Of a stretch of 64,000 nt of DNA, positions 1 through 64,000 are shown one piece after another. A program made the position numbers and the translations under genes. The stretch's first letter is position 1. Each line of letters starts with the position of its first letter. Source of the DNA: Limisphaerales bacterium. Its GTDB lineage: Bacteria > Patescibacteriota > Microgenomatia > UBA1400 > PJMF01. The stretch spans positions 41,874-105,873 of the forward strand of contig JBILGT010000001.1 in assembly GCA_044350895.1 (NCBI GenBank). The letters are read 5' to 3'. A model generated the notes under the pieces. It searched no databases. It had not been told where the DNA came from and worked only from the letters and a program-made list of their open reading frames with translations.

Positions 1-697
1 CATTGGTATCGACAGTGCGAAACGTAAATTTGGTAGTGTCGTTATTGAGTGGATCAAAATAGAGATCATCAGGATCCGCGCCATCGGCTGGGGTTGAATC
101 CTTTTTAATGGTGTATGAAAACGTCTCGAACAGTTTTAGTTCGTCTTGTTTCTCACTAGTCCCAATCATGACAGTCTGCTCAGGATTGAAACTGAGCTTA
201 ATCTCACCATCTTTTTTAGCTTTGAAGCGGAGTTCTAATACTGTAAAAGGATCGCTAGGAGCAGCTTGTGCTGCATTTTGTCTGGTGGCTACAAATGTAA
301 CTGTGTAACCGTGATCTACTTTATATAACTGAAGTTCTGAAAGCTCTAAGCCTGAAGCTTGGATAAATGTAGGAGCAAGTTCTTCGATAATATCGTTGCT
401 GATGACATCAAATTTGAGTTTAACTTTGGAATAGGGAAGACTGTTAGGATCTAGCTTGATAGAAATTTTACGGCTTGCTGAGCTTTCGATTGTTGCACCT
501 GGTCTAGGCTCAAATACAAGTTCACCAGTTCCATCTGCTACTAAAGCTCTTTTTCTCAAGTCTTGTGGCTCACTGAGCAAAATCTGACTAAATACAATTG
601 CCAGTCCACTAACAACAAGTAGAGTACCTGTGCCTACAAGTAATGACACCTTTGAGTCGGATAGTTTCTTAAAAATGTTTTCAGCGCCAAATAACAT
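1..697 (-). CDS. Membrane-anchored hypothetical protein with a cohesin-like beta-sandwich region; 3' end runs off the window
   Basis: Minus-strand reading frame is open from ATG (CAT at 695-697) to position 1; it is absent from the ORF track because no stop lies in the window. Read by eye, so the frame should be re-verified. N-terminal TM/signal anchor (SLLVGTGTLLVVSGLAIVF). The segment ISIKLDPNSLPYSKVKLKFDV...YTVTFVATRQN...FTVLELRFKAKKDGEIKLSF follows the hydrophobic periodicity of type-I cohesin domains. It sits directly upstream of, and co-directional with, a dockerin-bearing gene. Confidence 0.35.
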   Translation of the reverse strand, partial: MLFGAENIFKKLSDSKVSLLVGTGTLLVVSGLAIVFSQILLSEPQDLRKRALVADGTGELVFEPRPGATIESSASRKISIKLDPNSLPYSKVKLKFDVISNDIIEELAPTFIQASGLELSELQLYKVDHGYTVTFVATRQNAAQAAPSDPFTVLELRFKAKKDGEIKLSFNPEQTVMIGTSEKQDELKLFETFSYTIKKDSTPADGADPDDLYFDPLNNDTTKFTFRTVDTN

Positions 698-760
698 GAT
701 TACTTCATACTATATGAAATTTTTATACTTTTGTAGTAGTCATCCACACAGTTTCGTTTT

Positions 761-2917
761 CTAGATTGATTTACCAAAGTTTTCAATCACTTTATTGTAG
801 TCAAAAAGATCTACTGCACCATTCTGAATGATGTCTGCTGGGATAAAACCAGGGCTACCAGTTCTTCCAAAGTCGCCAATCAAAATATTGTAGTCAAAAA
901 TATCAACATCTCTGTCACCATCTAAATTGCCCAAAAGTACATCTGGAAGCGGAGAGGGGCTTGGTGAAGGTTCCGTTGATGCACTGGGCGTAGGTGTTGG
1001 TGGCGCTGTCACAGTAATGGTCAAGATTGGTGAGTTGTTGTTGGATTCATCCAACTCAGTAATTGTGTTATCAACATCTGTCTGAGCATACACTCTATAC
1101 ATTCCATCAGTAACAAATTTGTCAAAGATTGCAGTAAACTCAACCTCTTGGCCAGCGCTCATTGGCACACCTATTATGAAATCTTTCTTATCTATCACAT
1201 TTGAGCTTGAACCTGCCCCAGACAATGAGATTTTTTCAACTGAGATGACAGTTCTAAACGCTGCCGTCGGACGAGTTCCTATGTTTTTAAGCTTAATTGT
1301 CACGCTGACAGTTCCATTTACTGATATTTCGTTTCTATTCAGTGAAAACGTGTTGATAGTTACATCTGGTTTACCTTCTGGTGTAGGTGAAGGGGAGGGA
1401 GTTGGAGTAGCAATATCTGGCTTTATCCAACTTCTATATCCATTGTCGTCACCATCGAATATCCAGCCATTACCAATAAAGCTTACTGAACTGCGGGGAG
1501 TAGTGTAGGGAACAATACTGTCAGGCCCAATTTTCCAGCGTTTCCAATCACTACCAGTTGAAAAATTATACGTACATCGAGAATCAACGCAGGTGGGGTT
1601 AAGATATCGAATGTAGGAATTTCCAGATACTGTTTCAATGGCTATTTTTAGTTGGTGATAGCTGGGTGGGGCAGGAACCATTTCGATACTAATCGCACCA
1701 TTTGCGCCAGCTGTAATCTTGAAATTTGTAGGCTCTGACACAAATAAACCTCCGCCTTCTCGGAGAAGTCCATCAAGGTCATAAATCGCATCCCACCAGT
1801 TGCGAAGTTTTCTTCCTGCAAACACATGAGGATTCTCAGCACCAGGAATGTTTTGAAACCACCAGATTTTATATTCTCTACCACCATCAATTGGGCAACT
1901 TCCACCAGTCCAAGTTGAACAACTGATATTTGTTTTGGTGCCAGTTCGTTGAGGATTCCAGTCAAGGCAATCTGAACTTACGGCTTCAGTTCGATACCAG
2001 CCGTATTCCTCAACTCCATTTGGTGGTGTGTGAATCCAACCACAACCAGGATTAATAACTTTGTGTGATATATCACTGCCGACGAACTTCCCCCAAAATA
2101 ATAACTCAGGCCATTTTTCGGCAGGGAGCATATCTCTTCCATCCAGCCAGTTCATCACAGCTTCCATATGATGCCCATGATCCTCAAGTGCTTCACCAAC
2201 ACCGCGGGTGTAGTTGTAGTTAGAAAGAATATACGTATGTTCGCACTGGGGAAGATCATCAGTCCGCTCACTATTACTAATGTCACCATAGGTTCCGTGA
2301 GTAAAGAAATCTTTGGATAATCTTCCCATCGACATGTTTGATTCAACTGGTTCAATTTCCCCATGATGGTAGCCCCAGACCCAGACTTGCTTAACACCTT
2401 GGTTATCAACCAAATTACAGATATTAATGTCATCGAGCATTTTGCGATAGTTGGGGCGATAGGTGTGATGTTCTTGATTTAATATGACGTCTGATCGAGG
2501 TATTGGCGCAATGTATTCATAGGTATTGCCATGTTGAATGTAGTGCAGTGATGGCTGGCGCATGGGTTGGTTGTATCCTTGCCACTTGGTGCTCATAGTG
2601 AGATCGGTCAAGATTTGAGCAGTAAAATCATTTACCCGATTGCGGAGTTGCTCAATTGTTTGTCCCTCTAGAGATGGTCCAGCAATATTGTGATCAACAT
2701 AGCCGGGTCGACTGGCAAGTTCGGGAAAGTATTGGATAACAATGACTGGCAAATCTCGATACATCTCAGGTTGTGTACTTGCAAATCTACGAGTATCTTG
2801 CGATTCTCCAAGATAGGTGCGAGAAAAATACACACTAAAAGCACCGATAAGTATCAAAAAAATGAGTCCAACTATTGAACTGATGTAAACTGCTTTTCTT
2901 GATGAGAAAAAAGACAT
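761..2917 (-). CDS. Large secreted or membrane-anchored protein with a CARDB-like middle domain, Pro/Thr/Ser linkers and a C-terminal type-I dockerin; catalytic part unidentified
   Basis: N-terminal TM (IVGLIFLILIGAFSVYF). PTPSPSPTPEG and PTPTPSASTEPSPSPSP linkers. The C-terminus GNLDGDRDVDIFDYNILIGDFG ... ADIIQNGAVDLFDYNKVIENFG is a duplicated Ca-binding dockerin segment (D-x-D-x-D...D-x-x-x-L-I-x-x-F-G). Confidence 0.55.
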   Translation of the reverse strand: MSFFSSRKAVYISSIVGLIFLILIGAFSVYFSRTYLGESQDTRRFASTQPEMYRDLPVIVIQYFPELASRPGYVDHNIAGPSLEGQTIEQLRNRVNDFTAQILTDLTMSTKWQGYNQPMRQPSLHYIQHGNTYEYIAPIPRSDVILNQEHHTYRPNYRKMLDDINICNLVDNQGVKQVWVWGYHHGEIEPVESNMSMGRLSKDFFTHGTYGDISNSERTDDLPQCEHTYILSNYNYTRGVGEALEDHGHHMEAVMNWLDGRDMLPAEKWPELLFWGKFVGSDISHKVINPGCGWIHTPPNGVEEYGWYRTEAVSSDCLDWNPQRTGTKTNISCSTWTGGSCPIDGGREYKIWWFQNIPGAENPHVFAGRKLRNWWDAIYDLDGLLREGGGLFVSEPTNFKITAGANGAISIEMVPAPPSYHQLKIAIETVSGNSYIRYLNPTCVDSRCTYNFSTGSDWKRWKIGPDSIVPYTTPRSSVSFIGNGWIFDGDDNGYRSWIKPDIATPTPSPSPTPEGKPDVTINTFSLNRNEISVNGTVSVTIKLKNIGTRPTAAFRTVISVEKISLSGAGSSSNVIDKKDFIIGVPMSAGQEVEFTAIFDKFVTDGMYRVYAQTDVDNTITELDESNNNSPILTITVTAPPTPTPSASTEPSPSPSPLPDVLLGNLDGDRDVDIFDYNILIGDFGRTGSPGFIPADIIQNGAVDLFDYNKVIENFGKSI

Positions 2918-3087
2918 CGTGTATATATAATATAGGAATACTGCGGCAGGGTATAGTTAGCAGTTCTTACACATTTTTGAACTTGTAACTCCAGTTCTGA
3001 GGTATACTATAGTAAGATAAAATCACACGTATGTGTACTTAAGTACAAAGTAGGTGGGTAGCTATAACTACCTGAACGGAGACGATC

Positions 3088-3978
3088 ATGACTAGTGAGA
3101 AAAAAGTCCGCAAAGCGATTATCACTGATGCGGGATTCGCAAGTCGATATTTACCTATTACAAAAACAGTTCCTAAAGCAATGCTTCCATTAGGAAATAA
3201 GCCAATTATGCAGCTCGTCGTTGAAGAGTGTGCAGAAGCCGGAATTGAGGAAATTATTATTGTGGCTACTCCAGAAGGTAAGCCAATTTACGAAGATTAC
3301 TTCCACAATAGTGTCATTCGTATTAAGAAACAACTTGAGTCACAAGGCAAATTAGATCGATATGAGCCAGTTCAAGAAGTTTTAGATTTTCCAAAAATCG
3401 TAGTCATTACGCAAGATCCAAGTCTTCCATATGGTAATGGATCCCCAGTTGCTTCAGCAATGAAGTTTGTAGAAGGTGAAGAGGCATTCTTAGTGCTCTA
3501 CAGTGACGACATTGTTTTCGGTAATCCAGGCGATGCAAAGGCAATGGTTGAGCTGTATGAACAGCATCCTGAATCTGCTGCCATCATCATGGCTCAAGAA
3601 GTCAGCCCAGATGTAGTTGATAAATATGGAATTATCAGTTTCAAAGCTGGTTCCGAGACAGAACTCGATAATATTATCGAGAAACCAGACAAGGGAACAG
3701 CTCCATCAAACTTAGCTTCCTATGGTCGCTACTTACTCAAGCCATCTGTATTTGAATTTTTAAATCCTTCAAATACTGGTAAAGATAGTGAGCTGTGGAC
3801 AGTTGACGCTATTACACAAATTGCAAAAAGTAAGCCAGTGCTTGTTGAAAAAACCAAAGGTTTTTGGATGACAACTGGTGATCCAGAAAACTATTTCCGT
3901 GCACATCTGAAGTTTGTGATGGAGTATGAGAAGTATGCAGGAAAACTTGCTGCATGGGTCCAAGAGTTCACAAAGTAA
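3088..3978 (+). CDS. galU: UTP--glucose-1-phosphate uridylyltransferase
   Basis: LPITKTVPKAMLPLGNKPIMQLVVEEC, GTAPSNLASYGRYLL and TGDPENYFRAHLKFVMEY match GalU motifs. The Gly-rich loop is divergent (GFASRY instead of GLGTRF). Confidence 0.8.
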   Translation: MTSEKKVRKAIITDAGFASRYLPITKTVPKAMLPLGNKPIMQLVVEECAEAGIEEIIIVATPEGKPIYEDYFHNSVIRIKKQLESQGKLDRYEPVQEVLDFPKIVVITQDPSLPYGNGSPVASAMKFVEGEEAFLVLYSDDIVFGNPGDAKAMVELYEQHPESAAIIMAQEVSPDVVDKYGIISFKAGSETELDNIIEKPDKGTAPSNLASYGRYLLKPSVFEFLNPSNTGKDSELWTVDAITQIAKSKPVLVEKTKGFWMTTGDPENYFRAHLKFVMEYEKYAGKLAAWVQEFTK

Positions 3979-4044
3979 GAGATCTGTAAAAGCATAGTCT
4001 GAGATAGTTTTGAGTGGTATACTAGTAGCAGAAAATAGCTCTTT

Positions 4045-4192
4045 AAAACAGCCGTGCGTGAGAGGTGCAAAGAATTTTCCTCAACACTTCGCAAACGGGT
4101 TCATGGGTTGTTCGGTCCTACCGTGGTAGTCCGACGTCCTACCCACTTTTTCTTTTTGCGGGGAATACGTGCCTCTCACGCTCGGCTGTTTT
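4045..4192 (+). repeat. Near-perfect 22-bp inverted repeat (AAAACAGCCGTGCGTGAGAGG / CCTCTCACGCTCGGCTGTTTT) enclosing about 97 nt with nested sub-stems; candidate structured RNA (6S-like) or MITE-like element
   Basis: Left arm at 4045-4066 pairs with the reverse complement of the right arm at 4171-4192 with one mismatch. Internal pairing cgcaaa(4090-4095)/tttgcg(4155-4160) and gggt/accc gives an asymmetric internal bubble. A short T-run follows. It lies between galU and the tRNA cluster. Confidence 0.3.
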
Positions 4193-4249
4193 AATAATTC
4201 TCGTGCAAAAATTTCAATTTCTAGGGTAAAATATCTCAGTTGTATAAGT

Positions 4250-4321
4250 GCCCAGATAGTTCAGTGGCAGAACGCTTTCTTGGTAAGAAAGAGGTCGCGA
4301 GTCCGATTCTCGCTCTGGGCT
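4250..4321 (+). tRNA. tRNA-Thr (anticodon GGT)
   Basis: Cloverleaf: acceptor GCCCAGA/TCTGGGC, D-arm GTTC-AGTGGCA-GAAC, anticodon stem CTTTC/GAAAG with loop TTGGTAA, T-arm GCGAG-TCCGATT-CTCGC. CCA is not encoded. Confidence 0.8.
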
Positions 4322-4390
4322 CACCTAAAAAACAAGTTCGTAATTAAAATCTACCAGGATCTCACTTTTCTTGATACAATACATCTTCAT

Positions 4391-4473
4391 GCCAGGTTAC
4401 CCAAGTGGCCAACGGGGGCAGACTGTAAATCTGCTGGCGTACGCCTTCGTAGGTTCGAATCCTTCACCTGGCA
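4391..4473 (+). tRNA. tRNA-Tyr (anticodon GTA), long variable arm
   Basis: GCCAGGT...GCAGACTGTAAATCTGC...GTAGGTTCGAATCCTTC ACCTGGC A. Closely resembles canonical bacterial tRNA-Tyr, including the long extra arm. Confidence 0.9.
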
Positions 4474-4538
4474 CAGAACATTGCACTATTGGTTTATGCA
4501 GTGTACTGTACGACATATTGCTATAATAAAAACCAAAT

Positions 4539-4610
4539 GCCGGGATAGCTCAGCGGTAGAGCACCTGTTTTGTAAACAGGGGGTCCAGGGTTCGAATCCC
4601 TGTCTCGGCT
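4539..4610 (+). tRNA. tRNA-Thr (anticodon TGT)
   Basis: Acceptor GCCGGGA/TCTCGGC, D-arm GCTC-AGCGGTA-GAGC, anticodon stem CCTGT/ACAGG with loop TTTGTAA, T-arm CAGGG-TTCGAAT-CCCTG. Confidence 0.85.
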
Positions 4611-4614
4611 CATA

Positions 4615-4905
4615 ATGAATATTTTAGAGAGTGAACTACTAATAGTAATTTCTTTCATTATAAATCTTTTCCTGAGTGTAGCGCTCATTTTTAAAGCAAA
4701 AAAAACTGGAAAAACCAAACAAGCTGTGATTGGGGCTGGTATAGGTTTTATTACTGCAATTGGGCTTATTTTTGCTGGGATGGTAGTGGTATTTATTTCG
4801 ATGCTCCTAGTGGAATACTCAATTGAAACTGCTTTAAGTCTTTTGATGTCGATAGCTCTGTTGGCAATGCCTACAGGAGTGTTTATTGCGAGCAAAGTGA
4901 AGTAG
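4615..4905 (+). CDS. Small integral membrane protein (2-3 TM), hypothetical
   Basis: ORF begins 5 nt after the tRNA. Hydrophobic helices (LLIVISFIINLFLSVALIF; AVIGAGIGFITAIGLIFAGMVVVFI). AT-rich. Confidence 0.4.
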   Translation: MNILESELLIVISFIINLFLSVALIFKAKKTGKTKQAVIGAGIGFITAIGLIFAGMVVVFISMLLVEYSIETALSLLMSIALLAMPTGVFIASKVK

Positions 4906-4933
4906 GTTATAATTCGGTTTTTGAAAGGAAAAT

Positions 4934-5479
4934 ATGACACATGAAGTTACTAACTATTATGAGGAAATTAGAAAAGTGCGAACTGAGGCAATTAATGGTC
5001 AAAAGCTAGCTGACTTAATTGCAATTTTTCACCAAACAGGAATGACCGAAGAATTGGCTAAACATCTAATAGATTTGGCTGGTGAAAACAGTTGGCCATG
5101 TCTCAGCGGTGACCTTGAATTAATGAAAAAGAAAAAAGGACCCTATTACACAGGAGCAGAGTTGGCAGAGATGGGGCATGCCTTTAAAGGCATGGATCTC
5201 GCAATGATGTATGAATTGCAAAGACAATCCGCATCCCCTCAAGAAGCTCTATTGCCTCTAGTCCAATCGCTTGCTTTCAAGGATAGATATGATAGTTACA
5301 GAGAAGTACCCTCAGAAGAAGTGGTAGCAGTTCTTGCACAGGTATATAGTGTACTTTTTCCGCCAGCAGAAGATGATGATTTACTTCCGCTAGATGACTA
5401 TACTGGACCTCATCCACGTCCGTATGTTACTGCTAAACAAGAATTCCAACCTTCGCTTGAAGATCTTGTGATAAAGTAG
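4934..5479 (+). CDS. Hypothetical protein
   Basis: 181-aa ORF with no recognisable motif. AT-rich segment after the tRNA cluster. Confidence 0.4.
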   Translation: MTHEVTNYYEEIRKVRTEAINGQKLADLIAIFHQTGMTEELAKHLIDLAGENSWPCLSGDLELMKKKKGPYYTGAELAEMGHAFKGMDLAMMYELQRQSASPQEALLPLVQSLAFKDRYDSYREVPSEEVVAVLAQVYSVLFPPAEDDDLLPLDDYTGPHPRPYVTAKQEFQPSLEDLVIK

Positions 5480-5583
5480 CTTGCTACAAGCAAATAGTCG
5501 AGTTACGACTGATAATCAGGTGTGGAAAAAAGCTAAGTAGTCCTGTATACTACATCTCTTGAGTTTCGCAAAAAGGAACATAT

Positions 5584-5787
5584 ATGGCAAAAAAGAAAAA
5601 AGGACCACGCCAATCTGCTGGTTTAAAGTGCAAAAAATGTGGTGCATTCGGTTATATTACTGAATACAACAAGTTGAATGATCAATTAAAGAAACAACAG
5701 GACGGCAAGGGAGCATTCCCATTGAGTAAGTACTGTGCAGTTTGTCAAACACATGAAGAGCATGTGATGTCAAAGAAACTCAAATAA
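5584..5787 (+). CDS. rpmG: Zinc-ribbon 50S ribosomal protein L33-like
   Basis: 67 aa, Lys-rich. Four Cys as CKKCG...CAVCQ, followed by HEEHV..KK, consistent with the C4 type of L33. A strong intrinsic terminator follows. The call is tentative because the sequence is divergent. Confidence 0.45.
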   Translation: MAKKKKGPRQSAGLKCKKCGAFGYITEYNKLNDQLKKQQDGKGAFPLSKYCAVCQTHEEHVMSKKLK

Positions 5788-5811
5788 TAATTGGGTATAC
5801 ATTTGAAATCG

Positions 5812-5838
5812 AAAACCTCCCACCCGGGAGGTTTTTTA
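5812..5838 (+). terminator. Rho-independent terminator (CCTCCC-ACCC-GGGAGG + TTTTTT)
   Basis: A perfect 6-bp GC-rich hairpin followed by a T6 run, directly after the rpmG-like ORF. Confidence 0.8.
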
Positions 5839-6070
5839 GTACGTGCTGTTATTGGGATATGATGCAGATAAAAGGCGAAGCTAATTTATATGTCTTTGGA
5901 CGAAAAATAAAATAATTATAAAACTTCATGAGTCAATGTAAAATAATTTTGAGAAGTGTTTATTTACTCTTTAAATTGATTGTAGTGGGGGACTAACAGG
6001 AGAATTTCTTGAAATGTTAGTGCAAGGAAAGTGCACGCGTATTTGGAAAATATTCGGTCTGACTGTATGT

Positions 6071-7393
6071 CTATTCTGCCGAGAAAGCTCTGTAGGCTTT
6101 AATAATGTTCTTAGTGCCATTCAGGTACAGCTTATCGATTTGAGCTGCGGCATTCATGGCTTGTTCTACCCAAGACTGTGACTTGTGCTGTGCGCTCATC
6201 AAGACTTCCAGTTGCGCAACGATGTTTTCAGAGGCTGCTTTACGGCTGATTCCCTTTTGTTCAAAGATCTTTCTAATATTCTGTTCCCATTCGCCCCACT
6301 CGGAGAGGGTGAGGAGGAAAGAACCCGAAGCTGCCGCGTCATATGCCATATCGCCAGAAGGCTTAGTCATGAATCCATGTGCCCATGGAAAGGCAAATTT
6401 TACCAAATACTCATTGGCATCAACGATTTGAGGATGATAGATGAGGCGTAACTTGGCGGTGTGATCTGAAATTTTCTCAATGGGAACTCTATGCTCAGCA
6501 GCTAGTTCCCGCACCATATCAGCAATGTCCTTATGAGTGGCTGCATAGACGATGATTTGGAATGGACTGGGGCGTTTGCGAAGTTGTGGGAGGAGTTGAG
6601 TGAGAATCTGTCTAATTTCTCCCTTGTTAGTGCCTAGACCGCCAGTGGTAATACAGAGCCGGAGTGGGCCAGAGCGCCATGCATATTTTTTGCTGCGACT
6701 CGCAATGATGCGTGGATCTATAGGAGGGCCAGTCACTATGACACGTTCAGGATCTGCAGTTTTTCCAAGGAGTGCAGCCTTTTCTAGAAATTCCAATTTA
6801 GTATCTTCGTCAAAAACTCCAAAGCGTATCTGCTTTTTTTCAGCGTTGGTAACATACTCATCTCGGACATGCGGATCTGTGATCATTTGGAAGACTTTTT
6901 TACCTTGCATCGATAAAATATTGCCCGCAGCAATATGGAATGAAAGGATGGGTTGTTGAATTTTCTGCGTGAGGTAGGTGAGTGGCGGTGTGATGCTTCC
7001 TAGAATAGGCAACTTCTTTCTCCCAAATGTATCTACAAAGTCTTTAAGTAACTTAAGTAATGGGTGGCGAGCAATTTCTTTGCCAATCTCTTCGGTGAGA
7101 GAAACTGAGAACCAATCTTTGTAGGAAACGTAGTTGGTGGGATCTACAACCCAGGCTTTTTTGGAATCTAACGTATTTCCCCAGGCTTGCACCGCAACAC
7201 CCAGCGCCATTGAGTAGTGGGCGCGAGAGAAGACAGTATCACGGGATGTGTTGTTGTCTGGTAAACCATGCAAGCGCTTTAAATCCTCCCTAAAGGTGGC
7301 TGAAACAGTGAGAATGGGTATCTCTGTCGTTTCCAAAATTTGCTTGTCTTTTTCGAGGGTCTTTACAAGGGCAAGGTCAAAAAGTTCTGGCAT
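6071..7393 (-). CDS. GT-B glycosyltransferase of the MGDG synthase/UgtP (GT28) family, likely diacylglycerol glycosyltransferase
   Basis: ITTGGLGTNKG (MurG/UgtP Gly-rich loop). MTKPSGDMAYDAAASG resembles UgtP ITKPGGITxxEA. Confidence 0.55.
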   Translation of the reverse strand: MPELFDLALVKTLEKDKQILETTEIPILTVSATFREDLKRLHGLPDNNTSRDTVFSRAHYSMALGVAVQAWGNTLDSKKAWVVDPTNYVSYKDWFSVSLTEEIGKEIARHPLLKLLKDFVDTFGRKKLPILGSITPPLTYLTQKIQQPILSFHIAAGNILSMQGKKVFQMITDPHVRDEYVTNAEKKQIRFGVFDEDTKLEFLEKAALLGKTADPERVIVTGPPIDPRIIASRSKKYAWRSGPLRLCITTGGLGTNKGEIRQILTQLLPQLRKRPSPFQIIVYAATHKDIADMVRELAAEHRVPIEKISDHTAKLRLIYHPQIVDANEYLVKFAFPWAHGFMTKPSGDMAYDAAASGSFLLTLSEWGEWEQNIRKIFEQKGISRKAASENIVAQLEVLMSAQHKSQSWVEQAMNAAAQIDKLYLNGTKNIIKAYRAFSAE

Positions 7394-7439
7394 ACACTCA
7401 GCATACAGTCAACGTTATACCCACGTAAAGGAGCGGCAG

Positions 7440-7760
7440 CTATTGTCTAGGCTCATCAGCTTGTGCAGGAGTTTCTTCAAATCCGTGTCCGCGAGTTGGC
7501 GCAGTCATGCGGTATGCTTGATAGTCTGGAGCATTCGCAGTCACATCACCTTTTGATTGTGGCTCGCTGAGTCCGTGTCCACGAGTAGGTGCAGTCACGC
7601 GTTCTGTGGGAAGACCAGCCTCTTGAAGAGCTGCAAGAATGTCTCCGATTGTAAGGTTATCTCCGAATGCTTCTAATGCCTTAAGGAAATTTGATTTATC
7701 GATCACTGGTGCATCATCTGCAGTTTGTTTGATAGGCTCTACTTGAGGTATTTCTGACAT
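7440..7760 (-). CDS. Hypothetical protein with tandem TAPTRGHG repeats
   Basis: Likely start is MSEIPQ (CAT at 7758-7760), preceded by an AAAGGA RBS. The ORF track extends to 7859. C-terminal duplication: RVTAPTRGHGLSEP / RMTAPTRGHGFEET. Confidence 0.45.
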   Translation of the reverse strand: MSEIPQVEPIKQTADDAPVIDKSNFLKALEAFGDNLTIGDILAALQEAGLPTERVTAPTRGHGLSEPQSKGDVTANAPDYQAYRMTAPTRGHGFEETPAQADEPRQ

Positions 7761-7897
7761 GCATATTCCTTTAATGTATAAGTAATACTTTTCACTATAT
7801 TTCTTTACATTTCCCATGTCTACAAGTAAATCTTCAATTTGCCAGGCAGCGTTAGTCACTCTATAATACGTCAGCTCATATTAAGCTCAAAGAACGT

Positions 7898-7968
7898 AGG
7901 GCCGTAGTTCAACGGTAGAATAGAGGTCTCCAAAACCTTTGACGAAGGTTCGATTCCTTCCGGCCCTG
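7898..7968 (+). tRNA. tRNA-Trp (anticodon CCA)
   Basis: AGGGCCG TA GTTC AACGGTA GAAT A GAGGT CTCCAAA ACCTT TGACG GAAGG TTCGATT CCTTC CGGCCCT G. Strongly resembles bacterial tRNA-Trp. Confidence 0.9.
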
Positions 7969-8007
7969 CAAAGTATTTATCCAGATCAAGTTTAGATTGG
8001 TAAATGT

Positions 8008-8565
8008 ATGATTGAAATTTTTAACAATCAGTGGATAGTAGGATTGGGTGTAACTGTAATAGGTGGACTTGTCTTATATTATGTATTTGGTATCGGAAAA
8101 AAAGAAGAACCATCAAAAGTTTCTAAAAAGTCCCTAGATAAAAAAGTAGCACGCATTCATAATTCTGTATTGACGGCCGGTGGAGATATTCTTGTCGCCT
8201 CTAGTGTTTATAAGAATGATGATGTAAAGAAAAAAAAGAGAATTAAAATTATTGATCCTGAAACAATAGTTGAGAATATTCGTAAAAGCAAACCTTTTTT
8301 GGTCGATCAAGTCACTGAGTCATATAAAGGAATCAGAGTAAAGTGGAAGCTAAAGTTTTTATACATTAAGAATATTTCAGAAGATATGTGGAGAATTACT
8401 GCAAATTCGAATAAAGGTTTCGAAATGATAATGTTCAAAATAAATTTAGATGAACATCCGGAATTTAAAAGTATGGATAAAGGAGAAGAATTTCAGGTAG
8501 AAGGAGTAATTAAGGAAATAGATTATATAAAAATTATCCACCTTGATGATTGCGAAGTGTTTTGA
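8008..8565 (+). CDS. Hypothetical membrane-anchored protein in an AT-rich islet
   Basis: N-terminal TM (WIVGLGVTVIGGLVLYYVFGI). About 28-30% GC versus about 45-55% in flanking genes. Confidence 0.4.
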   Translation: MIEIFNNQWIVGLGVTVIGGLVLYYVFGIGKKEEPSKVSKKSLDKKVARIHNSVLTAGGDILVASSVYKNDDVKKKKRIKIIDPETIVENIRKSKPFLVDQVTESYKGIRVKWKLKFLYIKNISEDMWRITANSNKGFEMIMFKINLDEHPEFKSMDKGEEFQVEGVIKEIDYIKIIHLDDCEVF

Positions 8566-8629
8566 GTTAAATAGGTTTCGATTGCCTCTGACAGTCACAT
8601 TTCTTAGATAAATTTGGTATCATGCAGAC

Positions 8630-8968
8630 ATGATACTGAGCAAAACAGAACCATATTCTTCTGAAGAAATAACAGAACTTGCAGTGCAGTTTGAAGTCTA
8701 TATTAAAACTGTAATAGATATCCAAAAGAGAATTTGCATTGCTGGAATGGATCGTCATTTTGAAGGTGAACAGATTTTGTTATCCAAGGGTTCTAAGCAA
8801 AGTGATTTATGGGGTGGTGGTATAGATTTAGTGACTAAAGAAATTGATTTCAATTCTTTTATAAACATTCGCCCTCGAGATAATAACACCAAAAACGAGA
8901 TTCAAAGCGAAGAAATTAAAAAGATATATTTAGAACTATCTCAGTATTTTTTTAAGGAGTTAGTATGA
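8630..8968 (+). CDS. Hypothetical protein in the AT-rich islet
   Basis: 112-aa ORF. Its stop overlaps the next start (ATGA). No confident family assignment. Confidence 0.35.
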   Translation: MILSKTEPYSSEEITELAVQFEVYIKTVIDIQKRICIAGMDRHFEGEQILLSKGSKQSDLWGGGIDLVTKEIDFNSFINIRPRDNNTKNEIQSEEIKKIYLELSQYFFKELV

Positions 8969-9240
8969 CAGATGCAAAAATGTTAGTAGGCTCACTCTCA
9001 AATGACTTATTTCGAGTTGCAAGTTTATCTCAACGTGGATCAAAAAAAGCTGCAAGTCGTTTCTTGACTGAGGCACAGCGTTGGTCAAAAGATCTAGAAA
9101 ATCTTGAACTAGCCAGTTACATCACCAAGCTGGCTGCCGATATTTCTAGTCGTGATGCATCAGATACATCGCTGGCTTCTGCTGAGCGGTACCTTATGTA
9201 CGGAGTTCTGTTGCAAAACTATGCTCTGCACAGTAAATAG
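8965..9240 (+). CDS. Hypothetical helical protein with weak resemblance to the four-helix-bundle (23S rRNA IVS / Avd-like, PF05635) family
   Basis: RGSKKAASRFLTEAQRWSKDLENLELAS resembles the AEGxxRxSKKEFxxFLxIARGSLxELETxLxLA consensus. The match is weak. Confidence 0.3.
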   Translation: MTDAKMLVGSLSNDLFRVASLSQRGSKKAASRFLTEAQRWSKDLENLELASYITKLAADISSRDASDTSLASAERYLMYGVLLQNYALHSK

Positions 9241-9250
9241 GTTGCAACAT

Positions 9251-9271
9251 CCTTCACAAAGCCCTGCAAAA
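9251..9271 (+). repeat. Partial direct repeat of the tRNA-Trp 3' end (TCCTTC...GCCCTGCAAA); candidate attachment-site scar bounding the AT-rich islet
   Basis: The 10-mer GCCCTGCAAA and the upstream TCCTTC occur both at the tRNA-Trp 3' end (7955-7972) and at 9251-9270, exactly at the downstream edge of the low-GC segment. Confidence 0.3.
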
Positions 9272-9274
9272 TTC

Positions 9275-9808
9275 CTAAAACGGATACCCCTTTAATCCTT
9301 GAATGCCTTTGAGCACCGCAACTTCACCCATAATAGAGTAGGCATGACCACTGATCATGTTGGCAATAAAGTCATACACTTTACGTGTTCCCATGCCGAA
9401 TGCACTCATATCAACATCTTTTTCCAAGTCTTCATCAGTCAATGTCGCAACATATGCTTCACTTGCTTCCTGAACTGCCTTGGAATATTCACGGAATTGA
9501 GCCATATCCACTTGTACTGATCTCAGCCACTTGGGATATGCACTTTCCCACTCAGTAGGTTGGAGCTCACTGGCACCGGTTTTGTCTTTGAACGTAGTTT
9601 CAAATAACGGTTGAGTTTTTTTTAGAAAACCGTGAACAAAAAAATCTTCTGAAAATATGAGGTGTGCGTAGGTTCCCGCAATTGGATTTGCTGTCCCGGG
9701 TGGCTTAAAGGCTGCCACTGCATCAGTCACGCCATCCATTGTTTGGTCAAGTGCGGAGTGAGTTGCTTTCAGTTGCGTCAAGAGGGTTTGGGTGGCGAGA
9801 TTGTTCAT
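9275..9808 (-). CDS. DinB/YfiT-like (DinB_2 superfamily) metal-dependent protein
   Basis: Four-helix DinB-like pattern. The HLIFSEDFF motif resembles DinB_2 HxxxxEDFW. Confidence 0.5.
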   Translation of the reverse strand: MNNLATQTLLTQLKATHSALDQTMDGVTDAVAAFKPPGTANPIAGTYAHLIFSEDFFVHGFLKKTQPLFETTFKDKTGASELQPTEWESAYPKWLRSVQVDMAQFREYSKAVQEASEAYVATLTDEDLEKDVDMSAFGMGTRKVYDFIANMISGHAYSIMGEVAVLKGIQGLKGYPF

Positions 9809-10060
9809 ATCCGATCATTATACAAAATTTTTGCGCTGTTTTAATCTACCAACTCTGGGTAGAATCTCTCCACTACAAAATGAAATGCTTCTCCAAATTT
9901 TTCAGGATGGTCGCGTAGTTCAATTCTCAGTTCTGTCATTGAGAATTTTTTGTATGTTACGGATTCATGATTAAGCTGGGGTTCAGCATCAGAATAGATT
10001 TCAAATAGTAAAAAAAAGTGATTTTCTTTTCTGCCAATTACGGTACGATTTAAAATAGCT

Positions 10061-10616
10061 TTGCCAAAGAATTTGTGCTCAAAATCAGTAATGCCAGTTT
10101 CTTCTACAATGCAAGATATGAGAAGAAATGTTGCATTAGGAATTTTTGGAGTTGCTGTTGTAGGTCTAGCAATTGGTTACCTAATTGTTAGTGGAAATGA
10201 TCGCTCAGAAACTCAGGTCGCAGTTCTACAAGTGCAAAGTACTCCACCCACGGATTTATAAAACTGGTGCCACACAAAAAGGGCAGACAGAACTGTATGA
10301 TGGCGTATTACTTGTTTTTGAAGTAGTGGATTTACAAGGAAGTACTTTAGAGAAATGGCTGGATACGCATATTCAAGAATCTACTGCCGATGGCACACTC
10401 CAAGTGACACAACCTAAAAAAGCAGTGACTCTTAATGGTCAGCCTGGGTTTGTGTATTCCACTCGCGGTCTGGGTGAGTCAACCAACTATATTATTCAAA
10501 AAAATGCCCAATCTCCTCAAGCTCTCAGTATCACTATGCTTGTAGCAGATCCTGAAAACATTGATTTTCAAGCAGAAGTTGCTGCTATTCTTGCAAATAT
10601 TTCACTCCTCAAATAG
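10061..10616 (+). pseudogene. Membrane-anchored protein interrupted by a +1 frameshift in a C-rich tract (around 10244-10253); pseudogene, sequencing error or recoding
   Basis: ORF A (10061-10261) encodes a TM anchor and an STPPTDL linker, then stops. ORF B (TTG at 10185 to 10616) continues in the +1 frame with a 140-aa soluble domain. A single-base indel in ACTCCACCCACGG would join them (...VLQVQSTPP-RIYKTGATQ...). Confidence 0.4.
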
Positions 10617-10659
10617 AACGAAATTATTTGGTGTATGAGTATTAGTATATAATACCCCG

Positions 10660-11094
10660 ATGACAGAAAGCTTGAATTATCAACCTACTGCTGCTGATTT
10701 AGAAAATTTGCATGAAAGAGGTATCACTTTAGAAGAAGTATTGAGCTGTGATTGGCCCACTCCAGAAGAATTAGATGTATTTACACAATTTGGTGGAACG
10801 CTCATTGACGCAATACTTTTGACCAGTGTAAAAGCTAATATTTTAGATGCATTAGGACAAATGGTACCGATTCGATATCAGCTTGTTGAAATTCCTCTTA
10901 CCACTGAAATGCTCTCCGAAAGACAAACTAACTTTATTTATTTACTACTCCGTTACACGTCAGGAAATCCTTATTTTCCAAGCGGGTTTACACGAGCAGA
11001 TGCTGAACACATTTTACAAATCGTACAAAATACTCCGTGGACACCTGAAAATTTTAATGAACAGTACGACTTGATTGCGTCACTAGTGCAGTAG
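10660..11094 (+). CDS. Hypothetical protein
   Basis: 144-aa ORF with no recognisable motif. Confidence 0.4.
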   Translation: MTESLNYQPTAADLENLHERGITLEEVLSCDWPTPEELDVFTQFGGTLIDAILLTSVKANILDALGQMVPIRYQLVEIPLTTEMLSERQTNFIYLLLRYTSGNPYFPSGFTRADAEHILQIVQNTPWTPENFNEQYDLIASLVQ

Positions 11095-11194
11095 CAACTT
11101 TTTATTCCATATCACATTCTTACATAAACCATATCTGGCTTTGCAGTTGAAACAAGATGCAAATAAGGACTATTTTTAGTTTTAAAATCTTGGA

Positions 11195-11223
11195 AAAGAG
11201 GCGCCGCAGGGCGCCTCTTTTGC
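11195..11223 (+). terminator. Rho-independent terminator (AAGAGGCGCC-GCAG-GGCGCCTCTT + TTTG)
   Basis: A 10-bp perfect GC-rich hairpin with a T-run, between 11094 and 11252. Confidence 0.7.
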
Positions 11224-11251
11224 TGTGGTATACTTTCAAAATTGAAAGAAA

Positions 11252-11860
11252 GTGCTCATGAAACAACTCGAAATTAAATACGCTCCCGCAATTGGTTTAA
11301 ATAAAGATGGTGCAGTGGACTACTTTTGGAGTGACAAACCTCGTGAACTGGGTGTCATAGATACGGTTGTCATTCACTCAATGTGGAATCCAGGTGGTTC
11401 GCCTGCAGAGCGCTATGATGCCACTGCCTGTGTTGCACTATTAATGAGTACAAACGAAGGGTATTCTTGTCACTATTTTATTGATAAAGATGGAGTAGTG
11501 TGGCAATCTGTAGATGAAGTCCGAATGGCGTGGCATGCAGGCAAAAGCATGATGCCACATCCCGACAATCGACCAGCAGTAAATAAGTTTAGTGTGGGTG
11601 TAGAACTGATTGGTAATGAAATTGATGGATTTACGATTGATCAATATCACTCACTGGTTGGACTCATCGCGCAAATGCTTGGTCGTATGCCGATCCAAAA
11701 TATAGTAGGGCACAGTGACATTGCCGGACCTGAAATACGTCCTGACGAACCTAAGACTGATCCGTGGAATTTTGACTGGCTCCTGTTTGCAACAATGCTT
11801 GAAAAAGTAATTGAAGAGCAATTTAAAGATATTAAAATGGTTGGAAAAATATCCAGATAA
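11252..11860 (+). CDS. N-acetylmuramoyl-L-alanine amidase (Amidase_2/PGRP, AmpD-like)
   Basis: VIHSMWNP, HYFIDKDGVVWQ, AWHAGKS, VGVELIGNE and GHSDIAG are typical of zinc amidase_2. Confidence 0.75.
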   Translation: MLMKQLEIKYAPAIGLNKDGAVDYFWSDKPRELGVIDTVVIHSMWNPGGSPAERYDATACVALLMSTNEGYSCHYFIDKDGVVWQSVDEVRMAWHAGKSMMPHPDNRPAVNKFSVGVELIGNEIDGFTIDQYHSLVGLIAQMLGRMPIQNIVGHSDIAGPEIRPDEPKTDPWNFDWLLFATMLEKVIEEQFKDIKMVGKISR

Positions 11861-11873
11861 TAGTTAGTCCTCT

Positions 11874-12212
11874 ATGTCCTCACAACAGACCACAGTAGAT
11901 TTTATTTGTGAACAAATGGCTGGTGCGGGAGTACTTACCTCGCGAAAAATGTTTGGTGAATATGCCATTTACTGTGACGGCAAAGTCGTGGCATTTGTCT
12001 GTGATGATGAACTTTTTATAAAGCCAACTGAAGCGGGTAGGGCATATATAAAAAATGTCGAAGAAAAACCTGCGTATCCCGGTTCAAAACTATATTTTTG
12101 GATTTCTGGTGAATTGTGGGATGATCGAGATTGGCTGTGTAAATTAATCACCGTTACTGCAGCAGCACTACCAACTCCAAAACTGAAGATTAATAAACTG
12201 AAAAAATCATAG
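11874..12212 (+). CDS. TfoX/Sxy N-terminal domain protein
   Basis: MFGEYAIYCDGKVVAFVCDDELFIK matches the TfoX_N consensus (MFGGxxxYxxGKMFALVxDDxLYLK). Confidence 0.65.
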   Translation: MSSQQTTVDFICEQMAGAGVLTSRKMFGEYAIYCDGKVVAFVCDDELFIKPTEAGRAYIKNVEEKPAYPGSKLYFWISGELWDDRDWLCKLITVTAAALPTPKLKINKLKKS

Positions 12213-12361
12213 CCTACTTGCCAGTACACCTTACGCATTTCATACTTTTTTTGTCTAGTGGTCTTCTGGATGCTCGTTAAATTGTTCTAACTTCCGACTT
12301 AGTTTCCAGATATGCAGGGCTACTCACTGAGGTATGCTACAATGAGTGAAACGAGCATTTC

Positions 12362-12670
12362 ATGCAACAAAAAAGTACGTTGGTGTGGATCAGCATTTTG
12401 TTTATAGTAGCAGTAGCCGCACTGATAGCGGGGTATTTGTTGGGTACAAATAGACCAGTCAATAGTGGCCCAGTTTCTACTCCACAATCTTCCATTTCTC
12501 CTACAATTTCGCCAGCCACACAACAGCCTGAAGCAACACCAATTGTTGCACCCAACCCCGAAGAAGGTGTGGCATGCACAATGGATGTAAAACTGTGCCC
12601 TGATGGAAGTGCTGTGGGTAGAAGTGGTCCAAACTGTGAATTTGATCCATGTCCTGGTGAATCTCGGTAG
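12362..12670 (+). CDS. Small secreted or anchored protein with a Pro/Ser/Thr linker and a C-terminal 4-Cys domain
   Basis: N-terminal TM/signal. C-terminus CTMDVKLCPDGSAVGRSGPNCEFDPCPGE. Confidence 0.4.
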   Translation: MQQKSTLVWISILFIVAVAALIAGYLLGTNRPVNSGPVSTPQSSISPTISPATQQPEATPIVAPNPEEGVACTMDVKLCPDGSAVGRSGPNCEFDPCPGESR

Positions 12671-12761
12671 TATAAGAATGTGAAAAAATCCTCAAAGATG
12701 AGGATTTGCATCTTGGTGGAGATACAGTAGAATCAGCGGATAAGAAAATCGAAGGAGTAGT

Positions 12762-13523
12762 ATGGTAGATTCAGCAAATACTCAAGTTGGAGCAGTCATC
12801 TTGGCGGCTGGCAAGGGCTCTCGATTGAAGTCAACTACTCAGAATAAAGTAACAATTCCCCTTGGTGGTAAACCAATGATTCAGTGGTCAGTCGAGCGTA
12901 TCCGTGCAGCTGGCGTACAAGAAGTTGTCGTGGTTGTTGGTTTTGCTCGTGAATCAGTAGAAGCAGTTCTCACTGACTCAGTTACATATGCCACAGAAGA
13001 AGAACAGCTTGGTACTGGTCATGCGGCATGGATAGGTGAAAAAAAGCTATCTGACAATGTCACACAGCTATTTGTTATGTATGGTGACCACTCCGCATTT
13101 TATCCACCAGCATTTTATAAAAAACTATTACAAACTCATCAAGAGCGAAAGAATGCTATCACGCTGGTTTCCATGGAGTACGACAAACCTTCAGAACTAG
13201 CCTGGGGGAGAATCATTAGAAATGAAGCTGATGATGTTATTGCGATTGTAGAAGAGAAAGAAGCATCTGAAGAACAGAAAAAAATTCAGGAACTAAACGC
13301 TGGACTCTACGTTTTTGATCGCTCAGTTATTACACAAGGATACTCCACGCTCAAACCACAATCGGGTGGTGAGTACTACATCACAGATTTAATTGCCTAC
13401 TGCGTGCAGAATGGCAAGCGAGTGGGTGCCGTGATTGCAGCACAGAATGAAGTAGGGATTGGGGTTAATACTCCCGATCAGAAAATTGCTGCAACAGCAC
13501 TTTTTGAGGAAGTAAATAAATAG
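12762..13523 (+). CDS. Sugar-1-phosphate nucleotidyltransferase, stand-alone GlmU N-domain-like
   Basis: AVILAAGKGSRLKS...KVTIPLGGKPMIQ matches GlmU LAAGKGTRM...L.GK.M.Q. 253 aa with no L-beta-H acetyltransferase domain. Confidence 0.65.
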   Translation: MVDSANTQVGAVILAAGKGSRLKSTTQNKVTIPLGGKPMIQWSVERIRAAGVQEVVVVVGFARESVEAVLTDSVTYATEEEQLGTGHAAWIGEKKLSDNVTQLFVMYGDHSAFYPPAFYKKLLQTHQERKNAITLVSMEYDKPSELAWGRIIRNEADDVIAIVEEKEASEEQKKIQELNAGLYVFDRSVITQGYSTLKPQSGGEYYITDLIAYCVQNGKRVGAVIAAQNEVGIGVNTPDQKIAATALFEEVNK

Positions 13524-13524
13524 A

Positions 13525-14424
13525 ATGAGAGAAAAACTTTTACCTGGAGAAATTTGGCATGGAATGCATGAAAAAGGCGATTCAGCCGATGCTTCTGATG
13601 CTGCCGCTAATGAACTTGCAGCTATTGATACCAAAGGTTTTACTGATCGAACTGTGGCGCATGATCACGCAGAGTATGCACGTATTGCATTCGTGACTGC
13701 GTTAAGTGCCGTCAAAAAATCCAAAGATTGGACGACTGCACGCACCTATCTGCAGCGCGCCGTAAACATTGCTGGTACTACATATCCCTTTGCTGAAACA
13801 GCAGAACTAGCTCGTCTCAAAGGCACATACTGGGAAGGTGAGCCAGGTAGCGAGTCAGCCCAATTACAATGTGTCCGTGATGTCTTAGGCCTTTCAAAAC
13901 TACTCTATATACTGTATCCCACACAAGAAATATTGGATTGGTTGGTGGCAGTTGAAAGTGTACTTACAAGTATCGCTGAAGAAAATAGTGAACGTCATGC
14001 ATTGATTTTTGTGATTGAAAACGGTGCCTATGGCTCAGCACTCCTTGCTTACAAAAAATACAAGGAACTGCATGGGACTGTGGGTAGAGAACTGTATTCT
14101 GCTGAAGAGACTAGTGCTGTTACCACGCGTATGATGGGACGAGCGGTTGATGCGGGAGATTTTAGAACACTGTTTGCAGTGTATGTCGATCTAGGTACAG
14201 TTGCTCTGAAAAAACCATCGCTTAAAAAATTCATCTTTGTTGAATTAATCAAAAATCACTCTGCTGTATTTAAAGATCGCTTCATTGCTAGGAAATTGGC
14301 GAAGTGGCGTGACTCAGCAAGTGAAGATACTCAAACACTTGCTGAAATCTCTGAGTTGCTTAGAAATAAGTATATTGGACTGGGTGGGAGCACAACTTCT
14401 ACAAACGATTTCGCCTCTGTATAG
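13525..14424 (+). CDS. Hypothetical protein
   Basis: 299-aa ORF immediately after the nucleotidyltransferase, with a 1-nt spacer. Confidence 0.4.
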   Translation: MREKLLPGEIWHGMHEKGDSADASDAAANELAAIDTKGFTDRTVAHDHAEYARIAFVTALSAVKKSKDWTTARTYLQRAVNIAGTTYPFAETAELARLKGTYWEGEPGSESAQLQCVRDVLGLSKLLYILYPTQEILDWLVAVESVLTSIAEENSERHALIFVIENGAYGSALLAYKKYKELHGTVGRELYSAEETSAVTTRMMGRAVDAGDFRTLFAVYVDLGTVALKKPSLKKFIFVELIKNHSAVFKDRFIARKLAKWRDSASEDTQTLAEISELLRNKYIGLGGSTTSTNDFASV

Positions 14425-14512
14425 ATCAAAAACCCCCATTTGAATAGAGGTCTTTTATGTGTGCATGCTTGTATTTTTGGCAAAGGAAGTGTGTGAATGG
14501 TATACTAAATAT

Positions 14513-14977
14513 ATGAACGTTATTGATCCCAATAATCCCACAGTTCCTGTTACAGACCAGTCTGCAGAAGTTGTGGAGGCTACACCAACTCAACTGGAAA
14601 TGAACTACGCTCGCACTGATGTCCCGCCAAGTGCAACAGAAGCTCTTGATGAAAAAAGTTGGGCAATGGCAGCACACTTGGGTGGTTTGGCTGGATACAT
14701 GATTCCATTTGGTAATATCATTGCTCCAGTGGTAATCTGGCAGATGAAGAAAGACCAATCAGGTTTTATTACAGAACACGCTAAAGAAGCGGTAAACTTT
14801 CAAATTACAATGATGATAGCAGCAGCTATTTCAGCACTGTTGATGCTCGTCGTAATAGGTATATTTCTAATGTTCGCAGTGGTTATTGTGGATATTATTT
14901 TTATAATCATGGCTTCGATTGCCGCCAATAAGGGTGAACAATATCGCTATCCACTTTCGATTCGATTTATTAAATAG
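14513..14977 (+). CDS. DUF4870-family membrane protein
   Basis: WAMAAHLGGLAGYMIPFGNIIAPVVIWQMKKDQSGFITEHAKEAVNFQIT matches the DUF4870 core (...FGNIIGPLIVWLxKKDxxFVxFHxKESLNFQIS). The start is chosen at MNVIDP; the track ORF starts at 14459. Confidence 0.6.
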   Translation: MNVIDPNNPTVPVTDQSAEVVEATPTQLEMNYARTDVPPSATEALDEKSWAMAAHLGGLAGYMIPFGNIIAPVVIWQMKKDQSGFITEHAKEAVNFQITMMIAAAISALLMLVVIGIFLMFAVVIVDIIFIIMASIAANKGEQYRYPLSIRFIK

Positions 14978-14981
14978 AAAT

Positions 14982-15830
14982 TTAGATAAAATATTTCAGC
15001 AGTGAAGGAGCTTCAGCGTATGGTGAACCTTTAATCAAAGGTGCATCGTGCAGTTCAGCTATGTGATCGGTGTAGGTGGGTTTTTCAACTTGGTAAATTA
15101 CACCGATTGGAAATTTTTCCTGCATGGGTTCTTGAGCTAGATGCAGTGCTGCTTGGAAGTCTGCTGGGTTGTGGTCTTTGAGTTGATAGGTTTTCTGGAA
15201 GTAGTAGCCATAGGTATTTACTTTATTAAACGTGACACACGGTTGCAGTACATTGATGACTGACAAACCGCGGTGCTGCATACCTGCTGTAATAATTTGT
15301 GAGAGCTGTGGAAGATTGCCCGCAAATGCCTGGGCAACAAAAGTAGCTCCTTGTGTTATTGCGAGTAACAACGCATAGACAGGACTTTCGATAATGCCAT
15401 CTGGCGTTGTTTTTGATTTAAAGCCTTGATGTGCAGCAGGGGAAGATTGACCTTTGGTCAGGCCATATACTCCGTTGTCATGAATAATCATAGTAATGTC
15501 ATGATTACCGCGACAGGCGTGTAGAAAATGATTACCACCTTCACCATACAGCGCACCATCACCGCCAATGACAACGACAGGCATTTCGTGATTGGCAATT
15601 TTACAACCGACTGCATTGGCGAGTGAACGTCCATGCAGTGTATGCATAGAACTTGCATTCAAAAAGTCATTCATGTTGCCCGAACAGCCAATATCAAACA
15701 TCACATTTACAGTGGATGGATCGTGTCCTTGTTCAGAAAAAGAGTTCATGATGGCACGACCAATACTCCAGTTGCCACAACCAGGACACCAAGTGGGAGT
15801 GTAGCCAGAAAAGTCTTGAACTGTTGCCAT
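14982..15830 (-). CDS. korB: 2-oxoacid:ferredoxin oxidoreductase, beta (TPP-binding) subunit
   Basis: TPTWCPGCGN and a TPP-binding GDG...N region. Confidence 0.8.
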   Translation of the reverse strand: MATVQDFSGYTPTWCPGCGNWSIGRAIMNSFSEQGHDPSTVNVMFDIGCSGNMNDFLNASSMHTLHGRSLANAVGCKIANHEMPVVVIGGDGALYGEGGNHFLHACRGNHDITMIIHDNGVYGLTKGQSSPAAHQGFKSKTTPDGIIESPVYALLLAITQGATFVAQAFAGNLPQLSQIITAGMQHRGLSVINVLQPCVTFNKVNTYGYYFQKTYQLKDHNPADFQAALHLAQEPMQEKFPIGVIYQVEKPTYTDHIAELHDAPLIKGSPYAEAPSLLKYFI

Positions 15831-15836
15831 AATTTC

Positions 15837-17654
15837 CTATTGTTGATTACTAATTGTATGTACTGCCTCAACGACTTCTTCAGTGAAAATTGGTCGGCCG
15901 TCATACTTCAAAAGTTTGTGTGGTGTGTCAAAACCAGTGGCCATTTTCAGTAAAAGTCCAAACTGACCAGTCGCATTATTTTCGATTTGAATATAGGGCT
16001 TATCATACTCAAAAAGTGATTTGATAGCTTCTGTATGCAGTGGATAGACGTGCGTAAAATGAATGTACGCAACTTGTTTACCTTGATTGCCGAGTTGTTC
16101 CATTGCATCAAGAATGGCACCTTTATTGCCGCCCCATGAAAAGAGAATTGTTTGAGCTCCACCGAGGTCACCATAGACTGTGGGCGCTGAAAAATGATTA
16201 CTGAAATAAGTTTCGATCTTTCGGGAACGCTTATCCACTTGGTCTTTGCGCACAACTGCATCTTCAGTGGTGTGAGAATCGGGTAGATGCTCATATGAGT
16301 TGGCTTGGTACCAGACACCTTTTTGACCGGGGATAAGACGTGGTGAAATGCCATCATCAGTAACCGCATAGCGATGATATGGCAACTCAGTTGCTTCACT
16401 AATTGTCTTCCCGCGATTAATAGGTTGCTGCATGATAGTTTCCAACTTAGCGAGTGGAATACTATAGTGGGATTCAGAAAGCACTTTGTCAGAGAGCACA
16501 ATGACTGGGGTTTGATAAATATCAGCAAGGTCGAATGCTTTCATGGTGAGATCGAGCATTTCTTCAGGATCTCCTGGGGCTAAGACAATTTTAGGGAATT
16601 CGCCGTGACCAGCAAAAGCGGCAAAGAGGAGATCACCTTGCTCAGTCCATGTTGGCATACCTGTCGCGGGTCCTGGGCGTTGAGCTACAAACACAACGAG
16701 TGGTTGTTCAGCAATTCCAGCGTAGGAAAGTGTTTCTGCCATCAAGGCAAAACCACCACCAGAAGAACCTGTCGCAGCGCGAACGCCGGCAAATGATGCG
16801 CCTAATGTTTCGTTGACCACACCAATTTCATCTTCTGCATGTCGGACCACCATACCAGTTTTGTGTTGCCATCCTGCGAGAATTTCTAAAACAGATGAAG
16901 ACGGTGACATTGGGTAGGCTGCGTAAAATCGGCAATCTGCAGCAACAGCTCCAAGTGCAAATGAATCATTACCTGCGATCACCGTGCGAGCTTCAGGGTT
17001 TTCAATGTAGGTGAGGATAGGCGTTACGTACTCACTAAAGTGTTCTTTCACATACTCAAAGCCAGTGCGAGCACAAGTAATATTAAGCGTAACAACATCG
17101 TCGCCTTTTTTCTTGAATTGGTCAGTAATCATGCCGTTGAGAATATCTTCTTTGCCATCGAGAAGGGCATAGCTGGCACCCAAACTAATCATGTTGACCA
17201 TGATTTTGTCAGCTTTCAAGCCTGCCAGTAGTTCTTGAAATGGTACACCGATGCGTTTGGCATCAGTGACAGGTTCAAATTGGCCAGGGTCATAGAGTAG
17301 TAAACTTTCAGGAGTAAGTCGTGAGCTATGGAGCGTGAATGTTTCTTCATTAAAACAAACCAAACAATCAATCACAAATTTAATCATGCGGACAGGGTCT
17401 TTACTGATATTGACCTCATAGGTGTTGTGACCACCTTTAATCAAAGAAGGATATTCGCCGTAATCAAAGATGTGATAGCCAGAGCGAGTAGCAAGTTTAC
17501 TGAGTGACAAGCCAGTGGTCATCACGCCCAATCCAGCTGGAGCACCAATTTTCCATAAAAAATGTCGTGGTTGTTGTGTCATTGTTGTATGTGGGTGCAC
17601 CGAATCACCCAAGAAATACTTTATGAGAGTGTTTTTGCTAATTGCGCTGCCCAT
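15837..17654 (-). CDS. korA: 2-oxoacid:ferredoxin oxidoreductase, fused gamma-alpha subunit (two-subunit OFOR type)
   Basis: N-terminal gamma-like domain (IGAPAGLGVMTTG) followed by an alpha domain (GNDSFALGAVAADCRFYAAYPMSPSS). The true start is likely the internal Met at 17582, which removes the overlap with the flavodoxin gene. Confidence 0.8.
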   Translation of the reverse strand: MGSAISKNTLIKYFLGDSVHPHTTMTQQPRHFLWKIGAPAGLGVMTTGLSLSKLATRSGYHIFDYGEYPSLIKGGHNTYEVNISKDPVRMIKFVIDCLVCFNEETFTLHSSRLTPESLLLYDPGQFEPVTDAKRIGVPFQELLAGLKADKIMVNMISLGASYALLDGKEDILNGMITDQFKKKGDDVVTLNITCARTGFEYVKEHFSEYVTPILTYIENPEARTVIAGNDSFALGAVAADCRFYAAYPMSPSSSVLEILAGWQHKTGMVVRHAEDEIGVVNETLGASFAGVRAATGSSGGGFALMAETLSYAGIAEQPLVVFVAQRPGPATGMPTWTEQGDLLFAAFAGHGEFPKIVLAPGDPEEMLDLTMKAFDLADIYQTPVIVLSDKVLSESHYSIPLAKLETIMQQPINRGKTISEATELPYHRYAVTDDGISPRLIPGQKGVWYQANSYEHLPDSHTTEDAVVRKDQVDKRSRKIETYFSNHFSAPTVYGDLGGAQTILFSWGGNKGAILDAMEQLGNQGKQVAYIHFTHVYPLHTEAIKSLFEYDKPYIQIENNATGQFGLLLKMATGFDTPHKLLKYDGRPIFTEEVVEAVHTISNQQ

Positions 17655-18079
17655 TGTTTTATTTTAACCGTATTTTCCTGTTCGTATATATAAAATTGAT
17701 CTAACTTGAGAGATTCAGTCACCAGTTCTCCTTGTAACTTTGCAACCATTTCTTCAATATGACCAACTGCGCCACAGAAATAGGTGTAGTTCATATCACC
17801 AAGACCCATTATTGCAAATTTTTTGCCAGGGAAGGTGTCTGCGCCGATGTTTTTACTAAATGTTTCATAGTCTTCGTGTGGCATACCTTGCTGTCCACTG
17901 TAATCCCAACTTGGCGAAGCAAGAATTACAAGATCTGCATTTTTAATGTTGTCTGATTTGACGTCTCGAGCAAGCATGATTTCTGTGGAATGTCCACGTT
18001 GTTGTAGTTCTTCTGCCAAAGTATGAACGGCAGTGAAGGTGCTATTTGAATATGTCGCGTACGCGAGGAAGATGTTCAT
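17621..18079 (-). CDS. Short-chain flavodoxin
   Basis: MNIFLAYATYSNSTF...LVILASPSWDY...FAIMGLGD follows the flavodoxin pattern. Confidence 0.75.
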   Translation of the reverse strand: MNIFLAYATYSNSTFTAVHTLAEELQQRGHSTEIMLARDVKSDNIKNADLVILASPSWDYSGQQGMPHEDYETFSKNIGADTFPGKKFAIMGLGDMNYTYFCGAVGHIEEMVAKLQGELVTESLKLDQFYIYEQENTVKIKQWAAQLAKTLS

Positions 18080-18114
18080 AGTGATCCATTATACGCCAAA
18101 ATAAGATCAGTTGG

Positions 18115-18789
18115 CTAGTTTTGCTTCAGGTTCTTGATTGCCTCATGCAGATAGGCAGGAGAACCATGACCTGCCAACACGAGTGTGTCAGGCGGAAGCT
18201 TTTGCAGTTTGGCTAATGATGCATGGAGTTGCATGATGTCTGAGTAGCGAAAATCAGTGCGAGTCATTCCTTCTTTGAAAATAGTATCTCCCGTGAAGAG
18301 TACACGCTGGCCAGGATATGAGCCATCATTACCTGATATTTTTGCTGCAGGTGCATTGTAGAGACAGATACTGCCCGGTGTATGCCCAGGAGTTTCTATA
18401 ACAGTTAGTGAACACTCTCCAAAAGATATTTTTTCTTTTGAAAAAAGTTCAGTTTGTGGGACGGGAACAGGATCTACCGTGTGCCTCAGCCAGTGCTCTG
18501 CACTTTGGCGAGCATTCTCAATAAGTGATCGATCTGCAGGATGTAAGTACACTGGTACTTCAAAATTCATCATCAATTCAAGCAGCCCCAAACAATGATC
18601 AAAGTGCCCATGTGTTAACACAATCCCCTCAAGATTGAGTTGTAACTCAAGTAAATGTTCGCTTATCATGTCGCCACTATCTGCTGGGTCGATGACAAGT
18701 GCTCTACGAGTTTTAGTACACCAGACGATATAGCAGTTGGTCTGTAACTCGCCAAGATTTAGAACTGTGTAGTCAATCAATGCGTGCAT
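18115..18789 (-). CDS. MBL-fold metallo-hydrolase (glyoxalase II-like)
   Basis: LTHGHFDHCLG (HxHxDH), TPGHTPG, AGHG. Confidence 0.75.
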   Translation of the reverse strand: MHALIDYTVLNLGELQTNCYIVWCTKTRRALVIDPADSGDMISEHLLELQLNLEGIVLTHGHFDHCLGLLELMMNFEVPVYLHPADRSLIENARQSAEHWLRHTVDPVPVPQTELFSKEKISFGECSLTVIETPGHTPGSICLYNAPAAKISGNDGSYPGQRVLFTGDTIFKEGMTRTDFRYSDIMQLHASLAKLQKLPPDTLVLAGHGSPAYLHEAIKNLKQN

Positions 18790-18792
18790 ACT

Positions 18793-19539
18793 TTACAAGA
18801 GTGAGACTATAAATTGAGTTAGTGAAAGGTAGACACTCACCACAACATCAATAATTGGTGTAATCAAGAAAGAAACAGGTGATCGTCCACCACTGAGCGG
18901 TAGAATTAAAGCAATTAAAATAAAGGTCCCATATCGAGACATCATACTTTCATACTCATAGGCCATTCTTCGTGGCAGAAGAGCAACGAGGATTTTCCCT
19001 CCGTCCAGCGGGTGAACGGGGACAAGATTGAAAATGGCGAGCATACAGTTGTAGAAAATACCAAAGCTCAAAATTACTTGCGCCCATTCCATTGGTATAT
19101 GGAGAAAAACAGTCAAAACTGGTATCACAATGGCCAGCAAAAGTGCGAGCAGCAGATTGGAAACAGGACCAGCAAGCGCAATCAGTGCTGCTTCTTTAAC
19201 AGGATCTTTCAGATTGTGCGGGTCAAACATAACTGGTTTGCCCCAGCCAAATCCAGCAAAAAAGAGTAGTGCGGTGCCAAGCAGATCTAGATGCGCGAGT
19301 GGATTGAGGGTTACACGGCCTTGATATCGAGGTGTCGGATCACCAAGATGATCTGCTGCCCAGGCATGAGCAAACTCATGAACAGTAATGGCAACCACAA
19401 GTATAAGTGCTACGATCACAAAGAGAACTGGCTGTGCAAAAAGTAAACTAATCAAACCCATTACTTCATTATACCAAAGAAACCTCAGTAGACCAGTTGC
19501 GCCCCTTTGCTTGGGATTCTTGTCATGATATAATCCCAA
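18793..19539 (-). CDS. Site-2 protease family (M50) membrane metalloprotease
   Basis: HEFAHAW (HExxH) and NLVPVHPLDGGKIL (LDG motif). The start is probably the internal MGLISLL at 19461, given the divergent rpmB promoter. Confidence 0.8.
   Translation of the reverse strand: MGLYHDKNPKQRGATGLLRFLWYNEVMGLISLLFAQPVLFVIVALILVVAITVHEFAHAWAADHLGDPTPRYQGRVTLNPLAHLDLLGTALLFFAGFGWGKPVMFDPHNLKDPVKEAALIALAGPVSNLLLALLLAIVIPVLTVFLHIPMEWAQVILSFGIFYNCMLAIFNLVPVHPLDGGKILVALLPRRMAYEYESMMSRYGTFILIALILPLSGGRSPVSFLITPIIDVVVSVYLSLTQFIVSLL
19507..19534 (+). promoter_or_regulatory. Candidate extended -10 promoter (TGATATAAT) with a weak -35 (TTGCTT) for rpmB; near-leaderless transcript
   Basis: TGnTATAAT at 19526-19534, only 9 nt upstream of the rpmB ATG at 19544. 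A TTGCTT hexamer lies 16 bp upstream. Confidence 0.3.
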
Positions 19540-19543
19540 AGTT

Positions 19544-19759
19544 ATGTCAAGTTACGCTTTTAAATATTCATCCAAAGCCAGCACCGGAAACAAAGTTTCT
19601 CACGCTAAAAATCGTAGTAAACGCGCTTTTCGCTATAATCTTCATACAGTCACTGTTGTGATTGATGGAGCAAAGCAACGCATGAAAGTACCAGCACGTG
19701 TACTCAAAATGCTCAAGAAAAGTGGAGTCACTACTCACTTCAAAAAAACTGCTGCTTAA
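19544..19759 (+). CDS. rpmB: 50S ribosomal protein L28
   Basis: GNKVSHAKNRSKRAFRYNLH...RMKVPARVLK matches L28 (GNNRSHAxNxTKRRFxPNL). Confidence 0.75.
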   Translation: MSSYAFKYSSKASTGNKVSHAKNRSKRAFRYNLHTVTVVIDGAKQRMKVPARVLKMLKKSGVTTHFKKTAA

Positions 19760-20721
19760 TTTTCCAGAGAATTTTTGATTTCGTTCCAAGAAGCTGGCGT
19801 TTTTCCTTCTATTTGTGCTTGTGTAATAACAAGCTGATTATTTTCCACTTCTGTTTGCAAGATTTTCATTCTTTTTTCACCTTTTGTAGTGGGAACTAAT
19901 GTCCACAAACCAGGCCATGGCTGAAAAGCGTAGGTGGCGTGGTGAATCAACTGAGCAAGTGAACCATGCTGCTGTAGAGCTGCGGCGAGGACAGTCGAAA
20001 GAGCTGGTTTGTCATTATTTTTCGCAATATAAGTGTCTGTGCTTTGTGCGAGTTTGAGAACTTCCCAAGGTATAAAACTATCTTCCTTTTTGAATCTTCC
20101 TGCAATTGGGGTGGGAGAGTGTTCTGGTTGGGGTGTTGCCACCCTATGTTCAGCAAAATCTACTAAGATTGTGGGCAGCTGTGTTGAAACAAGTGAAAAA
20201 GCATGGTTGTAGTACTCAGTTTGTGTCCAGTTTTCTTCAGTCACAAACGGAAGCTGGGCAATGATGTCACCTTGATCAAGTTTTTCTGTAACGGTAATAA
20301 CACTGACAGCGGTCTCACGTTCACCGTAGAGAAGACAAAATTGACCAGGCGAGCTTCCACGCCAGCGAGGAAGCAGTGACGGGTGAATGTTGACGGGTTT
20401 GATATTTGGCCATTCCAGAAGCCAGTTCGGCACCATGTAGCCAAAATCAACGACAAGTAAAAAATCTGGTTTCTCGATTTTTTGCAGTTCAGCTTGCATC
20501 AAATCGTCAATTTTTTGTGAAATCAAAACACTGGGAATATTATTTTTCTGGGCAAAAGTATGAAGCGGGTTTGGTGTGACAATCTGTTCACGACCTATTG
20601 GTTTGGGTATTGGTGTGAGAACGCCCGTAATAACACACTCTGAACTCTCAAAAAGTGATTGTGCACACATGCGAGTGTGGTGTGTTGAGCCTGCAATAAC
20701 AACTGAAAAAGGTTTCGGCAT
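19756..20721 (-). CDS. fmt: Methionyl-tRNA formyltransferase
   Basis: VNIHPSLLPRWRGSSPGQ (SLLP motif). Directly downstream of def. Confidence 0.85.
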   Translation of the reverse strand: MPKPFSVVIAGSTHHTRMCAQSLFESSECVITGVLTPIPKPIGREQIVTPNPLHTFAQKNNIPSVLISQKIDDLMQAELQKIEKPDFLLVVDFGYMVPNWLLEWPNIKPVNIHPSLLPRWRGSSPGQFCLLYGERETAVSVITVTEKLDQGDIIAQLPFVTEENWTQTEYYNHAFSLVSTQLPTILVDFAEHRVATPQPEHSPTPIAGRFKKEDSFIPWEVLKLAQSTDTYIAKNNDKPALSTVLAAALQQHGSLAQLIHHATYAFQPWPGLWTLVPTTKGEKRMKILQTEVENNQLVITQAQIEGKTPASWNEIKNSLEN

Positions 20722-20724
20722 AGT

Positions 20725-21285
20725 TTAGACAAACTGTAACAGTGATTTATCAATTTCTTCCATTTTTTTTCGATCAGGATTTTCTTTGAAAATCGGTAAG
20801 TCAAGCTCAAGAGAGTAGTCAGTAAATAAAACTCCTTCTAAGTGATCAAACTCATGTTGGACTACGCGAGCCGCAAAGTCTTCAAAGTCATCTTGTTCCG
20901 TCACAAATTTGTCGCCCTTAATAACCTGATACTCAAGCGTTAACCATTCCCATCGGGGAACAGGCCCATAAATACCAGGAATTGAAAGACAACCTTCAAG
21001 ATAAGGGTCTTTTTCATCTGGACCAAAGGTTTTTTCTTTACTGTGTTCCACGATGACTGGGTTGATGAAAGAACGCAAATCACGATTGTGTTCGTCAAGA
21101 TTGATAGTGAAAATTCGTTTTGATCTGTCTACTTGTGGTGCAGCAAGCCCAACACCTTTAGGTTTGGTTGTTTCGACCAGTGTCTGCTCTAGATCACCGA
21201 TGAAATCAATCAATTTCTTATCGAGCGTTGTGACAGCTGTAGCAACTTGTCGTAATGTGTCGTGAGGGATGGTAATTATTTTCAT
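20725..21285 (-). CDS. def: Peptide deformylase
   Basis: GVGLAAPQV, EGCLSIPG and QHEFDHLEG, the three PDF motifs. Confidence 0.9.
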   Translation of the reverse strand: MKIITIPHDTLRQVATAVTTLDKKLIDFIGDLEQTLVETTKPKGVGLAAPQVDRSKRIFTINLDEHNRDLRSFINPVIVEHSKEKTFGPDEKDPYLEGCLSIPGIYGPVPRWEWLTLEYQVIKGDKFVTEQDDFEDFAARVVQHEFDHLEGVLFTDYSLELDLPIFKENPDRKKMEEIDKSLLQFV

Positions 21286-23423
21286 TTTTTTTGTGCTGAC
21301 AGTGAGGCTAATTTATCCTGTGCCAACTTATTGTTTGGATTAATATTTTGCAGCATATAGGTCAGCTGTGTAATTGCGTCCTGAGTTTTGCCTTGTTTTT
21401 CATATTCTTGTGCCAGTTGCCACCGTGCACTTTCATAATTTGGTTTGAGTGCAATTGTTTCTTGGAGACGTTGCACTCCTTCAGATGGATTATTCATCCA
21501 GAATTCGATAAGCCCCAGATTATACAGCAACTTTGCATCAGTAGGCGCAAGTGTGAGGGCTTGCTGTAGAATACTTTTGGCTTCAGGAAGTAGCCTCGAG
21601 TCTATCTGGGCGAGGTTAATTAGAATCCGGGCTCTTGTTTTATAAAAGTTAATTTGTCTTGGGTTGAGATTGAGAACGACATCACTTGCCTCAAGTGCAC
21701 GGCGGGTTAATTCTGCAGCCTGTGTAGCTTGGCCAGCATTTGCAAAATGCATTGCATAGACTGCATATTGATCGGCCAATGTATCATAAAATATTGCTTC
21801 TTCAGGGCTTTTGCTTATAGCAACGGAAAGTTCTTCGAGACCTAACTCTAATTCTCCCTGTTCAAGCAGTGCTCTACCTCGAGTATATGACATATCCGCT
21901 GTCCAGTATGTATAGGTTCTGTATATTCCAAACAAACTTACTAAACTGATAACAACAATCGTCATATGTTGCCAACTTGCTAACTGATGGGGGGCTGAAG
22001 TTGCAGGAAGTAGTGGCGCTTCAAAAATTTCTGAAAGAGCGAAATACAAGAACATGATAATCGCAACCATAACTGTTGAAAAACCAAAAAAGTTGGAGAT
22101 GCTGAGCGCAATAACACCCGCAATTAAACTACTGTAAAAAAGTGCCCGCTGGTGTTTATCAAGTTCAATTGCGCGCTTAATTCGTCTGCCCGTGAAGCCA
22201 AGAAATGTTGCCAAAAGAAGACAGTATGAACCAAGCCCAAATATTCCTGTTGTAGCCAAAAAATTCAAAAATTCATTGTGGGCTTTGTTGTAGAGAAAAT
22301 CCCACTCTGACACCAGGTTATGTTCCTGAGGTCGGTCCTGATAGTAACTATAGCCAAATGTTTCAACACCAGATCCCAAATACGGATAGCGTTTCCAAAC
22401 TTGAAAAGCACCTTCCCAAACAATCTTACGAATATCTCCTGAGTCGGTTCCTCCAATATCAAGGCGATTAACTGGGGCAGAAACGGGGACAGCAACTGGT
22501 TGGGTTTCTGCAGATCTCCGTTGTAAAACACTGCCAATAGATGGCGTAAATGGTGTCTCAAAAAGCAGTCCAATACTCAGAAATACTGCTGCAAAAGTCC
22601 AGGCCACCCAGGAACGACTGTAGCTCTTGAGTGACTTGAAGTTATCCTTTCTCCAAGATATATAGAGAAAAAGTAGTCCAAAGACCAAAAGTCCAACTCC
22701 AAGACCTAAAATTCCAGACCGAGAGCGAGTAAAGATGAGCGCCATGAACAGTAACGAAGTAGATATAATTCCCAGCCACTTTGAGCTTTTTTTGCTAGCA
22801 GCATACGAAAGGAAGAAGCCAAGCGGAATCAGAGCTATGAGGTAGGCTGCAAGCCAGTTAGGTTGACCAAAGGTGGCAAATACACGGTTTTTTACATCTT
22901 GAATCCAGCAACTTGTATCAAATGACTGACCTTGTGTTGCCAATAAACAGCTGGTGGAATGACCAAAGTGCTCAAGTATTGCATACAAACTTACAATAGT
23001 TGCTGATCCAAACAATGTCAGGAAAAAGCCTTTTAGCTGCTTGAGTTCTATATTGCTGACAAATGCATAGTAGAGTGCCACGTAACTAAATGTTGAAAGT
23101 AATCCACCATGGAACCGAGTGTAGTAACCAAGGAGAGAAGTATATGGGTGTATCGAAAAAAGTGTCGAAAGTAGTTGAGATAAAACAAATAAGAGGATTG
23201 GGATATCAAGTTTTGTAGGTCTAAAAATGAAACTTTTATGTGTGACCATTCTAACAGCCCATAAAGAAACGATTATAATCGTCAAAAAGTAGGTTAAGAT
23301 CATTTTGTTGAACTCAAACAACTCTTCAGTATTGAGAGTAAAAAAGAGTGGGACCGTTAAAACTAGGATGTTGAAGAACCCAGTAATGGCTAGCTGAAGA
23401 TAGTCAGTTTTGTGGCTCTGCAT
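21282..23423 (-). CDS. Polytopic membrane protein with an O-antigen ligase/polymerase-like domain and C-terminal TPR repeats
   Basis: Around 10-12 predicted TM helices in the N-terminal two-thirds. C-terminal TPR-like repeats (AIFYDTLADQYAVYAM..., LYNLGLIEFWMNN...). Confidence 0.5.
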   Translation of the reverse strand: MQSHKTDYLQLAITGFFNILVLTVPLFFTLNTEELFEFNKMILTYFLTIIIVSLWAVRMVTHKSFIFRPTKLDIPILLFVLSQLLSTLFSIHPYTSLLGYYTRFHGGLLSTFSYVALYYAFVSNIELKQLKGFFLTLFGSATIVSLYAILEHFGHSTSCLLATQGQSFDTSCWIQDVKNRVFATFGQPNWLAAYLIALIPLGFFLSYAASKKSSKWLGIISTSLLFMALIFTRSRSGILGLGVGLLVFGLLFLYISWRKDNFKSLKSYSRSWVAWTFAAVFLSIGLLFETPFTPSIGSVLQRRSAETQPVAVPVSAPVNRLDIGGTDSGDIRKIVWEGAFQVWKRYPYLGSGVETFGYSYYQDRPQEHNLVSEWDFLYNKAHNEFLNFLATTGIFGLGSYCLLLATFLGFTGRRIKRAIELDKHQRALFYSSLIAGVIALSISNFFGFSTVMVAIIMFLYFALSEIFEAPLLPATSAPHQLASWQHMTIVVISLVSLFGIYRTYTYWTADMSYTRGRALLEQGELELGLEELSVAISKSPEEAIFYDTLADQYAVYAMHFANAGQATQAAELTRRALEASDVVLNLNPRQINFYKTRARILINLAQIDSRLLPEAKSILQQALTLAPTDAKLLYNLGLIEFWMNNPSEGVQRLQETIALKPNYESARWQLAQEYEKQGKTQDAITQLTYMLQNINPNNKLAQDKLASLSAQKK

Positions 23424-23507
23424 TGTTTGGGTTTTTTATGTATTCACAGCGATTAACTGCATTTGTTATAGTTCTATTGTTGCGTAATTTATTGTACACT
23501 TACACTT

Positions 23508-24161
23508 ATGGATAATGTCACTGCCCATTCTACTACAAATCCTAGTTCTGCAAATGCTGCATCTTACGTAGATGCCTATGTCCCGCCAACTGCTCAAGAT
23601 CCTGCAAATCCCGTCACTATTACGTCACCAGTTTCAACTGCGCCTATGACACCACAAACACCAACCCCAGATACAGTCCCGGCTGCTGCAGCTTCTACTA
23701 CACCTCCAGCAAAAACAGGTGCACAGTCCGAGGAATTGGAAGATCAAAATATTTTTTATATGTTGGGAGTCCTTGATGGTACCCCCGAACAACGCGAATC
23801 ATTTCTTGACGAGTTACAACAAGTTATCTGGGAAGATTTTCTTGAGTATGACGTTAAGCTCTTAATCACCAAAGAAGAGCAAGGCCAACTTGACACCATT
23901 TTGTCTAGTAATCCTGGCAATGAACTAGAGAAGCAAGAAAAAATTGTTGTGTTTTTGGAGAAATTAATTCCTGATCTCGAAGAGATTATGCTTGAAAAAG
24001 CTTTAGAGCTCAAAGAAGAGATGATTCGTGAGCGAGTCAAAGGAATGAAAGAGTACTACAAAGAAAAACCTGAGTCTCTGGCCCAGATCACCAAAGCTGA
24101 AGAAATGATGAATGTTGGCAAATGGTATACAGCTGCTACACTACTCAATAGTATCCGCTAA
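23508..24161 (+). CDS. Hypothetical protein (Pro/Thr-rich N-terminus, acidic helical C-terminus)
   Basis: 217-aa ORF upstream of mreB. Confidence 0.4.
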   Translation: MDNVTAHSTTNPSSANAASYVDAYVPPTAQDPANPVTITSPVSTAPMTPQTPTPDTVPAAAASTTPPAKTGAQSEELEDQNIFYMLGVLDGTPEQRESFLDELQQVIWEDFLEYDVKLLITKEEQGQLDTILSSNPGNELEKQEKIVVFLEKLIPDLEEIMLEKALELKEEMIRERVKGMKEYYKEKPESLAQITKAEEMMNVGKWYTAATLLNSIR

Positions 24162-24182
24162 GTATTCTGATAAATTGTCATA

Positions 24183-25181
24183 ATGATTCCTGTAAAAAGA
24201 AATAATGCATCGCTTTATTTTGATGTTGGCTCGACGATGGCGCGAGTCATACAAGGTAGTGATGTTTTGTATTGTGAGCCAAGCTGTATTGCTGTCCACA
24301 CCAAAAGTGAACAAGTAGTGGCAGTGGGTGTGAAGGCATACCAGCTGCTGGGCAAAACAACCGAACAAGTTGAACTCATCTTTCCTATTCAATATGGTGT
24401 CGTGGCTAATAGATTTGCCTTCGAACAACTTCTCCAAGCAATTTTAAAAAGTGTCCAACCACACTCTGATTTGTGGAGCTTAATACTCGGTTTACACGGA
24501 GGATATGCGGCATTAAGCACGATATCACCCTCAGAAACGGCAGTACTGCGGCGCAGCTTGAAAGCAGTCGGGTTGGGGCGTGTACAACCTATTAATCAAA
24601 TGGTGGCAGCCGCACTCCACCTTAAATTGCGTGATAGAGTAGGCCAAAGTTACTGCCTCATTGATATTGGTGGCCAGGTCAGTGAAGTGGCAATTGTAAC
24701 TGGAGGAGAAGTAGTAGCAAGCACTCGTCTTAAATGGGGTGGCGTGCAGTGTACTGAGCGCATTCAAGAAGCCATTATGGAAAAACATGAGTGCGCAGTG
24801 AGTTGGCACACCGCAGAAGTGGTGAAGCGCCAGCTGGGTATTGTCAGTGATGATGATTCTTTCACCAAACATAAAGTTTCCATCCGAGGAAAACATCTGT
24901 TATCACAGCTGGGTCAAACTGTTGTGGTGTCCAACCAAGATATTGCTCCAGTGTGTACAGAATTTGCCTATGAACTTTTTAAAGCCATTCAACAGTTATT
25001 TACGCAGGCACCCACAGAAGTAGTGACAAGTTGTCTCGAACAGGGAATTTTCCTAATTGGTGGCGGTTCTTTATTGAAAGGGTTGCCAGAGTTTTTACAA
25101 AAAAATTTACATACTGAAGTCAATGTGAGTCAGGAGCCAGAACTCGTGGTGTCGAGAGGTCTGACTGAAATGGATATATAA
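24183..25181 (+). CDS. mreB: Rod shape-determining actin-like protein MreB (divergent)
   Basis: EPSCIAVH, LIDIGGQVSEVAIVTGGEVV and LIGGGSLLKGL align with MreB motifs. The phosphate-1 loop is DVGSTMA instead of DLGTANT. Confidence 0.7.
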   Translation: MIPVKRNNASLYFDVGSTMARVIQGSDVLYCEPSCIAVHTKSEQVVAVGVKAYQLLGKTTEQVELIFPIQYGVVANRFAFEQLLQAILKSVQPHSDLWSLILGLHGGYAALSTISPSETAVLRRSLKAVGLGRVQPINQMVAAALHLKLRDRVGQSYCLIDIGGQVSEVAIVTGGEVVASTRLKWGGVQCTERIQEAIMEKHECAVSWHTAEVVKRQLGIVSDDDSFTKHKVSIRGKHLLSQLGQTVVVSNQDIAPVCTEFAYELFKAIQQLFTQAPTEVVTSCLEQGIFLIGGGSLLKGLPEFLQKNLHTEVNVSQEPELVVSRGLTEMDI

Positions 25182-25184
25182 CCT

Positions 25185-25970
25185 ATGCAGTTTTTGGGAA
25201 TGCACAAGTTTCATGATCTGGTGAAACAGACTTTAATGTATGCTGTTGTATTTCTGATGATAGTTTTGATCGAGCGTGTGGGTTGGGCAGGTACGTTTCG
25301 CGGTGGCGCCTTGCGCTTGTTTCAACCGTTTGAACTGTTTGGTATGAATGTGCTATATAACCTTGAATTTCCGGTGCGATGGATTGAAGGAAATCGAGTC
25401 AAAGCTGAAGAAGTTCGCACGCTCAAACGTTCATATGCTGAAGCACTTGCAAAACTGAGTGAGTTGGAAACTGTGAAGCGAGAGAATGAAACATTGCGTG
25501 CACTGATTGAAAAAGAGGGAAGCCGAGTTGAAAAAAAACTTCTTGCCGCTCCAATTATTTCATATTCTCTCACGGCAATTGCCAAGGGATCCGATGCGGG
25601 AGTGACTGAAGGTGCACTCGTTTATGTGGGTGATACGTTGGTGGGACGGGTCACACAAGTATCTCAAAGTCAGTCCTTGGTGACATTATTTTCTCATCCT
25701 GAATCTGCGCAGATTCTGGTGCAAACTGAATCTGGAGTGCAGGGGTTGCTTGTGGGAACTGGAAAACAACTTGACGTGACACAGTTACCAACGCAATCCA
25801 CTATTAGTGTGGGTGAGCGTATCACCACTGTCGGCCAACCAGGCATACCGCCAGGACAATTAGTGGGAGTAGTAGCAGCGGTTTCGCAAGGACAAACTGC
25901 CCCGATGCAAACTGCAATTGTCGATGAATTGACTTCATTTTATACGGCGTCATTAGTAGAAATAAAGTAA
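25185..25970 (+). CDS. mreC: Rod shape-determining protein MreC
   Basis: N-terminal TM. VGRVTQVSQSQSLVTLFSHPESAQILVQTESGVQGLLVG matches the MreC beta-domain consensus. Confidence 0.7.
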   Translation: MQFLGMHKFHDLVKQTLMYAVVFLMIVLIERVGWAGTFRGGALRLFQPFELFGMNVLYNLEFPVRWIEGNRVKAEEVRTLKRSYAEALAKLSELETVKRENETLRALIEKEGSRVEKKLLAAPIISYSLTAIAKGSDAGVTEGALVYVGDTLVGRVTQVSQSQSLVTLFSHPESAQILVQTESGVQGLLVGTGKQLDVTQLPTQSTISVGERITTVGQPGIPPGQLVGVVAAVSQGQTAPMQTAIVDELTSFYTASLVEIK

Positions 25971-25974
25971 CCAT

Positions 25975-26433
25975 ATGTTGTATTCAGTCCTGAGCACACT
26001 TTTCAAACTGCTACTTGTGGCTGTGGTTCTTGCGATTGAAGTGAGTGTTGCTTTGCCAGTAGTTTCACTTGCAATGCTGTTTCTATTTCTTCGTGATATG
26101 AATCGAGTGGGGCAGATCAGCATGTTAGTGGGAACAGCACTACTGGCAAGTAGTTTTACTGGGCAATCATGGAGTCTTGTATTTGCAATCCTTTCAGTCT
26201 GTTGGCTAGGTGTAGAAGTGGTGCGTGGAGAAGCCGCCAAGGTTCGTAATCGCATTTTGCTGATGAGTTTTGCTGCCACGCTCAGTATTAGTAGTTTTGC
26301 GAATATGCATATTTCACTCAGAACAGTACTGTATACACTGCTATTTGGTGTCATAGCAGTTGTGTGTACACGTACTTTTGCTCACCAGCGGAGTAGATAT
26401 CGGCTGATTGAATGGATTTCGCCAGGAATGTAA
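25975..26433 (+). CDS. mreD: MreD-like small polytopic membrane protein
   Basis: 152 aa with 4-5 TM helices, positioned between mreC and mrdA. Confidence 0.45.
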   Translation: MLYSVLSTLFKLLLVAVVLAIEVSVALPVVSLAMLFLFLRDMNRVGQISMLVGTALLASSFTGQSWSLVFAILSVCWLGVEVVRGEAAKVRNRILLMSFAATLSISSFANMHISLRTVLYTLLFGVIAVVCTRTFAHQRSRYRLIEWISPGM

Positions 26434-28322
26434 TGGCATCACTACAAAAAACTATTAACCATAGAATGTATGTTTTACTTGCCCTCACTGTGATGAGTGG
26501 AACACTATTTTTGTTGCGCCTGATTCATCTGCAAATTATTGAGGGAACAAAATTTGAAAGTATGGTTGATGCCAATCGCTTTTTTACAGTAATTCTTCCC
26601 AAAGAACGAGGTGTACTTCTGGATAGATATGGTGAGCAGCTAGTCTACAACGAACCAATCTACTATAAACTTAAAAATCCTGAGCGACTGTATGGTGAAC
26701 AGGTCTTAATTGATCGCAGCGAAGCATTACAGCTTCTTTCAAATTCTGGCGAACACGTTGGCATGGATACGACTCGTTGGTATCCGTCAGGAGCAGCCAG
26801 TGCTCATATTTTGGGATACACAGGCCCGGTGACAGCTGATGATATTGCAGCAGAACCGCGACTTCGTGCTCGAGATTCAATTGGTAAATTCGGTCTAGAG
26901 CGCAAGTATGATGAAATGCTTTCAGGCACGAGTAGTAAAGAAGTGTATGAAGCTAATGCGTTGGGCAAAAAAACACGCTTGGTGACAACATATCCTGGAA
27001 AAACAGGAACATCGCTTACCACCACACTTGATCCATATCTGACTACGATTGCTGCTCAAGCATTGGGAGAAAAAACTGGTGCGGTAGTGATTGAAGATGC
27101 ACAAACAGGAGGCATCTTGGCGTTGGTCAGTACTCCTAGTTTTGATCCAAATATTTTAAGCAAACGTGAAAGTGACCCAGAAAAAGAAAAGCTGCGCAAA
27201 CAAAAAGTAAGTGAGTTTTTTAGTCACCCCAAACAACTGTTTTTTAATCGAGCCTCTGGTGGAGCATATCCACCGGGATCGGTATTTAAGCTGGTGACAT
27301 CCACTGCCGCTTTAGAAACTGGCAGTGTCGATACAAATACAACAGTTCAGGATGAAGGTGTTTTGAAAGTGGGCGAATACTCATATGCCAACTGGTACTA
27401 CTCGCAGTACGGTAGGGTTGAAGGCAGTATTTCACTGCAGCACGCAATTGCACGGAGTAATGATATTTACTTTTATAAAGCAGCTGAGTGGATTGGTCCA
27501 GAGAAACTTTCAGACTTTGCAAAAATTTTTGGTTTTGGTAAAAAAACTGGCATTGAATTGCCAGGCGAGTCAGCAGGATTTGTACCGTCGCCTTCTTGGA
27601 AAGAAGAGAAGCAAGGTGAAAAGTGGTTTTTGGGTAACACCTATCACTTTGGTATCGGACAAGGTGACTTGCTGGTCACTCCACTGCAAGTTGCGCAGAT
27701 GATTCAAGCGATCGCTAACAGAGGAACACTCTGCCAACCCACGATTCTTGCAATGGACACCAAGCAGTGCAAGGGGCTTGGATTGAATGATGACAATTTG
27801 CGAGTAGTGTTGGCTGGTATGCTTGATGCCTGTAGTACTGGTGGAACTGCTTTTCCATTTTTTGAATGGAATACCAAACATATAAAACCTGATCTCGACT
27901 CATATCAATCTTTGCATGAAGGTGCAATTGCCTGTAAAACCGGAACCGCAGAATTTGGCGTGACAACGGGCGATAACAAAAAGAAAACACATGGCTGGTT
28001 TGTGATGGCTCTCAATACTAAAAGTCTGATTGCAGAAGAACTTGCCGCTGCAGATGCCGCAACACCATCTGGCGAGCTTGCGGTAACTTCAGCATTGCCA
28101 GATTATTTAAATCATCAATCCTGGCTGGAACAGGTGAAAGAAGATGGATTCCCAGAAAATATTGTTCTCTCAGTGCTTGTAGAAAGTGATGAAGTGGGAC
28201 CATACCGTGAAGGAAGTCGTGATGCAGCGCCAATTGCCAAAGCAATTGTGGACTGGATGACTGGTGAAACCTTGAAGCCAGTTGTTCCGCTGGTGCCACC
28301 ACCTAATGTGATTGCTGAATAA
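26412..28322 (+). CDS. mrdA: Penicillin-binding protein 2 (peptidoglycan D,D-transpeptidase)
   Basis: SVFK (SxxK), SND in RSNDIYF, and KTGTAE (KTG). N-terminal TM plus dimerisation domain. Confidence 0.8.
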   Translation: MDFARNVMASLQKTINHRMYVLLALTVMSGTLFLLRLIHLQIIEGTKFESMVDANRFFTVILPKERGVLLDRYGEQLVYNEPIYYKLKNPERLYGEQVLIDRSEALQLLSNSGEHVGMDTTRWYPSGAASAHILGYTGPVTADDIAAEPRLRARDSIGKFGLERKYDEMLSGTSSKEVYEANALGKKTRLVTTYPGKTGTSLTTTLDPYLTTIAAQALGEKTGAVVIEDAQTGGILALVSTPSFDPNILSKRESDPEKEKLRKQKVSEFFSHPKQLFFNRASGGAYPPGSVFKLVTSTAALETGSVDTNTTVQDEGVLKVGEYSYANWYYSQYGRVEGSISLQHAIARSNDIYFYKAAEWIGPEKLSDFAKIFGFGKKTGIELPGESAGFVPSPSWKEEKQGEKWFLGNTYHFGIGQGDLLVTPLQVAQMIQAIANRGTLCQPTILAMDTKQCKGLGLNDDNLRVVLAGMLDACSTGGTAFPFFEWNTKHIKPDLDSYQSLHEGAIACKTGTAEFGVTTGDNKKKTHGWFVMALNTKSLIAEELAAADAATPSGELAVTSALPDYLNHQSWLEQVKEDGFPENIVLSVLVESDEVGPYREGSRDAAPIAKAIVDWMTGETLKPVVPLVPPPNVIAE

Positions 28323-29652
28323 GTTTTTTTCGCTCACCATCCCAAAATGAACCTCGTCTGCACAGTACTCCATCAGCTGTTTCAGGGTGTGCCATCAGTC
28401 GTTCGATCGCAATCTCTAAAAGCAGTGTATTCTGTGAGCCTTTAACAAAGAGCAAGTCATCAGGTTTAAGTGTCGTTTTAAGGTATTCGGCAGCCAGATA
28501 TGCATTCACAAACCACCTGACATCAACATTCTTTTCTTTTAAAATAGGAACTGCATATTTGAGCATATACGGTCCAACCAAAACAACCTCGTCAAAGACT
28601 TTGACCGCTTTTTGAGCAATTAGTTCGTGATCTACTTGCGTGACTGAGCCAAGTTCTCGCATGTCGCCCAGTAGGGCTAGCGTGCGCTTACTGTCTATGT
28701 GGGGAATGAGCTCAAAAAAATCGAGTGTTGGTTTGGCTGATGAGTTATATGAACTGTCTAAAATAGTTGCGCCATTGATAGCGGGAATTAAGCTGGCTCG
28801 CCCAGGTGGTAATTTGTAGTTTTTCTCTAGTAATTTACAACATAAGTAAGGAGAAAGGCCGGCGTAAATTCCCACACAGAGTGCTGCCGCAAATGTGCCT
28901 GCATAGTGATGGGGGACAAGGTATTCATTAAGTGAAAGCGTGACTTTTTCTTCTGCAGTGGAAAAAACAATTTGTGTGCCAGCTTTGTTCCAGTTAACTG
29001 CATCGATTTGGATTGTTGCATCATGTTTTTCACCAAATGTCATTAGTTTGGCTTTGGTGGGTGTGGCATTTTCCATCAAGACTGCGCTGTCAGCATTAAG
29101 AACGGCCAGTCCATTTTTTGGAAGTGACTTGGTGAGCTTGCCTTTTTCAGCAGCAATCAGTTGCACAAGGGAATCACGTCGCTCTGCCAAACTTTTCCCC
29201 ACAACCAGATGATCGAATGGTTCAGAATGCACAGCATCTACGCTCGTAAATACACCAATTTCAGGTTGCAGAATGGTGAGCAAATAAGACATATTCTTGG
29301 GAGGAAGGGGACTATCGATACCCATTTCAACAATATAGAAGTCATATTTTTCCCAGTTAGTGAGGAGCTTGAGCGGTGCTTGTATGGCAAGTTTGAGCCA
29401 GCTCAAAAGCGAAAAATTGCTTGGACTTAATCCTAAGATATTGAGTGGAATGCCTGATTCAGAATTGGCTTTTCGCCCCACCTTTATTTTGAATTTCTCC
29501 TGGAGAATTGCCGCAATTGCTTCCATAGTGCTACTTTTACCTGCACTGCCAGTGATGCCGATGATACGTGGCTGAGTTTTAATGAGCTGGATTTGCGCCA
29601 GCAAGCGAAAGTAGGAGAGGAGCAGTGTGGCAAAGATTGTTTTCATGTACAT
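28303..29652 (-). CDS. murF: Mur ligase family protein, MurF-like
   Basis: P-loop IGITGSAGKSST, ILDSSYNSSAKP (MurF IDDSYNANP) and DMRELG. The N-terminal domain is unusually short, with the P-loop near residue 33. Confidence 0.6.
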   Translation of the reverse strand: MYMKTIFATLLLSYFRLLAQIQLIKTQPRIIGITGSAGKSSTMEAIAAILQEKFKIKVGRKANSESGIPLNILGLSPSNFSLLSWLKLAIQAPLKLLTNWEKYDFYIVEMGIDSPLPPKNMSYLLTILQPEIGVFTSVDAVHSEPFDHLVVGKSLAERRDSLVQLIAAEKGKLTKSLPKNGLAVLNADSAVLMENATPTKAKLMTFGEKHDATIQIDAVNWNKAGTQIVFSTAEEKVTLSLNEYLVPHHYAGTFAAALCVGIYAGLSPYLCCKLLEKNYKLPPGRASLIPAINGATILDSSYNSSAKPTLDFFELIPHIDSKRTLALLGDMRELGSVTQVDHELIAQKAVKVFDEVVLVGPYMLKYAVPILKEKNVDVRWFVNAYLAAEYLKTTLKPDDLLFVKGSQNTLLLEIAIERLMAHPETADGVLCRRGSFWDGERKKLIQQSH

Positions 29653-29661
29653 GTATTAGAT

Positions 29662-29928
29662 TTACTTACCGTCTTTTGATTTGGGCCGTAAAATATTATT
29701 GACGGCACTCATCAGATCAAATTTCGCTTGTGTATGGATTTCTGGAGTGTAGTTTGGGGTTCCAAATTTTTCCTGATAGTATTGTTCCACTGCAGCTTTT
29801 GTCTCTGCAGTAGTAGCTACATCTTTTCCCAGCTTCTCAAGTTCAGCTGGAGATAATTTGTCCAGGTCTTCCTTTGAAAATGCAAATTTTTTTCCTTCGC
29901 CTGGTTTTTCTACCATGAGTACTTTCAC
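29662..29928 (-). CDS. Hypothetical small protein
   Basis: 88-aa charged helical ORF. Confidence 0.35.
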   Translation of the reverse strand: MKVLMVEKPGEGKKFAFSKEDLDKLSPAELEKLGKDVATTAETKAAVEQYYQEKFGTPNYTPEIHTQAKFDLMSAVNNILRPKSKDGK

Positions 29929-29983
29929 ATACTGGTGCCTTCATTCTACGTTTTATGCAAGGTATGTACTGTAATCTTACCGC

Positions 29984-31093
29984 ATGGATACTCTGGAAAG
30001 CAAATCTTTAGCAGCATTAGTGAGCATAGAAGGCATTGGACAGCGAACAGTGGCAAGTCTTTGCACTGACCTCCACGCTCAAAATATTTCGTGGGAAGAG
30101 TTTTGGGAGTCAGGCGCAACATTATGGAAAAATTATGCAATTTTGGAAAATAAGATAGATAGCATAGAAAAATTTATAAAAGAACAAACAATGGAGACAT
30201 ATTATGAAAAACTAAAAACCCGAAACATTCGGGTAATTACAAAAGACTCATCTGAGTATCCACCACTGCTCAAGGAAGTGGAAAATGGACCAGTAGTGCT
30301 GTTCGCGCAGGGCTCACCAATGGAGTGGACAGCGAGTGTCCCAATCGCAGTAGTTGGCACACGGCATATGACCGCCTATGGCAAACTTGTCACTGAGAAA
30401 ATTGCTCGAGAATTGGTATGTGCTGGCGCCCAGATTATTTCTGGATTTATGTATGGAGTGGATACCTGTGCACACCTTACGGCATTAGAGAATCAAGGAA
30501 AAACTGTTGGAGTACTGGGATTCGGTTTTGACTATATGTATCCTTCCAGTCACAAAAAAGTTTTTAGACAATGTCTCGAGAATGGAATGAGCTTTGTTAC
30601 GCCATTTGCGCCAGCAGTGCAACCAAATAAAGGAAATTTTCCTGCCCGGAATGCCATCGTTGCTGGCATGAGTGCTGCTGTTGTAGTGACAGAGGCAGCA
30701 GAAAAAAGTGGCACACATATCACAGCTGGTTTTGCCGCAGATTTTGGAAGAACTGTCTGTGCGGTGCCCGGGCCCATTACCAGTCCGTATAGTGCGGGGA
30801 CAAAGTCATTAGTTAACCAAGGCGCAGTGTTGGTGAGTTCAGGAAGTGAAGTTTTGGAAAGTTTGGGTTTGAGCCATAGTAAAACGTTTGGTTTGTCTAC
30901 AACCGCTGTCCAGAGCTTTTCAGAAAAGGAAACTCTGATTATTAAAATCTTACGTTCGTCTGGTGGCCAGTCGCTCAATAATCTCCTGGTAATAACTAAA
31001 TTACCACCGGCTGAATTACTGACAGTTATTACAGAACTTGAACTGAAACAGCAGATTGCCAGAGAAGGCGATACATGGATGATTTGCTCGTAA
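29984..31093 (+). CDS. dprA: DNA processing protein DprA (Smf)
   Basis: Rossmann-like GTRHMTAYG...SGFMYGVD...NFPARNAIVAGMS...GTHITAGFAADFGRTVCAVPG. Confidence 0.85.
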   Translation: MDTLESKSLAALVSIEGIGQRTVASLCTDLHAQNISWEEFWESGATLWKNYAILENKIDSIEKFIKEQTMETYYEKLKTRNIRVITKDSSEYPPLLKEVENGPVVLFAQGSPMEWTASVPIAVVGTRHMTAYGKLVTEKIARELVCAGAQIISGFMYGVDTCAHLTALENQGKTVGVLGFGFDYMYPSSHKKVFRQCLENGMSFVTPFAPAVQPNKGNFPARNAIVAGMSAAVVVTEAAEKSGTHITAGFAADFGRTVCAVPGPITSPYSAGTKSLVNQGAVLVSSGSEVLESLGLSHSKTFGLSTTAVQSFSEKETLIIKILRSSGGQSLNNLLVITKLPPAELLTVITELELKQQIAREGDTWMICS

Positions 31094-31141
31094 CAATAGA
31101 AAATATGGTAGACTGCCCACTATTCTTACTAACAAATTCGT

Positions 31142-33358
31142 GTGGTATCATCTTGCAATATGAACTTAGTAATCGTGGAATCACCAACAAAAGCCCGAAA
31201 GTTGCGCAGTTATCTCAGTAGTGACTACGTGATTGAGGCGTCTGTGGGACACATCAGAGACTTGCCAAAAGGTAAGATGGGTGTCGATGTGGAGCACAAT
31301 TTTGAGCCCACCTACGAAATCAGTGAAGACAAGAAAAAAGTAATTACTTTGCTCAAGAAGTCAGCCAAAACTGCCGATATTATTTATCTCGCAACTGACC
31401 CTGACCGTGAAGGTGAAGCTATTGCGTGGCATCTTTCTCAATCACTGGGTGATATCAAGAAAGATAAGTTCAAACGTGCCACATTCCATGAAATTACCAA
31501 AGGTGCTGTTTTGGATGCAATCAATAACCCGAGTCAACTGAAAATGGATCTGGTTGATGCACAACAAGCACGCCGGGTGGTAGATCGGTTAGTGGGATAT
31601 GAAGTTTCTCCAGTTTTGTGGAAGAAAATCCGTCGTGGCTTATCTGCAGGAAGAGTGCAATCTGTGGCACTTCGCTTGATTGTCGAGCGCGAACGCGAAA
31701 TTGCTGCTTTTATTCCAGAAGAGTACTGGGAAGTTGATGTTGCACTTTCAAAAGCTGGTAATTCAGGTGCTGGGGACGCTCAAATTTTTATAGAAGGCAA
31801 ACCAGTCGAGAACTTACCCGACGGTGTATTTGTGGCGCGTGTCATTGAAATCAACAAGAAAAAATACGAGCCAAAGCTAGAATCTGACGTTGCTCCAATA
31901 GTTGCAGAGCTTGATTCTGCTCAATACAAAATTGACTCAGTTGAGCGAAAAGAGCGGACAAGAAGCAGTTTGCCTCCATTTACAACCTCAACTCTCCAAC
32001 AAGCTGCAGCCAACCGTCTGGGCATGAGTAGTAAACAAACCATGCGCCTGGCCCAAGATATGTACGAAGAAGGGTTGATTACCTACCACCGTACTGACGC
32101 TGTTAATTTATCCACCCAAGCAATTGGTATGGCACGCAGTTATATCGAGAAAACATTTGGAAAAGAGTACTTACCAGCTCAACCACGCGCATTTGCCAAT
32201 AAATCAAAAAACGCCCAAGAAGCTCACGAAGCAATTCGTGTCACTGATGTCTATGTCTCAGCAAATAAAGTAGGAACACTGGGTGGAAAAATGTCTGAGC
32301 GTCATGCCAAACTCTATGATTTGATCTGGCGTCGTTTCTTGGCAAGTCAATTACCATCTGCAGTCTATGACCAAACAACAATCACTGTTGAAGCCAAAAT
32401 GACTACTGATGTGGCTACTTTGCGAAGTAGTGGCTCAATTTTGAAATTTGATGGTTGGCTCAAGCTCTTCCCAGACAGAGAAGACACCATTTTGCCATCA
32501 CTCGAAAAGGGAGAAGTTGTTGATTTTAGAGAAAAAAATGCAGCACAAAAATTTACACAGCCACCTCCAAGATACAACGATGCATCACTGGTCAAGCAAC
32601 TCGAGCAACAAGGTATTGGTCGTCCGAGTACCTACGCCAGTATTATCTCTGTGATAGAAGATCGCGGATATGTCGAGCGGGACGCCAAGCGTTTTGTAGC
32701 ATCAGCAATTGGTATGACAGTCAGTGACTTCTTACTCCAACACTTCCCGGTATTTATGGAGTATCAATTCACTGCCGAAATGGAAGAGGACTTAGACAGA
32801 ATTTCTCGAGGAGAGAAGAACTGGGTCAAAGTTGTTGCCGATTTTTATAAACCATTCCACGAAAAAATTGCCGCCGCAGGTGATGCTGATCGAGCTCAGG
32901 TTCCAGTAGAAAAAACAGGCGAAAAATGTCCGAAGTGTGGTGATTTACCAGAAGGTGGCGGAGAAATAGTCATTAGATCTGGCCGATACGGCAAGTTTAA
33001 GAGCTGTAGTCGTTTCCCTGAGTGTGACTTTACTGAAAATATTGTCGACAAAGTAGAAGGTGTGGTTTGTCCGTTGTGCCAAACAGGTGAAGTGATCGCA
33101 CGAAAATCTCGTTGGGGCAAGGAATTCTTTGGCTGTGCAAGATATCCAGAATGTGACTGGGCTAGTTGGAAGAAGCCAGAGGTAGGTATGGTGGTAACCG
33201 CGGAAGAATGGAAGGCACAACAGGCTATCAGAAAAGAAAAAGCTGCGAAGCGTGCCAAGGTCATGGAGATGGAAAAAGAAAAAATGGCAAAAGTTGCACC
33301 GAAAAAAACAGCGAAAAAAGCTGGTGGACGAGCTAAAAAAACTTCTAAGAAATCGTAG
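31142..33358 (+). CDS. topA: DNA topoisomerase I
   Basis: TOPRIM LVIVESPTKARK, YHRTD around the active-site Tyr, and C-terminal zinc ribbons (CPKCG, CPLCQ, CDWASW). The start is probably MNLVIV at 31160. Confidence 0.9.
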   Translation: MVSSCNMNLVIVESPTKARKLRSYLSSDYVIEASVGHIRDLPKGKMGVDVEHNFEPTYEISEDKKKVITLLKKSAKTADIIYLATDPDREGEAIAWHLSQSLGDIKKDKFKRATFHEITKGAVLDAINNPSQLKMDLVDAQQARRVVDRLVGYEVSPVLWKKIRRGLSAGRVQSVALRLIVEREREIAAFIPEEYWEVDVALSKAGNSGAGDAQIFIEGKPVENLPDGVFVARVIEINKKKYEPKLESDVAPIVAELDSAQYKIDSVERKERTRSSLPPFTTSTLQQAAANRLGMSSKQTMRLAQDMYEEGLITYHRTDAVNLSTQAIGMARSYIEKTFGKEYLPAQPRAFANKSKNAQEAHEAIRVTDVYVSANKVGTLGGKMSERHAKLYDLIWRRFLASQLPSAVYDQTTITVEAKMTTDVATLRSSGSILKFDGWLKLFPDREDTILPSLEKGEVVDFREKNAAQKFTQPPPRYNDASLVKQLEQQGIGRPSTYASIISVIEDRGYVERDAKRFVASAIGMTVSDFLLQHFPVFMEYQFTAEMEEDLDRISRGEKNWVKVVADFYKPFHEKIAAAGDADRAQVPVEKTGEKCPKCGDLPEGGGEIVIRSGRYGKFKSCSRFPECDFTENIVDKVEGVVCPLCQTGEVIARKSRWGKEFFGCARYPECDWASWKKPEVGMVVTAEEWKAQQAIRKEKAAKRAKVMEMEKEKMAKVAPKKTAKKAGGRAKKTSKKS

Positions 33359-33421
33359 CATAATCACTATATTCCACAAGGCAGTTGAAGCAACCAAAAA
33401 AATATAATATGCTGCATCCTC

Positions 33422-33982
33422 ATGCAAATCACACTTTTTGGTGGCACCTTTGATCCTCCACATCTTGGACATAGTAGTATTGCAGCGGCTCTGCTCAAGA
33501 AGGGGCTTGCTGACGAAGTTTGGTTTGTGCCAGTTGGTGAACATGCATTTGAAAAAAAATTCTCTCCTGCACAGCATCGTCTAGCCATGTTGGAGTTAAT
33601 TTTGGAGCCACAGCAAAAAATAGAACAGTATGAACTTGAACAGTCAGGTATGAGTATTACCTATGAAACGCTTAAGGCACTTTCCAAAAAATATCCAGAG
33701 CACACTTTTTCGTTCGTGATTGGGTCAGATAATTTGGCTCGGTTTCATGAGTGGCATGATTTTACAGAAATGCTTGCTGAGTTCAAATTTTTTGTCTATC
33801 CGCGCGAAGGCTTTGCTTTGGAACCACTATATCAAGGCATGCAGGTGATTGAAGGGGTAGAACCAGTTAATATTTCTTCAACTGAAGTGCGGAAACGTAT
33901 TCAAACAATGGGATCAATTACTGAACTGGTGAAACCCGCAGTTGCGCAGTATATTCAAGCGCAGCAGCTGTATGTACTATAA
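33422..33982 (+). CDS. nadD: Nicotinate-nucleotide adenylyltransferase
   Basis: ITLFGGTFDPPHLGHSS (GGTFDPxHxGH). Confidence 0.85.
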   Translation: MQITLFGGTFDPPHLGHSSIAAALLKKGLADEVWFVPVGEHAFEKKFSPAQHRLAMLELILEPQQKIEQYELEQSGMSITYETLKALSKKYPEHTFSFVIGSDNLARFHEWHDFTEMLAEFKFFVYPREGFALEPLYQGMQVIEGVEPVNISSTEVRKRIQTMGSITELVKPAVAQYIQAQQLYVL

Positions 33983-34127
33983 AAATATAGCTCTTTAGGA
34001 TACGGCAGGCTCGAATTCCTGCCTTGCTCGTTTCGCTATACAAGATCTATTGTAGAATTCAGTATGCAGTGACGCTCATCCGACAATCCTGCAGAACTAT
34101 ATTTTTACAGTACAAACCAACATATTT

Positions 34128-34949
34128 ATGAAACTAGAATATCCAGACAAAGTAATTACAGAAATTGTACAATTTTTGCAGAAAAAATTTGAACAAACAG
34201 GCAAAAAAAATGGTGTAATCGCAGTTTCTGGTGGAATTGATTCAGCACTTTCTACGACACTTTTGGTCAAAGCGCTGGGGGCACAACACGTGTACCCAAT
34301 TATGCTTCCCTACAAAAATCAAAGTACTGTCGATTCTGAATTAATTTGTACCTGGAATAAAATCCCACGTAAAAATTGGCGAGTTGTGAATATTGAAGGC
34401 TTTGTAATGGCTGCCGAGAAAGTTTTGCCTGGTGTAGAAAAAGATAAAATGCGCCTGGGCAACTTGATGGCGCGTTCACGCATGCTCGTGGTATTTGACC
34501 GTGCCAAAGAATTTGATGCACTGGTATGCGGCACAGAAAATAAATCTGAAAAATACTTAGGCTACTTCACTCGATTCGGTGACGAAGCCAGTGATCTGGA
34601 GCCGATCATCAGCCTCTACAAAACACAGGTGCGTCAGCTCGTTGAATTGCTTGAAATGCCCAAGGCATTTTTGGAAAAAGCGCCCAGTGCCGAACTTTGG
34701 GAAGAGCAAACTGATGAAACAGAACTAGGATTTTCGTATGCAGAGGCAGATGCCGTTTTTCAAATATTAATTGAAAAACAAATGGGCAAGCTGTATGTGC
34801 AGCTGATAGAAGGTGACCGAACAGCAGCGGTTGCCAAAGAGATTCATGAACAACTTCCTGATATTGCACTCAAGCAAATCACTGCTATTTTGCAGCAGGT
34901 ACAGCGGCAACAATTCAAGCACGAAGTACCCTATACATTTGATATGTAG
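34128..34949 (+). CDS. nadE: NH3-dependent NAD+ synthetase
   Basis: PP-loop AVSGGIDSALS. Overall NadE-like. Confidence 0.8.
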   Translation: MKLEYPDKVITEIVQFLQKKFEQTGKKNGVIAVSGGIDSALSTTLLVKALGAQHVYPIMLPYKNQSTVDSELICTWNKIPRKNWRVVNIEGFVMAAEKVLPGVEKDKMRLGNLMARSRMLVVFDRAKEFDALVCGTENKSEKYLGYFTRFGDEASDLEPIISLYKTQVRQLVELLEMPKAFLEKAPSAELWEEQTDETELGFSYAEADAVFQILIEKQMGKLYVQLIEGDRTAAVAKEIHEQLPDIALKQITAILQQVQRQQFKHEVPYTFDM

Positions 34950-35010
34950 GCTTTTTCTCGTTGTCAGTAACGCAAAAAATTGGTATAACATTTTCGCGAA
35001 AGGTAGTTAT

Positions 35011-35442
35011 ATGGGACGAAGTCTAACAGTAGAACAAGGTGGAATGAATGGAGCAGAAGTGGATGATTCACAGCTCTCTTTAGGGGGTGCACAAGCACAC
35101 TTATTGCTTGAGTTTTTCCATGATAAAGAAGCTGAAGTTAGTGGCATGGATAAAGTTGCAGAACGTTTGAGAAGAGCTGCATTTGAGACTCTTTTTACCG
35201 CATTCACCAATGAAACACTCTCTGCATATTTGAGACAAGAACTCAAAGGCGTTGTAGATATAACTACACCAGTTATTACCATACCATCACGACCCACTTT
35301 TTCGCCTGAGGCGCAGGTTGTTGAAGTGACTCTTGGAAATCGTATGGCGCAAGAACAAGCATTTACAGTTTGTTTTGTGCAGATTGATGCATTTAGTTGT
35401 GTCTATGTCTTTCCATGGGCAGGACCTGCTGATAACTCTTAA
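35011..35442 (+). CDS. Hypothetical protein
   Basis: ATG at 35011 with an AAAGGTAG RBS. The track ORF begins at 34813 and overlaps the nadE 3' end. Confidence 0.4.
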   Translation: MGRSLTVEQGGMNGAEVDDSQLSLGGAQAHLLLEFFHDKEAEVSGMDKVAERLRRAAFETLFTAFTNETLSAYLRQELKGVVDITTPVITIPSRPTFSPEAQVVEVTLGNRMAQEQAFTVCFVQIDAFSCVYVFPWAGPADNS

Positions 35443-35478
35443 TTGCTTTTCGAACCACCACTTGCTATAACTTTTTAC

Positions 35479-36390
35479 ATGAAGCCATACTCAGAACGTA
35501 CTCCCGACGAACAGTACAAGGATATCTTGCGAAAAATCGTGGAAGAAGGTGTTCGTGTTCCTTCTCAACAAGGTACTGATGCACTGATGTATATGGCACC
35601 GGGCTCAATGCATTTTAAACTTGAAAATGGTTTCCCAATGCTCACTGAGCGCAATCTTGCCCCAAAAGAAAATGAACGCTTGAAGGTGACAATTTGGCGC
35701 CAGGCAGTAGCGGAAATTATTGGATTCATCAATGGTGCTCGGACTCTCAAACAACTAGAGGAATTTGGGTGCTATTGGTGGGAACCATGGGGCACTGAAG
35801 CCAAGTGCAAGAAGCGCGGACTTGAAACAGGAGACTTAGGCCCAGGTTCATATGGTGCAGCATTCCATGATTTTCCAACTAGTGAAGGTGAGTCATTTAA
35901 TCAATTTAAAACGATTGTGGAACAGATCAAACAAGAGCCACAATTGAGAACACACTTTGTAACGCCATGGATTCCACAGTACACCGCACGAGTAGAAGGA
36001 CGTACTCAAAAAGTGGTAGTTTGCCCGTGTCATGGGTGGATTCACCTTCGCGTTGTGGATAATAAATTGACGCTGCATATGATGCAACGTTCTGGAGATG
36101 TACCTGTGGGCGTACCTGCAAACATGGTGCAGTATTCAGCACTTTTGATGATGATTGCACAAGCCACAGGTCTTGAAGCTTACGAGTATATTCACACAAT
36201 TTCTGATGCGCATATTTATGTTGATCAACTTGATGCAGTCAAACTAATACTAGAACGTGAATCTCGACCATTCCCAACAATGACTTTGAAAACCAAAAAT
36301 ACAGATCTTTTTAAATTCCGTCACACTGATTTTGAACTCAGTGACTATAATCCACACCCTGGAATCAAAAATATCCCAGTGGCGATTTAA
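35479..36390 (+). CDS. thyA: Thymidylate synthase (ThyA family, divergent)
   Basis: VVCPCHGW (catalytic PCH), DNKLTLHMMQRSGDVPVGVPANMVQYSALL (ThyA DGKLSCQLYQRSxDxFLGxPFNIASYALL). Asn is retained in the PANM motif. Confidence 0.7.
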   Translation: MKPYSERTPDEQYKDILRKIVEEGVRVPSQQGTDALMYMAPGSMHFKLENGFPMLTERNLAPKENERLKVTIWRQAVAEIIGFINGARTLKQLEEFGCYWWEPWGTEAKCKKRGLETGDLGPGSYGAAFHDFPTSEGESFNQFKTIVEQIKQEPQLRTHFVTPWIPQYTARVEGRTQKVVVCPCHGWIHLRVVDNKLTLHMMQRSGDVPVGVPANMVQYSALLMMIAQATGLEAYEYIHTISDAHIYVDQLDAVKLILERESRPFPTMTLKTKNTDLFKFRHTDFELSDYNPHPGIKNIPVAI

Positions 36391-36414
36391 AGTTTCTCTA
36401 GATATGATGATTGA

Positions 36415-38604
36415 GTGAAACAATTTTTTATTTGGCTAATTCTTCAGATTTTTTTCTGTTTTTATGCTGCTTCTCCGGTTGCAGCTCGATCAGAACTGTA
36501 TCCTGTCACCCCCTTTGCCCAAGTCGACGGAGAAGTAACGGGGACTGTAGATGGGCAGGCGGTGCAGTTTGAATATCACCGAACATATCATCCAGATATA
36601 GTTGGTGTGAATATGCAAACGAGCAGAGTACGTTTTGCAAGTGATGGTCCAGTTGCAATGCAGTTGAATTTTGCTACACCGATCTCAGGGCCCTATCTTC
36701 AAGGAATTGGGAGGGGATATCCACTCCAGCAAAATGGAAACCAACTTACCTTTACTCTACCTGGACCAGGACATTACTACTTTAAAGCCGGAGGACTGCA
36801 AAAAACTATTTTATTTTGGATTGATGATTTAAATGCACCAAGAACAAAGCCAGGTGACCCTAATGTCGTAGACGTCACTACTCGCGGGATTCGCAATGAT
36901 CCAAGCGCAAACCAAAAAAATGAACTCCAAGCACTAATTACTGCAGTGCCAGATGGCACCATTTTATATTTCCCGGCAGGTGTATATCGGACGGGAGGGT
37001 TGAAAATATCAAGAAAAAATTTGACACTTTTCTTTGATCGCGGCGCACTGCTAAAAGGGACTGATAACAGTGCCGATTTTTTCAAGGGACTCATTGAAAT
37101 TGAGTATGGGCGTAACATTAAGTTGACAGGGTTTGGTACGATTGATGCCAATGGTATGGTCACATATTCCAACAGTGGCGGCAGAGAAATTAAGATAAGA
37201 AACATCCAAATAGATGACTCAACTGACATTACTCTTGAAAACTTACTATTTATGGACGCAAACTCTTGGTCAATTCACGTTCATCGTAGTACCAACTTTA
37301 CTGCAAGAAATATTAAAGTTTTTGGTGGAAAAGATGGTATTGATCCTGATTCAGTGACAAATGCTCTTTTGGAAAATGTGTTTGTTCAATCAGTTGATGA
37401 CAGTATTGCTGTTAAAAGTCGTGACGTCAGTGATAACACTCCTACAAATAACGTTCGGGTAAATAAGTGTATTGTTAGTAGTGGTCGAGCTACTGCACTC
37501 AAAATTGGTACAGAAAATCGACAGCCAATTACTGGTGTAACATTTGAACACTGCGATGTGATTGATTCCGATCGGGGGATGAGTATTTACACGCAGTACG
37601 GTGGACAAATTGCAGATGTTACATACAAAAACATTCGCTTAACAGGCGTAACTGATCCATGGAAAAACATACCGTACAGTGGTGGCGGACCGAGCATAAC
37701 CAATCTTGTCTATGAAAATATCATTGTGGGATTATCAACAAATAAAGCACGGATAAATCAAGGATATCCTGGTTTAAAAAAAGTAATGCTAAAGAATATT
37801 GTAATTCACACATTTGGTGCACCTGAGGAACGAGCTGGGGCATTGCGTGCAGATGCTGGTACAAATGTAAATGCATTTGGAGTTACTGCATATTGGAACG
37901 GTAAAAAAGGTGGCTGGCGTGGTGTCTTTGAAGGGGATGGATTTGTAGAAAAAATGAATGTCGTAGAAAACGACGGAGCTGGTCCTTCAATGGAGTTCTC
38001 AGACGCAGCAGGATTACCGCCTGCCACAGTACCAGTACCGCCAGCTGAACCAACTCCTGCATGTAAAATACAAACTCAAGTGACGTGTTCAAGCAGTACT
38101 TCAGTAAGTGTGAAGTATCAATTTACCCAACAGCCAAATTTTGACTATAAGCATTTTATAGTACGCATTAATGCATATCCTGAAAATAAAGCTGAATGTA
38201 CCAATGACTCTGGACAGCAGATCGATTGGTTTTGTGGTAGGGACACAGGAAAAGGTAATGATCTACAAGCATATAGTGAAAAAGTGGTGCAGGAGACAAC
38301 TTTTACGGCTGTACCGGGTGTTCCTTATAGAGTGGGTGTTTCAATTGATGCAAAAGCAGATGGGACACGTCTCTCTACCGGGCAATGTGCTGCAATACCG
38401 GTTGATATAACGTGTACAGCAGCTGTTACTCCAACTCAGTCAAGGAAGCCAGGTGATCTTGATCGAGACAATGACGTTGATATTTTTGACTACAACAAAT
38501 TGATCGAAAATTTTGGACGAGAAAATTGTGAGATCAATTTGACCGCTAGTTGTTTGATTGATATATATGACTACTCGATTGTTTTAGCCAAGTGGGGTAC
38601 ATAA
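36415..38604 (+). CDS. Secreted right-handed beta-helix (pectin-lyase-fold/GH28-like) protein with a C-terminal dockerin
   Basis: Signal peptide. Repeated beta-helix rungs (NIQIDDSTDITLENLLFMDANSWSIHVHRSTNFTARNIKVFGG...). C-terminus GDLDRDNDVDIFDYNKLIENFG plus a degenerate second dockerin segment. Confidence 0.55.
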   Translation: MKQFFIWLILQIFFCFYAASPVAARSELYPVTPFAQVDGEVTGTVDGQAVQFEYHRTYHPDIVGVNMQTSRVRFASDGPVAMQLNFATPISGPYLQGIGRGYPLQQNGNQLTFTLPGPGHYYFKAGGLQKTILFWIDDLNAPRTKPGDPNVVDVTTRGIRNDPSANQKNELQALITAVPDGTILYFPAGVYRTGGLKISRKNLTLFFDRGALLKGTDNSADFFKGLIEIEYGRNIKLTGFGTIDANGMVTYSNSGGREIKIRNIQIDDSTDITLENLLFMDANSWSIHVHRSTNFTARNIKVFGGKDGIDPDSVTNALLENVFVQSVDDSIAVKSRDVSDNTPTNNVRVNKCIVSSGRATALKIGTENRQPITGVTFEHCDVIDSDRGMSIYTQYGGQIADVTYKNIRLTGVTDPWKNIPYSGGGPSITNLVYENIIVGLSTNKARINQGYPGLKKVMLKNIVIHTFGAPEERAGALRADAGTNVNAFGVTAYWNGKKGGWRGVFEGDGFVEKMNVVENDGAGPSMEFSDAAGLPPATVPVPPAEPTPACKIQTQVTCSSSTSVSVKYQFTQQPNFDYKHFIVRINAYPENKAECTNDSGQQIDWFCGRDTGKGNDLQAYSEKVVQETTFTAVPGVPYRVGVSIDAKADGTRLSTGQCAAIPVDITCTAAVTPTQSRKPGDLDRDNDVDIFDYNKLIENFGRENCEINLTASCLIDIYDYSIVLAKWGT

Positions 38605-38641
38605 CAAGTTTTTGAGGAGTGTGATAGAGTAGTGAAATAGT

Positions 38642-39100
38642 ATGTCAGATGCACAATCTCGCCACGTTGATATCGATAATGCCCGTCTAGATGAGCAACG
38701 TCAAGTGATGCAAGAAATCATTGATGCAGATCATTGTCCGTTTTGTCGTGAAAATTTGGACAAATACCACAAGCAAGAAATTCTTAAAGAAGGTGAGTTT
38801 TGGCTGGTCACGAAAAACCAGTGGCCGTACGACTTCACAAAAGTCCACTTACTGCTGATTTATAAACAACATGCCACAGATCTTTCTGAGCTTGATCCAG
38901 AATCTGGCAAAGAATTGTTAGAACTTCTCCAGTGGGCACAAAAGGAATACAAAATTCCTGGTGGTGGTTGGGCAATGCGCTTTGGTGATACCGATCATTC
39001 GGCAGGAACAGTGGCACACATTCATGTGCAGTTCATCATGCCTGATCTTGAACATCCAGAGTTCAAACCAGTGCGGATTAAGATTGGGAAAAGTAAGTAA
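38642..39100 (+). CDS. HIT-family (histidine triad) nucleotide hydrolase/transferase-like protein
   Basis: VAHIHVQFI (HxHxHxx) near the C-terminus. N-terminal CPFC. Confidence 0.55.
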   Translation: MSDAQSRHVDIDNARLDEQRQVMQEIIDADHCPFCRENLDKYHKQEILKEGEFWLVTKNQWPYDFTKVHLLLIYKQHATDLSELDPESGKELLELLQWAQKEYKIPGGGWAMRFGDTDHSAGTVAHIHVQFIMPDLEHPEFKPVRIKIGKSK

Positions 39101-39152
39101 AATTTTAGAATTAACTTCTAGTTAGTACCATACTTTTTCAGTATAGTTAATC

Positions 39153-42100
39153 TTGATGCTTGCTGAACAAACGCCAACTGTATCGGGTGAATTTTTGAAA
39201 GGATTTGAGCTTCCTGAAAGATGGAAGCGTTTTAGTATATCTCGATTACTTGAAAAGAGACGAGTTGCTTCCTCTTTGAGGAACGAATACAGAGAAACTC
39301 TGCAGCAACCGTCTCCGGAGCCACTTACTCACTACCAAGATGATAATAATGAATTACATAACCTCTTTGCATACTTAGCAACTACTAGTGAGCTGGAGTT
39401 TGATACACCTAGTACGCAACTTCTCACGGGAATTGCTGAAAATATGCTTGCAGGTTCGCAGACATCAGAGCGTATCCAAGTGGTAATTATTAAGCGATCT
39501 CAACAATGCAATGCGTTTGTAACTGCCGACGGTACAATTTTTATGACGCAGGCTTTGCTAAATAAATGTACACATCTTGATGAAGCAGCAGCGGTAATCG
39601 GACATGAAGTTGGGCACATTATCAATAAAACCCATGTGCATACTAATTCAGTATATGTATTAGACCGAATGAGTGTCGCATGGGCACATGAAATGGCTGC
39701 AGATTTAGAGACTCCCCGTAAGCTTAAGCAAGCCGGATATAATTCTACAGCCCTTGCTTCCATTATAGTTAAAATCGGGAGTAACGGTCGTGATTTTGAG
39801 CATCAAGGTGCACTGATGCGAGGCTCACAAAATATTGGCCTTCATGCAGTTATTGATAATGAAGCAAGTGCTCAAGGATATCAACCAATTCCTGCAGAAC
39901 TGCATGGCAAAGTTAGTTACTCAAATTTAGAAATTCTGGATTACGCCAAGAAGCAAAATAATATTGCATTGTATAACAAGACAGTGCGAGCATTGCACTC
40001 CCATGACTTTGCCGCTGAGTATAGACGTATGCAAGCGATCAGTTTTCGTGACTCTGAGGAAAACCTCAAGGTATTGACGCAGGTTGTACTAGAACGACTT
40101 GAAGGTGTCGGATACACACATCAGCAAGCTATTTTTATACTACTCGGTTTTTCTTCTGCGGAATTTACATTTTCCCCAGGCTTTAAACTTTTTGAAGATG
40201 TAGCTGAACTTACAGAAATAATTTTGGAGATTCCTCACGTCGTGACGGATAACAACATTGAATCAAAACTTGAGTCAGCTGTCCCTGAAGTACTTAAGCC
40301 CGCCCAAATACTCTCATGCATACGCAAATTTTTTAATTCGGTACATCACAATTTGGGTACAGAGGAGTCTAAAAGAGGAAGTTTGCGAGTCAGCGAAAAT
40401 GAGCTTTTTTTGCTACTACATAATATACAAGAATTGAGAAAAAGTGATGAAAATTTTGCTAGGTTTTCTCATGTCATTGAAATCATTGATAGTGCCACTA
40501 CTGTAATTTTTCTCAAGTATATTTATTTGCGGTGCGTGGCAGAAGAAATTCCACAAGATCAACAAAAACCATTATTCCATTCTTTGTATGAAAAATATAA
40601 AGGTGAGGGGATGCATATTGTGCCAGGCACAGTTTGGGGATTTAAGGCAAGCAATGAGTATATTTCTCCTGAAAATCTTCAGTTTATGCAGTATGTGGGT
40701 GATGTACTGATGAATAGAGAACCAGAGGTAAAAGAACCACTGGTGGATGAAAAACTACAGCATTTATCAGAAAAAATGGGCCAAAGAGCAACCTCAATTA
40801 ATTATGAAGTGCTGAAGGAATTACTAGTCAAAATAAATTCGAATGAAGCCGAGAATCTTACAGATGAAAAACGTAAAGAGTATTTCTATAAATTTGCACA
40901 GCAAATTGAACAAGTGCCTTTTGCTAGTTACTACAATGTTCTCGAAGAATTAGCGGCAGAAAATAAAGGGCAGAATGCAGCAGGAAGAAAAGAATCTTTA
41001 CACGGGGCTAAACTCCCACCTACAGATAGTCATACTGCAAGCAACACCGCAATTTTTAGAATGTATGCTCTGCAAGAGGTAGCTTTTTTCTTATTTAAAA
41101 CTGATACCGATGCGTTCTATGAATGTTTGGAATACAGTTGTAATACTCCTGATATTCCTTGGGACACGCTATCTTTTGTACAAGTAACAAATCTCTGTTA
41201 CTCACTTTTAAATTTACCCAAGGGGAGCTGGGTATTAGCGGATAGAACAGGCTTTGTCCTAGAAAATTCTCTGCAACAAAAGTCTACTTGTACGGTGCTC
41301 AACTATGATCGAGTATGTAGCCTTGTACCGGTGCAGCGGTTACTGGAGCTTTCTGAACAAGAAATAACACAGCTTGGTGAAATTAGTTGGGATGCCGCAA
41401 CAATCGAAGGATTTATCGCACATGTTTCTGAAAAACAATCTGGTATGTTTAGTACACGCTCAATCTTAGATCAAGCCAGTAATAGAGATAATATTTATGC
41501 AGACAATCTGTTTACATTGATTGTCTGGAGACAGGAGCGACAGGCTTTAGTTAAGATTTTAGAACAATTTGTAAGTACAGATATTAATCGATTTTCATAT
41601 AGTTATTTTCAACAACTTCCAGACTTATATTTATTGGCGTATAGATTTTTACCCTTTGATGCTCGAAGAGAAACAATCTGTCGCAACATTGCCAATCGCT
41701 ATCTTTCAGAACCAAGTGTACAGCTTGGACGTAAAATTGATTTTTTACTTATGCACTTTGATAGGATTGGGATTGAAGGTTCATTCATTGTCGGGGAACA
41801 TATTCATACCATTGCGGATTACCAGATGTTCAGGGAAAAAGTCGGAGAGGAGAAGCTGAAAAAAATTTTGACGGGTGAGAAAGATGTAAAAGTGGTGGCA
41901 CTTTTGGACTATGCAACCTCACTAGTTACATCATTTTCTGGCGGGCTTCTTGATACGATTGATGACTCACAACAAAGTAGACGTAAGGCAACAACAGATG
42001 CTGCATATAAGTGGTTGAAAACCCTATTTGTGGACTCAAAAAAAAGTGTTTCCTATGTTCCCGATAAAGAAAAATTTGAAGTTGATTCACAAAGGCGTGA

Positions 42101-43904
42101 TTCATTTCACTCATTTGCTGATACTATTGCGGTCTTACGGTCTCTTTCACCAACTATGCGAAGTCTCATTTCACATAAATTATTGGTTGATACTGGAGGA
42201 GCATTAACAACTTTGGAAGCTCGGAGGGATCTTTCTCGGAGATTATTAGAAGGTCTACAACTCGATAAGAATACCTTACAAGGGATGTTGCTAGAAGCTG
42301 TAGTGATAGACGGTAAAGCAGAATTCATTGGTTTTCCTGCCGCTCAAATGATTGCACCGCTCTTATTTAGATCATTAGATCCGCAGGCATTGGATTACGA
42401 TACCTTGCTCGATAGTAATATTTCTGTAAAAGATTCTGACCCTCAAGCAAAAGTATTCACCCAGCAACCTAAAATCCGCGATCATATTGGAGAAGCACAG
42501 GCACGGCATATTTTGACTGCATCATCTCGTGATTTAGTAAAAGTTGGACGTGAGTATTCACTCGGTGAGTCACATACCGCTGCAGAATTTGCAGGACAAT
42601 CAGATGCAGAATATCGAGCTACCTTGGAAATGCTGGAAGGTCATTTTGTGCCACAAGAAAAGGTGGATGCACCAAAAGCCCAGTTAGGTATTGATGCCAC
42701 CACTGAGGCGCTTATTTCTGCTGCAGAGTCAAGTACAGCAGGCATTACTAGGCAATTACAACTTTCTACGCAATTTAAAAAATACCCCCCAGAATTGGAA
42801 GCACGGTTGCGACGTACCTTAGATTCCAATCCTGGACTACCAATGTTGCTAGCATGGGAGAACCTCTTCCTTTGGTCCACCCCAGAACAGGGAGATTCCC
42901 CAAAACGAGTAGCAGAAAAAGTTGCCCTTGGTGAGTACTTGCAGCAGGTTGAAATCCAGAAAAAAATTGCGGGAGGTAGTTTAAATACAATCTTTTTAGC
43001 TCACAATACTCAAACGAAAAGGGACATTGTCGCTCGTATACAGAATCCAAATGCAGAGTTTTTTGTACAAGCGGGCTATGAGCTGGTAGAAGCTGCATAT
43101 GATTACGTTTTGAAAAAAACAGGGAGAAAGTATGCCCGTGAAGTAAAAATTGGCAAGATGCTCAATGCACTAACTCAGCGATGGTGTATCAGAGATATTA
43201 ATGATCCATTCTATCTAGAAGATGATGCAAATTTCAGAAGTGTAATCGCGAGTGCAACACAAGCCAACTCACTTGATATAGAGTACTATGCACCTGAATT
43301 AGAATTCACGCAGCAAAAATTCAAAACAGAAACAGTAGCTGCCGGGACCACCGCCAATAAATTTCGCAGTGGCAAGGCAACAGCAGAACAAAAAAATTTG
43401 TCATTAGAAGCATTTTTCTATTTCTTTGAACATCAGCTAGACTTTGAAAAACACACAATTGCTAAAGATGGAACGGAATATATTTTGGTACATTCAGATC
43501 AACATCTTGGCAATTACACAGATGCTTTTGAAGAGAGTACTCTCCGCAGAGGAGTAATTGATCGCAATATGTTTTTACGCTTGGAACGACCGGATCTAAG
43601 AGTCATTCAATTGTATTTAGAACCAGATAAAGGAAGAGAATTTGCCCAAGCTTTAGTTGAACGTATTCTTGATAAAAACAAAGTACGTGGGGTGAGTAGA
43701 GCTACGTTCAAGGTCTATGTGACCTCAAAACTAATTCCAGAGTATACCCGTCAAAATTTCTCAGGTCACAGTGATGAACTCTTGCTTTTGCAAGTGGTTT
43801 TTGAAGCCTGTGCGCTCAAAGACATGGATATTCCATTGGAACTACAGCTTATGTTGCGTAACGCAGCGGCATACAAGGAATTGAAAAAAACGGTGGTTAC
43901 CTAA
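39153..43904 (+). CDS. Giant multidomain protein: N-terminal M48-like zinc metallopeptidase motif, ~1100-aa helical region, C-terminal ABC1/UbiB-like atypical kinase domain
   Basis: NAFVTADGTIFMTQALL...DEAAAVIGHEVGHI (residues about 120-156; nt about 39510-39620) is a canonical M48 signature. GGSLNTIFLAHNTQTKRDIVARIQNP (nt about 42970-43050) matches the ABC1 xASIAQVHxAxL...VAVKVQRP motif. VHSDQHLGN (nt about 43488-43511) matches the ABC1/APH catalytic loop HADPHPGN. No TM segments. Confidence 0.55.
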   Translation: MMLAEQTPTVSGEFLKGFELPERWKRFSISRLLEKRRVASSLRNEYRETLQQPSPEPLTHYQDDNNELHNLFAYLATTSELEFDTPSTQLLTGIAENMLAGSQTSERIQVVIIKRSQQCNAFVTADGTIFMTQALLNKCTHLDEAAAVIGHEVGHIINKTHVHTNSVYVLDRMSVAWAHEMAADLETPRKLKQAGYNSTALASIIVKIGSNGRDFEHQGALMRGSQNIGLHAVIDNEASAQGYQPIPAELHGKVSYSNLEILDYAKKQNNIALYNKTVRALHSHDFAAEYRRMQAISFRDSEENLKVLTQVVLERLEGVGYTHQQAIFILLGFSSAEFTFSPGFKLFEDVAELTEIILEIPHVVTDNNIESKLESAVPEVLKPAQILSCIRKFFNSVHHNLGTEESKRGSLRVSENELFLLLHNIQELRKSDENFARFSHVIEIIDSATTVIFLKYIYLRCVAEEIPQDQQKPLFHSLYEKYKGEGMHIVPGTVWGFKASNEYISPENLQFMQYVGDVLMNREPEVKEPLVDEKLQHLSEKMGQRATSINYEVLKELLVKINSNEAENLTDEKRKEYFYKFAQQIEQVPFASYYNVLEELAAENKGQNAAGRKESLHGAKLPPTDSHTASNTAIFRMYALQEVAFFLFKTDTDAFYECLEYSCNTPDIPWDTLSFVQVTNLCYSLLNLPKGSWVLADRTGFVLENSLQQKSTCTVLNYDRVCSLVPVQRLLELSEQEITQLGEISWDAATIEGFIAHVSEKQSGMFSTRSILDQASNRDNIYADNLFTLIVWRQERQALVKILEQFVSTDINRFSYSYFQQLPDLYLLAYRFLPFDARRETICRNIANRYLSEPSVQLGRKIDFLLMHFDRIGIEGSFIVGEHIHTIADYQMFREKVGEEKLKKILTGEKDVKVVALLDYATSLVTSFSGGLLDTIDDSQQSRRKATTDAAYKWLKTLFVDSKKSVSYVPDKEKFEVDSQRRDSFHSFADTIAVLRSLSPTMRSLISHKLLVDTGGALTTLEARRDLSRRLLEGLQLDKNTLQGMLLEAVVIDGKAEFIGFPAAQMIAPLLFRSLDPQALDYDTLLDSNISVKDSDPQAKVFTQQPKIRDHIGEAQARHILTASSRDLVKVGREYSLGESHTAAEFAGQSDAEYRATLEMLEGHFVPQEKVDAPKAQLGIDATTEALISAAESSTAGITRQLQLSTQFKKYPPELEARLRRTLDSNPGLPMLLAWENLFLWSTPEQGDSPKRVAEKVALGEYLQQVEIQKKIAGGSLNTIFLAHNTQTKRDIVARIQNPNAEFFVQAGYELVEAAYDYVLKKTGRKYAREVKIGKMLNALTQRWCIRDINDPFYLEDDANFRSVIASATQANSLDIEYYAPELEFTQQKFKTETVAAGTTANKFRSGKATAEQKNLSLEAFFYFFEHQLDFEKHTIAKDGTEYILVHSDQHLGNYTDAFEESTLRRGVIDRNMFLRLERPDLRVIQLYLEPDKGREFAQALVERILDKNKVRGVSRATFKVYVTSKLIPEYTRQNFSGHSDELLLLQVVFEACALKDMDIPLELQLMLRNAAAYKELKKTVVT

Positions 43905-45993
43905 ACACCCGCATCCGTGCGTCAACTATTTGTGCACCACTACCTTTATGGAACACCATAATTGGATTGACATCAAGTTCTGCAATCTCTGGGTGTTTGG
44001 TGAATAAATCAGAAACTCGAGCAATACATTCTTTTACAACTTTAAGATCGAACGGGGTTTGACCTCGAGCGCCTTTGAGAATTTGAGAAAACTTGAGGCG
44101 GTCAATCATGTCAGTAATATCATCTGGGGTGAGGGGAGCGAGACCAAAGGCAGCGTCCTTGAAAACTTCTGTGAAAACGCCACCCATACCAATTCCCACC
44201 AGTGCACCCAAATTTGGATCACGAACCGCACCAGTAATTAATTCTTTACCACTCAGTGTCACAAACGGCATGACAACTACGCCAGCAATATGTGCCTCTG
44301 GCTGATGCTTTTTTACTTGCGCTAAGAGCTTGTGATAGGCGCTTTCAGCATCCGCAGCTGCTACATCTACCATGACACCACCGACATCACTTTTATGCAC
44401 AATATCTGGAGAGAGAATTTTGAGAACTAAACGATCTCCACAGAGTTTGACTGCTTTTGGAATCTGATCTGGTGCGGTGATTTTCATCCACTTAATTACT
44501 GGTAACCCTGCTGCCTCAAGAATACTGAGCGCTACATCATCTGGCAGCCAGCCTTCAGAATTCAAGTGCGCATTTTTGATAAGGCTAGAAATTGCGGTGG
44601 TATCCACATCTTGGAAAGAAACGGGTTTTTCACCTGAGCGTTTCCAAATACTGAATGTATGGAGGATTCCCAAACCGTGCACGAGTGACTCAGGAAAATC
44701 AGTGGTGGTGATTTTGCCTGTCTGCAAAATTTGAATACCCGGTTGCACCCGGTCGCCGCCAATGAAACTGACCACTATTGGCTTTTTAGTGGCACGTTTT
44801 GCCGTCACGATTACTTTGGCTGTTGCTTCCACCTCAGTCATAGATTGCGGAGTTAATAGCAGCACGAGCGCGTCAACACCCTCGTCAGTGCTGACAATTT
44901 TGAGTGTGTCGTCATAGCGTTGCGCTTTGGCGTCGCCAAGGATATCAATTGGGTTATGAATATTCGCCGCAGGAGGCAAAACTTTTTGCAGCGCTTCCAC
45001 AGTTTCTTGAGAAAGTTTGGCAACACTCAGACCTTCATGAACTAGGGCATCAGTCACCAGCACGCCAACACCACCGGCGTTGGTGACAATTGCTACGCGA
45101 TCTTTGGGCAAAACAGGATTGAAGGCAAAGCACTCAGCATACAAAAAGAACTCTTCTATAGTTTGTGCTCTGATGATGCCTGCTTGGTGAAACAGTGCTT
45201 CGTAAAATGCATCGTTGCCAGCGAGAGAACCAGTATGTGATTGAGCTGCGGCAGCACCTGCTTCAGTTTGCTTAGATTTCAAAACAATAATTGGCTTGGG
45301 ATGACGGACGCGTCTGATTTTTTGCGCGACAGCCAAAATTTCTGTGAGATCACGGAGTGCTTCCACGTAGAGCAGAATCACCTTTGTGTCAGGATCATGC
45401 GCCAAGTATTCAAGCAGTTCAGTTTCTTTGAGTGTTGCTTTATTGCCCAGACTCAAAAACTTGGAAAAACCAATTTGTTGTTGGATGGCGTAGTCAATGA
45501 TAGCGGTACCCAGAGCGCCACTTTGTGAAAGAAACGCAACCGAGCCAGCAGGCGGAAGCTGTGGAGCAAACGAACCATTGAATCCCAGATTGGCATTCAT
45601 GACCCCCAGACAGTTGGGACCCACCAGTGTGATGTTGTATTTTTGCGCAATGGCAACGATTTGGTCTTCAAGTTCAGTTTGTCCGACTTCTTTAAAACCA
45701 GCACTGATGACAACCGCAGCTTTAACTTTCTTTTTGCCAGCCTCAGTCAAAACTTGCGGCACGATTGCTGCGGGGACGGCAATGATGGCGAGATCAACGG
45801 AGCCAGGGACTGCTGAAATATTTTCATAAACTGGCAGGTTGAACAAACTGCCACCCTTGGGATTGATGGGATAGATGTTACCTCTGAAACTTTCGACTAA
45901 ATTTTTGACCAAGTCGTTCCCAACACTTCCTGGTTGCGAAGAAGCTCCGATGATGGCAACAGATTTGGGGGAAAAAACAGCGTGTAAACTCAT
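43897..45993 (-). CDS. Acetyl-CoA synthetase (ADP-forming), fused alpha/beta (NDP-forming acyl-CoA synthetase)
   Basis: N-terminal CoA-binding domain (SVAIIGASSQPGSVG), succinyl-CoA-synthetase-like ligase domain, C-terminal ATP-grasp. 698 aa. Confidence 0.75.
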   Translation of the reverse strand: MSLHAVFSPKSVAIIGASSQPGSVGNDLVKNLVESFRGNIYPINPKGGSLFNLPVYENISAVPGSVDLAIIAVPAAIVPQVLTEAGKKKVKAAVVISAGFKEVGQTELEDQIVAIAQKYNITLVGPNCLGVMNANLGFNGSFAPQLPPAGSVAFLSQSGALGTAIIDYAIQQQIGFSKFLSLGNKATLKETELLEYLAHDPDTKVILLYVEALRDLTEILAVAQKIRRVRHPKPIIVLKSKQTEAGAAAAQSHTGSLAGNDAFYEALFHQAGIIRAQTIEEFFLYAECFAFNPVLPKDRVAIVTNAGGVGVLVTDALVHEGLSVAKLSQETVEALQKVLPPAANIHNPIDILGDAKAQRYDDTLKIVSTDEGVDALVLLLTPQSMTEVEATAKVIVTAKRATKKPIVVSFIGGDRVQPGIQILQTGKITTTDFPESLVHGLGILHTFSIWKRSGEKPVSFQDVDTTAISSLIKNAHLNSEGWLPDDVALSILEAAGLPVIKWMKITAPDQIPKAVKLCGDRLVLKILSPDIVHKSDVGGVMVDVAAADAESAYHKLLAQVKKHQPEAHIAGVVVMPFVTLSGKELITGAVRDPNLGALVGIGMGGVFTEVFKDAAFGLAPLTPDDITDMIDRLKFSQILKGARGQTPFDLKVVKECIARVSDLFTKHPEIAELDVNPIMVFHKGSGAQIVDARMRVFR

Positions 45994-46049
45994 GTGATTC
46001 AGTGTAACAAAAACTTGTTGACAGGAGAAACCGCAAATCAGCTTCTTGG

Positions 46050-46895
46050 TTACTGCTGAGAATCGATCACGCGAATGATCTCAACTCCAGCTTGCTTGAG
46101 AACTCGCTCGCCATCAAGCATGGCATAGCCTTTTTGGTAGAAGACACGTGTAAGTCCAGCATGGGCAATCAATTTGGCACACGGAGGGCAGGGGAAGTCA
46201 GTAACATACAGATCCGCACCTGACAAGTTTGTTCCCGCTGCGGCTGCCTCAGCAATCAGCTTTGCTTCGGCATGAATGGCCGTGTTGAGTTCAATATGAT
46301 CGCCTTTATGAAAATGTGCCCGAGCGTCTCCTTCTGCATACGGTTGTTGTTCAGAAGGGAGGTGCGTGTTGTGTGTTTGGGCAAGAATTGTGTTCTCTCT
46401 GACAGCCACTGCACCCACTTGGCGCCACCAGTCTGAGCTCTTGTTTCCCTCAAGAGATGCAAGCTCCATGAATTTTTTATCCACTCCTGCAGATGAAATT
46501 GTTTGATCAGGACTGGGAGTGAGTTCTGCTGCCGCACTTTTCTTATCCCAGCGCAAGAATATTGAACTTTTTTCAATGGTGCAGTTGGCGAGGTATTTGT
46601 GGGCAACTTCGGTGGTGACCACTTCATCAGGAATTATCACAGTGGCGTGAGCAGCGTTAAGTTGGTGCAAAAGTTCTTCAGAAACAATCTGTACGTCATC
46701 AAAAATGTTCCAGCTGAGGACTGCCTTCTGAACGAGCTCTTCAGATATGGCCCGTACTTCTTTATGCACCGGCGTAAATTCCTGAGCAATAGAAGCGGGG
46801 AGGATGTACAGTGTTCTGGCAGACAAGTTCTGGCTAAACAGCTGCACATAACCTTGATGTAAAACTGGAATATATGCAAGAATAACTGTGGACAT
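46050..46895 (-). CDS. CMP/dCMP deaminase zinc-binding domain protein with a ~130-aa N-terminal extension
   Basis: HAEAKLIAEA...PCPPCAKLIAHAG (H-A-E ... PCxxC). Confidence 0.6.
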   Translation of the reverse strand: MSTVILAYIPVLHQGYVQLFSQNLSARTLYILPASIAQEFTPVHKEVRAISEELVQKAVLSWNIFDDVQIVSEELLHQLNAAHATVIIPDEVVTTEVAHKYLANCTIEKSSIFLRWDKKSAAAELTPSPDQTISSAGVDKKFMELASLEGNKSSDWWRQVGAVAVRENTILAQTHNTHLPSEQQPYAEGDARAHFHKGDHIELNTAIHAEAKLIAEAAAAGTNLSGADLYVTDFPCPPCAKLIAHAGLTRVFYQKGYAMLDGERVLKQAGVEIIRVIDSQQ

Positions 46896-46965
46896 ATCCG
46901 TAATCCTATCATAAAAAATTAAAAATCTATGGTAGTAGTAAACTACTCAATCAAGAGCACACTGT

Positions 46966-47108
46966 ATGAAAAAAATTCTTATTATAGAAGACGATGCAGA
47001 CATTGCCGAAGCACTGCAGATGCATTTATTGCAAAACCTTTCGATATTTTTGAATTGGTCGCGCTTGTCAAAAGTTTGACAGAGAAGACTACAACGTCTG
47101 TTCAATAG
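46966..47108 (+). pseudogene. Remnant of a response-regulator receiver gene (N-terminus and C-terminal helix retained, core deleted)
   Basis: MKKILIIEDDADIAEALQMHLLQ, then out of frame KPFDIFELVALVKSLTEKTTTSVQ*. These are the first beta-strand and the final KPF...ELVARVK helix of a CheY-like receiver. The roughly 80 residues between them, including the phospho-accepting Asp, are missing. Confidence 0.4.
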
Positions 47109-47294
47109 ATTCTTCCAAAGGTGGCGGAGTGTTGGGAATTTCAGGTGGCTGTTGGAAAATAACCGAGGCAATTAAGCCAATAATAAAGAGCGCAATTGTA
47201 GTAAAGATTCCGATAAGTACATTTTTTTCTGGTTCTGAAGTAGCATGTGCTGGCGTTTTTTTCATAGTAGTTTGAAATATAGCATAAAAAATCG

Positions 47295-47846
47295 CTATTT
47301 GAGTTCATCAAGTGCATCTTCAATGGCTTTGATCAGCTTTGTAGAAAGCGTTTTGGTCATCTTTTTGGTGGCACCAATCTGCACCATCCGGATTTTTGCA
47401 CTCGTGCTCGTGGTAGCCATTGGCTCCAAAACTACAACTTTTCCGCACAGTTTCTTGAGTTCAGAAATTTCCTCATCAGTGTAAGTTTCTTGGGTTGCAA
47501 TCAAGACATCAGGATGCATGATTTTTATTAACTGCCAGCGTTCCACTTCATTAGGTTTTAAAATAACATGATCGACACACCTGAGATAGGTGAGCATTTC
47601 TGTGCGCTCATCTTCAGGCACAACGGGACGATCGGGACCTTTGCGTTGTTTGACCTTTGCGTCTGAATCAACGCCCACAAAGAGCACATCACCGTGTTTT
47701 TTTGCTTCTGTCAAATACCGCGCATGACCAATATGCAGCATATCAAAAGTGCCTTGAGTGAGGACAACAGATTTACCTGCATCATGATATTTTTGTATGA
47801 TTTCCGGAAGTTCTGCGTACGTATTGACGATGACTGAATTTGGCAT
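47295..47846 (-). CDS. Cytidylyltransferase-like nucleotidyltransferase (HldE/RfaE domain-II-like heptose-1-phosphate adenylyltransferase or TagD-like)
   Basis: TQGTFDMLHIGHARYL...VGVDSDAKVKQRKGPDRPVVPEDER matches RfaE-II GCFDxLHxGH...NSDxSxxRLKGxxRP. Confidence 0.6.
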   Translation of the reverse strand: MPNSVIVNTYAELPEIIQKYHDAGKSVVLTQGTFDMLHIGHARYLTEAKKHGDVLFVGVDSDAKVKQRKGPDRPVVPEDERTEMLTYLRCVDHVILKPNEVERWQLIKIMHPDVLIATQETYTDEEISELKKLCGKVVVLEPMATTSTSAKIRMVQIGATKKMTKTLSTKLIKAIEDALDELK

Positions 47847-47855
47847 GGATTAGTT

Positions 47856-48635
47856 CTAAAACAATTTCTGTAGAGTTGCAAGTTCAGTATGGTCAGTATA
47901 GTTTACTTTGCACGGGGTGAGTGTGATTTTCCCTTCTGCAATTTGATGTGAGTCCGTATCATGTGCGCTAATGATAGGAGGATCAATCTCGTTATATGAG
48001 AGCGTATACTTTTCACGATTTATAACGGTTCTATTTTCCCAGTAGTCGCCAGGGCCAGTGGGTACAACAGCAACTTCTTGTGTGGGAGTAGCAGGGAAAT
48101 TTACATTCCAGAATACCTCAGGTGGAAAGACTGCATCCAGAGCTTTTTTAATGAAAAATTCCACCATGTTGCCCGGATAGGCAATAAGTTTTTCATTAAA
48201 TGATCCATCATGTTCTCTAAACCAGTCGTGGTCGGGAGTTTGCATGGAAAAAGCTATAGCTTTAGTCTGGCGAGTTTGTGCTGCAGTCACCGCTGCTGCC
48301 ACAGTTCCTGAACGGTGAATCTGATTACTGACATTTATTCCTAGATTTACTCCGCTAACAACAAGATCTGGGGTTCGATCCAAATAATCATATGCGAAAA
48401 AGACTGCATCACTTGGTGTACCTTCCACCCAGAGTGCTTCAGTACCATCTACGATTTCTGTGCCCCATGCACAATGAGTTGAAACGGTAATTTTTGCACC
48501 AACAGCAGATTGTTGCTGTTTGGTGCCGACAATTTTGAAATCAGCAAACTGTTCCACAACGCGTTTGACCAAGATCAATCCCTCGGCGCGAATTGAGTCA
48601 TCACCAGTGAGTAAAATAAACGGACGTTTTTGCAT
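47856..48635 (-). CDS. surE: 5'/3'-nucleotidase SurE
   Basis: ILLTGDDSIRAEGL...SAVGAKIT matches SurE ILLSNDDG...SGxSxxLT. Confidence 0.7.
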   Translation of the reverse strand: MQKRPFILLTGDDSIRAEGLILVKRVVEQFADFKIVGTKQQQSAVGAKITVSTHCAWGTEIVDGTEALWVEGTPSDAVFFAYDYLDRTPDLVVSGVNLGINVSNQIHRSGTVAAAVTAAQTRQTKAIAFSMQTPDHDWFREHDGSFNEKLIAYPGNMVEFFIKKALDAVFPPEVFWNVNFPATPTQEVAVVPTGPGDYWENRTVINREKYTLSYNEIDPPIISAHDTDSHQIAEGKITLTPCKVNYTDHTELATLQKLF

Positions 48636-48708
48636 ATCGGACAGTGTACTGGCCAGATGTCAGAAAGGGAACAGTTATTTTTGGGTGTAGGTATGATAAA
48701 GTACAACT

Positions 48709-48954
48709 ATGCAAGATTCTGATCCAGATACAGTGACTGATTCAAAAACCATTTTTGATGTTTCTTTATCAGAGGTTTTTTGGAGAAATGTCGTAGCTGG
48801 AGCAGGCCGAGCCCTGGGTGCAATCATCTTGCAAGCTATTTTTCTAATTGTTATTGTGAATTTATTTATGAAGCAGGTGTGGCCAATTATTGAGCCGATT
48901 CTTGGTACATTACAGACCACCACACAGACCTTGGAAAGATTCACTCTACAATAA
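48709..48954 (+). CDS. Small hypothetical membrane protein
   Basis: 81 aa. One TM (LGAIILQAIFLIVIVNLF). Confidence 0.35.
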   Translation: MQDSDPDTVTDSKTIFDVSLSEVFWRNVVAGAGRALGAIILQAIFLIVIVNLFMKQVWPIIEPILGTLQTTTQTLERFTLQ

Positions 48955-48968
48955 TTTTTGAAAGTACT

Positions 48969-49544
48969 ATGCATGTATTCATGATCGCAGCTATCACCGT
49001 AGACGGCTTCATTGACCGAGGTTCACACAGTGCCTCGACAGTGTGGACGAGTGCTGAAGATAAAAAATTCTTCACTGAACGCACCAAAAAAGCTGGAGTC
49101 ATTGTGATGGGAAGGACTACTTTTGAAACATTTGGTCGAGCACTTCCTGGAAGAAAGATTTTTGTTCTGTCTTCTCAACCTAAACCAGAAAAGTACGCCG
49201 CCATTCCCGATGGGGCAGTGGAATATACCTCACTCAAACCAGCCGAGTTACTTGAACAACTTGAGACAACAGAACTAATGGACGAATCTGGGACACCACA
49301 AAAAATCACAGAAGTCGCAATCTGTGGTGGATCAAGTATTTATTCCCAATTTATGGAAGCTGGACTTATTTCCACCATGTACCTGACGATGGAACCAGTT
49401 GTTTTTGGTGAAGGAATTAAATTATTTTCTCAAACGGTTAGCCGCAGTATTACGCTCAAGTCAGTCACACACCTCTCTGAGCAGACGTTGCTGCTTGAAT
49501 ATACAGTGGGTCAAACACCATCGCCACAAGCTATAAATTTGTAA
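48969..49544 (+). CDS. folA: Dihydrofolate reductase
   Basis: VIVMGRTTFETFGRALPGRKIFVLSSQP matches DHFR [33 protein letters not shown] matches GGxxxY. Confidence 0.75.
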   Translation: MHVFMIAAITVDGFIDRGSHSASTVWTSAEDKKFFTERTKKAGVIVMGRTTFETFGRALPGRKIFVLSSQPKPEKYAAIPDGAVEYTSLKPAELLEQLETTELMDESGTPQKITEVAICGGSSIYSQFMEAGLISTMYLTMEPVVFGEGIKLFSQTVSRSITLKSVTHLSEQTLLLEYTVGQTPSPQAINL

Positions 49545-49590
49545 TAGATCAAAATACACAGTAGTGTGATTTTCTACACAGGAATACATA

Positions 49591-50019
49591 ATGCTCGTAC
49601 ATATAAAACGCTTCGATAGCACACTGCCGCTTCCTGAGTATAAAACTTCAGGTGCTGCCGCACTTGATTTGTATGCTCGAGAAACAACCACGATACCGCC
49701 GCGAGGAGTAGGGTATGTGCCACTTAATATTGCTCTCCAGCTCCCGCCAGATTGCTTCGCAATTCTTGCTGCGCGGAGTAGTTTGCATAAAAAAAGCCTC
49801 ATGGTGGTGAATGGCATTGGCATCGGTGATTTTGACTACCGTGGTGATGGCGATGAGTACAAAGCCGCACTCTATAATTTTTCTGATGCAGCAGTAGAAA
49901 TTGAACGAGGTGAGCGGATTGTGCAGCTCCTGGTTATGTCCAGAGAAAAAGTAGAATGGAAAGAACAGTCACAGTTTCTTGATGAAAACCGTGGCGGTTT
50001 TGGTTCCACAGGCAAATAG
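49591..50019 (+). CDS. dut: dUTP diphosphatase
   Basis: dUTPase motifs including RGGFGSTG (motif V) and AARSSL. Confidence 0.85.
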   Translation: MLVHIKRFDSTLPLPEYKTSGAAALDLYARETTTIPPRGVGYVPLNIALQLPPDCFAILAARSSLHKKSLMVVNGIGIGDFDYRGDGDEYKAALYNFSDAAVEIERGERIVQLLVMSREKVEWKEQSQFLDENRGGFGSTGK

Positions 50020-50096
50020 ACAGCTCCACTCTTTACACCCTTTATGTGGCATTTCAATACTTGCGCGAGCACAACATGTTGTGGTTTCCTTATTGA

Positions 50097-51113
50097 TTGA
50101 ATATGTCAGCACCCTTAGAAAAAGAACGACTTTCACAACAACTTGATGAGCTCTTTTTACAATCACCACGTCGCACTTCTGAAGTGACTGAGTTCCCAGA
50201 TTCAGAGGCTCACCGACAGCATGAACCGACATCACCATTTGGTACAAATCCTCCAGAAATGGTGGTTTTTCCTTCGAATAGTTATAGAAAAGCCATCATG
50301 CTGTACTGGTCGTTGGTGGAGCAGTACGACCTCACACAGTGGCCAGATTTTGTGGGACATATTCAGCACCTTCCAGAAGAACTCACCGATGCAGCCTCAG
50401 TTGTGACATATTTTGAAAAGCATATTCATAACGGTAATGGAGTAGTACGGCATCCGTTTTTAATTGGGCATCTGCCCGATGGTATTCCACTGTACTTATG
50501 TCCCACCGATGGCGAAACCAGTAGTAATGATGACCCCGTCCAAGAAGCACGTAATAAAATTGCTGATATCCGCCATTTATTTGCAAGCAGAGATGTTGTT
50601 TTCTTTGCAACAGATGCTGTCCAAGATATTCGTACCTCTGAGCAAAAGCTGGGTAAGCCGATGAATCGAGCTGAATACCAGGTGGCTGCACAAAACGGTG
50701 AAGTAGATATTTTTAAGGCAGAGTATTTGCAACGCTTTTATGTATCACCAGATGATGAGCCGCTGTATGACCGCCATATAACAGGTCTTGTTGTCGAGCG
50801 TGGTGATGTTCAATATGAAGAAGAAATTGTGCTCTCGGTGGAAGTTCAGGAGTGGCTATTGCAGTTTGTGGAAGTACATCTGGGCATGGGGGGTGGCGGA
50901 ATTTTCCAGCAGCTTGTAGGGTTCCTTGAACAGCAAGAACGCGAAATTTGGCTCAAGCTCCAAAATGATGATTTGGCAGAGTATTTGCAAGGAATCGATT
51001 CTCAGCTCTGGTCTTTTACAGTAATTTTTCATATTATGGGAGTACCAGCATGGAAAATACTGGCAGCTTTTGAACATGTATCTCAAGAACTGCCAGCTAA
51101 GGAGTTTGCATGA
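50097..51113 (+). CDS. Hypothetical protein
   Basis: 338-aa ORF. Its stop overlaps the tmk start. Confidence 0.4.
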   Translation: MNMSAPLEKERLSQQLDELFLQSPRRTSEVTEFPDSEAHRQHEPTSPFGTNPPEMVVFPSNSYRKAIMLYWSLVEQYDLTQWPDFVGHIQHLPEELTDAASVVTYFEKHIHNGNGVVRHPFLIGHLPDGIPLYLCPTDGETSSNDDPVQEARNKIADIRHLFASRDVVFFATDAVQDIRTSEQKLGKPMNRAEYQVAAQNGEVDIFKAEYLQRFYVSPDDEPLYDRHITGLVVERGDVQYEEEIVLSVEVQEWLLQFVEVHLGMGGGGIFQQLVGFLEQQEREIWLKLQNDDLAEYLQGIDSQLWSFTVIFHIMGVPAWKILAAFEHVSQELPAKEFA

Positions 51114-51742
51114 GTGATCCTAAACAAGGTTTTTTAATCACATTTGAAGGCGGAGAAGGTGGCGGAAAAACCACGCAAATAGTGCGACTTCGTGACAAGC
51201 TCACTCAAGCTGGAAAAGACGTCGTAGTGCTTCGAGAACCGGGTGGAACCGTCATTAGTGAACAAATCCGTGAAGTAGTGCTTTCAGCCAAAAACTCAGG
51301 CATTTCGTACACTACAGAGGTTCTGCTATTCCAAGCTGCTCGGGCGCAAATTTATAGAGAAATTGTGCTGCCATCGCTGGCCGCTGGTAAGGTTGTACTC
51401 ATGGATCGTTCTCGAGATAGCAGTGTCGTGTACCAGGGAATGGTGCGTGGCTTTGGTAGAGAATTGATTGATCAACTCAATAATATTTCCACCAAAGATA
51501 CCTATCCAAATCTCACATTACTCCTTGATGTGGAGCCTAAGGTGGGACTACAACGCCAAGCAGATGCAGGGGGGAATAATCGGTTTGAGATGGAAGATAT
51601 TTCATTTCACGATAAAGTGCGCCAAGCGTATCTTGATTTGGCCAAGTCAGACACCAAAAATCGCTGGGAAGTAATTGATGCTGGAAAGTCACTTGATGCA
51701 GTGTCTGAAGCAGTCGTGCAGGCGGTGATGAAGCGGTTGTAA
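51110..51742 (+). CDS. tmk: Thymidylate kinase
   Basis: P-loop FEGGEGGGKTT, DRSRDSSVVYQG (DRY/LID region). Confidence 0.85.
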   Translation: MSDPKQGFLITFEGGEGGGKTTQIVRLRDKLTQAGKDVVVLREPGGTVISEQIREVVLSAKNSGISYTTEVLLFQAARAQIYREIVLPSLAAGKVVLMDRSRDSSVVYQGMVRGFGRELIDQLNNISTKDTYPNLTLLLDVEPKVGLQRQADAGGNNRFEMEDISFHDKVRQAYLDLAKSDTKNRWEVIDAGKSLDAVSEAVVQAVMKRL

Positions 51743-51857
51743 CTGTTACAATTTTTTAAACAACCCTCACTCGAGTAAGTATTTACTGCGTATATTTATA
51801 CCCTATAGTTGTTGACAAATAGTGTGTTCTGAACTATAATGGCTTTTTGGGTTATAC

Positions 51858-53093
51858 ATGACTCAAATAAATCACGAACACGTATTCTCATTAGCCGAGA
51901 CAGTCGATACACGACTCGATCAATGGCTTAAAAAGTTCCCAGTATTAGCACAACCACTTTTGCAAGAGGCCACTTTGGACTTCGATGTTGTGCCAGTTAC
52001 TGGAAATATAGCAGAAACATCTCAAGTACATCCCGATGCATTTGATGCACGAGGACGCCTATTTGATCCTGAATATGTTGAAAATGAAGCCCTATTTGGA
52101 CATCTCACACCAAAGTTTCCTGAACAAAGCAAAATAGTGCTTGATAGAGCCCGCCACTCGGCTGATGTCTTGGCGCGCTTGAGCGAGGGAACCAATTTGC
52201 GAACTCCTGAAAATGGTTTGGGATTGGCTGAAGCACAAGCTTGTATCAATTGGTTGTGTGAAATTCAGCCTTCTCAAGATACCTATGTCTATCAAGCTCC
52301 AGACCTGCTGCGGTTCAGCCTAGATGTCCAACTGAACAACGTCAAAAACCGTTTGCTGCCACATAGTTTGGCGGCAGGCTTGGTGTCATATCACTTGGCT
52401 CTTCAAATGAATAGATTGGCGGGTCACGAAGTAGTGAATCCATATTATGTCCTTATTCAGAATTTAATTCATGAATCACAGCGCATGATTACCCATGATG
52501 TCATTATTCACGACGCATTATTGCCCAAAGTTCTCTTACGAGCACTGGGACACATGGACTTTGCGCAAGATCACGGCGAACATCACCCACGTATTTTGGA
52601 TGTAGACGCAGAAGAGCTTTCATTAGAGCAACGTATTCAGTTCCTTCTCTGGCCAGGTGACGCTTTTACCAAAGCCAGTCCGGACGAAGGCAATCCATTC
52701 AAAACAGCAGACGGAAAGCCACATTTCAGAAGAGCGGAAGACGGAGTGTCAGAGGTTCTTAATTCGCTGCCTAACTACAACAAAACCGTCACCAAAGAAG
52801 ATGTGGAAGCAGCAAAAGAAACAGGTGAGTATCTCCAATTATTGCTGAAAGTATTTGGTCACAATATTAAGTCAGTGATTCAATATGTCATAGATCTGGG
52901 AATGTTATCAAAGATCCCAGCAGAACTTGAACAGCATGGTGTTTCACTCCAAGCTGCTTTGGATGAAGTAGAACCTGTGTGGGCAAAAGTATTGACAATA
53001 TTCTGGAATAACAACAATCTTTCCCATGAACAAATGGCCACAGTCATGAATATAGAGTTGCAAGAATTCCTCGTGGGACATCCTGCACGCTAA
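51858..53093 (+). CDS. Hypothetical protein
   Basis: 411-aa ORF with no recognisable motif. Confidence 0.4.
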   Translation: MTQINHEHVFSLAETVDTRLDQWLKKFPVLAQPLLQEATLDFDVVPVTGNIAETSQVHPDAFDARGRLFDPEYVENEALFGHLTPKFPEQSKIVLDRARHSADVLARLSEGTNLRTPENGLGLAEAQACINWLCEIQPSQDTYVYQAPDLLRFSLDVQLNNVKNRLLPHSLAAGLVSYHLALQMNRLAGHEVVNPYYVLIQNLIHESQRMITHDVIIHDALLPKVLLRALGHMDFAQDHGEHHPRILDVDAEELSLEQRIQFLLWPGDAFTKASPDEGNPFKTADGKPHFRRAEDGVSEVLNSLPNYNKTVTKEDVEAAKETGEYLQLLLKVFGHNIKSVIQYVIDLGMLSKIPAELEQHGVSLQAALDEVEPVWAKVLTIFWNNNNLSHEQMATVMNIELQEFLVGHPAR

Positions 53094-53105
53094 GGCATCT
53101 ACCTC

Positions 53106-53753
53106 TTGTCTAAGCAGAGCAATTTGAGTAGGCTAGTGGGCATGATGAAACTGCCGCGCGCGATTCGGGAACTGACTGAAACTTTTGAAAAACTACCAGG
53201 TATTGGTCCAAAATCTGCACAACGATTAGTATTTTATTTACTGCACTATCCAGAGCATCGCTTAGAGGAGTTTGCAAATCGCCTCACTGCGCTCAAAAAG
53301 GGGACAGTGCTGTGTAGCATGTGCCATAACGTCAGCGAACAAGATCCGTGTGAAGTGTGTTCTGATCCGAGCCGCGATCAATCAATTCTGTGTATTGTTG
53401 AGCAACCACTCGATGTTTTAGCTCTGGAGCGCTCAAATTCTTTTCATGGTCTCTATCATGTCTTGCACGGCTCAATTGCACCACTCAATAATATTGGACC
53501 AGAACAACTATTTTTGCATGACGTAGCAAAGCGCCTTAGTGAAATAAAAGAACTTATCATTGCTACCAATCCCACCATGGAAGGTGAAGCAACGGCTTTG
53601 TATATCAGCGAATTTTTACAACAGTCATCTCGAGTTGATATGAATACACTCAAAATTACACGCATAGGTCATGGGTTACCAATTGGCGCTGACATAGAGT
53701 ATGCTGACGGGGTTACTCTTAAGCGAGCTCTTGAGGGAAGACGAAGTGTGTAG
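53106..53753 (+). CDS. recR: Recombination protein RecR
   Basis: HhH LPGIGPKSAQRL, C4 zinc finger CSMCHNVSEQDPCEVC, and a Toprim domain. Confidence 0.85.
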   Translation: MSKQSNLSRLVGMMKLPRAIRELTETFEKLPGIGPKSAQRLVFYLLHYPEHRLEEFANRLTALKKGTVLCSMCHNVSEQDPCEVCSDPSRDQSILCIVEQPLDVLALERSNSFHGLYHVLHGSIAPLNNIGPEQLFLHDVAKRLSEIKELIIATNPTMEGEATALYISEFLQQSSRVDMNTLKITRIGHGLPIGADIEYADGVTLKRALEGRRSV

Positions 53754-53791
53754 TCTGGGTGGACATTCTCTGATTAACTGATTTTGTAGGA

Positions 53792-56700
53792 CTAATACTC
53801 AAAATCATCTTCTTCTAAAAACTGTCTCAAACTCTGTATCCCTCGATGTCGGAGTGCTTTAATAGAGCCTTCCGTTTTATTTAGCATCTCTGCCATTTCA
53901 GAAATTGAGTAACCCTCAAGGTATTGTAGAGTAATTATCTCTGCTTGTTCTTCCGTTAGGCGACTAATTGCCTTGCGAAGTTTAAGCGCATCATAACTTG
54001 CAGCGGCCATTGCAACTGGATTATGTTCATGACGATCTGTGATCAATGAGTCTTCCAGTTCCACTTGCTGTTGCCGATCTCGTTGCCGGTAGTAGTCAAT
54101 CACTCGATTATGCGCAATACGATAGAGCCATCCAGAGAAAGAGCTGTGCCAGGCTTTGTCCGCTCTGATTGCCTCCAGCATTTTCAAAAATACTTCAGCT
54201 GTTAATTCTTCTGCTAACGATTCATTTCCAGTGCGGCGATAAATATAGCTATAGATACGGGCTTCATAGCGATCATACAGTTCCTCCAAAGCCCGTTCAT
54301 CAAAGGAGGCAGCCCGAACCTCGAGTTGTTTTACAAGGGCTTTTTCATCAGGTTTTACTTTTTCATCTGATAAAATATCTCTAACCTCAGATGCATCAAA
54401 TCCATATTTTGCATCATATGCAGCAAAATCACTGGGATCAACTATTTCTCCTTCGAGAGCTGAATTGGCTGGTGCTGGAGTAGGTTCTAGTGCGGTTCTG
54501 GATTGTTCATCTGATTGCTGTGGGACCTCGACAGCGTCAGCAGGGATCTCAGAATCTCGCTCTAGTCTTTGCCTAGAAGTAGGAATGGTTTTTCCAGCAG
54601 CAGCTTTTCTTGTTGTATTAGTTTTCTTGCGCCTTACAGTGTCCGTTACTTTTTTCTTATTTTCAGTTTTTTGTTTATCAGGTACAGCTGGTGCTCCGTC
54701 AGCAAGTTCAGCTAATTGTGAAAATGAAACTTCAGGCCCAAGTACTTCGACTTGAGCTTCTGGTGTTATAGCCACAGTAAGGGCAGGCGGAGCGTCAATC
54801 ACAGTTTCTTGAGCGGGCGCCTCATACAAGTGATCTAAAAGTGGTAAGAGTTTGATCTGCCGTGGTTCAAAAAGGTCTGCCATTCTCACTCTGAGAGCTT
54901 GCACATGACTGGTAGTTTCATGTTCTAATTGGATAGTTGGGGCAGGTTCAGGCCCAAGAACAGGAGTGTCATTGGGTACGGCATACAGATGATCAAGTTT
55001 TGGTAATAACTTGATAGGCTGACGTTCAAAAAGATCCGGATTTTTCTTGCGCAGTGCTCTCAATTGTGTAACCTCAGGAGATTCAGTTAGTACAGACTCA
55101 GGCATGACAAATTTTGAGATTGGTTTTTCCAGCACAGGAGCCGCTTCAGAGGTTTGATTGATCTCATCAATTAGTTCAAGGAGTCCGGGATTTGTAGCAA
55201 GGGGAACTTCTTGAGGAACTTTTGGTCGTCTCGTTCTCTTTGGTGTACTGGTTCGTGCCTGAGTTTCACGTTTAGGGATTGTTACAGCTGGTTGCGGTTC
55301 AGGTTCAGATGTTTGAGATATCTCGGATTCATCTTGGCTAAATCTCTCAAGATTCCTCAGGATTGCGGGGGAAAAGGATCGAGCACGTCCTTTGGGTTTA
55401 CCAGTTGAAAGTGGAGCTTGTTGCTGCGTTGTTTCAACACTTGGCGCAATTCGTTCACTTAGAGGAAGTACCCAAACATTTGAATCTTCTGCCAAGTCCT
55501 CAGCTGATTTTGGTTCCATCGCGGCAAGTGCTTTATCTTCCGCTGATGTATTATTGTCACGAGTGTTATCAACCAACCGTGGATTAAACCACCTCCAGAG
55601 CACCGCTTGATGGCAGAAAAAAGTAGATATCAGGCCGCGTAGTGTGCTCATAACATACCCTCTGACATGGTTGAAGTGATATCTTCCATCCTTTACGCCG
55701 CGAAAAATTCGTTCATACAAATCTTGTACGATGTCATCATACGAAACACCACCTCTTGCGACTATGCCCATGCGGCCTTTCACATAATTGAGGAGCATTG
55801 GATAATTGTCTGAAAAAAAATCATTGAGTTCATACAACAATTCATCCGTGCTTTTTGTACTGGTCTCATTTGCTCCTTCTAGGAGCTGTTCCAATTCTGC
55901 TTCAACCGCTTGAAACTCTTTTTCTTCATCTGAAGGACTTTCTGATGCTGCTGGAATACTAATTTCAGGAAGTGCCGCTGTAGCTCTTGCACTACTAATT
56001 TCACCATAGAGCTTCTTCTTCCGCAAAAATTCATCTACCATTTCTGGTCTAAAATTGGGAACATCATTTCTTAAACTTGCAATAACGTGATCCAAAATGT
56101 CATGACTTTCGAAGTCATAGTGGGGGACAGTTCGAGGTTTTCCCACAGTTGTTTCGGTCTCATCCCCTGGAGCATCAGCTTCAGGTAATTGCTGATAGGC
56201 TGCACTTAAGCTATCTCTTCCACGTTTTATTCTAGATTTTGTAGCACCTAGTGTAGTCTCAAGATCTGGAATGACTGAGGTAACTATCAAACTAATTTCT
56301 TCGTTTGAGAGGTCTGGCTCGTATGTCCTGAGTGCCAGTGATAGTCTTTGTGACGGGGGCATTCGTTTGAAAGCAGTTAATAAACGTACTTTTTCATCAT
56401 AGGAAAGTACGCTCGATTCAGGAATATTAAAACGTTCAGATTCAGTGTAATACTGTTCATTCTCACCATCATCTATTCTGGCAAATGGGTCACCACTTCT
56501 ATAGAGTGTGTTTTGCGTATGCAAAGTATGTAACTCATGATGGATATGTTGATCAAGATGCCCGGTAAGCGGACCTTTTCTGATCCTTCGAGATACCTCT
56601 TTGAGAGCTCGATAGATCAAACCTAGTGGACGTGAGTTCTTCTTTACATCTCCGTAAATTTCACTGATAACGTAATCAATAAGTTCTTTATTAGCTCTGG

Positions 56701-56851
56701 AGTCGGGGACTATGTACTCGTAGAGCTCTCTGAGCTGATCGATTTGGGAGTTACGTAACGATTCAGGATTAAGAATATTAAAAACTTTACAGATGTTTTC
56801 TGCTAATTGTTGGGGTTGAATTTCAACTGCTTGCTCATGTACCTCTGCCAT
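53792..56851 (-). CDS. Giant sigma-70/ECF-family protein: complete ECF sigma (regions 2 and 4) at the C-terminus, preceded by an ~800-aa extension with additional region-4-like and region-2-like segments and an internal repeat
   Basis: C-terminus: LEELYDRYEARIYSYIYRR...AEELTAEVFLKMLEA...WLYRIAHNRVIDYYR (region 2, nt about 54150-54300) and LTEEQAEIITLQYLEGYSISEMAEMLNKTEGSIKALRHRG (region 4). Extension: MPPSQRLSLALRTYEPDLSNEEISLIVTSVIPDLETTLGATKSRIKRGRDSL (region-4-like HTH, nt about 56216-56370). DDIVQDLYERIFRGVKDGRY...RGYVMSTLRGLI (region-2-like, nt about 55640-55740). Repeats DLFERQPIKLLPKLDHLY and DLFEPRQIKLLPLLDHLY (nt 54971-55027 and 54822-54878). Confidence 0.55.
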   Translation of the reverse strand: MAEVHEQAVEIQPQQLAENICKVFNILNPESLRNSQIDQLRELYEYIVPDSRANKELIDYVISEIYGDVKKNSRPLGLIYRALKEVSRRIRKGPLTGHLDQHIHHELHTLHTQNTLYRSGDPFARIDDGENEQYYTESERFNIPESSVLSYDEKVRLLTAFKRMPPSQRLSLALRTYEPDLSNEEISLIVTSVIPDLETTLGATKSRIKRGRDSLSAAYQQLPEADAPGDETETTVGKPRTVPHYDFESHDILDHVIASLRNDVPNFRPEMVDEFLRKKKLYGEISSARATAALPEISIPAASESPSDEEKEFQAVEAELEQLLEGANETSTKSTDELLYELNDFFSDNYPMLLNYVKGRMGIVARGGVSYDDIVQDLYERIFRGVKDGRYHFNHVRGYVMSTLRGLISTFFCHQAVLWRWFNPRLVDNTRDNNTSAEDKALAAMEPKSAEDLAEDSNVWVLPLSERIAPSVETTQQQAPLSTGKPKGRARSFSPAILRNLERFSQDESEISQTSEPEPQPAVTIPKRETQARTSTPKRTRRPKVPQEVPLATNPGLLELIDEINQTSEAAPVLEKPISKFVMPESVLTESPEVTQLRALRKKNPDLFERQPIKLLPKLDHLYAVPNDTPVLGPEPAPTIQLEHETTSHVQALRVRMADLFEPRQIKLLPLLDHLYEAPAQETVIDAPPALTVAITPEAQVEVLGPEVSFSQLAELADGAPAVPDKQKTENKKKVTDTVRRKKTNTTRKAAAGKTIPTSRQRLERDSEIPADAVEVPQQSDEQSRTALEPTPAPANSALEGEIVDPSDFAAYDAKYGFDASEVRDILSDEKVKPDEKALVKQLEVRAASFDERALEELYDRYEARIYSYIYRRTGNESLAEELTAEVFLKMLEAIRADKAWHSSFSGWLYRIAHNRVIDYYRQRDRQQQVELEDSLITDRHEHNPVAMAAASYDALKLRKAISRLTEEQAEIITLQYLEGYSISEMAEMLNKTEGSIKALRHRGIQSLRQFLEEDDFEY

Positions 56852-57012
56852 AAAAAAATTATTGTAACTATCAATTCACTTGAAAAATCTCTCATCATAG
56901 CGTACTATAAAACCAATGTTTACAGCAATGACTCCTTATTTTTTAGATTGAAAAAGAGGGGTTTTTTTGTTTATTGATGACTTCGGTAGTAAGTATGTGA
57001 AAGGAGGCACCT

Positions 57013-57354
57013 ATGCAGGTGATCATCGATTCCAAGAACCTTACAGTGACTGAGGCACTTCGACTCCACATTGTCAAACAAGCCCAAAAGCTTGAAAAAC
57101 TCAAAAAACCCATTACCGCCGTGCGTGTGTATCTCGAGACCATTGCAAAAAAACATAACGATCCCAAATCAAATGGGGTGACATTTCATGTTGAAATCCC
57201 AGGAAAAGATGTGACTGTTCAGAAACATGCAGTAGACATGTATGAGGCTATTGTCCAGGCAGCAGAAGGTGCAGTGCGACAAGTGCGCAAGGCAGCTGAA
57301 AAGAAAATCACCAAAGAGCGTCTTGAAGCCCAGACAGAACTATCTACTGCTTGA
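57013..57354 (+). CDS. hpf: Ribosome hibernation promoting factor (HPF/RaiA, short form)
   Basis: MQVIIDSKNLTVTEALRLHIVKQAQKLEK matches HPF MxIxIxGxNxEITxALRDYVEEKLxKLEK. Confidence 0.75.
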   Translation: MQVIIDSKNLTVTEALRLHIVKQAQKLEKLKKPITAVRVYLETIAKKHNDPKSNGVTFHVEIPGKDVTVQKHAVDMYEAIVQAAEGAVRQVRKAAEKKITKERLEAQTELSTA

Positions 57355-57386
57355 TTTTGGAGATACACCAGGTAGTCTAAATACGT

Positions 57387-57812
57387 ATGACGACAAACCC
57401 ACCAGCACAAGGTCAAGGCGGTAGTGACGCACTTGCTCAACTAGAAGCATTACTGCAAAAAACAAAAGCCTCCAAAGGTCAGGCACCTTCGAGTGGCTTG
57501 GGAGGTTTGGGTGGTGATGATTTAGTGGGAGGCCTTTCAGGTGGTGTAAATCCTGATATCGAAGCTGAAGCAGAAAAATTGGCGCGTGAACAAGCTGAAA
57601 AAGAAGAACAATTTAGAATACGAATGGAAGAATCAGAGGCTGAACGTCAGCGAGCTTTAGCTGAACAGCAGAGTAAGATGGCTGAGCTATCTAATACGCC
57701 TCAATATCAAGCACGTGTGCAACAAACAGAAGAAGCACATCAGCATGACGAAGAGCAAAAAGCTGCGATTGATGGACACGAAATTAGACAAGTAACAACT
57801 ACAAAATTGTAA
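57387..57812 (+). CDS. Hypothetical low-complexity (Gly then Glu/Gln/Ala-rich coiled-coil) protein
   Basis: Co-directional, tightly spaced ORF series downstream of hpf. Confidence 0.35.
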   Translation: MTTNPPAQGQGGSDALAQLEALLQKTKASKGQAPSSGLGGLGGDDLVGGLSGGVNPDIEAEAEKLAREQAEKEEQFRIRMEESEAERQRALAEQQSKMAELSNTPQYQARVQQTEEAHQHDEEQKAAIDGHEIRQVTTTKL

Positions 57813-57815
57813 CGT

Positions 57816-58424
57816 ATGCAAGCACCTGCCGCGCGCCCACGACCTGGTGGTGGATTCAACCCCGGAATGGGTCAATTTAATGATCATCTTGATGAACAAG
57901 CCATGCAGCAAGCGATGAAGCAGAAGGCTTTAGGTCAACAGGCTGGGTCCCAAACAGGACCAATTCAAAATTCCTCACAGCAGTCCAATACGCAACAGCC
58001 ACCACCTGAGGCTGGCAGCGCATCAATGTTTGATACGATTGTTTCAAAACCAGTGCAGGATTTGGCAAAGACAATCCTTGGAGCACTGCATCTTGATAAA
58101 CTACTGGGGTTGGGTGGGAACACAAGTACCCCAGAAGAAAAAGCCAAAAAAGATGCAATGATGCGTCGTTACAATCAGTTGACAGAAGAGCAGCAAGCTG
58201 TGGCACGACAAAAGTATCAGGAACGCATGCAGCGTGAAAAAATGTTGCAGCAAGAAGCGGAACAGCGTAAGCAAATGGAAGAGAAGAAGAAGGAAGCGTC
58301 AATTCAGATGCCAAGCTCTCCACAAAAAGGTGCTCCAGATCCTCATGGATCCAAAAAGAGTAATGCCATTCAAAAATTGCAACAAGATAGAAAAACACTG
58401 GGTGGACCGCAAAGTGCTGGGTAG
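57816..58424 (+). CDS. Hypothetical low-complexity Gln/Glu/Lys-rich protein
   Basis: Starts 4 nt after the previous ORF. The antisense 190-aa ORF is rejected as a shadow. Confidence 0.35.
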   Translation: MQAPAARPRPGGGFNPGMGQFNDHLDEQAMQQAMKQKALGQQAGSQTGPIQNSSQQSNTQQPPPEAGSASMFDTIVSKPVQDLAKTILGALHLDKLLGLGGNTSTPEEKAKKDAMMRRYNQLTEEQQAVARQKYQERMQREKMLQQEAEQRKQMEEKKKEASIQMPSSPQKGAPDPHGSKKSNAIQKLQQDRKTLGGPQSAG

Positions 58425-58449
58425 TTGAAAAGTTGTATAATGAGCACAT

Positions 58450-58854
58450 ATGTCAGCAGCAACATCTGGTGCTGTCGCAGCTGCGGCAGCATACAAACAA
58501 ATGATCGATGAAGAGGAGGAGATTATGACTAAATATTCACCTGAAGAACTCGAAAAGTGGGAATTTAAGATTTTACGTAGTAATTTTGGTAGTTTTGGGA
58601 ATCTGCAAACGTTACAACAAGTGTTAGAAGAAGAGAAGCAAGCTGGCTGGGAACTGGTAGAAAAATTTGATAACACACGCCTTCGTTTCAAACGAAGAAT
58701 TGAAGAGCGATCCCACGATAGTAGTAGAACAATCGACCCATATCGCAGTACTCATGGTGCAGGTTCTGCGACATTTGTTTTTTGGATTATTTTTGGACTG
58801 TTATTTTTTATTATATTCATGGCTGCAATTGGTGGTCTCATATCCGCACTCTAG
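58450..58854 (+). CDS. Hypothetical protein with a DUF4177-like N-terminus and a C-terminal TM
   Basis: KWEFKILRSNFGSFG then a C-terminal hydrophobic helix (FVFWIIFGLLFFIIFMAAIGGLI). Confidence 0.35.
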   Translation: MSAATSGAVAAAAAYKQMIDEEEEIMTKYSPEELEKWEFKILRSNFGSFGNLQTLQQVLEEEKQAGWELVEKFDNTRLRFKRRIEERSHDSSRTIDPYRSTHGAGSATFVFWIIFGLLFFIIFMAAIGGLISAL

Positions 58855-58888
58855 CGTAGTACTAGTAGTAGTAGTTTAAGGAGGACAT

Positions 58889-59602
58889 ATGAAAAATTGG
58901 ATGATGATTGTGGTAATCGCCGCAGTATTTTCGATGGTAGTTTTCCCAAATGTTGATTGGGGTACACTTAGTGTTCGTCCCGCACAGACCATCACTGTGA
59001 GTGGCATCGCTCAAATGGATAAAACAAATGAAGTAGCTCAATTTTATGCTGGTGTGACAGCCACAAATACCGATAAACAAGCCGCCATTACTGAAGTAAA
59101 TACAAAAATGGATGAAGTGGTGACAAAACTTAAAGAATTTGGAATTGCTGCTGCTGATATCCAGACCCAAAGTTTGAGTGTCTATCAAGATCAGGAACAA
59201 ATTACTGAAGGTGGACGACAGCGTTACTCTCCAGGACAGTGGCGTGCTAATAACTCCGTGCAGATCAAGCTCCGTGACGGCAGCAAAAGTTCTGACTTAA
59301 TGTCACTACTGGGTGGGAGTGGTTTGACAGATATTTCTGGTCCAAACTTCATGCTTGATACCCAAGACAGCCAAGCTATTCAAGATGAACTCTTGGAAAA
59401 AGCAGTGGCAAATGCTCAAATTAAAGCTGAAAAAGTAGCTAAAGCTAACGGTAGAAAAGTTACAAAAATTCTGAATATCACTGAGGGAAGTACCCCAGCT
59501 TTTGGTGGTCCTATGATGGATCGCGCGATGAGTGCAGCTCCAATTGAGCCTGGTACATCAACTGTGCAAGCTAACGCAACAGTTACTTTTGAAATGCGCT
59601 AG
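58889..59602 (+). CDS. SIMPL/DUF541-domain periplasmic protein (BP26-like)
   Basis: GGAGGA RBS at 58876-58883. N-terminal signal anchor. TVSGIAQMDKTNEVAQF ... ANATVTFEM follows the SIMPL pattern. Confidence 0.55.
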   Translation: MKNWMMIVVIAAVFSMVVFPNVDWGTLSVRPAQTITVSGIAQMDKTNEVAQFYAGVTATNTDKQAAITEVNTKMDEVVTKLKEFGIAAADIQTQSLSVYQDQEQITEGGRQRYSPGQWRANNSVQIKLRDGSKSSDLMSLLGGSGLTDISGPNFMLDTQDSQAIQDELLEKAVANAQIKAEKVAKANGRKVTKILNITEGSTPAFGGPMMDRAMSAAPIEPGTSTVQANATVTFEMR

Positions 59603-60011
59603 TTTATAGAGTGGTGCATTAAGGAGAAGTCAGGGAATCGATCATGTCAGCAGGTAAGGTAACTTGATTCATTGCATTGCTGCCAAGATACTCTATGCCA
59701 TTTGGTCTTCAATCGGCATAACAACTTTGCTAAAGAAGAAGTACTGTTCACCAGTAAGTTCATTTTCTACCCAAAATACTTTTTTGGGGTCACGAGTGAA
59801 AACGGCTTCAGGTGGGAGAAATACGACTTTATTATTCCCACCAACATCGATGGTATGTATTGGTATAGCAAGGGAATCACACAAATGCTATGTATCTGAT
59901 CAAATCAAGTTGCATCCGATAAAATATTGCTCTGTCACCTGGAGCAAGTTGGGTTTGCGGTTACGCTTCTTTGCTAGCTAAAGACATAGATTCCTTTGCT
60001 ACAATACTTGC

Positions 60012-61514
60012 ATGCGATTATACAATACCCTCACTCGACATCTAGAAACTGTTGAGCCTCTCACATCTGGCTCATTGGGTTTGTATGCTTGTGGACTAAC
60101 TGTCTATGACTACACACACTTGGGACATTTGCGAAAATACACCATGGATGATGTGTTGATTCGTACCCTGCGTCGTGCAGGATTCAAGGTCAAGTTTGTG
60201 CAGAATGTGACTGACGTAGGGCATTTATCTTCTGATGGTGATACTGGAGAAGATAAACTGGAAAAAGGTGCCAAGAAATACAACAAAACTGTATGGGATA
60301 TTGCCCATGAGTTTGAAGACTATTTTTGGCGCAGTATGGATCTGATGGGTAATGTCCGACCAGATGTCAGTTGCCGAGCTACAGAGCATATCGAAGCTCA
60401 GCTCGAAATGGTCAAAACTTTGGAGAAAAAAGGCTTTGCGTATGTAATTCCTGATGATGGTGTATACTTTGATACCTCAAAAATTGCTGACTATGGCAAG
60501 CTGGCTGGTTTTGATCCTGAAAGTTTGCAAGAAGGCGCTCGTGTAGAAATGGTAGTGGGCAAGCGCAATAAAACAGATTTTGCTTTGTGGAAGTTTGAGC
60601 GCGCTGGAGAAAATAGAGCAATGGTTTGGCCAAGTCCTTGGGCTGAGCGAAGTTTCCCTGGCTGGCATATTGAGTGCAGCGCAATGGCGCTCCAACACCT
60701 CACAGATGTCAAACAAGCAGACGGCAGGTTTAATTGGGAAAAAGCAGAGCCAATTACCATTCACACAGGGGGAATTGATCACATTCCCGTCCATCACACC
60801 AACGAAATTGCACAAGCAGAAGCAGCCACGGGCAAACAGCCATTTGTGCAGTATTGGGTGCATCATAACTTCTTGCGTGTGGATGGCGAGAAGATGAGTA
60901 AATCACTGGGTAATTACTACACTATTGATGATATTTTGAATCGAGGTATCAGTCCAAAAGCACTGCGCTTGTTATTTTTGACTACTCACTACCGTAGCGA
61001 GATGAACTTCTTGTGGGATACACTAGAAGGTATGGAAAAAACACATCAACGCTTACTTGAAATGGTCGTCCAGTTTAGAAAAGAAGATGACAGGACAGTT
61101 TTGAGTGAAGAGAAGCTGGCCAAAATTGATGAATATCGAAAACGGTTTTTTGCAGCAGTCGAGAATGACCTCAATACTGCTGAAGGTGTTGCACTCATGT
61201 GGGAAGTAGCGAAGTCAAACATACCTGGACCAGACAAATATGATTTGCTCATTGAATTTGATGAAGTGCTGGGCCTTGGGCTGAAGACAGCAGAGCAGCA
61301 ACTTGCAGATTTGAAAGCAACTCAAGCAGAGAGTATTTTTTCTGAAACTGATGAGCGACTACCAGCGGAAGTTCGGCAACTTTTGACAGAGCGAGCCACT
61401 GCTCGTAGCAACAAAGATTTCCAAAAATCAGACGAATTACGGCAAAAAATTGCTGAACTCGGCTTCAGTGTTGAAGACGCAAAAACTGGTGAACAGACAA
61501 TTCAGAAAAAGTAA
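60012..61514 (+). CDS. cysS: Cysteine--tRNA ligase
   Basis: MRLYNTLTR...YACGLTVYDYTHLGH (HIGH region) and KMSKSLGN (KMSKS). Confidence 0.9.
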   Translation: MRLYNTLTRHLETVEPLTSGSLGLYACGLTVYDYTHLGHLRKYTMDDVLIRTLRRAGFKVKFVQNVTDVGHLSSDGDTGEDKLEKGAKKYNKTVWDIAHEFEDYFWRSMDLMGNVRPDVSCRATEHIEAQLEMVKTLEKKGFAYVIPDDGVYFDTSKIADYGKLAGFDPESLQEGARVEMVVGKRNKTDFALWKFERAGENRAMVWPSPWAERSFPGWHIECSAMALQHLTDVKQADGRFNWEKAEPITIHTGGIDHIPVHHTNEIAQAEAATGKQPFVQYWVHHNFLRVDGEKMSKSLGNYYTIDDILNRGISPKALRLLFLTTHYRSEMNFLWDTLEGMEKTHQRLLEMVVQFRKEDDRTVLSEEKLAKIDEYRKRFFAAVENDLNTAEGVALMWEVAKSNIPGPDKYDLLIEFDEVLGLGLKTAEQQLADLKATQAESIFSETDERLPAEVRQLLTERATARSNKDFQKSDELRQKIAELGFSVEDAKTGEQTIQKK

Positions 61515-61875
61515 CTACTTACTTTGTAAATCTGGCTCGTGCTTTCCACACTGATAATGGTATTTCCTTCCCACAATACATTTGTTACATTTGCACCGAG
61601 TTCTGTCCCAATATCATGGCCACCAAACATAATGTTATTTCTTGTCTTGTGAGCGGTTGCAGTCCGGCCCATTGAAAATTTTTAAATGCGGTGCCGTCTT
61701 CATAAGATTCAATGAAAGAATTTTCAATGAGTAAAACCGAAATTTTTGCATAGTAAATATTTTGAGCTTAGCTGATAACTGTGCTACCAATTATTGCCTC
61801 ATTTAGCGGTATCCGCCAGTAGGGTGTAGTATCGGCAACAGTTTCATCTCGGCATGGATGGTGTAAAATACTGGT

Positions 61876-62091
61876 ATGCCTGAAAAAACAAAAACACAAT
61901 CATCTTCAAAAAAACTACAAATTCCAAAAGAAGGTAAAAAACTCGCTGGAGTCTGTGCCGCTTGGGCCAACTTCCTCGGGATTGATGTCACACTTGTGCG
62001 CATTGTCTGGGTTCTTTTACTCGTGCCAGGTGGCTTGCCTGGTCTTATCCCATATCTTATCTGTTGGGTTTTGATTCCTGAAGAAAAATAA
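61876..62091 (+). CDS. PspC-domain membrane protein
   Basis: KKLAGVCAAWANFLGIDVTLVRIVWVLLLV matches the PspC domain (KxIAGVCGGLAEYFGIDPTLVRLLFVLL). Confidence 0.75.
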   Translation: MPEKTKTQSSSKKLQIPKEGKKLAGVCAAWANFLGIDVTLVRIVWVLLLVPGGLPGLIPYLICWVLIPEEK

Positions 62092-62168
62092 ACCAAGCGC
62101 ATATTTGCATATTTGATGTGCATAAAAGACTGTTGCATAGTGACAAATTTGTTACAGTATGTATATGA

Positions 62169-63644
62169 TTGAGTACTATGGCTCTGCATACTGAAGGTAC
62201 AGTTGGAAACTCCCATCCAGCTGATGTTCCCTTTGTTTTTGATGAAAATATGGATGACCAACTGCATGAAGAATGTGGTGTCTTTGGAATTGTAACGCCC
62301 CAAACAGAAGTAGCCGCCACAATTTTATTTGCGTTGTATGGGTTACAACACCGTGGCCAAGATGCTGCAGGCATTTTCACAAGTGATGGAACTACTTTTA
62401 CTGGACATAAGAAACGTGGGCTCTTGGCGCAAGTATTTAACGAACATAATTTAGCAGACTTACAGGGGCATCTGGGTATTGGTCACACTCGCTATACGAC
62501 TTCGAGTGGTAATAAACCACGCTTTGTGCAGCCCATTCACAAAGGTGAACTGGCGTTTGCATTCAATGGCAATCTTTCGAATATTGCGCCCCTCATTAAA
62601 TTTCTCAAAGAAAAAGAGCTCTTTAAAAGAGGTATGAATGACACCTTAATGATGTCAGCTTTGTTGTGGCATTTTTTGCAAGAAACGGGCGACGCGACTG
62701 CTGCGCTCGAAAAGTGCTGGCCATTTTGGATTGGCGCATACTCAGCTGTAGTCTTACTGCAAGACACAGTTATAGGCGTGCGTGGCCCAGAAGGAATTCG
62801 ACCACTAGTACTAGGGCAGATGGCTGGTGGTTTCGCGATGGCGTCTGAAAGTGCCGCATTTAACTCTGTTGGAACACTACTTGGTGATGTCCAACCCGGT
62901 CACGTGGTAACACTCCATACAGGAGGATATAAAGATCAACAAATTGCTGAAACAGGTCTGAAGTCTGATGTATTTGAGATTATTTATTTTGCTCGGCCAG
63001 ATAGTATCATCATGGGGAGAAGCGTGTATCAAATGCGCTTGGCAATGGGCAGAGAACTCGCACTGGAACATCCCATTGCAGCAGATATTGTCGTCCCAGT
63101 TCCCAACACCGCGATTCCGTTCGCGGAGGGTTACGCTGAGGTATTGGGTTTGAAAATGTCCTCACAGATTCTGGTGCGCAACAATTATATTGCGCGCACC
63201 TTTATTCAACCTACGCAAGAACAGAGAAATTTGTCAGTTAAGTATAAATTTAATGTGATGCCCAATGAAGTTAAAGGAAAGCGGATTGTGTTGATCGATG
63301 ATTCAATTGTTCGTGGCTCAACTCTTGCACCACTTGTCGAAATGCTGCTCCGTGCTGGAGCAGCAGAAGTACATGTGATGAGCGCTGCACCACCCATCCG
63401 CTATCCCAATTTTTATGGCATCGCGACACCTCATCAAAAGGACTTAATTGCTGCCTGGAGTTCACCCGAAGAAATTGCACGTAAATATGGTGCTACTAGT
63501 GTCAGCTTTTTGTCATATCGAGGCATGTTACATGCCATTGGTATCCCAGAATCTCAGCTTGATACTTCCTGTTTGACTGGAGTCTACCCAGTTGATATTG
63601 GTAAAAATAAGCGCCATATCAAAAGACTTTCCCCAACTGTTTGA
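62169..63644 (+). CDS. purF: Amidophosphoribosyltransferase
   Basis: Propeptide then the catalytic Cys in ECGVFGIV. LQHRGQDAAGI. PRTase motif VLIDDSIVRGST. Confidence 0.85.
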   Translation: MSTMALHTEGTVGNSHPADVPFVFDENMDDQLHEECGVFGIVTPQTEVAATILFALYGLQHRGQDAAGIFTSDGTTFTGHKKRGLLAQVFNEHNLADLQGHLGIGHTRYTTSSGNKPRFVQPIHKGELAFAFNGNLSNIAPLIKFLKEKELFKRGMNDTLMMSALLWHFLQETGDATAALEKCWPFWIGAYSAVVLLQDTVIGVRGPEGIRPLVLGQMAGGFAMASESAAFNSVGTLLGDVQPGHVVTLHTGGYKDQQIAETGLKSDVFEIIYFARPDSIIMGRSVYQMRLAMGRELALEHPIAADIVVPVPNTAIPFAEGYAEVLGLKMSSQILVRNNYIARTFIQPTQEQRNLSVKYKFNVMPNEVKGKRIVLIDDSIVRGSTLAPLVEMLLRAGAAEVHVMSAAPPIRYPNFYGIATPHQKDLIAAWSSPEEIARKYGATSVSFLSYRGMLHAIGIPESQLDTSCLTGVYPVDIGKNKRHIKRLSPTV

Positions 63645-63697
63645 TACAGTAAGTGGTTGTGTAAGAGTCCTAAATTTTTTGTATAGTAGATGTACAC

Positions 63698-64000
63698 GTG
63701 TCAATAAAAATCTTACGCAAGCTTAGTGTTCACACTCTCATACTTCCATTTTTTTTTCTAGCATCGCTGTTTGTTGTATCTTCATTGCTTGTTGTGGCGC
63801 AATCACAGCGAGAAGTCCCACAGTTGAGATTGGAAGCCAACAAGGAGGGCAGTGGTGGCGTAGTTACATTGTCCTCTAAGTCTGATCCCGTGATTGAGCT
63901 GAGTTCTTGGAACATGTCAGGAACAGCCGACATGGTTCTGTACAAGGCCGACCGGAATTTCTTGCTGAACTATTTACGCCATAACAATGAAGGCAAGCAG
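63698..64000 (+). CDS. Secreted hypothetical protein; N-terminal fragment, runs off the window end
   Basis: The frame is open to position 64000. Putative GTG start at 63698, followed by a signal peptide (LILPFFFLASLFVVSSLLVVAQSQ). The start is uncertain. Confidence 0.3.
   Translation, partial: MSIKILRKLSVHTLILPFFFLASLFVVSSLLVVAQSQREVPQLRLEANKEGSGGVVTLSSKSDPVIELSSWNMSGTADMVLYKADRNFLLNYLRHNNEGKQ

Follow-up and report, generated by a model that had tools for sequence, protein, structure and literature searches.

Layout of the locus

The window, a 64-kb stretch of DNA from an ultrasmall Patescibacteria (CPR) bacterium, begins with two neighboring genes on the minus strand (Table 1). One of these encodes a 718-aa protein (hereafter the cargo protein), which was present as claimed in a preliminary description of this DNA; its product is identical to P0001 and is present on three public contigs. 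The other encodes a cohesin-like membrane protein and is only partly contained in the window. This partial ORF had been described as co-directional with the 718-aa gene, which is correct, and as lying upstream, which is not; the two ORFs run along the minus strand, with the partial ORF reading from nt. 697 to nt. 1, so it lies downstream. The intergenic gap between the two genes measures 63 nt, no terminator-like site was found within it, and the pair is presumably co-transcribed. A galU-like gene, transcribed divergently from the 718-aa gene, forms the left border of the locus and is a neighbor kept in 23 loci. A QDxRxxA motif following the TM helix was noted in only two ORFs of the 64-kb window (those of the cargo and cohesin-like proteins), and the window contains no cohesin-like ORF besides the latter.

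Table 1. Coordinates of the genes, domains, and motifs discussed in the text (positions refer to the window).
Feature	Position (nt)	Strand	Basis
Cohesin-like membrane protein gene, first 232 codons	1..697	-	ORF running off the window start
Cohesin-fold module (predicted), residues ~54-201	95..538	-	AF2 model, Foldseek, homologues
Post-TM motif PQDLRKRAL of the cohesin-like protein, residues 44-52	542..568	-	Family alignment
N-terminal hydrophobic helix of the cohesin-like protein, residues ~17-38	584..649	-	Sequence
718-aa cargo protein gene	761..2917	-	ORF; product identical to P0001
Divergent dockerin of the 718-aa protein, residues 661-718	764..937	-	Two F-hand repeats; profile comparisons
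CARDB (Ig-like) domain of the 718-aa protein, residues 516-628	1034..1372	-	Pfam PF07705, E 3.6e-9
Cargo domain of the 718-aa protein, residues ~50-405	1703..2770	-	Homologue coverage and invariant columns
Post-TM motif SQDTRRFAS of the 718-aa protein, residues 39-47	2777..2803	-	Common with the cohesin-like protein
N-terminal hydrophobic helix of the 718-aa protein, residues ~9-31	2825..2893	-	Sequence; hydrophobic stretch detected
galU-like UTP-glucose-1-phosphate uridylyltransferase gene	3088..3978	+	NCBIfam TIGR01099, E 1.1e-58
Second dockerin-bearing secreted protein, GH28	36415..38604	+	Pfam and NCBIfam
Dockerin of the GH28 protein, residues 676-729	38440..38601	+	HMM E 5.7e-10, 35.8 bits; motif scan

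Dockerin-bearing proteins of the window

The 718-aa protein comprises an N-terminal TM helix or signal, a ~360-aa domain, a beta-rich spacer, the CARDB domain (37.2 bits against a cut-off of 22.7 bits), a PT linker, and the C-terminal dockerin. The N-terminal helix would serve as either a signal peptide or a signal anchor, and the topology of the protein, along with cleavage of its signal, is a prediction from these sequence features. If left uncleaved, the helix would anchor the cargo in the membrane by itself and make tethering redundant.

The ~360-aa cargo domain is spanned by all 184 homologues of the 718-aa protein, has Glu, Ser, Asp, His, and Cys positions that are invariant in the homologue alignment, and is accompanied by a dockerin in 36 of 120 cargo-domain homologues. 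No match to this domain was found in Pfam (39 members), NCBIfam, or a profile search of the PDB; matches to cytochrome c3 and antibody entries in the PDB (E > 0.05) were rejected as short chance matches. The protein appears to be exported and enzyme-like. Its cargo domain is widespread, often dockerin-tagged, extracellular, and uncharacterised, and merits structural and enzymatic study.

The preliminary description assigned a textbook type-I dockerin to this protein and quoted two segments, GNLDGDRDVDIFDYNILIGDFG and ADIIQNGAVDLFDYNKVIENFG, both of which fall within the last ~58 residues. Dockerin F-hands are defined by Asp/Asn at positions 1, 3, 5, 9, and 12 of two loops. Repeat 1 (N-L-D-G-D-R-D-V-D-I-F-D) satisfies all five positions, and repeat 2 (D-I-I-Q-N-G-A-V-D-L-F-D) has Ile at Ca-ligand position 3. 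With the Pfam Dockerin_1 profile (PF00404; gathering threshold of 22.9 bits), a check that the preliminary description had proposed, neither of the two window proteins (718-aa and GH28) gave a match, nor did the 60-aa module taken alone, even when E was relaxed to 10; the ortholog P0002 (E = 0.096) and P0005 (E = 0.0038) were likewise below the cut-off. Other comparisons returned a clear signal. With hhalign, six such modules aligned to ten Pfam-verified dockerins at 99.4% (E = 3e-21, 56 columns), and an HMM trained on Pfam-verified dockerins only, with the window proteins left out and hence non-circular, matched the 718-aa protein at E = 1.1e-8 and the GH28 protein at E = 5.7e-10. Against the PDB, the dockerin profile matched the full length of the solved dockerins 2y3n_B (E = 1.1e-4) and 5lxv_B (E = 1.3e-4), as well as the dockerin-bearing chain 2jnk of C. 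perfringens (also 2ozn; E = 0.007). Pentatricopeptide-repeat matches to the same profile were rejected as repeat-summed artefacts with no single significant stretch. Judging by these comparisons, the C-terminal dockerin is real, well beyond chance, though divergent; the module itself stands, while the word "textbook" does not, given the lack of a Dockerin_1 match and the Ile in loop 2.

A second dockerin-bearing protein with a beta-helix, glycosidase-like region had also been noted, and here we found both a GH28 domain and a C-terminal dockerin-like tail. This protein comprises a signal peptide, a polygalacturonase-like beta-helix (Glyco_hydro_28 in Pfam, 69.4 bits against a cut-off of 22.9 bits, E = 3.9e-19), a Cys-containing spacer, and the dockerin. 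The NCBIfam PglB-like polygalacturonase model (E = 2.5e-29) and NCBIfam rhamnogalacturonidase models also match, each under its equivalog cut-off. In the GH28 dockerin, repeat 1 is full and repeat 2 (…SCLIDIYDY…) is degenerate, without a Ca loop.

A membrane protein with a predicted cohesin fold

The complete cohesin-like gene was recovered by extension past the window edge, with the full protein (746 aa) taken from L001:2952-5192. In order, the protein comprises a TM helix, a module of 160 aa, an Ig-like domain, three knot-like repeats with six Cys each, a Pro/Ser/Thr-rich (PST) stalk, and a second TM helix with RRK directly after it; the cytoplasmic tail is rich in Pro and Gln and terminates in a conserved SMADRLKQKG motif. 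The family alignment shows the TM helix, module, three Cys repeats, PST linker, second TM helix, and tail to be conserved, and the Arg and Ala of the post-TM motif (PQDLRKRAL) are invariant or almost so. Neither SLH repeats nor an LPXTG sortase signal were detected in the 746-aa protein using Pfam and NCBIfam; it contains no CBM and a single cohesin-fold module. The in-window fragment had been described as TM-anchored, and its hydrophobic helix is indeed present; this helix is the N-terminal signal/anchor, and the permanent anchor is likely, from the predicted topology, the second TM helix outside the window.

No sequence profile connects the 160-aa module to known cohesins. The Pfam Cohesin profile (PF00963), a missing match to which the preliminary description considered grounds against a cohesin, found no match in the in-window fragment, in the complete 746-aa protein, or among the family members (0/40). 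Similarly, a family profile of the module found no cohesin in the PDB, and hhalign of the module family with three type-I cohesins from C. thermocellum reached 0.1%. A phmmer search of the PDB with the partial ORF returned nothing meaningful, and no detectable relation was seen between the module family and the cohesin-like parts of P0024 and P0046. Word-index searches with the partial ORF or a 40-sequence alignment also yielded no homologues; given an exhaustive search of representative sequences found 43 homologues holding the module at the same N-terminal place, these nulls reflect a limit of the index rather than absence.

Structure prediction gave a different picture. An AF2 model of the module built with the 40-sequence alignment (pLDDT 90.5, pTM 0.84) is all-beta, in line with the beta-strand-rich region noted earlier in the partial ORF, and has a jelly-roll, cohesin-type fold; a single-sequence model was discarded (pLDDT 36.6). 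The best 50 Foldseek matches of the model in the PDB are all cohesins (E = 1.5e-7 to 1.5e-4, probability 1.00, TM 0.45-0.69, identity 7-13%). These include CaCohA2, OlpC, OlpA, CipA, ScaB/C/E, and cohesins of C. perfringens and A. fulgidus, and span types I, II, and III along with non-cellulosomal examples. Given no sequence profile matched, the cohesin assignment depends on gene order and on a predicted structure with moderate TM-scores (~0.6) rather than on sequence, and from these we infer that the module of the 746-aa protein has a cohesin fold, i.e., a flattened beta jelly-roll. Residues invariant across the family within the module indicate that it is under purifying selection.

Gene order and a probable surface-display role

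Related loci were gathered using an alignment of the seven closest cohesin-like sequences. Across 28 Patescibacteria loci, the recurring order is galU / X-dockerin / TM-cohesin / secE-nusG-rplK-rplA; the cohesin-like gene is present in 26 of the 28, with secE-nusG directly after it in 22. Where upstream sequence was available (23 loci), the co-directional ORF directly upstream has a clear C-terminal dockerin in 13 and shows a weak dockerin match in five more; the remaining five (L003, L008, L009, L023, and L026) lack an adjacent dockerin gene despite the cohesin-like gene. Five directly adjacent partners exceed the Pfam Dockerin_1 cut-off (L011, L013, L018, L022, and L024), as does the partner in L016, and the orthologous loci L031 and L032 have the same arrangement as the window. 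The cargo slot varies between loci (a pectate-lyase-like, PKD, or unknown domain) with position and dockerin conserved; overall, dockerin cargo included an unknown domain, GH28, pectate-lyase-like, PKD, or peptidase domains. Many of the upstream dockerin partners carry ordinary AxA signal peptides without a QDxRxxA-type motif. In L017, one ORF combines a cohesin-like module with a dockerin and is flanked by two further cohesin-like genes, an adaptor arrangement of a kind typical for cohesin-dockerin assemblies.

Given the recurrence of the cohesin-fold/dockerin gene pair beside secE-nusG, it most likely displays secreted proteins at the cell surface. We consider it probable that the two genes of the window form a monovalent, TM-anchored cohesin-dockerin surface-display pair, with the binding itself inferred. 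In such a system, the stalk, Cys repeats, and Ig-like spacer of the membrane protein would hold the cohesin tip far from the membrane, and the upstream gene would supply an exported, enzyme-like protein with a C-terminal dockerin. This dockerin would bind the cohesin physically, presumably in a Ca2+-dependent manner, such that the cargo is kept at the surface instead of being lost by diffusion. Dockerin proteins from genes outside the pair, the pectinase-like GH28 protein among them, would use the same single cohesin. The purpose would be to hold polysaccharide- or protein-degrading enzymes, or adhesins, on the surface of a host-dependent cell. The small tethering system suggested in the preliminary description is supported by two independent lines, the predicted fold and the conserved gene order. 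Its likening to cellulosome-type complexes is not supported, given the single cohesin, the TM anchor, and the lack of cellulases or CBM3, and a true cellulosome was rejected on architecture and cargo.

More tentatively, with the odds slightly against it, the pair may be one instance of a dedicated surface-display cassette that occurs lineage-wide in a clade of Patescibacteria beside secE-nusG, consisting of a divergent TM-cohesin on a Cys-knot/PST stalk and an exchangeable upstream cargo slot, with adaptors and tandem cohesin paralogs in some members. The cargo slot would then be fast-evolving, with conservation limited to the dockerin and, in many cases, an SQDxR sorting motif after the TM helix.

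The lack of a cohesin sequence signal also suits a different role for the module, namely a beta-sandwich adhesin or carbohydrate-binding tip for a host or substrate ligand. The dockerins would in that case have another target, such as a cell-wall polymer or other dockerin partners, or bind Ca2+ alone, and the adjacency of the genes would reflect common export or regulation near secE. Loci without a dockerin gene next to the cohesin-like gene are consistent with this, as is the adhesin role proposed for non-cellulosomal dockerins of other ultrasmall bacteria (PMC10066038). Likewise, in the cultivated Saccharibacterium Southlakia, a dockerin-domain envelope protein is essential, and no cohesin partner was identified or reported (PMC10633639). 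We nonetheless regard this role as unlikely, given the best 50 structural neighbors are exclusively cohesins (no CBMs, generic Ig, or jelly-roll domains), dockerin ORFs are strongly concentrated directly upstream of the cohesin-like gene, and L017 encodes an adaptor ORF bearing both modules.

In 22 of the 26 loci with the cohesin-like gene, secE-nusG comes directly after it. This position, the TM helix and QDxRxxA motif common to both window proteins, and the conserved cytoplasmic tail motif could instead point to a secretion factor tied to secE, i.e., a holdase or receptor for SQDxR-type N-terminal signals, with the dockerins incidental. This appears quite improbable: the motif is missing from the many dockerin partners with AxA signal peptides, the extracellular stalk, Cys knots, and distal module suit display over translocation, and closeness to secE is weak functional evidence. 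We give very little credence to the lack of any functional system, in which the dockerin-like tails would be decayed remnants and their adjacency accidental in the lineage. While the window dockerins are under the Pfam threshold and their second repeats are degenerate, repeat 1 keeps every Ca ligand position, the arrangement is kept in many species-level genomes though the cargo turns over, and the invariant residues of the module argue against decay.

Known systems close to the proposed surface-display pair include OlpA and OlpC of C. thermocellum (PDB 3ul4 and 4dh2), in which a single cohesin on a surface-anchoring protein binds enzyme dockerins directly and whose structures are among the top Foldseek matches of the module. 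These proteins, however, are anchored to the cell wall by SLH repeats in place of a TM helix and Cys-knot/PST stalk, and differ from a CPR host system whose module lacks detectable sequence-profile similarity and whose dockerin proteins are not cellulases. Cellulosomes share the cohesin-fold/dockerin logic, and the relative L017 has an adaptor beside more cohesin genes, but they pair a scaffoldin of several cohesins and a CBM3 with dockerin-tagged cellulases, whereas the present system has one cohesin, a TM anchor, and neither CBM3 nor cellulases.

Cohesin and dockerin modules also join secreted or surface proteins outside cellulosomes, and a survey by Peer et al. (2009) reportedly bears on such pairs. 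Examples are 2xdh (an Archaeoglobus fulgidus cohesin) and 2jh2, 2vo8, and 2ozn (C. perfringens toxin-complex cohesins), and 2xdh, 2jh2, and 2vo8 were among the Foldseek matches of the module. Unlike these, the present pair occurs as a conserved two-gene cassette by secE-nusG with a variable cargo slot, its cohesin is too divergent for Pfam, and both partners can bear the lineage-specific SQDxR post-TM motif.

In Cand. Shapirobacterales (Microgenomates), expressed cohesin- and dockerin-annotated proteins were read by the authors as a cellulosome (10.1101/2021.08.21.457207). Cohesin/dockerin annotation in Microgenomates is thus already published. Within the literature searched, this report and that on Southlakia provide domain annotations; the gene pair, TM architecture, secE locus, and cargo slot are not described there.

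Little is known of the means by which CPR/Patescibacteria adhere to hosts or polymers and feed on them, and a membrane cohesin with exchangeable dockerin cargo represents a concrete, testable mechanism of surface display for these bacteria. If true, the cassette would offer host-dependent, genome-reduced cells a general way to equip the cell surface with hydrolases or adhesins that can be exchanged, and would provide the cohesin so far lacking as a partner to the dockerin proteins noted in CPR bacteria. Standard profile annotation missed the cohesin family entirely and its dockerins partly; cohesin-dockerin use outside cellulolytic Firmicutes is therefore probably under-counted.

Gene pair and full-length cohesin-like protein

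The cargo gene and the partial cohesin-like gene are both encoded on the minus strand (see table), the latter starting from a Met at position 697 and leaving the window at position 1 after 232 codons. The preliminary description had rightly noted an adjacent, co-directional partial ORF but placed it upstream; given that both genes lie on the minus strand, it is located downstream of the 718-aa gene. No terminator-like hairpin was found in the 63-nt gap between the two genes, and their co-transcription is therefore plausible. Directly behind their N-terminal hydrophobic helices, both proteins carry the motif [S/P]-Q-[D/E]-x-R-x-x-A, and within the 64-kb window a QDxRxxA-type post-TM motif occurs in these two ORFs only. 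Almost all members of the cohesin-like family have this motif (with the Arg and Ala invariant or nearly so), and across loci L003–L031 it is also seen in many, not all, of the dockerin partners encoded upstream, the rest of which have ordinary AxA signal peptides. A role in sorting or processing that is specific to the lineage is possible.

An identical copy of the 718-aa protein, the database sequence P0001, is present on public contigs. One of these, L001 (JGI sample 3300042340, with the identical locus), runs beyond the window edge to give the complete downstream gene, which encodes 746 aa and is followed 3′ by secE, nusG, and rplK (L001:5261–7165). A word-indexed homology search with the partial ORF returned no homologs; an exhaustive search of 1.84 billion representatives recovered 43 homologs of the fragment (E 7e-119 to 8e-4), from which three repeat proteins were put aside. 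All the remaining homologs share the overall architecture of the 746-aa protein, with the module at residues ~40–210 directly after the N-terminal TM helix, and a cytoplasmic C-terminal motif, SM(A)DRLKQKG, is conserved among them.

Locations of features in the window, in the 746-aa cohesin-like protein, and at related loci
Feature	Location	Strand	Detail
718-aa cargo ORF	761–2917	-	
Cargo domain	1703–2770	-	residues ~50–405
Motif SQDTRRFAS	2777–2803	-	cargo protein
CARDB	residues 516–628		cargo protein; Pfam E 3.6e-9
Cargo dockerin module	764–955	-	residues ~655–718
Partial cohesin-like ORF	1–697	-	
Predicted cohesin-fold module	95–538	-	residues ~53–201
Motif PQDLRKRAL	542–568	-	cohesin-like protein
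N-terminal hydrophobic helix	residues ~17–38		746-aa protein
~160-aa module	residues ~42–201		746-aa protein
Weak CARDB-like Ig domain	residues 234–332		746-aa protein; E 0.009
Three six-Cys repeats	after Ig domain		746-aa protein; CNxxCxSNxxC…RCRL
Pro/Ser/Thr-rich linker	after six-Cys repeats		746-aa protein
Second TM helix, then RRK			746-aa protein
Pro/Gln-rich tail			746-aa protein; ends SMADRLKQKG
galU-like gene	3088–3978		divergent
Four tRNA genes	4250–4610 and 7898–7968	+	three clustered just past galU
GH28-dockerin gene	36415–38604	+	729 aa
GH28 protein dockerin	38440–38601		
HIT-family protein	38642–39100	+	
1583-aa protein	39153–43904	+	
137-aa dockerin ORF	L031:3497–3910		
Three cohesin-like genes	L017:5453–10987		
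Three cohesin-like paralogs	L023:6765–10792		before secE
Two more paralogs	L023:15612–17443		few kb downstream

Predicted cohesin fold and divergent dockerins

A cohesin-profile match, raised in the preliminary description as a check on the partial ORF, did not materialize: Pfam Cohesin matched 0 of 40 family members, the family profile found no cohesin in the PDB, and hhalign of the module family against three Clostridium thermocellum type-I cohesins gave 0.1%. AlphaFold2 modeling of the module from a single sequence reached a pLDDT of 36.6; with the 40-sequence alignment, an all-beta module was predicted at a pLDDT of 90.5 and a pTM of 0.84. When this model was searched with Foldseek against 350,542 PDB chains, all of the top 50 matches were cohesins, including C. 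acetobutylicum CohA2 (6kg8, E 1.5e-7), OlpC (4dh2), OlpA (3ul4), CipA (1ohz, 2ccl, 1aoh, and 1anu), Ruminococcus flavefaciens ScaB, ScaC, ScaE, and CohG, C. perfringens cohesins (2jh2 and 2vo8), and the non-cellulosomal cohesin of Archaeoglobus fulgidus (2xdh). The cohesin-like module first proposed for this TM-bearing ORF is thus borne out by its predicted structure, not by its sequence.

The two dockerin segments originally reported are present verbatim at the C-terminus of the 718-aa protein, and a six-frame motif scan of the window found such segments only there and in the 729-aa GH28 protein. Their designation as a dockerin holds with regard to homology, but the label “textbook” does not, since Pfam, which recognized CARDB alone in the 718-aa protein, did not match Dockerin_1 to it, or even to its isolated 60 C-terminal residues at E<=10. 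We aligned six “DIFDYN”-type modules (from both window proteins and the homologs P0002, P0003, P0004, and P0063) and compared them by hhalign to ten dockerins that Pfam annotates in homologs belonging to this cargo family, which gave 99.4% (E 3e-21, 56 columns). An HMM trained on Pfam-annotated dockerins only, without any window sequence, detected the 718-aa and GH28 proteins (E 1.1e-8 and 5.7e-10, respectively), and the six-sequence profile matched PDB dockerins over their whole length (2y3n_B, E 1.1e-4; 5lxv_B, E 1.3e-4; 2jnk_A, E 0.007). Pentatricopeptide matches of the same profile contained no individually significant stretch and were dismissed as repeat artefacts. At the level of sequence, these comparisons establish the window's C-terminal modules as homologous to dockerins. 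They are divergent: the first cargo repeat (N-L-D-G-D-R-D-V-D-I-F-D) has Asp/Asn at loop positions 1, 3, 5, 9, and 12, the second (D-I-I-Q-N-G-A-V-D-L-F-D) has Ile at position 3, and the GH28 protein has lost the loop from its second repeat. The window dockerins possibly retain a single functional face.

Conserved locus and variable cargo slot

Seven cohesin-like members, the closest of full length, served as queries against a single genome from each GTDB species; this gave 28 loci, with gene content assigned via local HMM searches of all ORFs. Informative record titles named Patescibacteria, Woesebacteria, Pacebacteria, and Paceibacterota. Several records (L004, L005, L006, L008, and others) are titled “uncultured Pseudomonadales” or “Methylococcaceae”, probably because the titles are placeholders or the contigs were mis-binned; conceivably, an epibiont contig was binned together with host contigs.

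The cohesin-like gene was found in 26 of the 28 loci, directly followed by secE-nusG(-rplK-rplA) in 22 of these 26. On the upstream side, 23 loci have a divergently transcribed galU-like gene that forms the left border, as in the window. Upstream sequence was on hand for 23 loci, in 13 of which the same-strand ORF just upstream ends in a dockerin (E<1e-4, HMM of Pfam-verified dockerins only; L004, L005, L007, L011, L013–L019, L022, and L024). Weak single-repeat matches were seen in five (L012 and L027–L030), and no dockerin in five (L003, L008, L009, L023, and L026). The Pfam Dockerin_1 threshold was exceeded by the adjacent partners at L011, L013, L018, L022, and L024, and at L016 by two other genes. 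The window's cargo domain was absent from the ORFs of all 28 loci by local HMM search; the upstream partners instead carry pectate-lyase-like (L004 and L005), PKD (L019), or unassigned cargo, and peptidases with dockerin tags are encoded in the vicinity (L007 has an M64-like, L016 a papain C1, and L025 an M11-like peptidase). The slot and its dockerin are conserved, and the cargo turns over. Orthologs of the window's cargo protein, P0003 (57% identity, locus L031) and P0005 (41% identity, locus L032), are placed identically to the window, upstream of 813-aa and 879-aa cohesin-like genes (E ~1e-53 with the family profile) and secE. L031 additionally encodes, between the two genes, a 137-aa product made up solely of a TM helix, the SQDIR motif, a PT linker, and a dockerin (E 1e-11). 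In L017, the middle of three consecutive cohesin-like genes (343 aa) combines a cohesin-like module with a dockerin at its C-terminus (22.6 bits in Pfam, marginally below the cut-off), a layout that reads as an adaptor-scaffoldin-like arrangement. L023 carries three cohesin-like paralogs in tandem before secE and another two a few kb downstream, and a dockerin gene was not detectable in this locus.

The ~360-aa cargo domain itself has no Pfam, NCBIfam, or PDB-profile match. We found 184 homologs at E<=1e-3, spanning CPR, DPANN archaea, Planctomycetota, and other groups (named members include Woesebacteria, Daviesbacteria, Aenigmarchaeota, Planctomycetota, Ignavibacteriales, and Acidimicrobiia). 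Invariant Glu, Ser, Asp, His, and Cys columns (e.g., VESNM, EDHGH.xE, and CGW.H.PPN) fit a putative enzyme. A dockerin ends 36 among the 120 homologs listed (local HMM), and among the others there are fusions to Big, FN3, cadherin, F5/8-C, T9SS, prepilin, or GH116 modules; the domain is an extracellular module, often dockerin-tagged. Two homologs, P0024 (residues ~560–700) and P0046 (500–625; Pfam Cohesin E 0.2), have an internal region resembling a classical cohesin in the same polypeptide as a Pfam-verified dockerin; no relation of this region to the window's cohesin-fold family was detectable.

Putative surface display and its alternatives

We consider it fairly likely that the cohesin-like and dockerin genes form a surface-display pair. 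In this scheme, the 746-aa protein, with a type-I-like membrane topology, would hold out its one cohesin at the tip of a long stalk; the upstream cargo protein would be exported and then captured via its dockerin, as would dockerin-bearing products of distant genes, the GH28 enzyme among them. Here, we infer the cohesin-dockerin binding, its Ca dependence, the topology, and the purpose. The small tethering system envisaged in the preliminary description gains backing from the cohesin fold of the model and the recurrent gene order; its comparison to cellulosome-type complexes is not supported, and we rejected a cellulosome given the one cohesin, with no CBM3 and no cellulases. The functionally closest known proteins are OlpA and OlpC of C. 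thermocellum, monovalent anchoring proteins that are anchored by SLH repeats, whereas the 746-aa protein has a TM helix.

Alternatively, and with lower probability, the module may be an adhesin or lectin tip, with the dockerins binding something else. Loci lacking an adjacent dockerin gene would fit this reading; the Foldseek matches and the dockerin-tagged slot point to the display pair. The membrane protein is unlikely to be a Sec-associated factor, which would sit well with its secE neighborhood, and less well with the stalk, Cys knots, and distal module. Finally, and least likely, the gene pair may be without function, a reading against which its recurrence across loci speaks.

Proteins annotated as cohesin and dockerin are expressed in Candidatus Shapirobacterales (Microgenomates) and were taken as a cellulosome (10.1101/2021.08.21.457207), the essential proteins of Southlakia epibionticum include an envelope protein with a dockerin domain (PMC10633639), and non-cellulosomal dockerins of Omnitrophota have been discussed as possible adhesins (PMC10066038). 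The literature covered, which is incomplete, yielded no account of a two-gene cassette linked to secE, of the TM, Cys-knot, and stalk architecture, or of the Pfam-invisible cohesin family or variable cargo slot; this silence is absence of evidence only.

Elsewhere in the window, the GH28-dockerin gene is followed by genes for a HIT-family protein and a 1583-aa protein in which an M48 peptidase domain at the N-terminus (E 2.8e-15) is the sole recognized part, with ~1400 further residues lacking annotation. Spurious entries in the ORF list overlap the tRNA genes.

What the first reader, a model, noticed from the sequence alone, without database searches (positions are those of the whole stretch)
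39153..43904. 1583-aa protein fusing an M48-type metallopeptidase motif to an ABC1/UbiB-type atypical kinase domain
- Seen in sequence: a single uninterrupted 4.75 kb ORF. It carries a textbook M48 signature (NAF...G.I....LL...DEAAAVIGHEVGHI) near residue 150. About 1100 aa of mostly helical sequence with no recognisable domain follow. The kinase-like region is near the C-terminus: G-G-S-L-N-T-I-F-L-A...IVARIQNP (the ABC1 ATP-binding signature) and VHSDQHLGN (the catalytic loop).
- Established knowledge: M48 peptidases (HtpX/Ste24) are normally polytopic membrane enzymes. ABC1/UbiB kinases are normally small stand-alone proteins tied to quinone biosynthesis or lipid homeostasis. This ORF has no TM helices and is huge, so it fits neither role.
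- Inference: a peptidase-kinase giant protein in a reduced genome is a candidate secreted or host-directed effector, or a novel signalling or defence protein. A HIT-family nucleotide-binding gene lies immediately upstream and co-directional.
Basis: partly seen in the sequence, partly recalled or inferred. Interest (0 to 1): 0.72.

Follow-up and report, generated by a model that had tools for sequence, protein, structure and literature searches.

The report
M48 protease fused to UbiB-like kinase
This gene encodes a 1,582-residue soluble protein from an ultra-small (CPR) bacterium that joins a zinc protease to an unusual UbiB/ABC1-type kinase-like domain through a long helical scaffold; the design recurs in at least 117 diverged relatives, has not to our knowledge been described, and could show what this poorly understood kinase family does.

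Summary

This is a family, not a one-off or a chimera. An exhaustive search found 443 representatives, and 117 of 118 full-length ones carry both domains with near-invariant catalytic residues. The kinase module differs from canonical UbiB: RxLQ replaces KxGQ, GGGS replaces the Ala-rich loop, and the window protein has Arg at the beta3 Lys position, as do 18 of 114.

The HIT neighbour is unrelated. The closest genome keeps thyA, HIT, ACS and the dCMP deaminase gene in order but lacks this gene. The gene is accessory and fast-evolving (31.6% identity where a housekeeping neighbour is 88%). Relatives in Omnitrophota embed the same cassette in giant proteins, at least two of which have signal peptides.

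Best reading: a nucleotide-gated protease. Its cellular role, intracellular or host-directed, is unresolved.

The parts
39153..43904 (+). Whole gene. It is 1583 aa from the TTG at 39153; the likely true start is the ATG at 39156 (1582 aa). Its stop overlaps the convergent ACS gene by 8 nt.
   Evidence: The identical protein was called on three independent assemblies.
39330..40142 (+). M48 zinc-metallopeptidase domain, residues ~60-330. The Pfam core is 94-179 (nt 39432-39689).
   Evidence: Pfam PF01435: 57.1 bits, E = 2.8e-15. The AF2 model has pLDDT 72.6 overall and 80-95 in the core. Foldseek: BepA 6AIT/6SAR E = 9e-6, 3C37 E = 1e-4, both probability 1.0.
39603..39617 (+). HEVGH (H151, E152, H155): two zinc ligands and the catalytic Glu.
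   Evidence: H151, E152 and H155 are each conserved in 112 of 114 relatives.
39687..39704 (+). HEMAAD (H179-D184). E180 is the predicted third zinc ligand (the ExxAD motif of M48).
   Evidence: Aligns with ENQAD of 3C37 and HEYQAD of Ste24p. E180 is conserved in 113 of 114 and D184 in 112 of 114.
40143..41672 (+). Poorly conserved alpha-helical region, residues ~331-840. It has the lowest GC in the gene (0.369). Candidate target-recognition scaffold.
   Evidence: Conservation map. The predicted secondary structure is almost entirely helical. No Pfam match. GC.
41673..42392 (+). Conserved alpha-helical block, residues ~841-1080. It is family-specific and travels with the kinase module in atypical relatives.
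   Evidence: Conservation map. Model pLDDT is mostly 75-88. P0147 and P0154 match this block together with the kinase. Foldseek finds only generic alpha-solenoids.
42693..43901 (+). UbiB/ABC1-type kinase-like module, residues ~1181-1583, including an N-terminal KxGQ-like helical sub-domain.
42750..42761 (+). RQLQ (R1200-Q1203), the positional equivalent of the UbiB KxGQ motif.
   Evidence: Aligned to IKFGQ of E. coli UbiB. Position 1200 is R in 107 and K in 6 of 114; Q1203 is conserved in 114 of 114.
42966..42989 (+). IAGGSLNT: a Gly-rich nucleotide-binding loop where canonical UbiB has its Ala-rich loop.
   Evidence: Aligned to ASASIAQV of UbiB. G1275 is conserved in 113 and S1276 in 114 of 114. 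This loop has low confidence in the model.
43035..43037 (+). R1295, at the position of the beta3 (VAIK) lysine.
   Evidence: K in 96 and R in 18 of 114. The R subgroup includes the window protein and its nearest relatives, and keeps all other catalytic residues.
43491..43514 (+). HSDQHLGN catalytic loop (D1449, N1454).
   Evidence: Aligned to HADMHPGN of UbiB. D1449 is conserved in 112, G1453 in 114 and N1454 in 114 of 114.
43554..43565 (+). VIDR. D1470 is the metal-binding Asp, the equivalent of DFG.
   Evidence: Aligned to IDCG of UbiB. D1470 is conserved in 113 and R1471 in 110 of 114.

Best explanation
SHOWN:
- The gene encodes a soluble protein of about 1,580 aa belonging to a conserved family found in Patescibacteria, mostly Microgenomates-type.
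- The family has a fixed order of parts: a BepA/3C37-like M48 zinc peptidase (H151, E152, H155, E180); about 850 residues of alpha-helical scaffold, with a fast-evolving half (~331-840) and a conserved half (~841-1080); and a divergent UbiB/ABC1-type kinase-like domain.
- Both active sites are under strong purifying selection.
- The gene is accessory: it is absent from the syntenic site in the closest genome, it diverges fast, and it has no conserved operon partner.

INFERRED:
- It works as a single-chain, nucleotide-gated protease inside the CPR cell, probably at the inner face of the membrane. Both parent families act on membrane or lipid surfaces.
- The UbiB-like module binds ATP and acts as the switch.
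- That module naturally carries a Gly-rich loop and RxLQ in place of the Ala-rich loop and KxGQ. Similar engineered changes unlock autophosphorylation in ADCK3. So the module may transfer phosphate, to itself or to a substrate, and not only hydrolyse ATP.
- The variable helical scaffold selects the target, and the M48 domain cleaves it.
For: - Domain identities: M48; UbiB-type.
- Obligate fusion: 117 of 118 full-length representatives carry both modules. Order and spacing are kept even inside the Omnitrophota giants.
- Catalytic residues are near-invariant in 114 sequences that are about 27-35% identical overall.
- No TM helix or signal peptide in 114 members.
- Variable and conserved blocks of the scaffold.
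- Accessory and fast-evolving.
- No conserved neighbour.
- UbiB biochemistry: ATPase activated by cardiolipin membranes and phenols; the KxGQ domain binds the membrane; A-to-G and KxGQ mutants gain autophosphorylation and lose ATPase activity (10.1101/149823; PMC8956952).
- Independent association of the two families as separate proteins on plastoglobules and cyanoglobules.
Against: - No experiment bears on this protein. Coupling between the two domains is inferred only from their obligate fusion.
- The N-lobe loop and beta3 strand of the kinase model have low confidence (pLDDT < 50).
- Pfam finds no ABC1 hit on the window protein itself.
- The window protein has Arg at the beta3 Lys position. 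In classical kinases that change abolishes phosphotransfer.
- The intracellular location rests only on the absence of Sec-type signals.
- Two relatives that carry the same cassette do have signal peptides.
Confidence: 0.5

Rival explanations
1. Host-directed effector. The protein is delivered from the episymbiont into or onto its host cell by a non-Sec route, such as the Patescibacterial type IV secretion or pilus machinery. There the UbiB-like module engages host membrane lipids or quinones, and the M48 domain cleaves host membrane-associated proteins.
For: - The gene is accessory and diverges very fast: 31.6% identity against 88% for AdoHcy hydrolase between the same two genomes. It is missing at the syntenic site of the closest genome.
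- The fast-evolving central scaffold is typical of proteins involved in conflict.
- The cassette is found in Patescibacteria and, among the few named atypical relatives, in Omnitrophota. Both are ultra-small, host-associated lineages (my own knowledge).
- P0147 (named Omnitrophota) and P0152 (source unnamed) carry the cassette behind clear signal peptides. P0147 does so within a multi-enzyme giant that also has extra HExxH modules and a JAMM-like motif.
- CPR bacteria lack quinones (established knowledge), so a UbiB-like domain has no obvious endogenous substrate of the canonical kind.
Against: - No signal peptide or TM helix in any of 114 CPR-type members.
- No secretion-system genes are conserved nearby.
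- No experimental or proteomic evidence of export.
- Fast divergence also fits intracellular conflict systems or paralogy.
Confidence: 0.25
2. Intracellular conflict or defence protein, for example anti-phage. It would follow a sensor-switch-effector logic like STAND/Avs proteins: the variable helical scaffold senses an invader protein, the kinase-like ATPase switches, and the M48 protease executes.
For: - Accessory, patchy and fast-evolving.
- A variable scaffold sits between two invariant enzymatic ends.
- Two loci lie among toxin-antitoxin, AbiEii, Schlafen-like and AAA_14/DUF4143 genes.
- It is a single-gene system with no partner.
Against: - No PADLOC model matches the protein.
- Most neighbourhoods are housekeeping, and defence-type hits among 121 neighbours are sparse.
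- There is no P-loop STAND NTPase. No known defence system uses an M48 plus UbiB pair, as far as PADLOC 2.0 and my literature searches show.
Confidence: 0.15
3. The kinase-like domain in this particular protein is a non-catalytic ligand or nucleotide sensor (a pseudo-enzyme) because the beta3 Lys is Arg. Alternatively, the two domains are merely tethered and act independently.
For: - R1295 replaces the canonical Lys. In classical protein kinases a K-to-R change is the standard kinase-dead mutation (established knowledge).
- Pfam ABC1 fails on this protein.
Against: - All 18 Arg variants keep D1449, N1454, D1470, Q1203, S1276 and E1393, which decayed pseudo-enzymes usually do not.
- The position is strictly basic (K or R) in 114 of 114.
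- Obligate co-inheritance of both domains in 117 of 118 argues against independence.
Confidence: 0.07
4. Artefact: an assembly chimera, a fused gene call or a pseudogene.
For: None found.
Against: - The identical 1,582-aa protein with the same neighbours occurs on independent JGI, Logan and NCBI assemblies.
- The same architecture occurs in 117 of 118 full-length representatives from many samples.
- There is no internal stop.
- Catalytic residues are conserved at both ends.
Confidence: 0.01

Closest known systems
UbiB / ABC1 / ADCK atypical kinase family (Pfam PF03109; COQ8A/ADCK3 structure 4PED; M. tuberculosis Rv3197 structure 5YJZ; E. coli UbiB)
   Same: - hhalign against E. coli UbiB gives 94% over 262 columns and includes the family-specific N-terminal KxGQ helical sub-domain.
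- The catalytic-loop pattern HxDxHxGN, the metal-binding Asp and the beta3 basic residue followed by xxxP are shared.
- One family member passes the Pfam ABC1 threshold, and P0146 bridges the two families.
   Different: - RxLQ replaces the invariant KxGQ.
- A Gly-rich GGGS loop replaces the Ala-rich loop.
- DRS replaces DFG/DCG.
- There is no membrane anchor.
- It is fused to a protease and an ~850-aa scaffold.
- It occurs in organisms without quinone biosynthesis (established knowledge for CPR).
- Sequence is too far from canonical UbiB for PDB sequence searches, for Pfam on the window protein, or for canonical UbiB proteins to dominate the exhaustive search. That search found only 443 hits in 1.84 billion proteins.
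Soluble M48 peptidases: E. coli BepA/YfgC (6AIT, 6SAR) and Geobacter Q74D82 (3C37)
   Same: - They are the best fold matches to the N-terminal model.
- HExxH plus a downstream ExxAD Glu ligand are shared.
- The catalytic domain is soluble and, as in BepA, is followed by a helical-repeat domain.
   Different: - BepA is a periplasmic protein of about 490 aa with a signal peptide and a TPR domain that docks on the BAM complex. This protein has no signal peptide, is three times longer and ends in a kinase-like domain.
- Only the first half of the Pfam M48 profile aligns strongly (positions 10-99 of 186).
- The third ligand lies only 25 residues after HExxH.
Plastoglobule and cyanoglobule pair: M48 peptidase PGM48 (Synechocystis sll1280) with ABC1K kinases (ABC1K1/3/6/7; slr1919, sll0005, sll1770)
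   Same: - The same two protein families sit together on one lipid surface and are co-expressed: PGM48 with ABC1K7 and ABC1K3.
- The cyanoglobule proteome holds both families.
- PGM48 abundance at plastoglobules rises in an ABC1K6 complementation line.
- The CPR fusion would be a 'Rosetta-stone' version of this association.
   Different: - There they are separate proteins on a lipid droplet in photosynthetic organisms with prenylquinones. Here they form one polypeptide in a non-photosynthetic, quinone-less bacterium.
- I did not test whether the CPR M48 domain is specifically related to PGM48. The parallel is an analogy, not shown homology of the system.
ATP-dependent single-chain proteases (FtsH: AAA+ plus M41 zinc protease; Lon)
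   Same: The logic is the same: a nucleotide-using module and a protease in one chain. For FtsH the action is also at the membrane.
   Different: The folds are unrelated in both halves. There is no AAA+ domain and no evidence of oligomeric chamber formation. This is a comparison of proposed mechanism only.

Membership tests
Peptidase family M48 (Pfam PF01435 / MEROPS M48) | Pfam model score above the gathering threshold | tested here: met
   57.1 bits against a 20.3 cut-off, E = 2.8e-15. All six aligned members hit. Only profile positions 10-99 of 186 align strongly.
Peptidase family M48 (Pfam PF01435 / MEROPS M48) | HExxH zinc-binding and catalytic motif | tested here: met
   HEVGH at residues 151-155. 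Conserved in 112 of 114 relatives.
Peptidase family M48 (Pfam PF01435 / MEROPS M48) | Third zinc ligand: a Glu in a downstream ExxAD-type motif | tested here: met
   H179-E-M-A-A-D184 aligns with ENQAD of 3C37 and HEYQAD of Ste24p. E180 is conserved in 113 of 114. Metal binding itself was not tested.
Peptidase family M48 (Pfam PF01435 / MEROPS M48) | M48 three-dimensional fold | tested here: met
   Foldseek on the AF2 model: BepA E = 9e-6, 3C37 E = 1e-4 (TM 0.57 on the target), ZMPSTE24 probability 0.99. Model pLDDT is 72.6 overall and the core is 80-95.
Membrane-embedded M48 subfamilies (HtpX, Ste24/ZMPSTE24, Oma1) | Transmembrane helices flanking or forming the catalytic chamber | tested here: not met
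   The window protein has no hydrophobic 19-residue window above 1.6. Only 1 of 114 relatives exceeds 1.8.
BepA-type periplasmic M48-TPR proteases | N-terminal signal peptide (periplasmic location) and a C-terminal TPR domain | tested here: not met
   No signal-like N-terminus in 114 members. No TPR Pfam hit. A helical domain does follow the peptidase, as in BepA.
UbiB / ABC1 / ADCK family (Pfam PF03109) | Pfam ABC1 model score above the gathering threshold | tested here: not met
   The window protein has no hit even at E <= 10. At family level, P0003 scores 29.2 bits (cut-off 22.9), P0002 scores 21.7, and three others are weak. P0146, a family-profile hit at E = 1e-48, scores 61.8 bits.
UbiB / ABC1 / ADCK family (Pfam PF03109) | UbiB-type protein-kinase-like fold, including the N-terminal KxGQ helical sub-domain | tested here: met
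   [not shown]
UbiB / ABC1 / ADCK family (Pfam PF03109) | Invariant KxGQ motif | tested here: not met
   The aligned positions read R-Q-L-Q. In the family the first position is R in 107 and K in 6, the Gly position is L/M/I, and the Gln is conserved in 114 of 114. The basic residue and the Gln are kept; the Lys and Gly are not.
UbiB / ABC1 / ADCK family (Pfam PF03109) | Ala-rich nucleotide-binding loop in place of the Gly-rich loop of protein kinases | tested here: not met
   The loop is (G/A)GGS: G1273 in 108, G1274 in 96, G1275 in 113, S1276 in 114 of 114. It aligns to ASAS of E. coli UbiB.
UbiB / ABC1 / ADCK family (Pfam PF03109) | Catalytic residues of the kinase-like core: beta3 Lys, catalytic-loop Asp and Asn, metal-binding Asp | tested here: inconclusive
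   D1449, N1454 and D1470 are present and near-invariant. The beta3 position is Arg in the window protein and in 18 of 114, and Lys in 96. The identity of the alphaC acidic partner (D1348 or D1351) is uncertain by register.
UbiB / ABC1 / ADCK family (Pfam PF03109) | Membrane anchor and functional link to prenylquinone biosynthesis | tested here: not met
   No TM helix. No ubi or men genes among 121 neighbours of 17 loci. Whole genomes were not surveyed.
Known anti-phage defence systems (PADLOC-DB 2.0) | Match to any defence-protein model | tested here: not met
   No hit for the window protein, P0003 or P0004 at E <= 0.01.
STAND/Avs-type NTPase sensors | Central P-loop STAND NTPase (NB-ARC/NACHT) domain | tested here: not met
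   No such Pfam or PADLOC hit. The nucleotide-binding module is a kinase-like fold.

The most novel reading that the evidence does not exclude
The M48-scaffold-UbiB cassette is a host-directed or conflict weapon shared by two unrelated lineages of ultra-small, host-dependent bacteria (Patescibacteria and Omnitrophota). In it, a naturally 'unlocked' UbiB-type kinase (Gly-rich loop, RxLQ) is a true phosphotransferase that gates an M48 protease on host membrane targets. The fusion would also be a Rosetta stone showing that UbiB/ABC1 kinases and M48 proteases act as one functional unit, as is suspected on plastoglobules.
Probability: 0.2. Interest if true: 0.8.

Novelty: new variant of a known kind. 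Interest (0 to 1): 0.6.

Why it matters
- **UbiB biochemistry.** UbiB/ABC1/ADCK proteins are ancient, linked to disease (COQ8A ataxia, COQ8B nephrotic syndrome) and still enigmatic. It is debated whether they are ATPases, lipid 'extractases', decarboxylation factors or real protein kinases. This family is a natural variant carrying the kind of substitutions that unlock autophosphorylation in engineered ADCK3: a Gly-rich loop and an altered KxGQ. It is soluble, has no TM anchor, and is covalently tied to a candidate output enzyme. That makes it a tractable model for asking what a UbiB-type domain does to a partner.
- **An M48-ABC1K partnership.** The obligate fusion gives independent genomic support for a functional partnership between M48 proteases and ABC1 kinases. 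So far that link is seen only as co-localisation and co-expression on plastoglobules and cyanoglobules.
- **CPR biology.** This is a large, accessory, fast-evolving protein with two intact active sites, which makes it a candidate player in host interaction or conflict. Public annotation calls it only 'M48 family metalloprotease' or 'hypothetical protein'.

Tried and rejected
- **Word-indexed homologue searches** badly under-sampled the family: 6 hits for the full protein and 1 for the C-terminal profile. The exhaustive HMM search was needed.
- **PDB sequence searches** with the protein or family profiles never reached ADCK3.
- **Pfam on the isolated middle and C-terminal thirds** of the window protein found nothing.
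- **Splitting the two structure jobs** as residues 1-400 and 384-1583 covered the whole protein, but there is no clean stand-alone model of the kinase domain.
- **HIT-gene linkage** is rejected.
- **A conserved operon partner** is rejected: no neighbour family occurs in more than 3 of 17 loci.
- **Defence-system membership** is rejected at the level of known models.
- **Assembly chimera** is rejected.
- **Literature:** searches for M48 with ABC1 in CPR, and for UbiB in Patescibacteria, found nothing on this architecture. Bhuiyan et al. 2016 on PGM48 was not available.
- **A canonical quinone-pathway role for the UbiB-like domain** is judged unlikely. There are no ubi or men neighbours, no membrane anchor, and CPR lack quinones. 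Whole genomes could not be surveyed.
Full report
**1. The observation**

The window holds a single uninterrupted ORF at 39153..43904 on the + strand, 1583 aa from a TTG start. An ATG follows one codon later at 39156. The public gene call for the identical protein (P0001) is 1582 aa, so ATG 39156 is the likely start.

- HEVGH at residues 151-155
- IAGGSLNT at 1272-1279
- IVARIQNPN at 1292-1300
- HSDQHLGN at 1447-1454

The protein has no hydrophobic stretch compatible with a TM helix and no signal peptide. A HIT-type gene lies 55 nt upstream on the same strand.

**2. The N-terminal domain is an M48 peptidase of the soluble kind**

- Pfam PF01435 matches residues 94-179 at E = 2.8e-15, 57.1 bits against a cut-off of 20.3. 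All six aligned family members match.
- A family profile hits the soluble M48 peptidase 3C37 at E = 4e-8. A second aligned stretch places the family's HE(x)xx(A/S)D motif (H179-D184) on ENQAD of 3C37 and on HEYQAD of Ste24p. That is the motif holding the third zinc ligand.
- An AlphaFold2 model of residues 1-400 has pLDDT 72.6 overall and 80-95 in the catalytic core. Its best PDB matches are E. coli BepA (E = 9e-6, probability 1.0) and 3C37 (E = 1e-4, TM 0.57 on the target). The membrane enzyme ZMPSTE24 follows.

So the fold is M48, and it is closest to the soluble members. BepA is itself a peptidase followed by a helical-repeat domain.

**3. The C-terminal domain is a divergent UbiB/ABC1-type kinase-like domain**

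Pfam reports no ABC1 hit on the window protein, even on the isolated C-terminus at E <= 10. PDB sequence searches do not reach ADCK3. Four other lines of evidence agree.

(a) Five of the six family members give co-linear ABC1 hits. P0003 is above the gathering threshold at 29.2 bits against 22.9, covering profile positions 41-229 of 244.

(b) P0146 is a 690-aa relative. It matches the family profile at E = 1e-48 in a library of 1.84 billion proteins, and it scores 61.8 bits (E = 7e-17) on Pfam ABC1. It therefore bridges the two families.

(c) hhalign of a 114-sequence family profile against E. coli UbiB gives 94.2% probability and E = 1.1e-7 over 262 columns. The motifs align as follows:

| E. 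coli UbiB | This family |
|---|---|
| IKFGQMLSTRRDLFPP (KxGQ segment) | vRxLQlaxQxxxFsP |
| ASASIAQV | GGGSLxTT |
| VVIKVIRPD | vViKmlNPN |
| HADMHPGN | HSDPHxGN |
| IDCG | IDR |

Caveats:
- The model is only moderately confident (mean pLDDT 66.5).
- The nucleotide-binding loop and beta3 strand are below 50.

**4. The middle region**

Residues ~331-1180 are predicted to be almost entirely alpha-helical and match no Pfam family. Foldseek finds only generic alpha-solenoid proteins. Conservation across 114 relatives splits the region in two: a poorly conserved part (~331-840, which also has the lowest GC, 0.369) and a well-conserved block (~841-1080) next to the kinase module.

**5. It is a family, not a one-off, and not a chimera**

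The word-indexed search found only six relatives at 27-31% identity. The named ones come from Candidatus Daviesbacteria.

The exhaustive HMM search used residues 384-1583 as the profile. It found 443 representatives (50%-identity clusters) at E <= 1e-3 and 168 at E <= 1e-30. Most are 1,500-1,700 aa with the match starting near residue 400.

Of the 118 representatives of at least 1,400 aa, 117 carry the N-terminal module and all 118 carry the C-terminal module.

The identical window gene, with the same neighbours, occurs on independent JGI, Logan and NCBI assemblies.

Named carriers are the Microgenomates group, Daviesbacteria, Levyibacteriota, Curtissbacteria and Moraniibacteriota. Several 'uncultured Gammaproteobacteria' MAG labels are unreliable. 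One of them (L015) is the same contig as L001, and the protein it encodes is named Daviesbacteria by NCBI.

All named relatives of the window's own neighbour gene (ADP-forming acetyl-CoA synthetase) are Patescibacteria. The window is therefore from a CPR genome.

**6. Both active sites are under purifying selection**

Counts are from 114 full-length representatives that are only about 27-35% identical overall.

| Module | Residue | Conserved in |
|---|---|---|
| M48 | H151, E152, H155 | 112 each |
| M48 | E180 | 113 |
| M48 | D184 | 112 |
| KxGQ-like | R1200 | 107 R, 6 K |
| KxGQ-like | Q1203 | 114 |
| Nucleotide loop | G1275 | 113 |
| Nucleotide loop | S1276 | 114 |
| Kinase core | E1393 | 113 |
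| Kinase core | D1449 | 112 |
| Kinase core | N1454 | 114 |
| Kinase core | D1470 | 113 |

The beta3 'VAIK' position is Lys in 96 and Arg in 18. The window protein and its three nearest relatives belong to the Arg subgroup, and that subgroup keeps every other catalytic residue. The position is thus strictly basic. The Arg variant is a coherent subgroup and not a decayed pseudo-enzyme. In classical protein kinases, however, K-to-R abolishes phosphotransfer (established knowledge).

**7. How it differs from canonical UbiB**

Two hallmarks of UbiB proteins are the invariant KxGQ motif and an Ala-rich loop in place of the Gly-rich loop (10.1101/149823; PMC8956952). This family has RxLQ and (G/A)GGS instead. 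It also lacks any membrane anchor.

The same signature (RxLQ, GGGS, K-x-x-NPN, HSDxHxGN, IDR) recurs in:
- stand-alone proteins of about 650 aa (P0146, P0148)
- P0152 (2,060 aa), whose source is unnamed
- the Omnitrophota giants P0147 and P0141

So this is a distinct UbiB-like subfamily, and the M48 fusion is its most populous architecture.

In ADCK3, an A-to-G change in the Ala triad, and KxGQ mutations, unlock autophosphorylation and lower ATPase activity. By inference, this natural Gly-rich, RxLQ variant may be a genuine phosphotransferase.

**8. Genomic context**

The HIT gene is not linked to this gene. None of the homologues examined has a HIT neighbour. Clustering all neighbour ORFs of 17 loci finds no family shared by more than three loci. 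Pfam and PADLOC scans of 121 neighbours show mostly unrelated housekeeping genes and only scattered defence-type hits.

In the closest related genome (a 1.37-Mb contig), the following genes keep the same order:
- thyA, 86% identity
- HIT, 75%
- ACS, 73%
- dCMP deaminase, 66%

The large gene is absent there, and so is the adjacent GH28 gene. An unrelated 288-aa gene sits between HIT and ACS. The gene is therefore accessory.

It also diverges unusually fast. Between two Daviesbacteria genomes whose AdoHcy hydrolases are 88% identical, the two copies of this protein are 31.6% identical. They may be paralogues. Either way, this is not core-gene behaviour.

**9. Relatives outside CPR**

P0147 (5,745 aa) and P0154 (3,306 aa) are named Omnitrophota. 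P0152 (2,060 aa) has no source name. All three contain the M48 module and the kinase module in the same order, roughly 800-1,150 residues apart.

P0147 and P0152 begin with clear signal peptides. P0147 also carries further HExxH modules and a JAMM-like HNHPGEGLVPSPED motif, both read by eye. P0154 adds an HATPase_c domain. This makes an extracytoplasmic or host-directed role plausible for those relatives.

**10. Mechanism**

Shown:
- two intact catalytic modules
- obligate co-inheritance in a fixed order
- a variable and a conserved scaffold between them
- a soluble protein
- accessory, fast-evolving behaviour

Inferred: a nucleotide-gated protease. The UbiB-like module binds ATP and switches, possibly by phosphotransfer. 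The variable scaffold selects the target. The M48 domain cleaves it.

Both parent families act on membrane or lipid surfaces:
- COQ8 is activated by cardiolipin membranes through its KxGQ domain.
- UbiB is proposed to extract quinone precursors from the membrane, and a recent preprint reports that it supports an ATP-dependent decarboxylation.
- HtpX, Oma1, BepA, Ste24 and PGM48 act on membrane-associated proteins (established knowledge).

I therefore expect this protein to act at a membrane surface. M48 peptidase PGM48/sll1280 and ABC1K kinases co-reside and are co-expressed on plastoglobules and cyanoglobules. That is an independent hint that the two families work together.

I cannot decide where the CPR protein acts. 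The lack of any export signal in 114 members favours the producer's cytoplasm. The accessory, fast-evolving behaviour and the signal-bearing relatives keep the host-directed reading alive. An intracellular conflict or defence role is a third option, with no direct support.

**11. Novelty and verdict**

Both domains belong to known superfamilies. Public annotation already says 'M48 family metalloprotease'. The following were not found in my literature searches:
- the conserved M48-scaffold-UbiB architecture
- the distinct RxLQ/GGGS UbiB-like subfamily
- its restriction to ultra-small host-associated lineages

I rate this a new variant of a known kind. The domain assignments are solid, the mechanism is weakly supported, and interest is moderate to high.

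Noticed in passing
window 36415-38604 (+): A 729-aa protein with a signal-peptide-like N-terminus, a GH28/pectate-lyase-type beta-helix (Pfam E = 3.9e-19) and a C-terminal Asp-rich segment (GDLDRDNDVDIFDYNKL) that looks dockerin-like by eye. Like the large gene, it is absent from the syntenic site of the closest related genome (L022).
   Followed up: partly
window 38642-39100 (+): The HIT-family protein has AHIHVQ (HxHxQ) instead of the classical HxHxH. By my own knowledge that suggests the GalT or Ap4A-phosphorylase/ATP-adenylyltransferase branch; NCBIfam gives a weak hit to ATP adenylyltransferase. It is 75% identical to, and syntenic with, a gene in L022 next to thyA.
   Followed up: partly
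window 35443-36390 and 46050-46895; L022 3755-6433: A conserved pyrimidine/thymidylate-metabolism neighbourhood surrounds the insertion site: thyA and dCMP deaminase in the window, plus DHFR, dUTPase and thymidylate kinase nearby in the related genome.
   Followed up: no
window 43897-43904: The stop region of the large gene overlaps the 3' end of the convergent ADP-forming acetyl-CoA synthetase gene by 8 nt, so no intergenic terminator can lie between them.
   Followed up: no
P0147 (5,745 aa, Candidatus Omnitrophota MAG, MDP2905783.1): A giant protein with a signal peptide. It contains the whole M48-scaffold-kinase cassette (M48 at ~752-937, kinase at ~1900-2337), further HExxH motifs at 2805 and 3550, a JAMM-like HNHPGEGLVPSPED motif, and repeated 'GGMPEELIRARQER' linker segments. 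It looks like a multi-enzyme secreted protein.
   Followed up: partly
L015 (CAZCNP010000003.1) and other 'binchicken' MAG loci L006-L009, L014, L017: These records are titled 'uncultured Gammaproteobacteria', 'Pseudomonadales' or 'Ectothiorhodospiraceae' but encode this CPR-type protein. L015 is the same contig as L001, and the protein it encodes (P0004) is named Candidatus Daviesbacteria by NCBI. The organism labels appear unreliable.
   Followed up: partly
L001 1-7820 and 12876-17308; L004 1211-1579 and 9878-10761: Two homologue loci lie among toxin-antitoxin and Abi-type genes (YafQ, PIN-MazE, HicAB, AbiEii), Schlafen/AlbA_2-HATPase_c_4 genes, an AAA_14/DUF4143 ATPase immediately upstream in both, and a bAvd-like (23S rRNA IVP) gene in L004. 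This pattern is not seen at the other loci.
   Followed up: partly
L003 11427-12596; L009 8000-9169; L014 959-2470: A GAF-domain histidine kinase lies next to the large gene in 3 of 17 loci. No neighbour family recurs more often (two others also reach 3 loci), but this is too infrequent to call a partner.
   Followed up: no

Follow-up and report, generated by a model that had tools for sequence, protein, structure and literature searches.

The gene described here, located in the 64-kb stretch of DNA (the window) that the analysis covered, encodes a soluble protein of 1019 residues that is very probably composed of a sigma2'-sigma4' unit, an acidic spacer, a lone sigma2'', a disordered tether and an intact ECF sigma factor. 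Taken as one explanation, this anatomy, an origin by fusion and decay, and a role for the extension as a cis-regulatory pro-domain form an account that we regard as evenly balanced between right and wrong. The gene, its parts and a conserved element upstream of it are positioned as follows.

53792..56851, minus strand: whole gene with its stop codon, coding for a long, N-terminally extended ECF sigma factor (1019 aa, ATG start)
56900..56924, minus strand: conserved upstream element TGTAAACATTGGTTTTATAGTAC, a candidate promoter or operator, recognised by aligning it with the orthologous region upstream in L006
56498..56746, minus strand: pseudo-sigma2' (aa 36-118)
56189..56404, minus strand: pseudo-sigma4' (aa 150-221)
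55847..56188, minus strand: inter-block region (aa 222-335), acidic and predicted helical, no family detected
55604..55828, minus strand: extra sigma2'', or block 2 (aa 342-416)
54347..55561, minus strand: mostly disordered tether of ~400 aa (aa 431-835), without sigma similarity
54974..55060, minus strand: linker repeat copy 1 (aa 598-626), core DLFERQPIKLLPKLDHLY
54815..54898, minus strand: linker repeat copy 2 (aa 652-679), core DLFEPRQIKLLPLLDHLY
54074..54280, minus strand: canonical ECF sigma2 (aa 858-926)
53822..53983, minus strand: canonical ECF sigma4 (aa 957-1010)

The unusual length of the ORF, and the possibility that errors hide in the low-complexity linker, could point to a misassembly or frameshift that joined separate genes into one. 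We give this next to no probability. The identical 1019-aa protein has been recorded from NCBI, JGI and Logan, and the Logan and JGI contigs are identical to the window at the DNA level over the full gene. The codon-position signal (GC1>GC2>GC3) is even from one end of the gene to the other and is the same as in the adjacent genes, while the other two frames of the minus strand contain 3-35 stop codons per segment across 53792..56851. A syntenic orthologue of 933 aa from a different project, P0003, also shares the architecture. Because the independent contigs are DNA-identical and the codon signal is uniform, a frameshift or assembly artefact is very unlikely and this reading is effectively refuted; the ORF is a single, continuous ATG-started frame, in support of the 1019-aa protein described in an earlier note on this DNA.

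As judged from its domain matches, the C-terminal segment (aa ~846-1012) is a canonical, intact ECF sigma factor, which agrees with the complete C-terminal ECF sigma proposed in the earlier note. Sigma70_r2 matches at 74.7 bits (gathering score 24 bits), Sigma70_r4_2 at 57.1 bits (aa 957-1007; gathering score 25.7 bits), Sigma70_r4 at 38.6 bits (gathering score 24.1 bits) and TIGR02937 at 115 bits (cut-off 42.9), and sigma2 is modelled by AF2 with pLDDT values of 72-83. No match to Sigma70_r3 or to the r1 domains (region 1.1/1.2) was found in the 1019-aa protein up to E 10. With sigma2 and sigma4 above threshold and with neither sigma3 nor region 1, the protein belongs to the ECF (group 4) sigma-70 factors. 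Of the NCBIfam models, TIGR02952 of the BldN family scores highest on the core, with 161.7 bits, which is below its equivalog cut-off of 206.45.

The extension ahead of the ECF core spans ~835 aa. Block 1 (aa 36-221) aligns with columns 25-188 of the ECF profile (hhalign probability 95.8%, E 7e-9; negative controls gave probabilities of ≤7%) and, as read from this profile alignment, is a whole but degenerate ECF-like unit in which sigma2' is followed by sigma4'. Pseudo-sigma2', identified by hhalign to the ECF profile and 30% identical to P0003, keeps a region-2.1-like helix, QIDQLRELYEYI, and has lost the signature residues of regions 2.3 and 2.4. Pseudo-sigma4' was detected by hhalign, by TIGR02983 (aa 150-220, E 5.9e-5) and by Pfam r4_2 at 16 bits (E 0.009), under the gathering score of 25.7. 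It is an HTH of four helices in which 7 residues are inserted ahead of the recognition helix, and it keeps an Arg aligned to the invariant Arg of ECF sigma4. Four helices are likewise present in the AF2 model of this segment (pLDDT 64-76), and sigma factors, E. coli sigmaE among them, make up its top PDB profile matches.

Beyond the acidic inter-block region, block 2 matches TIGR02937 (aa 342-441, E 4e-8) and reaches a probability of 93.7% in hhalign (E 1.8e-7; controls ≤7%). It carries a region-2.2-like DDIVQDLYERIF and a region-2.4-like VRGYVMSTLRGLISTFF, and its top PDB match is the sigma2 domain of SigR (1h3l). Against Pfam r2 (gathering score 24) block 2 scores 20.4 bits in the window protein versus 27.1 bits for the orthologous block of P0003, which passes. 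In the window protein itself, the pseudo-domain matches all fall under the Pfam gathering thresholds; they are also weak with a family ECF HMM built from 25 relatives (i-E 0.74), which gives 5.9e-8 for block 2 of P0003, and block 1 of P0003 taken alone is a weak match (E 0.014). The additional region-4-like and region-2-like segments that the earlier note had recognized are confirmed. Their reported order, region 4 before region 2, has to be corrected, since profile-profile comparison gives a canonical tandem, (2'-4')-(2'')-linker-(2-4); the order appeared inverted because the region-4-like HTH is preceded by a degenerate sigma2' that had been missed. A hidden third sigma4 after block 2 was rejected (hhalign ≤0.5% for segments 431-560 and 431-835).

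No transmembrane segment was found in the 1019-aa protein, which is predicted to be soluble (maximum KD19 1.14-1.45; 1.14 where the extension was checked for TM helices). Within the extension, Pfam gave no match to anti-sigma domains (zf-HC2/RskA/ASD), and the Pfam and NCBIfam scans gave neither a receiver (Response_reg) nor another signalling domain. AF2 modelling of aa 1-480 and of the full-length protein gave mean pLDDT values of 48.6 and 38.5, too poor for claims about docking or fold; confidence is low because just two sequences exist. In a Foldseek comparison with the PDB, ECF sigmas rank first, at non-significant E values of 0.03-0.3.

The tether is rich in P, E, S, T, K and Q, consistent with the Pro/Thr/Lys-rich linker described previously, and contains three conserved islands: SNVWVLP (aa 457-463), L..ERF (aa 498-504) and L.DGAP (aa 716-721). 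The duplicated motif that the earlier note reported is also real, as a unit of ~18-30 aa that occurs twice. Residues 606-623 and 659-676 align with a BLOSUM score of 60 over 16 residues, compared with 30.9 +/- 3.4 for shuffled sequences, of which 0/500 reach 60. The linker repeats are significant in both orthologues (0/500 shuffles), and the DNA of the two copies differs at many synonymous sites. Since the repeats are significant in both orthologues despite this synonymous divergence, the linker motifs are taken as probably functional.

Among 1.8 billion representative proteins, the extension has a single relative, P0003 (E 1.6e-17). Its gene lies in the same context as that of the window, with the order hpf, sigma, recR, tmk, dut, folA, and the two proteins are collinear, with identities of 29% in block 1, 28% in block 2 and 60% in the ECF domain; the extension is thus kept in the orthologue. 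Identity between the two lineages is 85% for the neighbouring RecR, 79% for Hpf and 74% for Tmk, and 13-34% by segment for the extension, whose structured blocks and short islands are better conserved than its spacers. Some 2.5 kb of extension is stop-free in both lineages despite this fast divergence, and we take it therefore to be selected to stay coding, though its rate of evolution would also be expected from relaxed constraint. Each of the two 90% clusters has one member, and the assemblies are all clonal. The family so far amounts to these two clusters, from a single uncultured lineage. Word-indexed searches with the extension, with a two-sequence N-terminal profile and with the P0003 extension returned either nothing or the query alone. 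In a metagenome scan, N-terminal patterns gave no match and the C-terminal part gave stand-alone ECFs only. None of the 33 best ECF loci (L003-L005, L009-L038) has an ORF of >307 aa, and a scan of GTDB genomes recovered distant ECF cores only, at 30-38% identity, with no long relative.

The nearest sequence relatives of the core are the ECFs of loci L009-L011 (72-74% identical) and L013 (53%). The ECFs of L009-L013 are 187-200 aa long, carry no extension, and sit between a gene for a CDP-alcohol phosphatidyltransferase and one for a membrane protein of 590-855 aa. This downstream membrane protein, in which a LysM domain was confirmed for L009/L010, is a putative anti-sigma. No homologue of it occurs within the 64-kb window, where a convergent recR lies downstream of the sigma gene, and no recognisable anti-sigma or NepR-like partner was detected in the window either; such a partner, or a stand-alone paralogue of the sigma factor, could lie elsewhere in the genome. 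The extension was also considered as a displaced anti-sigma and rejected, as it has no similarity to the proteins downstream of the ECFs in L009/L010.

Several observations bear on how the sigma factor is expressed. There is no in-frame ATG or GTG from aa 693 to the ECF core in the window protein and none at aa 679-790 in P0003, no internal Shine-Dalgarno motif for a stand-alone sigma was found, and promoter-like matches inside the gene are no commoner than in shuffled sequences. An internal start or promoter making a separate sigma is ruled out on these grounds, and with no usable internal start the sigma is therefore made solely as the tail of the long protein. Upstream, the gene is divergent from hpf (57013-57354, plus strand; Pfam Ribosomal_S30AE), as had been noted earlier, and the conserved element at 56900..56924 lies in the sigma/hpf intergenic region, where it overlaps a promoter-like match.

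We infer that in-frame fusion placed extra ECF copies upstream of a working ECF and that these copies degenerated into pseudo-sigma domains. The fusion would have taken place in a lineage that no longer pairs its ECF with the downstream membrane protein of the stand-alone relatives. ECFs that lack an anti-sigma typically bear extensions that take over regulation (PMC8999054), and by analogy the extension may be a cis-acting regulatory pro-domain in place of the missing anti-sigma, a role we put forward tentatively. The pseudo-sigma modules would keep core-binding-like surfaces, namely the region 2.1/2.2-like helices and the sigma4-like HTH, with the -10 recognition signatures lost. They are envisaged either to hold the genuine sigma2 and sigma4 inactive or to compete with them for RNA polymerase core. 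Release could then follow from proteolytic cleavage of the disordered tether, like the maturation of the BldN pro-sigma, or from a partner that binds the repeated linker motifs. The functional ideas of the earlier note, a built-in anti-sigma, a sigma mimic or an RNAP scaffold, are plausible, as is the cleavage implied by its term 'polyprotein'. The boldest proposal is sigma mimicry in cis as a regulatory principle, in which the sigma factor would be autoinhibited by its own pseudo-paralogues, serving as an internal anti-sigma or as competitors for RNAP core, and activated when the tether with its paired linear motifs is processed or binds a ligand; we consider it possible and somewhat doubtful.

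The same features can be read in other ways. Fast divergence of the extension (set against 74-85% identity for the neighbouring genes), degenerate sigma signature residues and a tiny distribution of two clusters would be expected of a largely neutral relic, in which tandem ECFs fused via loss of stop codons, the upstream copies are decaying and a floppy tail is tolerated. Neutral DNA of 2.5 kb at ~28% protein identity would not, however, stay free of stops in both lineages, and stops abound in the other frames. Structured blocks and islands are conserved above the spacers, the duplicated motif is preserved as peptide despite synonymous divergence, and with no internal start 835 extra residues are paid for with each sigma made, so that we judge a neutral relic unlikely.

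The extension could instead be a PhyR-like decoy in cis, a built-in partner-switch in which the sigma2'-sigma4' unit titrates a trans-acting anti-sigma encoded elsewhere. Block 1 spans a whole ECF (sigma2 and sigma4), like the sigma-like domain of PhyR, which is an established precedent for a degenerate ECF domain acting as a mimic (PMC8999054). This arrangement appears quite improbable, as the extension has no receiver or other recognisable switch domain, the 64-kb window holds no anti-sigma candidate, no PhyR structure or family is among the matches, and a decoy tethered 1:1 has no obvious switching logic absent a signal input. A gain of function would have the sigma4' HTH and sigma2'' serve as extra DNA- or RNAP-binding modules, for example to recognise an extended promoter or bridge polymerase, with the tether recruiting other factors or promoting clustering. 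The well-formed HTH of sigma4' with its retained recognition-helix Arg and the region-2.2-like acidic/aromatic helix of sigma2'' are consistent with this. The 7-residue insertion in the sigma4' HTH, the loss of the sigma2' signature residues and the lack of a precedent in the ECF literature searched all speak against it, and we find it highly doubtful.

The extension of BldN is shorter than 100 aa and is not known to have sigma-like domains. In Streptomyces this ECF (ECF121) has its N-terminal extension proteolytically removed to yield the mature ECF, and it additionally has an anti-sigma factor, according to the passages on BldN in PMC7826278 (citing Bibb & Buttner 2003). Like the window protein, BldN is an ECF made with an N-terminal extension outside the sigma2/sigma4 core; the window extension differs in its ~835 aa and its pseudo-sigma modules. 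The analogy is conceptual and not one of membership, because the core scores 161.7 bits against the TIGR02952 cut-off of 206.45. ECF41/ECF42-type sigma factors have extensions made of SnoaL-like or TPR domains. They lack an anti-sigma, and RNAP binding is controlled by the fused extension, which makes contact with the ECF core (PMC8999054); unlike the window extension, theirs are C-terminal, much shorter and not sigma-derived. PhyR contains a degenerate ECF-derived sigma2+sigma4 module that is no longer a sigma and regulates by mimicry (PMC8999054), and block 1 is likewise a degenerate ECF-like sigma2+sigma4 (hhalign 95.8%). PhyR, however, is a separate protein with a receiver that acts in trans on the anti-sigma NepR, whereas the pseudo-ECF of the window is fused in cis to a real sigma, has no receiver and shows no sequence affinity to PhyR. 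The N-terminal extensions of SigC (ECF36s4) and sigmaR' (ECF12) have been suggested to hinder contact with DNA and to alter stability, respectively (PMC7826278); they are not reported as sigma-derived in that source, and no homology to the window extension was detected. The literature searched yielded nothing on pseudo-, tandem or duplicated sigma domains beyond PhyR. Fusions of ECFs with anti-sigmas exist, including ECF36 with N-terminal TM/DUF2275 and ECF48/52/53; the window extension differs from these in having no anti-sigma domain or TM helix. A description of the present architecture, an ECF behind decayed extra sigma copies, was not found in the literature searched.

Among the systems of signal transduction in bacteria, ECF sigma factors form the third major pillar, and the ways in which they are regulated have been catalogued group by group. 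The impact of the present case is limited because the family so far consists of two clusters from a single uncultured lineage and any function is a prediction. If true, sigma mimicry in cis would form a type of ECF regulation that the ECF census and the reviews searched do not contain, and the 835-aa pseudo-sigma extension would add an entry to the catalogue. Should the pseudo-domains bind RNAP core or their cognate sigma, the protein might serve synthetic circuits as a compact sigma module that is genetically encoded and inhibits itself. It would also exemplify the recycling of duplicated sigma genes as regulators, which is the evolutionary logic of PhyR, here in cis.

The long sigma gene is a genuine gene and no artefact. 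The annotated frame contains no stop codon, against 3–35 per segment in the other two minus-strand frames, and its codon-position pattern (GC1>GC2>GC3) is identical across all segments of the gene and matches that of neighbouring genes. The NCBI, JGI and Logan assemblies each record the identical protein, and over the length of the gene the retrievable contigs (Logan SRR27425440, JGI 3300044974 and JGI 3300042340) match the window base for base, so that an artefactual long reading frame is exceedingly improbable. The continuous frame and its transcription divergent from hpf, both claimed in the earlier note, are confirmed; recR is convergent with it. The features of this region and of the rest of the window are as follows.

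53792-56851, minus strand: long sigma gene, one ATG-started frame of 1019 codons
56900-56924, minus strand: element TGTAAACATTGGTTTTATAGTAC, lying between hpf and the long sigma gene and conserved upstream of the orthologue in metagenome locus L006
57013-57354, divergent from the long sigma gene: hpf (Pfam Ribosomal_S30AE)
57387-58854, plus strand: three short low-complexity proteins of 141, 202 and 134 aa, rich in E/Q/K/A, downstream of hpf
39153-43904, plus strand: 1583-aa ORF, unannotated apart from its sole recognisable domain, a Peptidase_M48 segment close to the N-terminus (aa 94-179)
4250-4610 and 7898-7968, plus strand: four tRNA genes, three of them clustered in the first interval and the fourth alone in the second

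The intergenic element overlaps a promoter-like match, TAAACA-17-TATGAT; the window copy bears a loose likeness to the ECF-type 'GTAAAC...CG' promoter, with the CG not conserved in L006. Coding-strand AT skew is strikingly high (0.28-0.32) in the three low-complexity genes; the 141- and 202-aa proteins have 51-59% identity in the orthologous locus, and a hydrophobic stretch can be seen by eye at the C-terminus of the 134-aa ORF.

The C-terminus is the complete canonical ECF sigma factor that the sequence had first suggested, with Pfam matches to Sigma70_r2 (aa 858-926, 74.7 bits) and Sigma70_r4_2 (aa 957-1007, 57.1 bits) and a TIGR02937 score of 115 bits, and the protein shows every defining feature of the ECF family. 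The top specific model, TIGR02952 (BldN family), scores 161.7 bits against a cut-off of 206.45, which places the core outside the BldN equivalog. Matches to the core in the genome collection are distant Anaerolineales MAG ECFs only (37-38% identity). Past aa 693, no in-frame ATG or GTG occurs before the ECF core, and P0003, the 933-aa syntenic orthologue, has none between its aa 679 and 790; no Shine-Dalgarno-like motif was found upstream of internal start candidates, and shuffled sequence yields promoter-like matches as often as the gene itself does. Stand-alone synthesis of the core is ruled out on these grounds, and the ECF is therefore made solely as the C-terminal fifth of a long polypeptide. 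The native starts of both long sigma genes (window 56852-56881; L006:7971-8000) also have A/T-rich leaders without a Shine-Dalgarno-like motif, a hint that this lineage may not depend on Shine-Dalgarno-led initiation.

When the extension (840 aa) was scanned separately, it matched the sigma2 half of TIGR02937 at aa 342-441 (E 4e-8) and the sigma4 half of TIGR02983 at aa 150-220 (E 5.9e-5), with Pfam scores under the gathering thresholds (r2 20.4 bits, r4_2 16 bits). The two extra sigma-like segments of the earlier note are thus genuine though degenerate; their inverted order, region 4 before region 2, does not hold. Against a 27-sequence ECF alignment, block 1 (aa 36-221), represented like block 2 by a two-sequence alignment, covers columns 25-188, comprising sigma2, linker and sigma4 (probability 95.8%, E 7.3e-9), so that sigma2' precedes sigma4'; the inversion was reported because the heavily decayed sigma2' ahead of the HTH had been missed. 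Block 2 (aa 342-416) matches sigma2 alone (93.7%, E 1.8e-7), while residue-reversed blocks, inter-block and linker segments and three unrelated neighbouring proteins gave 0.1-7.3%. Because block 1 matches a whole ECF, block 2 matches sigma2 and the controls are low, the tandem architecture [sigma2'-sigma4'] - spacer - [sigma2''] - tether - [sigma2-sigma4] is well established. Block 2 of P0003 exceeds the Sigma70_r2 gathering threshold (27.1 bits; TIGR02937 E 3e-9).

As read from the alignments, sigma2' retains a region-2.1-like helix (QIDQLRELYEYI vs ERALEELYDRYE) and no longer shows the signatures of regions 2.2-2.4; sigma4' retains the helix pattern and the Arg at the one invariant column of the ECF alignment, with a 7-residue insertion ahead of the recognition helix. 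The region-2.2-like DDIVQDLYERIF is retained in sigma2'', and its weakened region-2.4-like segment is clearer in P0003 (YFFSVIRSTIIDFYRK vs WLYRIAHNAVIDYYRQ). Top matches in PDB profile searches were exclusively sigma factors, all at weak E values (0.018-0.14): E. coli sigmaE (1or7) and M. tuberculosis SigK (4nqw, over aa 56-220) for block 1, and the S. coelicolor SigR sigma2 domain (1h3l) for block 2. Four helices predicted at aa 151-220 agree with sigma4', and three long helices at aa 335-422 with sigma2''. Structure models were of low confidence (mean pLDDT 48.6 and 38.5), as just two sequences were available, and their top Foldseek matches were ECF sigmas with non-significant E values.

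The P/E/S/T/K/Q-rich tether (aa 431-835) is mostly coil by prediction and lacks sigma similarity. It carries the duplicated motif noticed earlier, DLFERQPIKLLPKLDHLY (aa 606-623) and DLFEPRQIKLLPLLDHLY (aa 659-676), which reaches ~28 aa with a short preceding helix and scores 60 (30.9 +/- 3.4 shuffled; 0/500 shuffles as high). P0003 also has a repeated pair, QGSFEDLPSQPELIQD and QRSFDDLPAQPSNLRD, at the corresponding place in its tether (0/500 shuffles). Synonymous differences between the DNA copies are numerous, so it is the peptide that is conserved. The loose core common to both proteins, DL-x(2-3)-QP-x-L, suggests that the duplication may predate their split. The orthologues share three further conserved tether islands, SNVWVLP, L..ERF and L.DGAP. 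The protein has no transmembrane segment, and Pfam and NCBIfam scans detected no signalling domain, whether anti-sigma, receiver or of another type.

When the extension was run exhaustively with HMMER against 1.84 billion cluster representatives, P0003 (E 1.6e-17) was its sole relative; faster word-indexed searches returned the query itself or nothing. The long-extension sigma is known to date from two sequence clusters only, from one uncultured lineage. P0003 comes from different (ENA) metagenomes, shares the gene order hpf, long sigma, recR, hypothetical, tmk, hypothetical, dut, folA, and is collinear with the window protein over block 1 (29% identity), block 2 (28%) and the ECF core (60%), with unalignable linkers, so that the extension proves conserved in an orthologue. 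The flanking RecR, Hpf and Tmk are 85%, 79% and 74% identical, so the extension is changing far more rapidly than the genes around it. The two interleaved hypothetical proteins (338 and 411 aa; 50097-51113 and 51858-53093, plus strand) have no Pfam match and no detectable similarity to the proteins at the same positions in syntenic loci L006-L008, although the adjoining tmk and recR have 74-85% identity; they are orphan, fast-evolving genes among housekeeping genes.

The closest relatives of the ECF core in the metagenome scan (L009-L011, 71-74% identity; L013/L014, 52-53%) are all stand-alone proteins of 187-200 aa, encoded between a CDP-alcohol phosphatidyltransferase and a 590-855-aa membrane protein (L009:1098-4280, L010:1967-5411, L013:2973-6944). 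That protein has a T/P-rich tail, with a LysM domain confirmed in L009/L010; by position it is likely an anti-sigma, probably of an uncharacterised family. In L012 (1771-2372) a frameshift breaks the same ECF gene into ORFs of 64 and 136 aa, the mark of a pseudogene or else of a sequencing error. The long proteins are 74% and 66% identical to the stand-alone ECFs and 57% to each other, which suggests an ancestral stand-alone form, with accelerated evolution in the two low-GC (42%) fusion lineages.

An intact ECF core is thus obligatorily tethered, in a soluble protein with one like orthologue, to pseudo-sigma modules and to a disordered linker that carries the paired motifs, and we infer that the extension may be a cis-acting regulatory pro-domain. 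ECFs without anti-sigma factors usually carry extensions that assume a regulatory role, and the C-terminal extensions of ECF41/42 contact the ECF and inhibit RNAP-core binding (PMC8999054); the BldN N-terminal extension is cleaved off by proteolysis (PMC7826278). The most economical model, held tentatively, combines these elements: the pseudo-sigma domains, retaining core-binding-like surfaces and having lost promoter-melting signatures, would mask the genuine sigma2/sigma4 or compete with them for RNAP, and release would follow cleavage within the disordered tether or binding of a partner to the paired motifs.

Structure prediction does not discriminate between this model and its rivals. That the fast-diverging extension is a largely neutral relic seems unlikely; it has stayed stop-free over ~2.5 kb in both lineages, which argues for selection on translation. 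A decoy titrating an anti-sigma in trans, after PhyR, in which a degenerate ECF domain serves as sigma mimic (PMC8999054), is rather less probable; no anti-sigma-like gene lies adjacent to the long sigma gene or within the 64-kb window, where neither a homologue of the LysM protein nor a second ECF was found. A gain-of-function DNA- or RNAP-binding module is more doubtful still.

The protein lacks the PhyR architecture because it has no receiver domain, and falls outside the ECF-anti-sigma fusion class because it has neither an anti-sigma domain nor a transmembrane segment. In full-text literature searches on pseudo-sigma domains and on tandem or duplicated ones, PhyR-related work was all that came up. 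Split two-subunit sigmas (sigmaO-RsoA) and pro-sigmaE/pro-sigmaK exist; neither is known to have pseudo-sigma domains fused to a complete sigma. The long sigma is accordingly classified as an ECF with a fused extension, a known kind, its novelty being the sigma-derived type of that extension, which by analogy would play a regulatory role.
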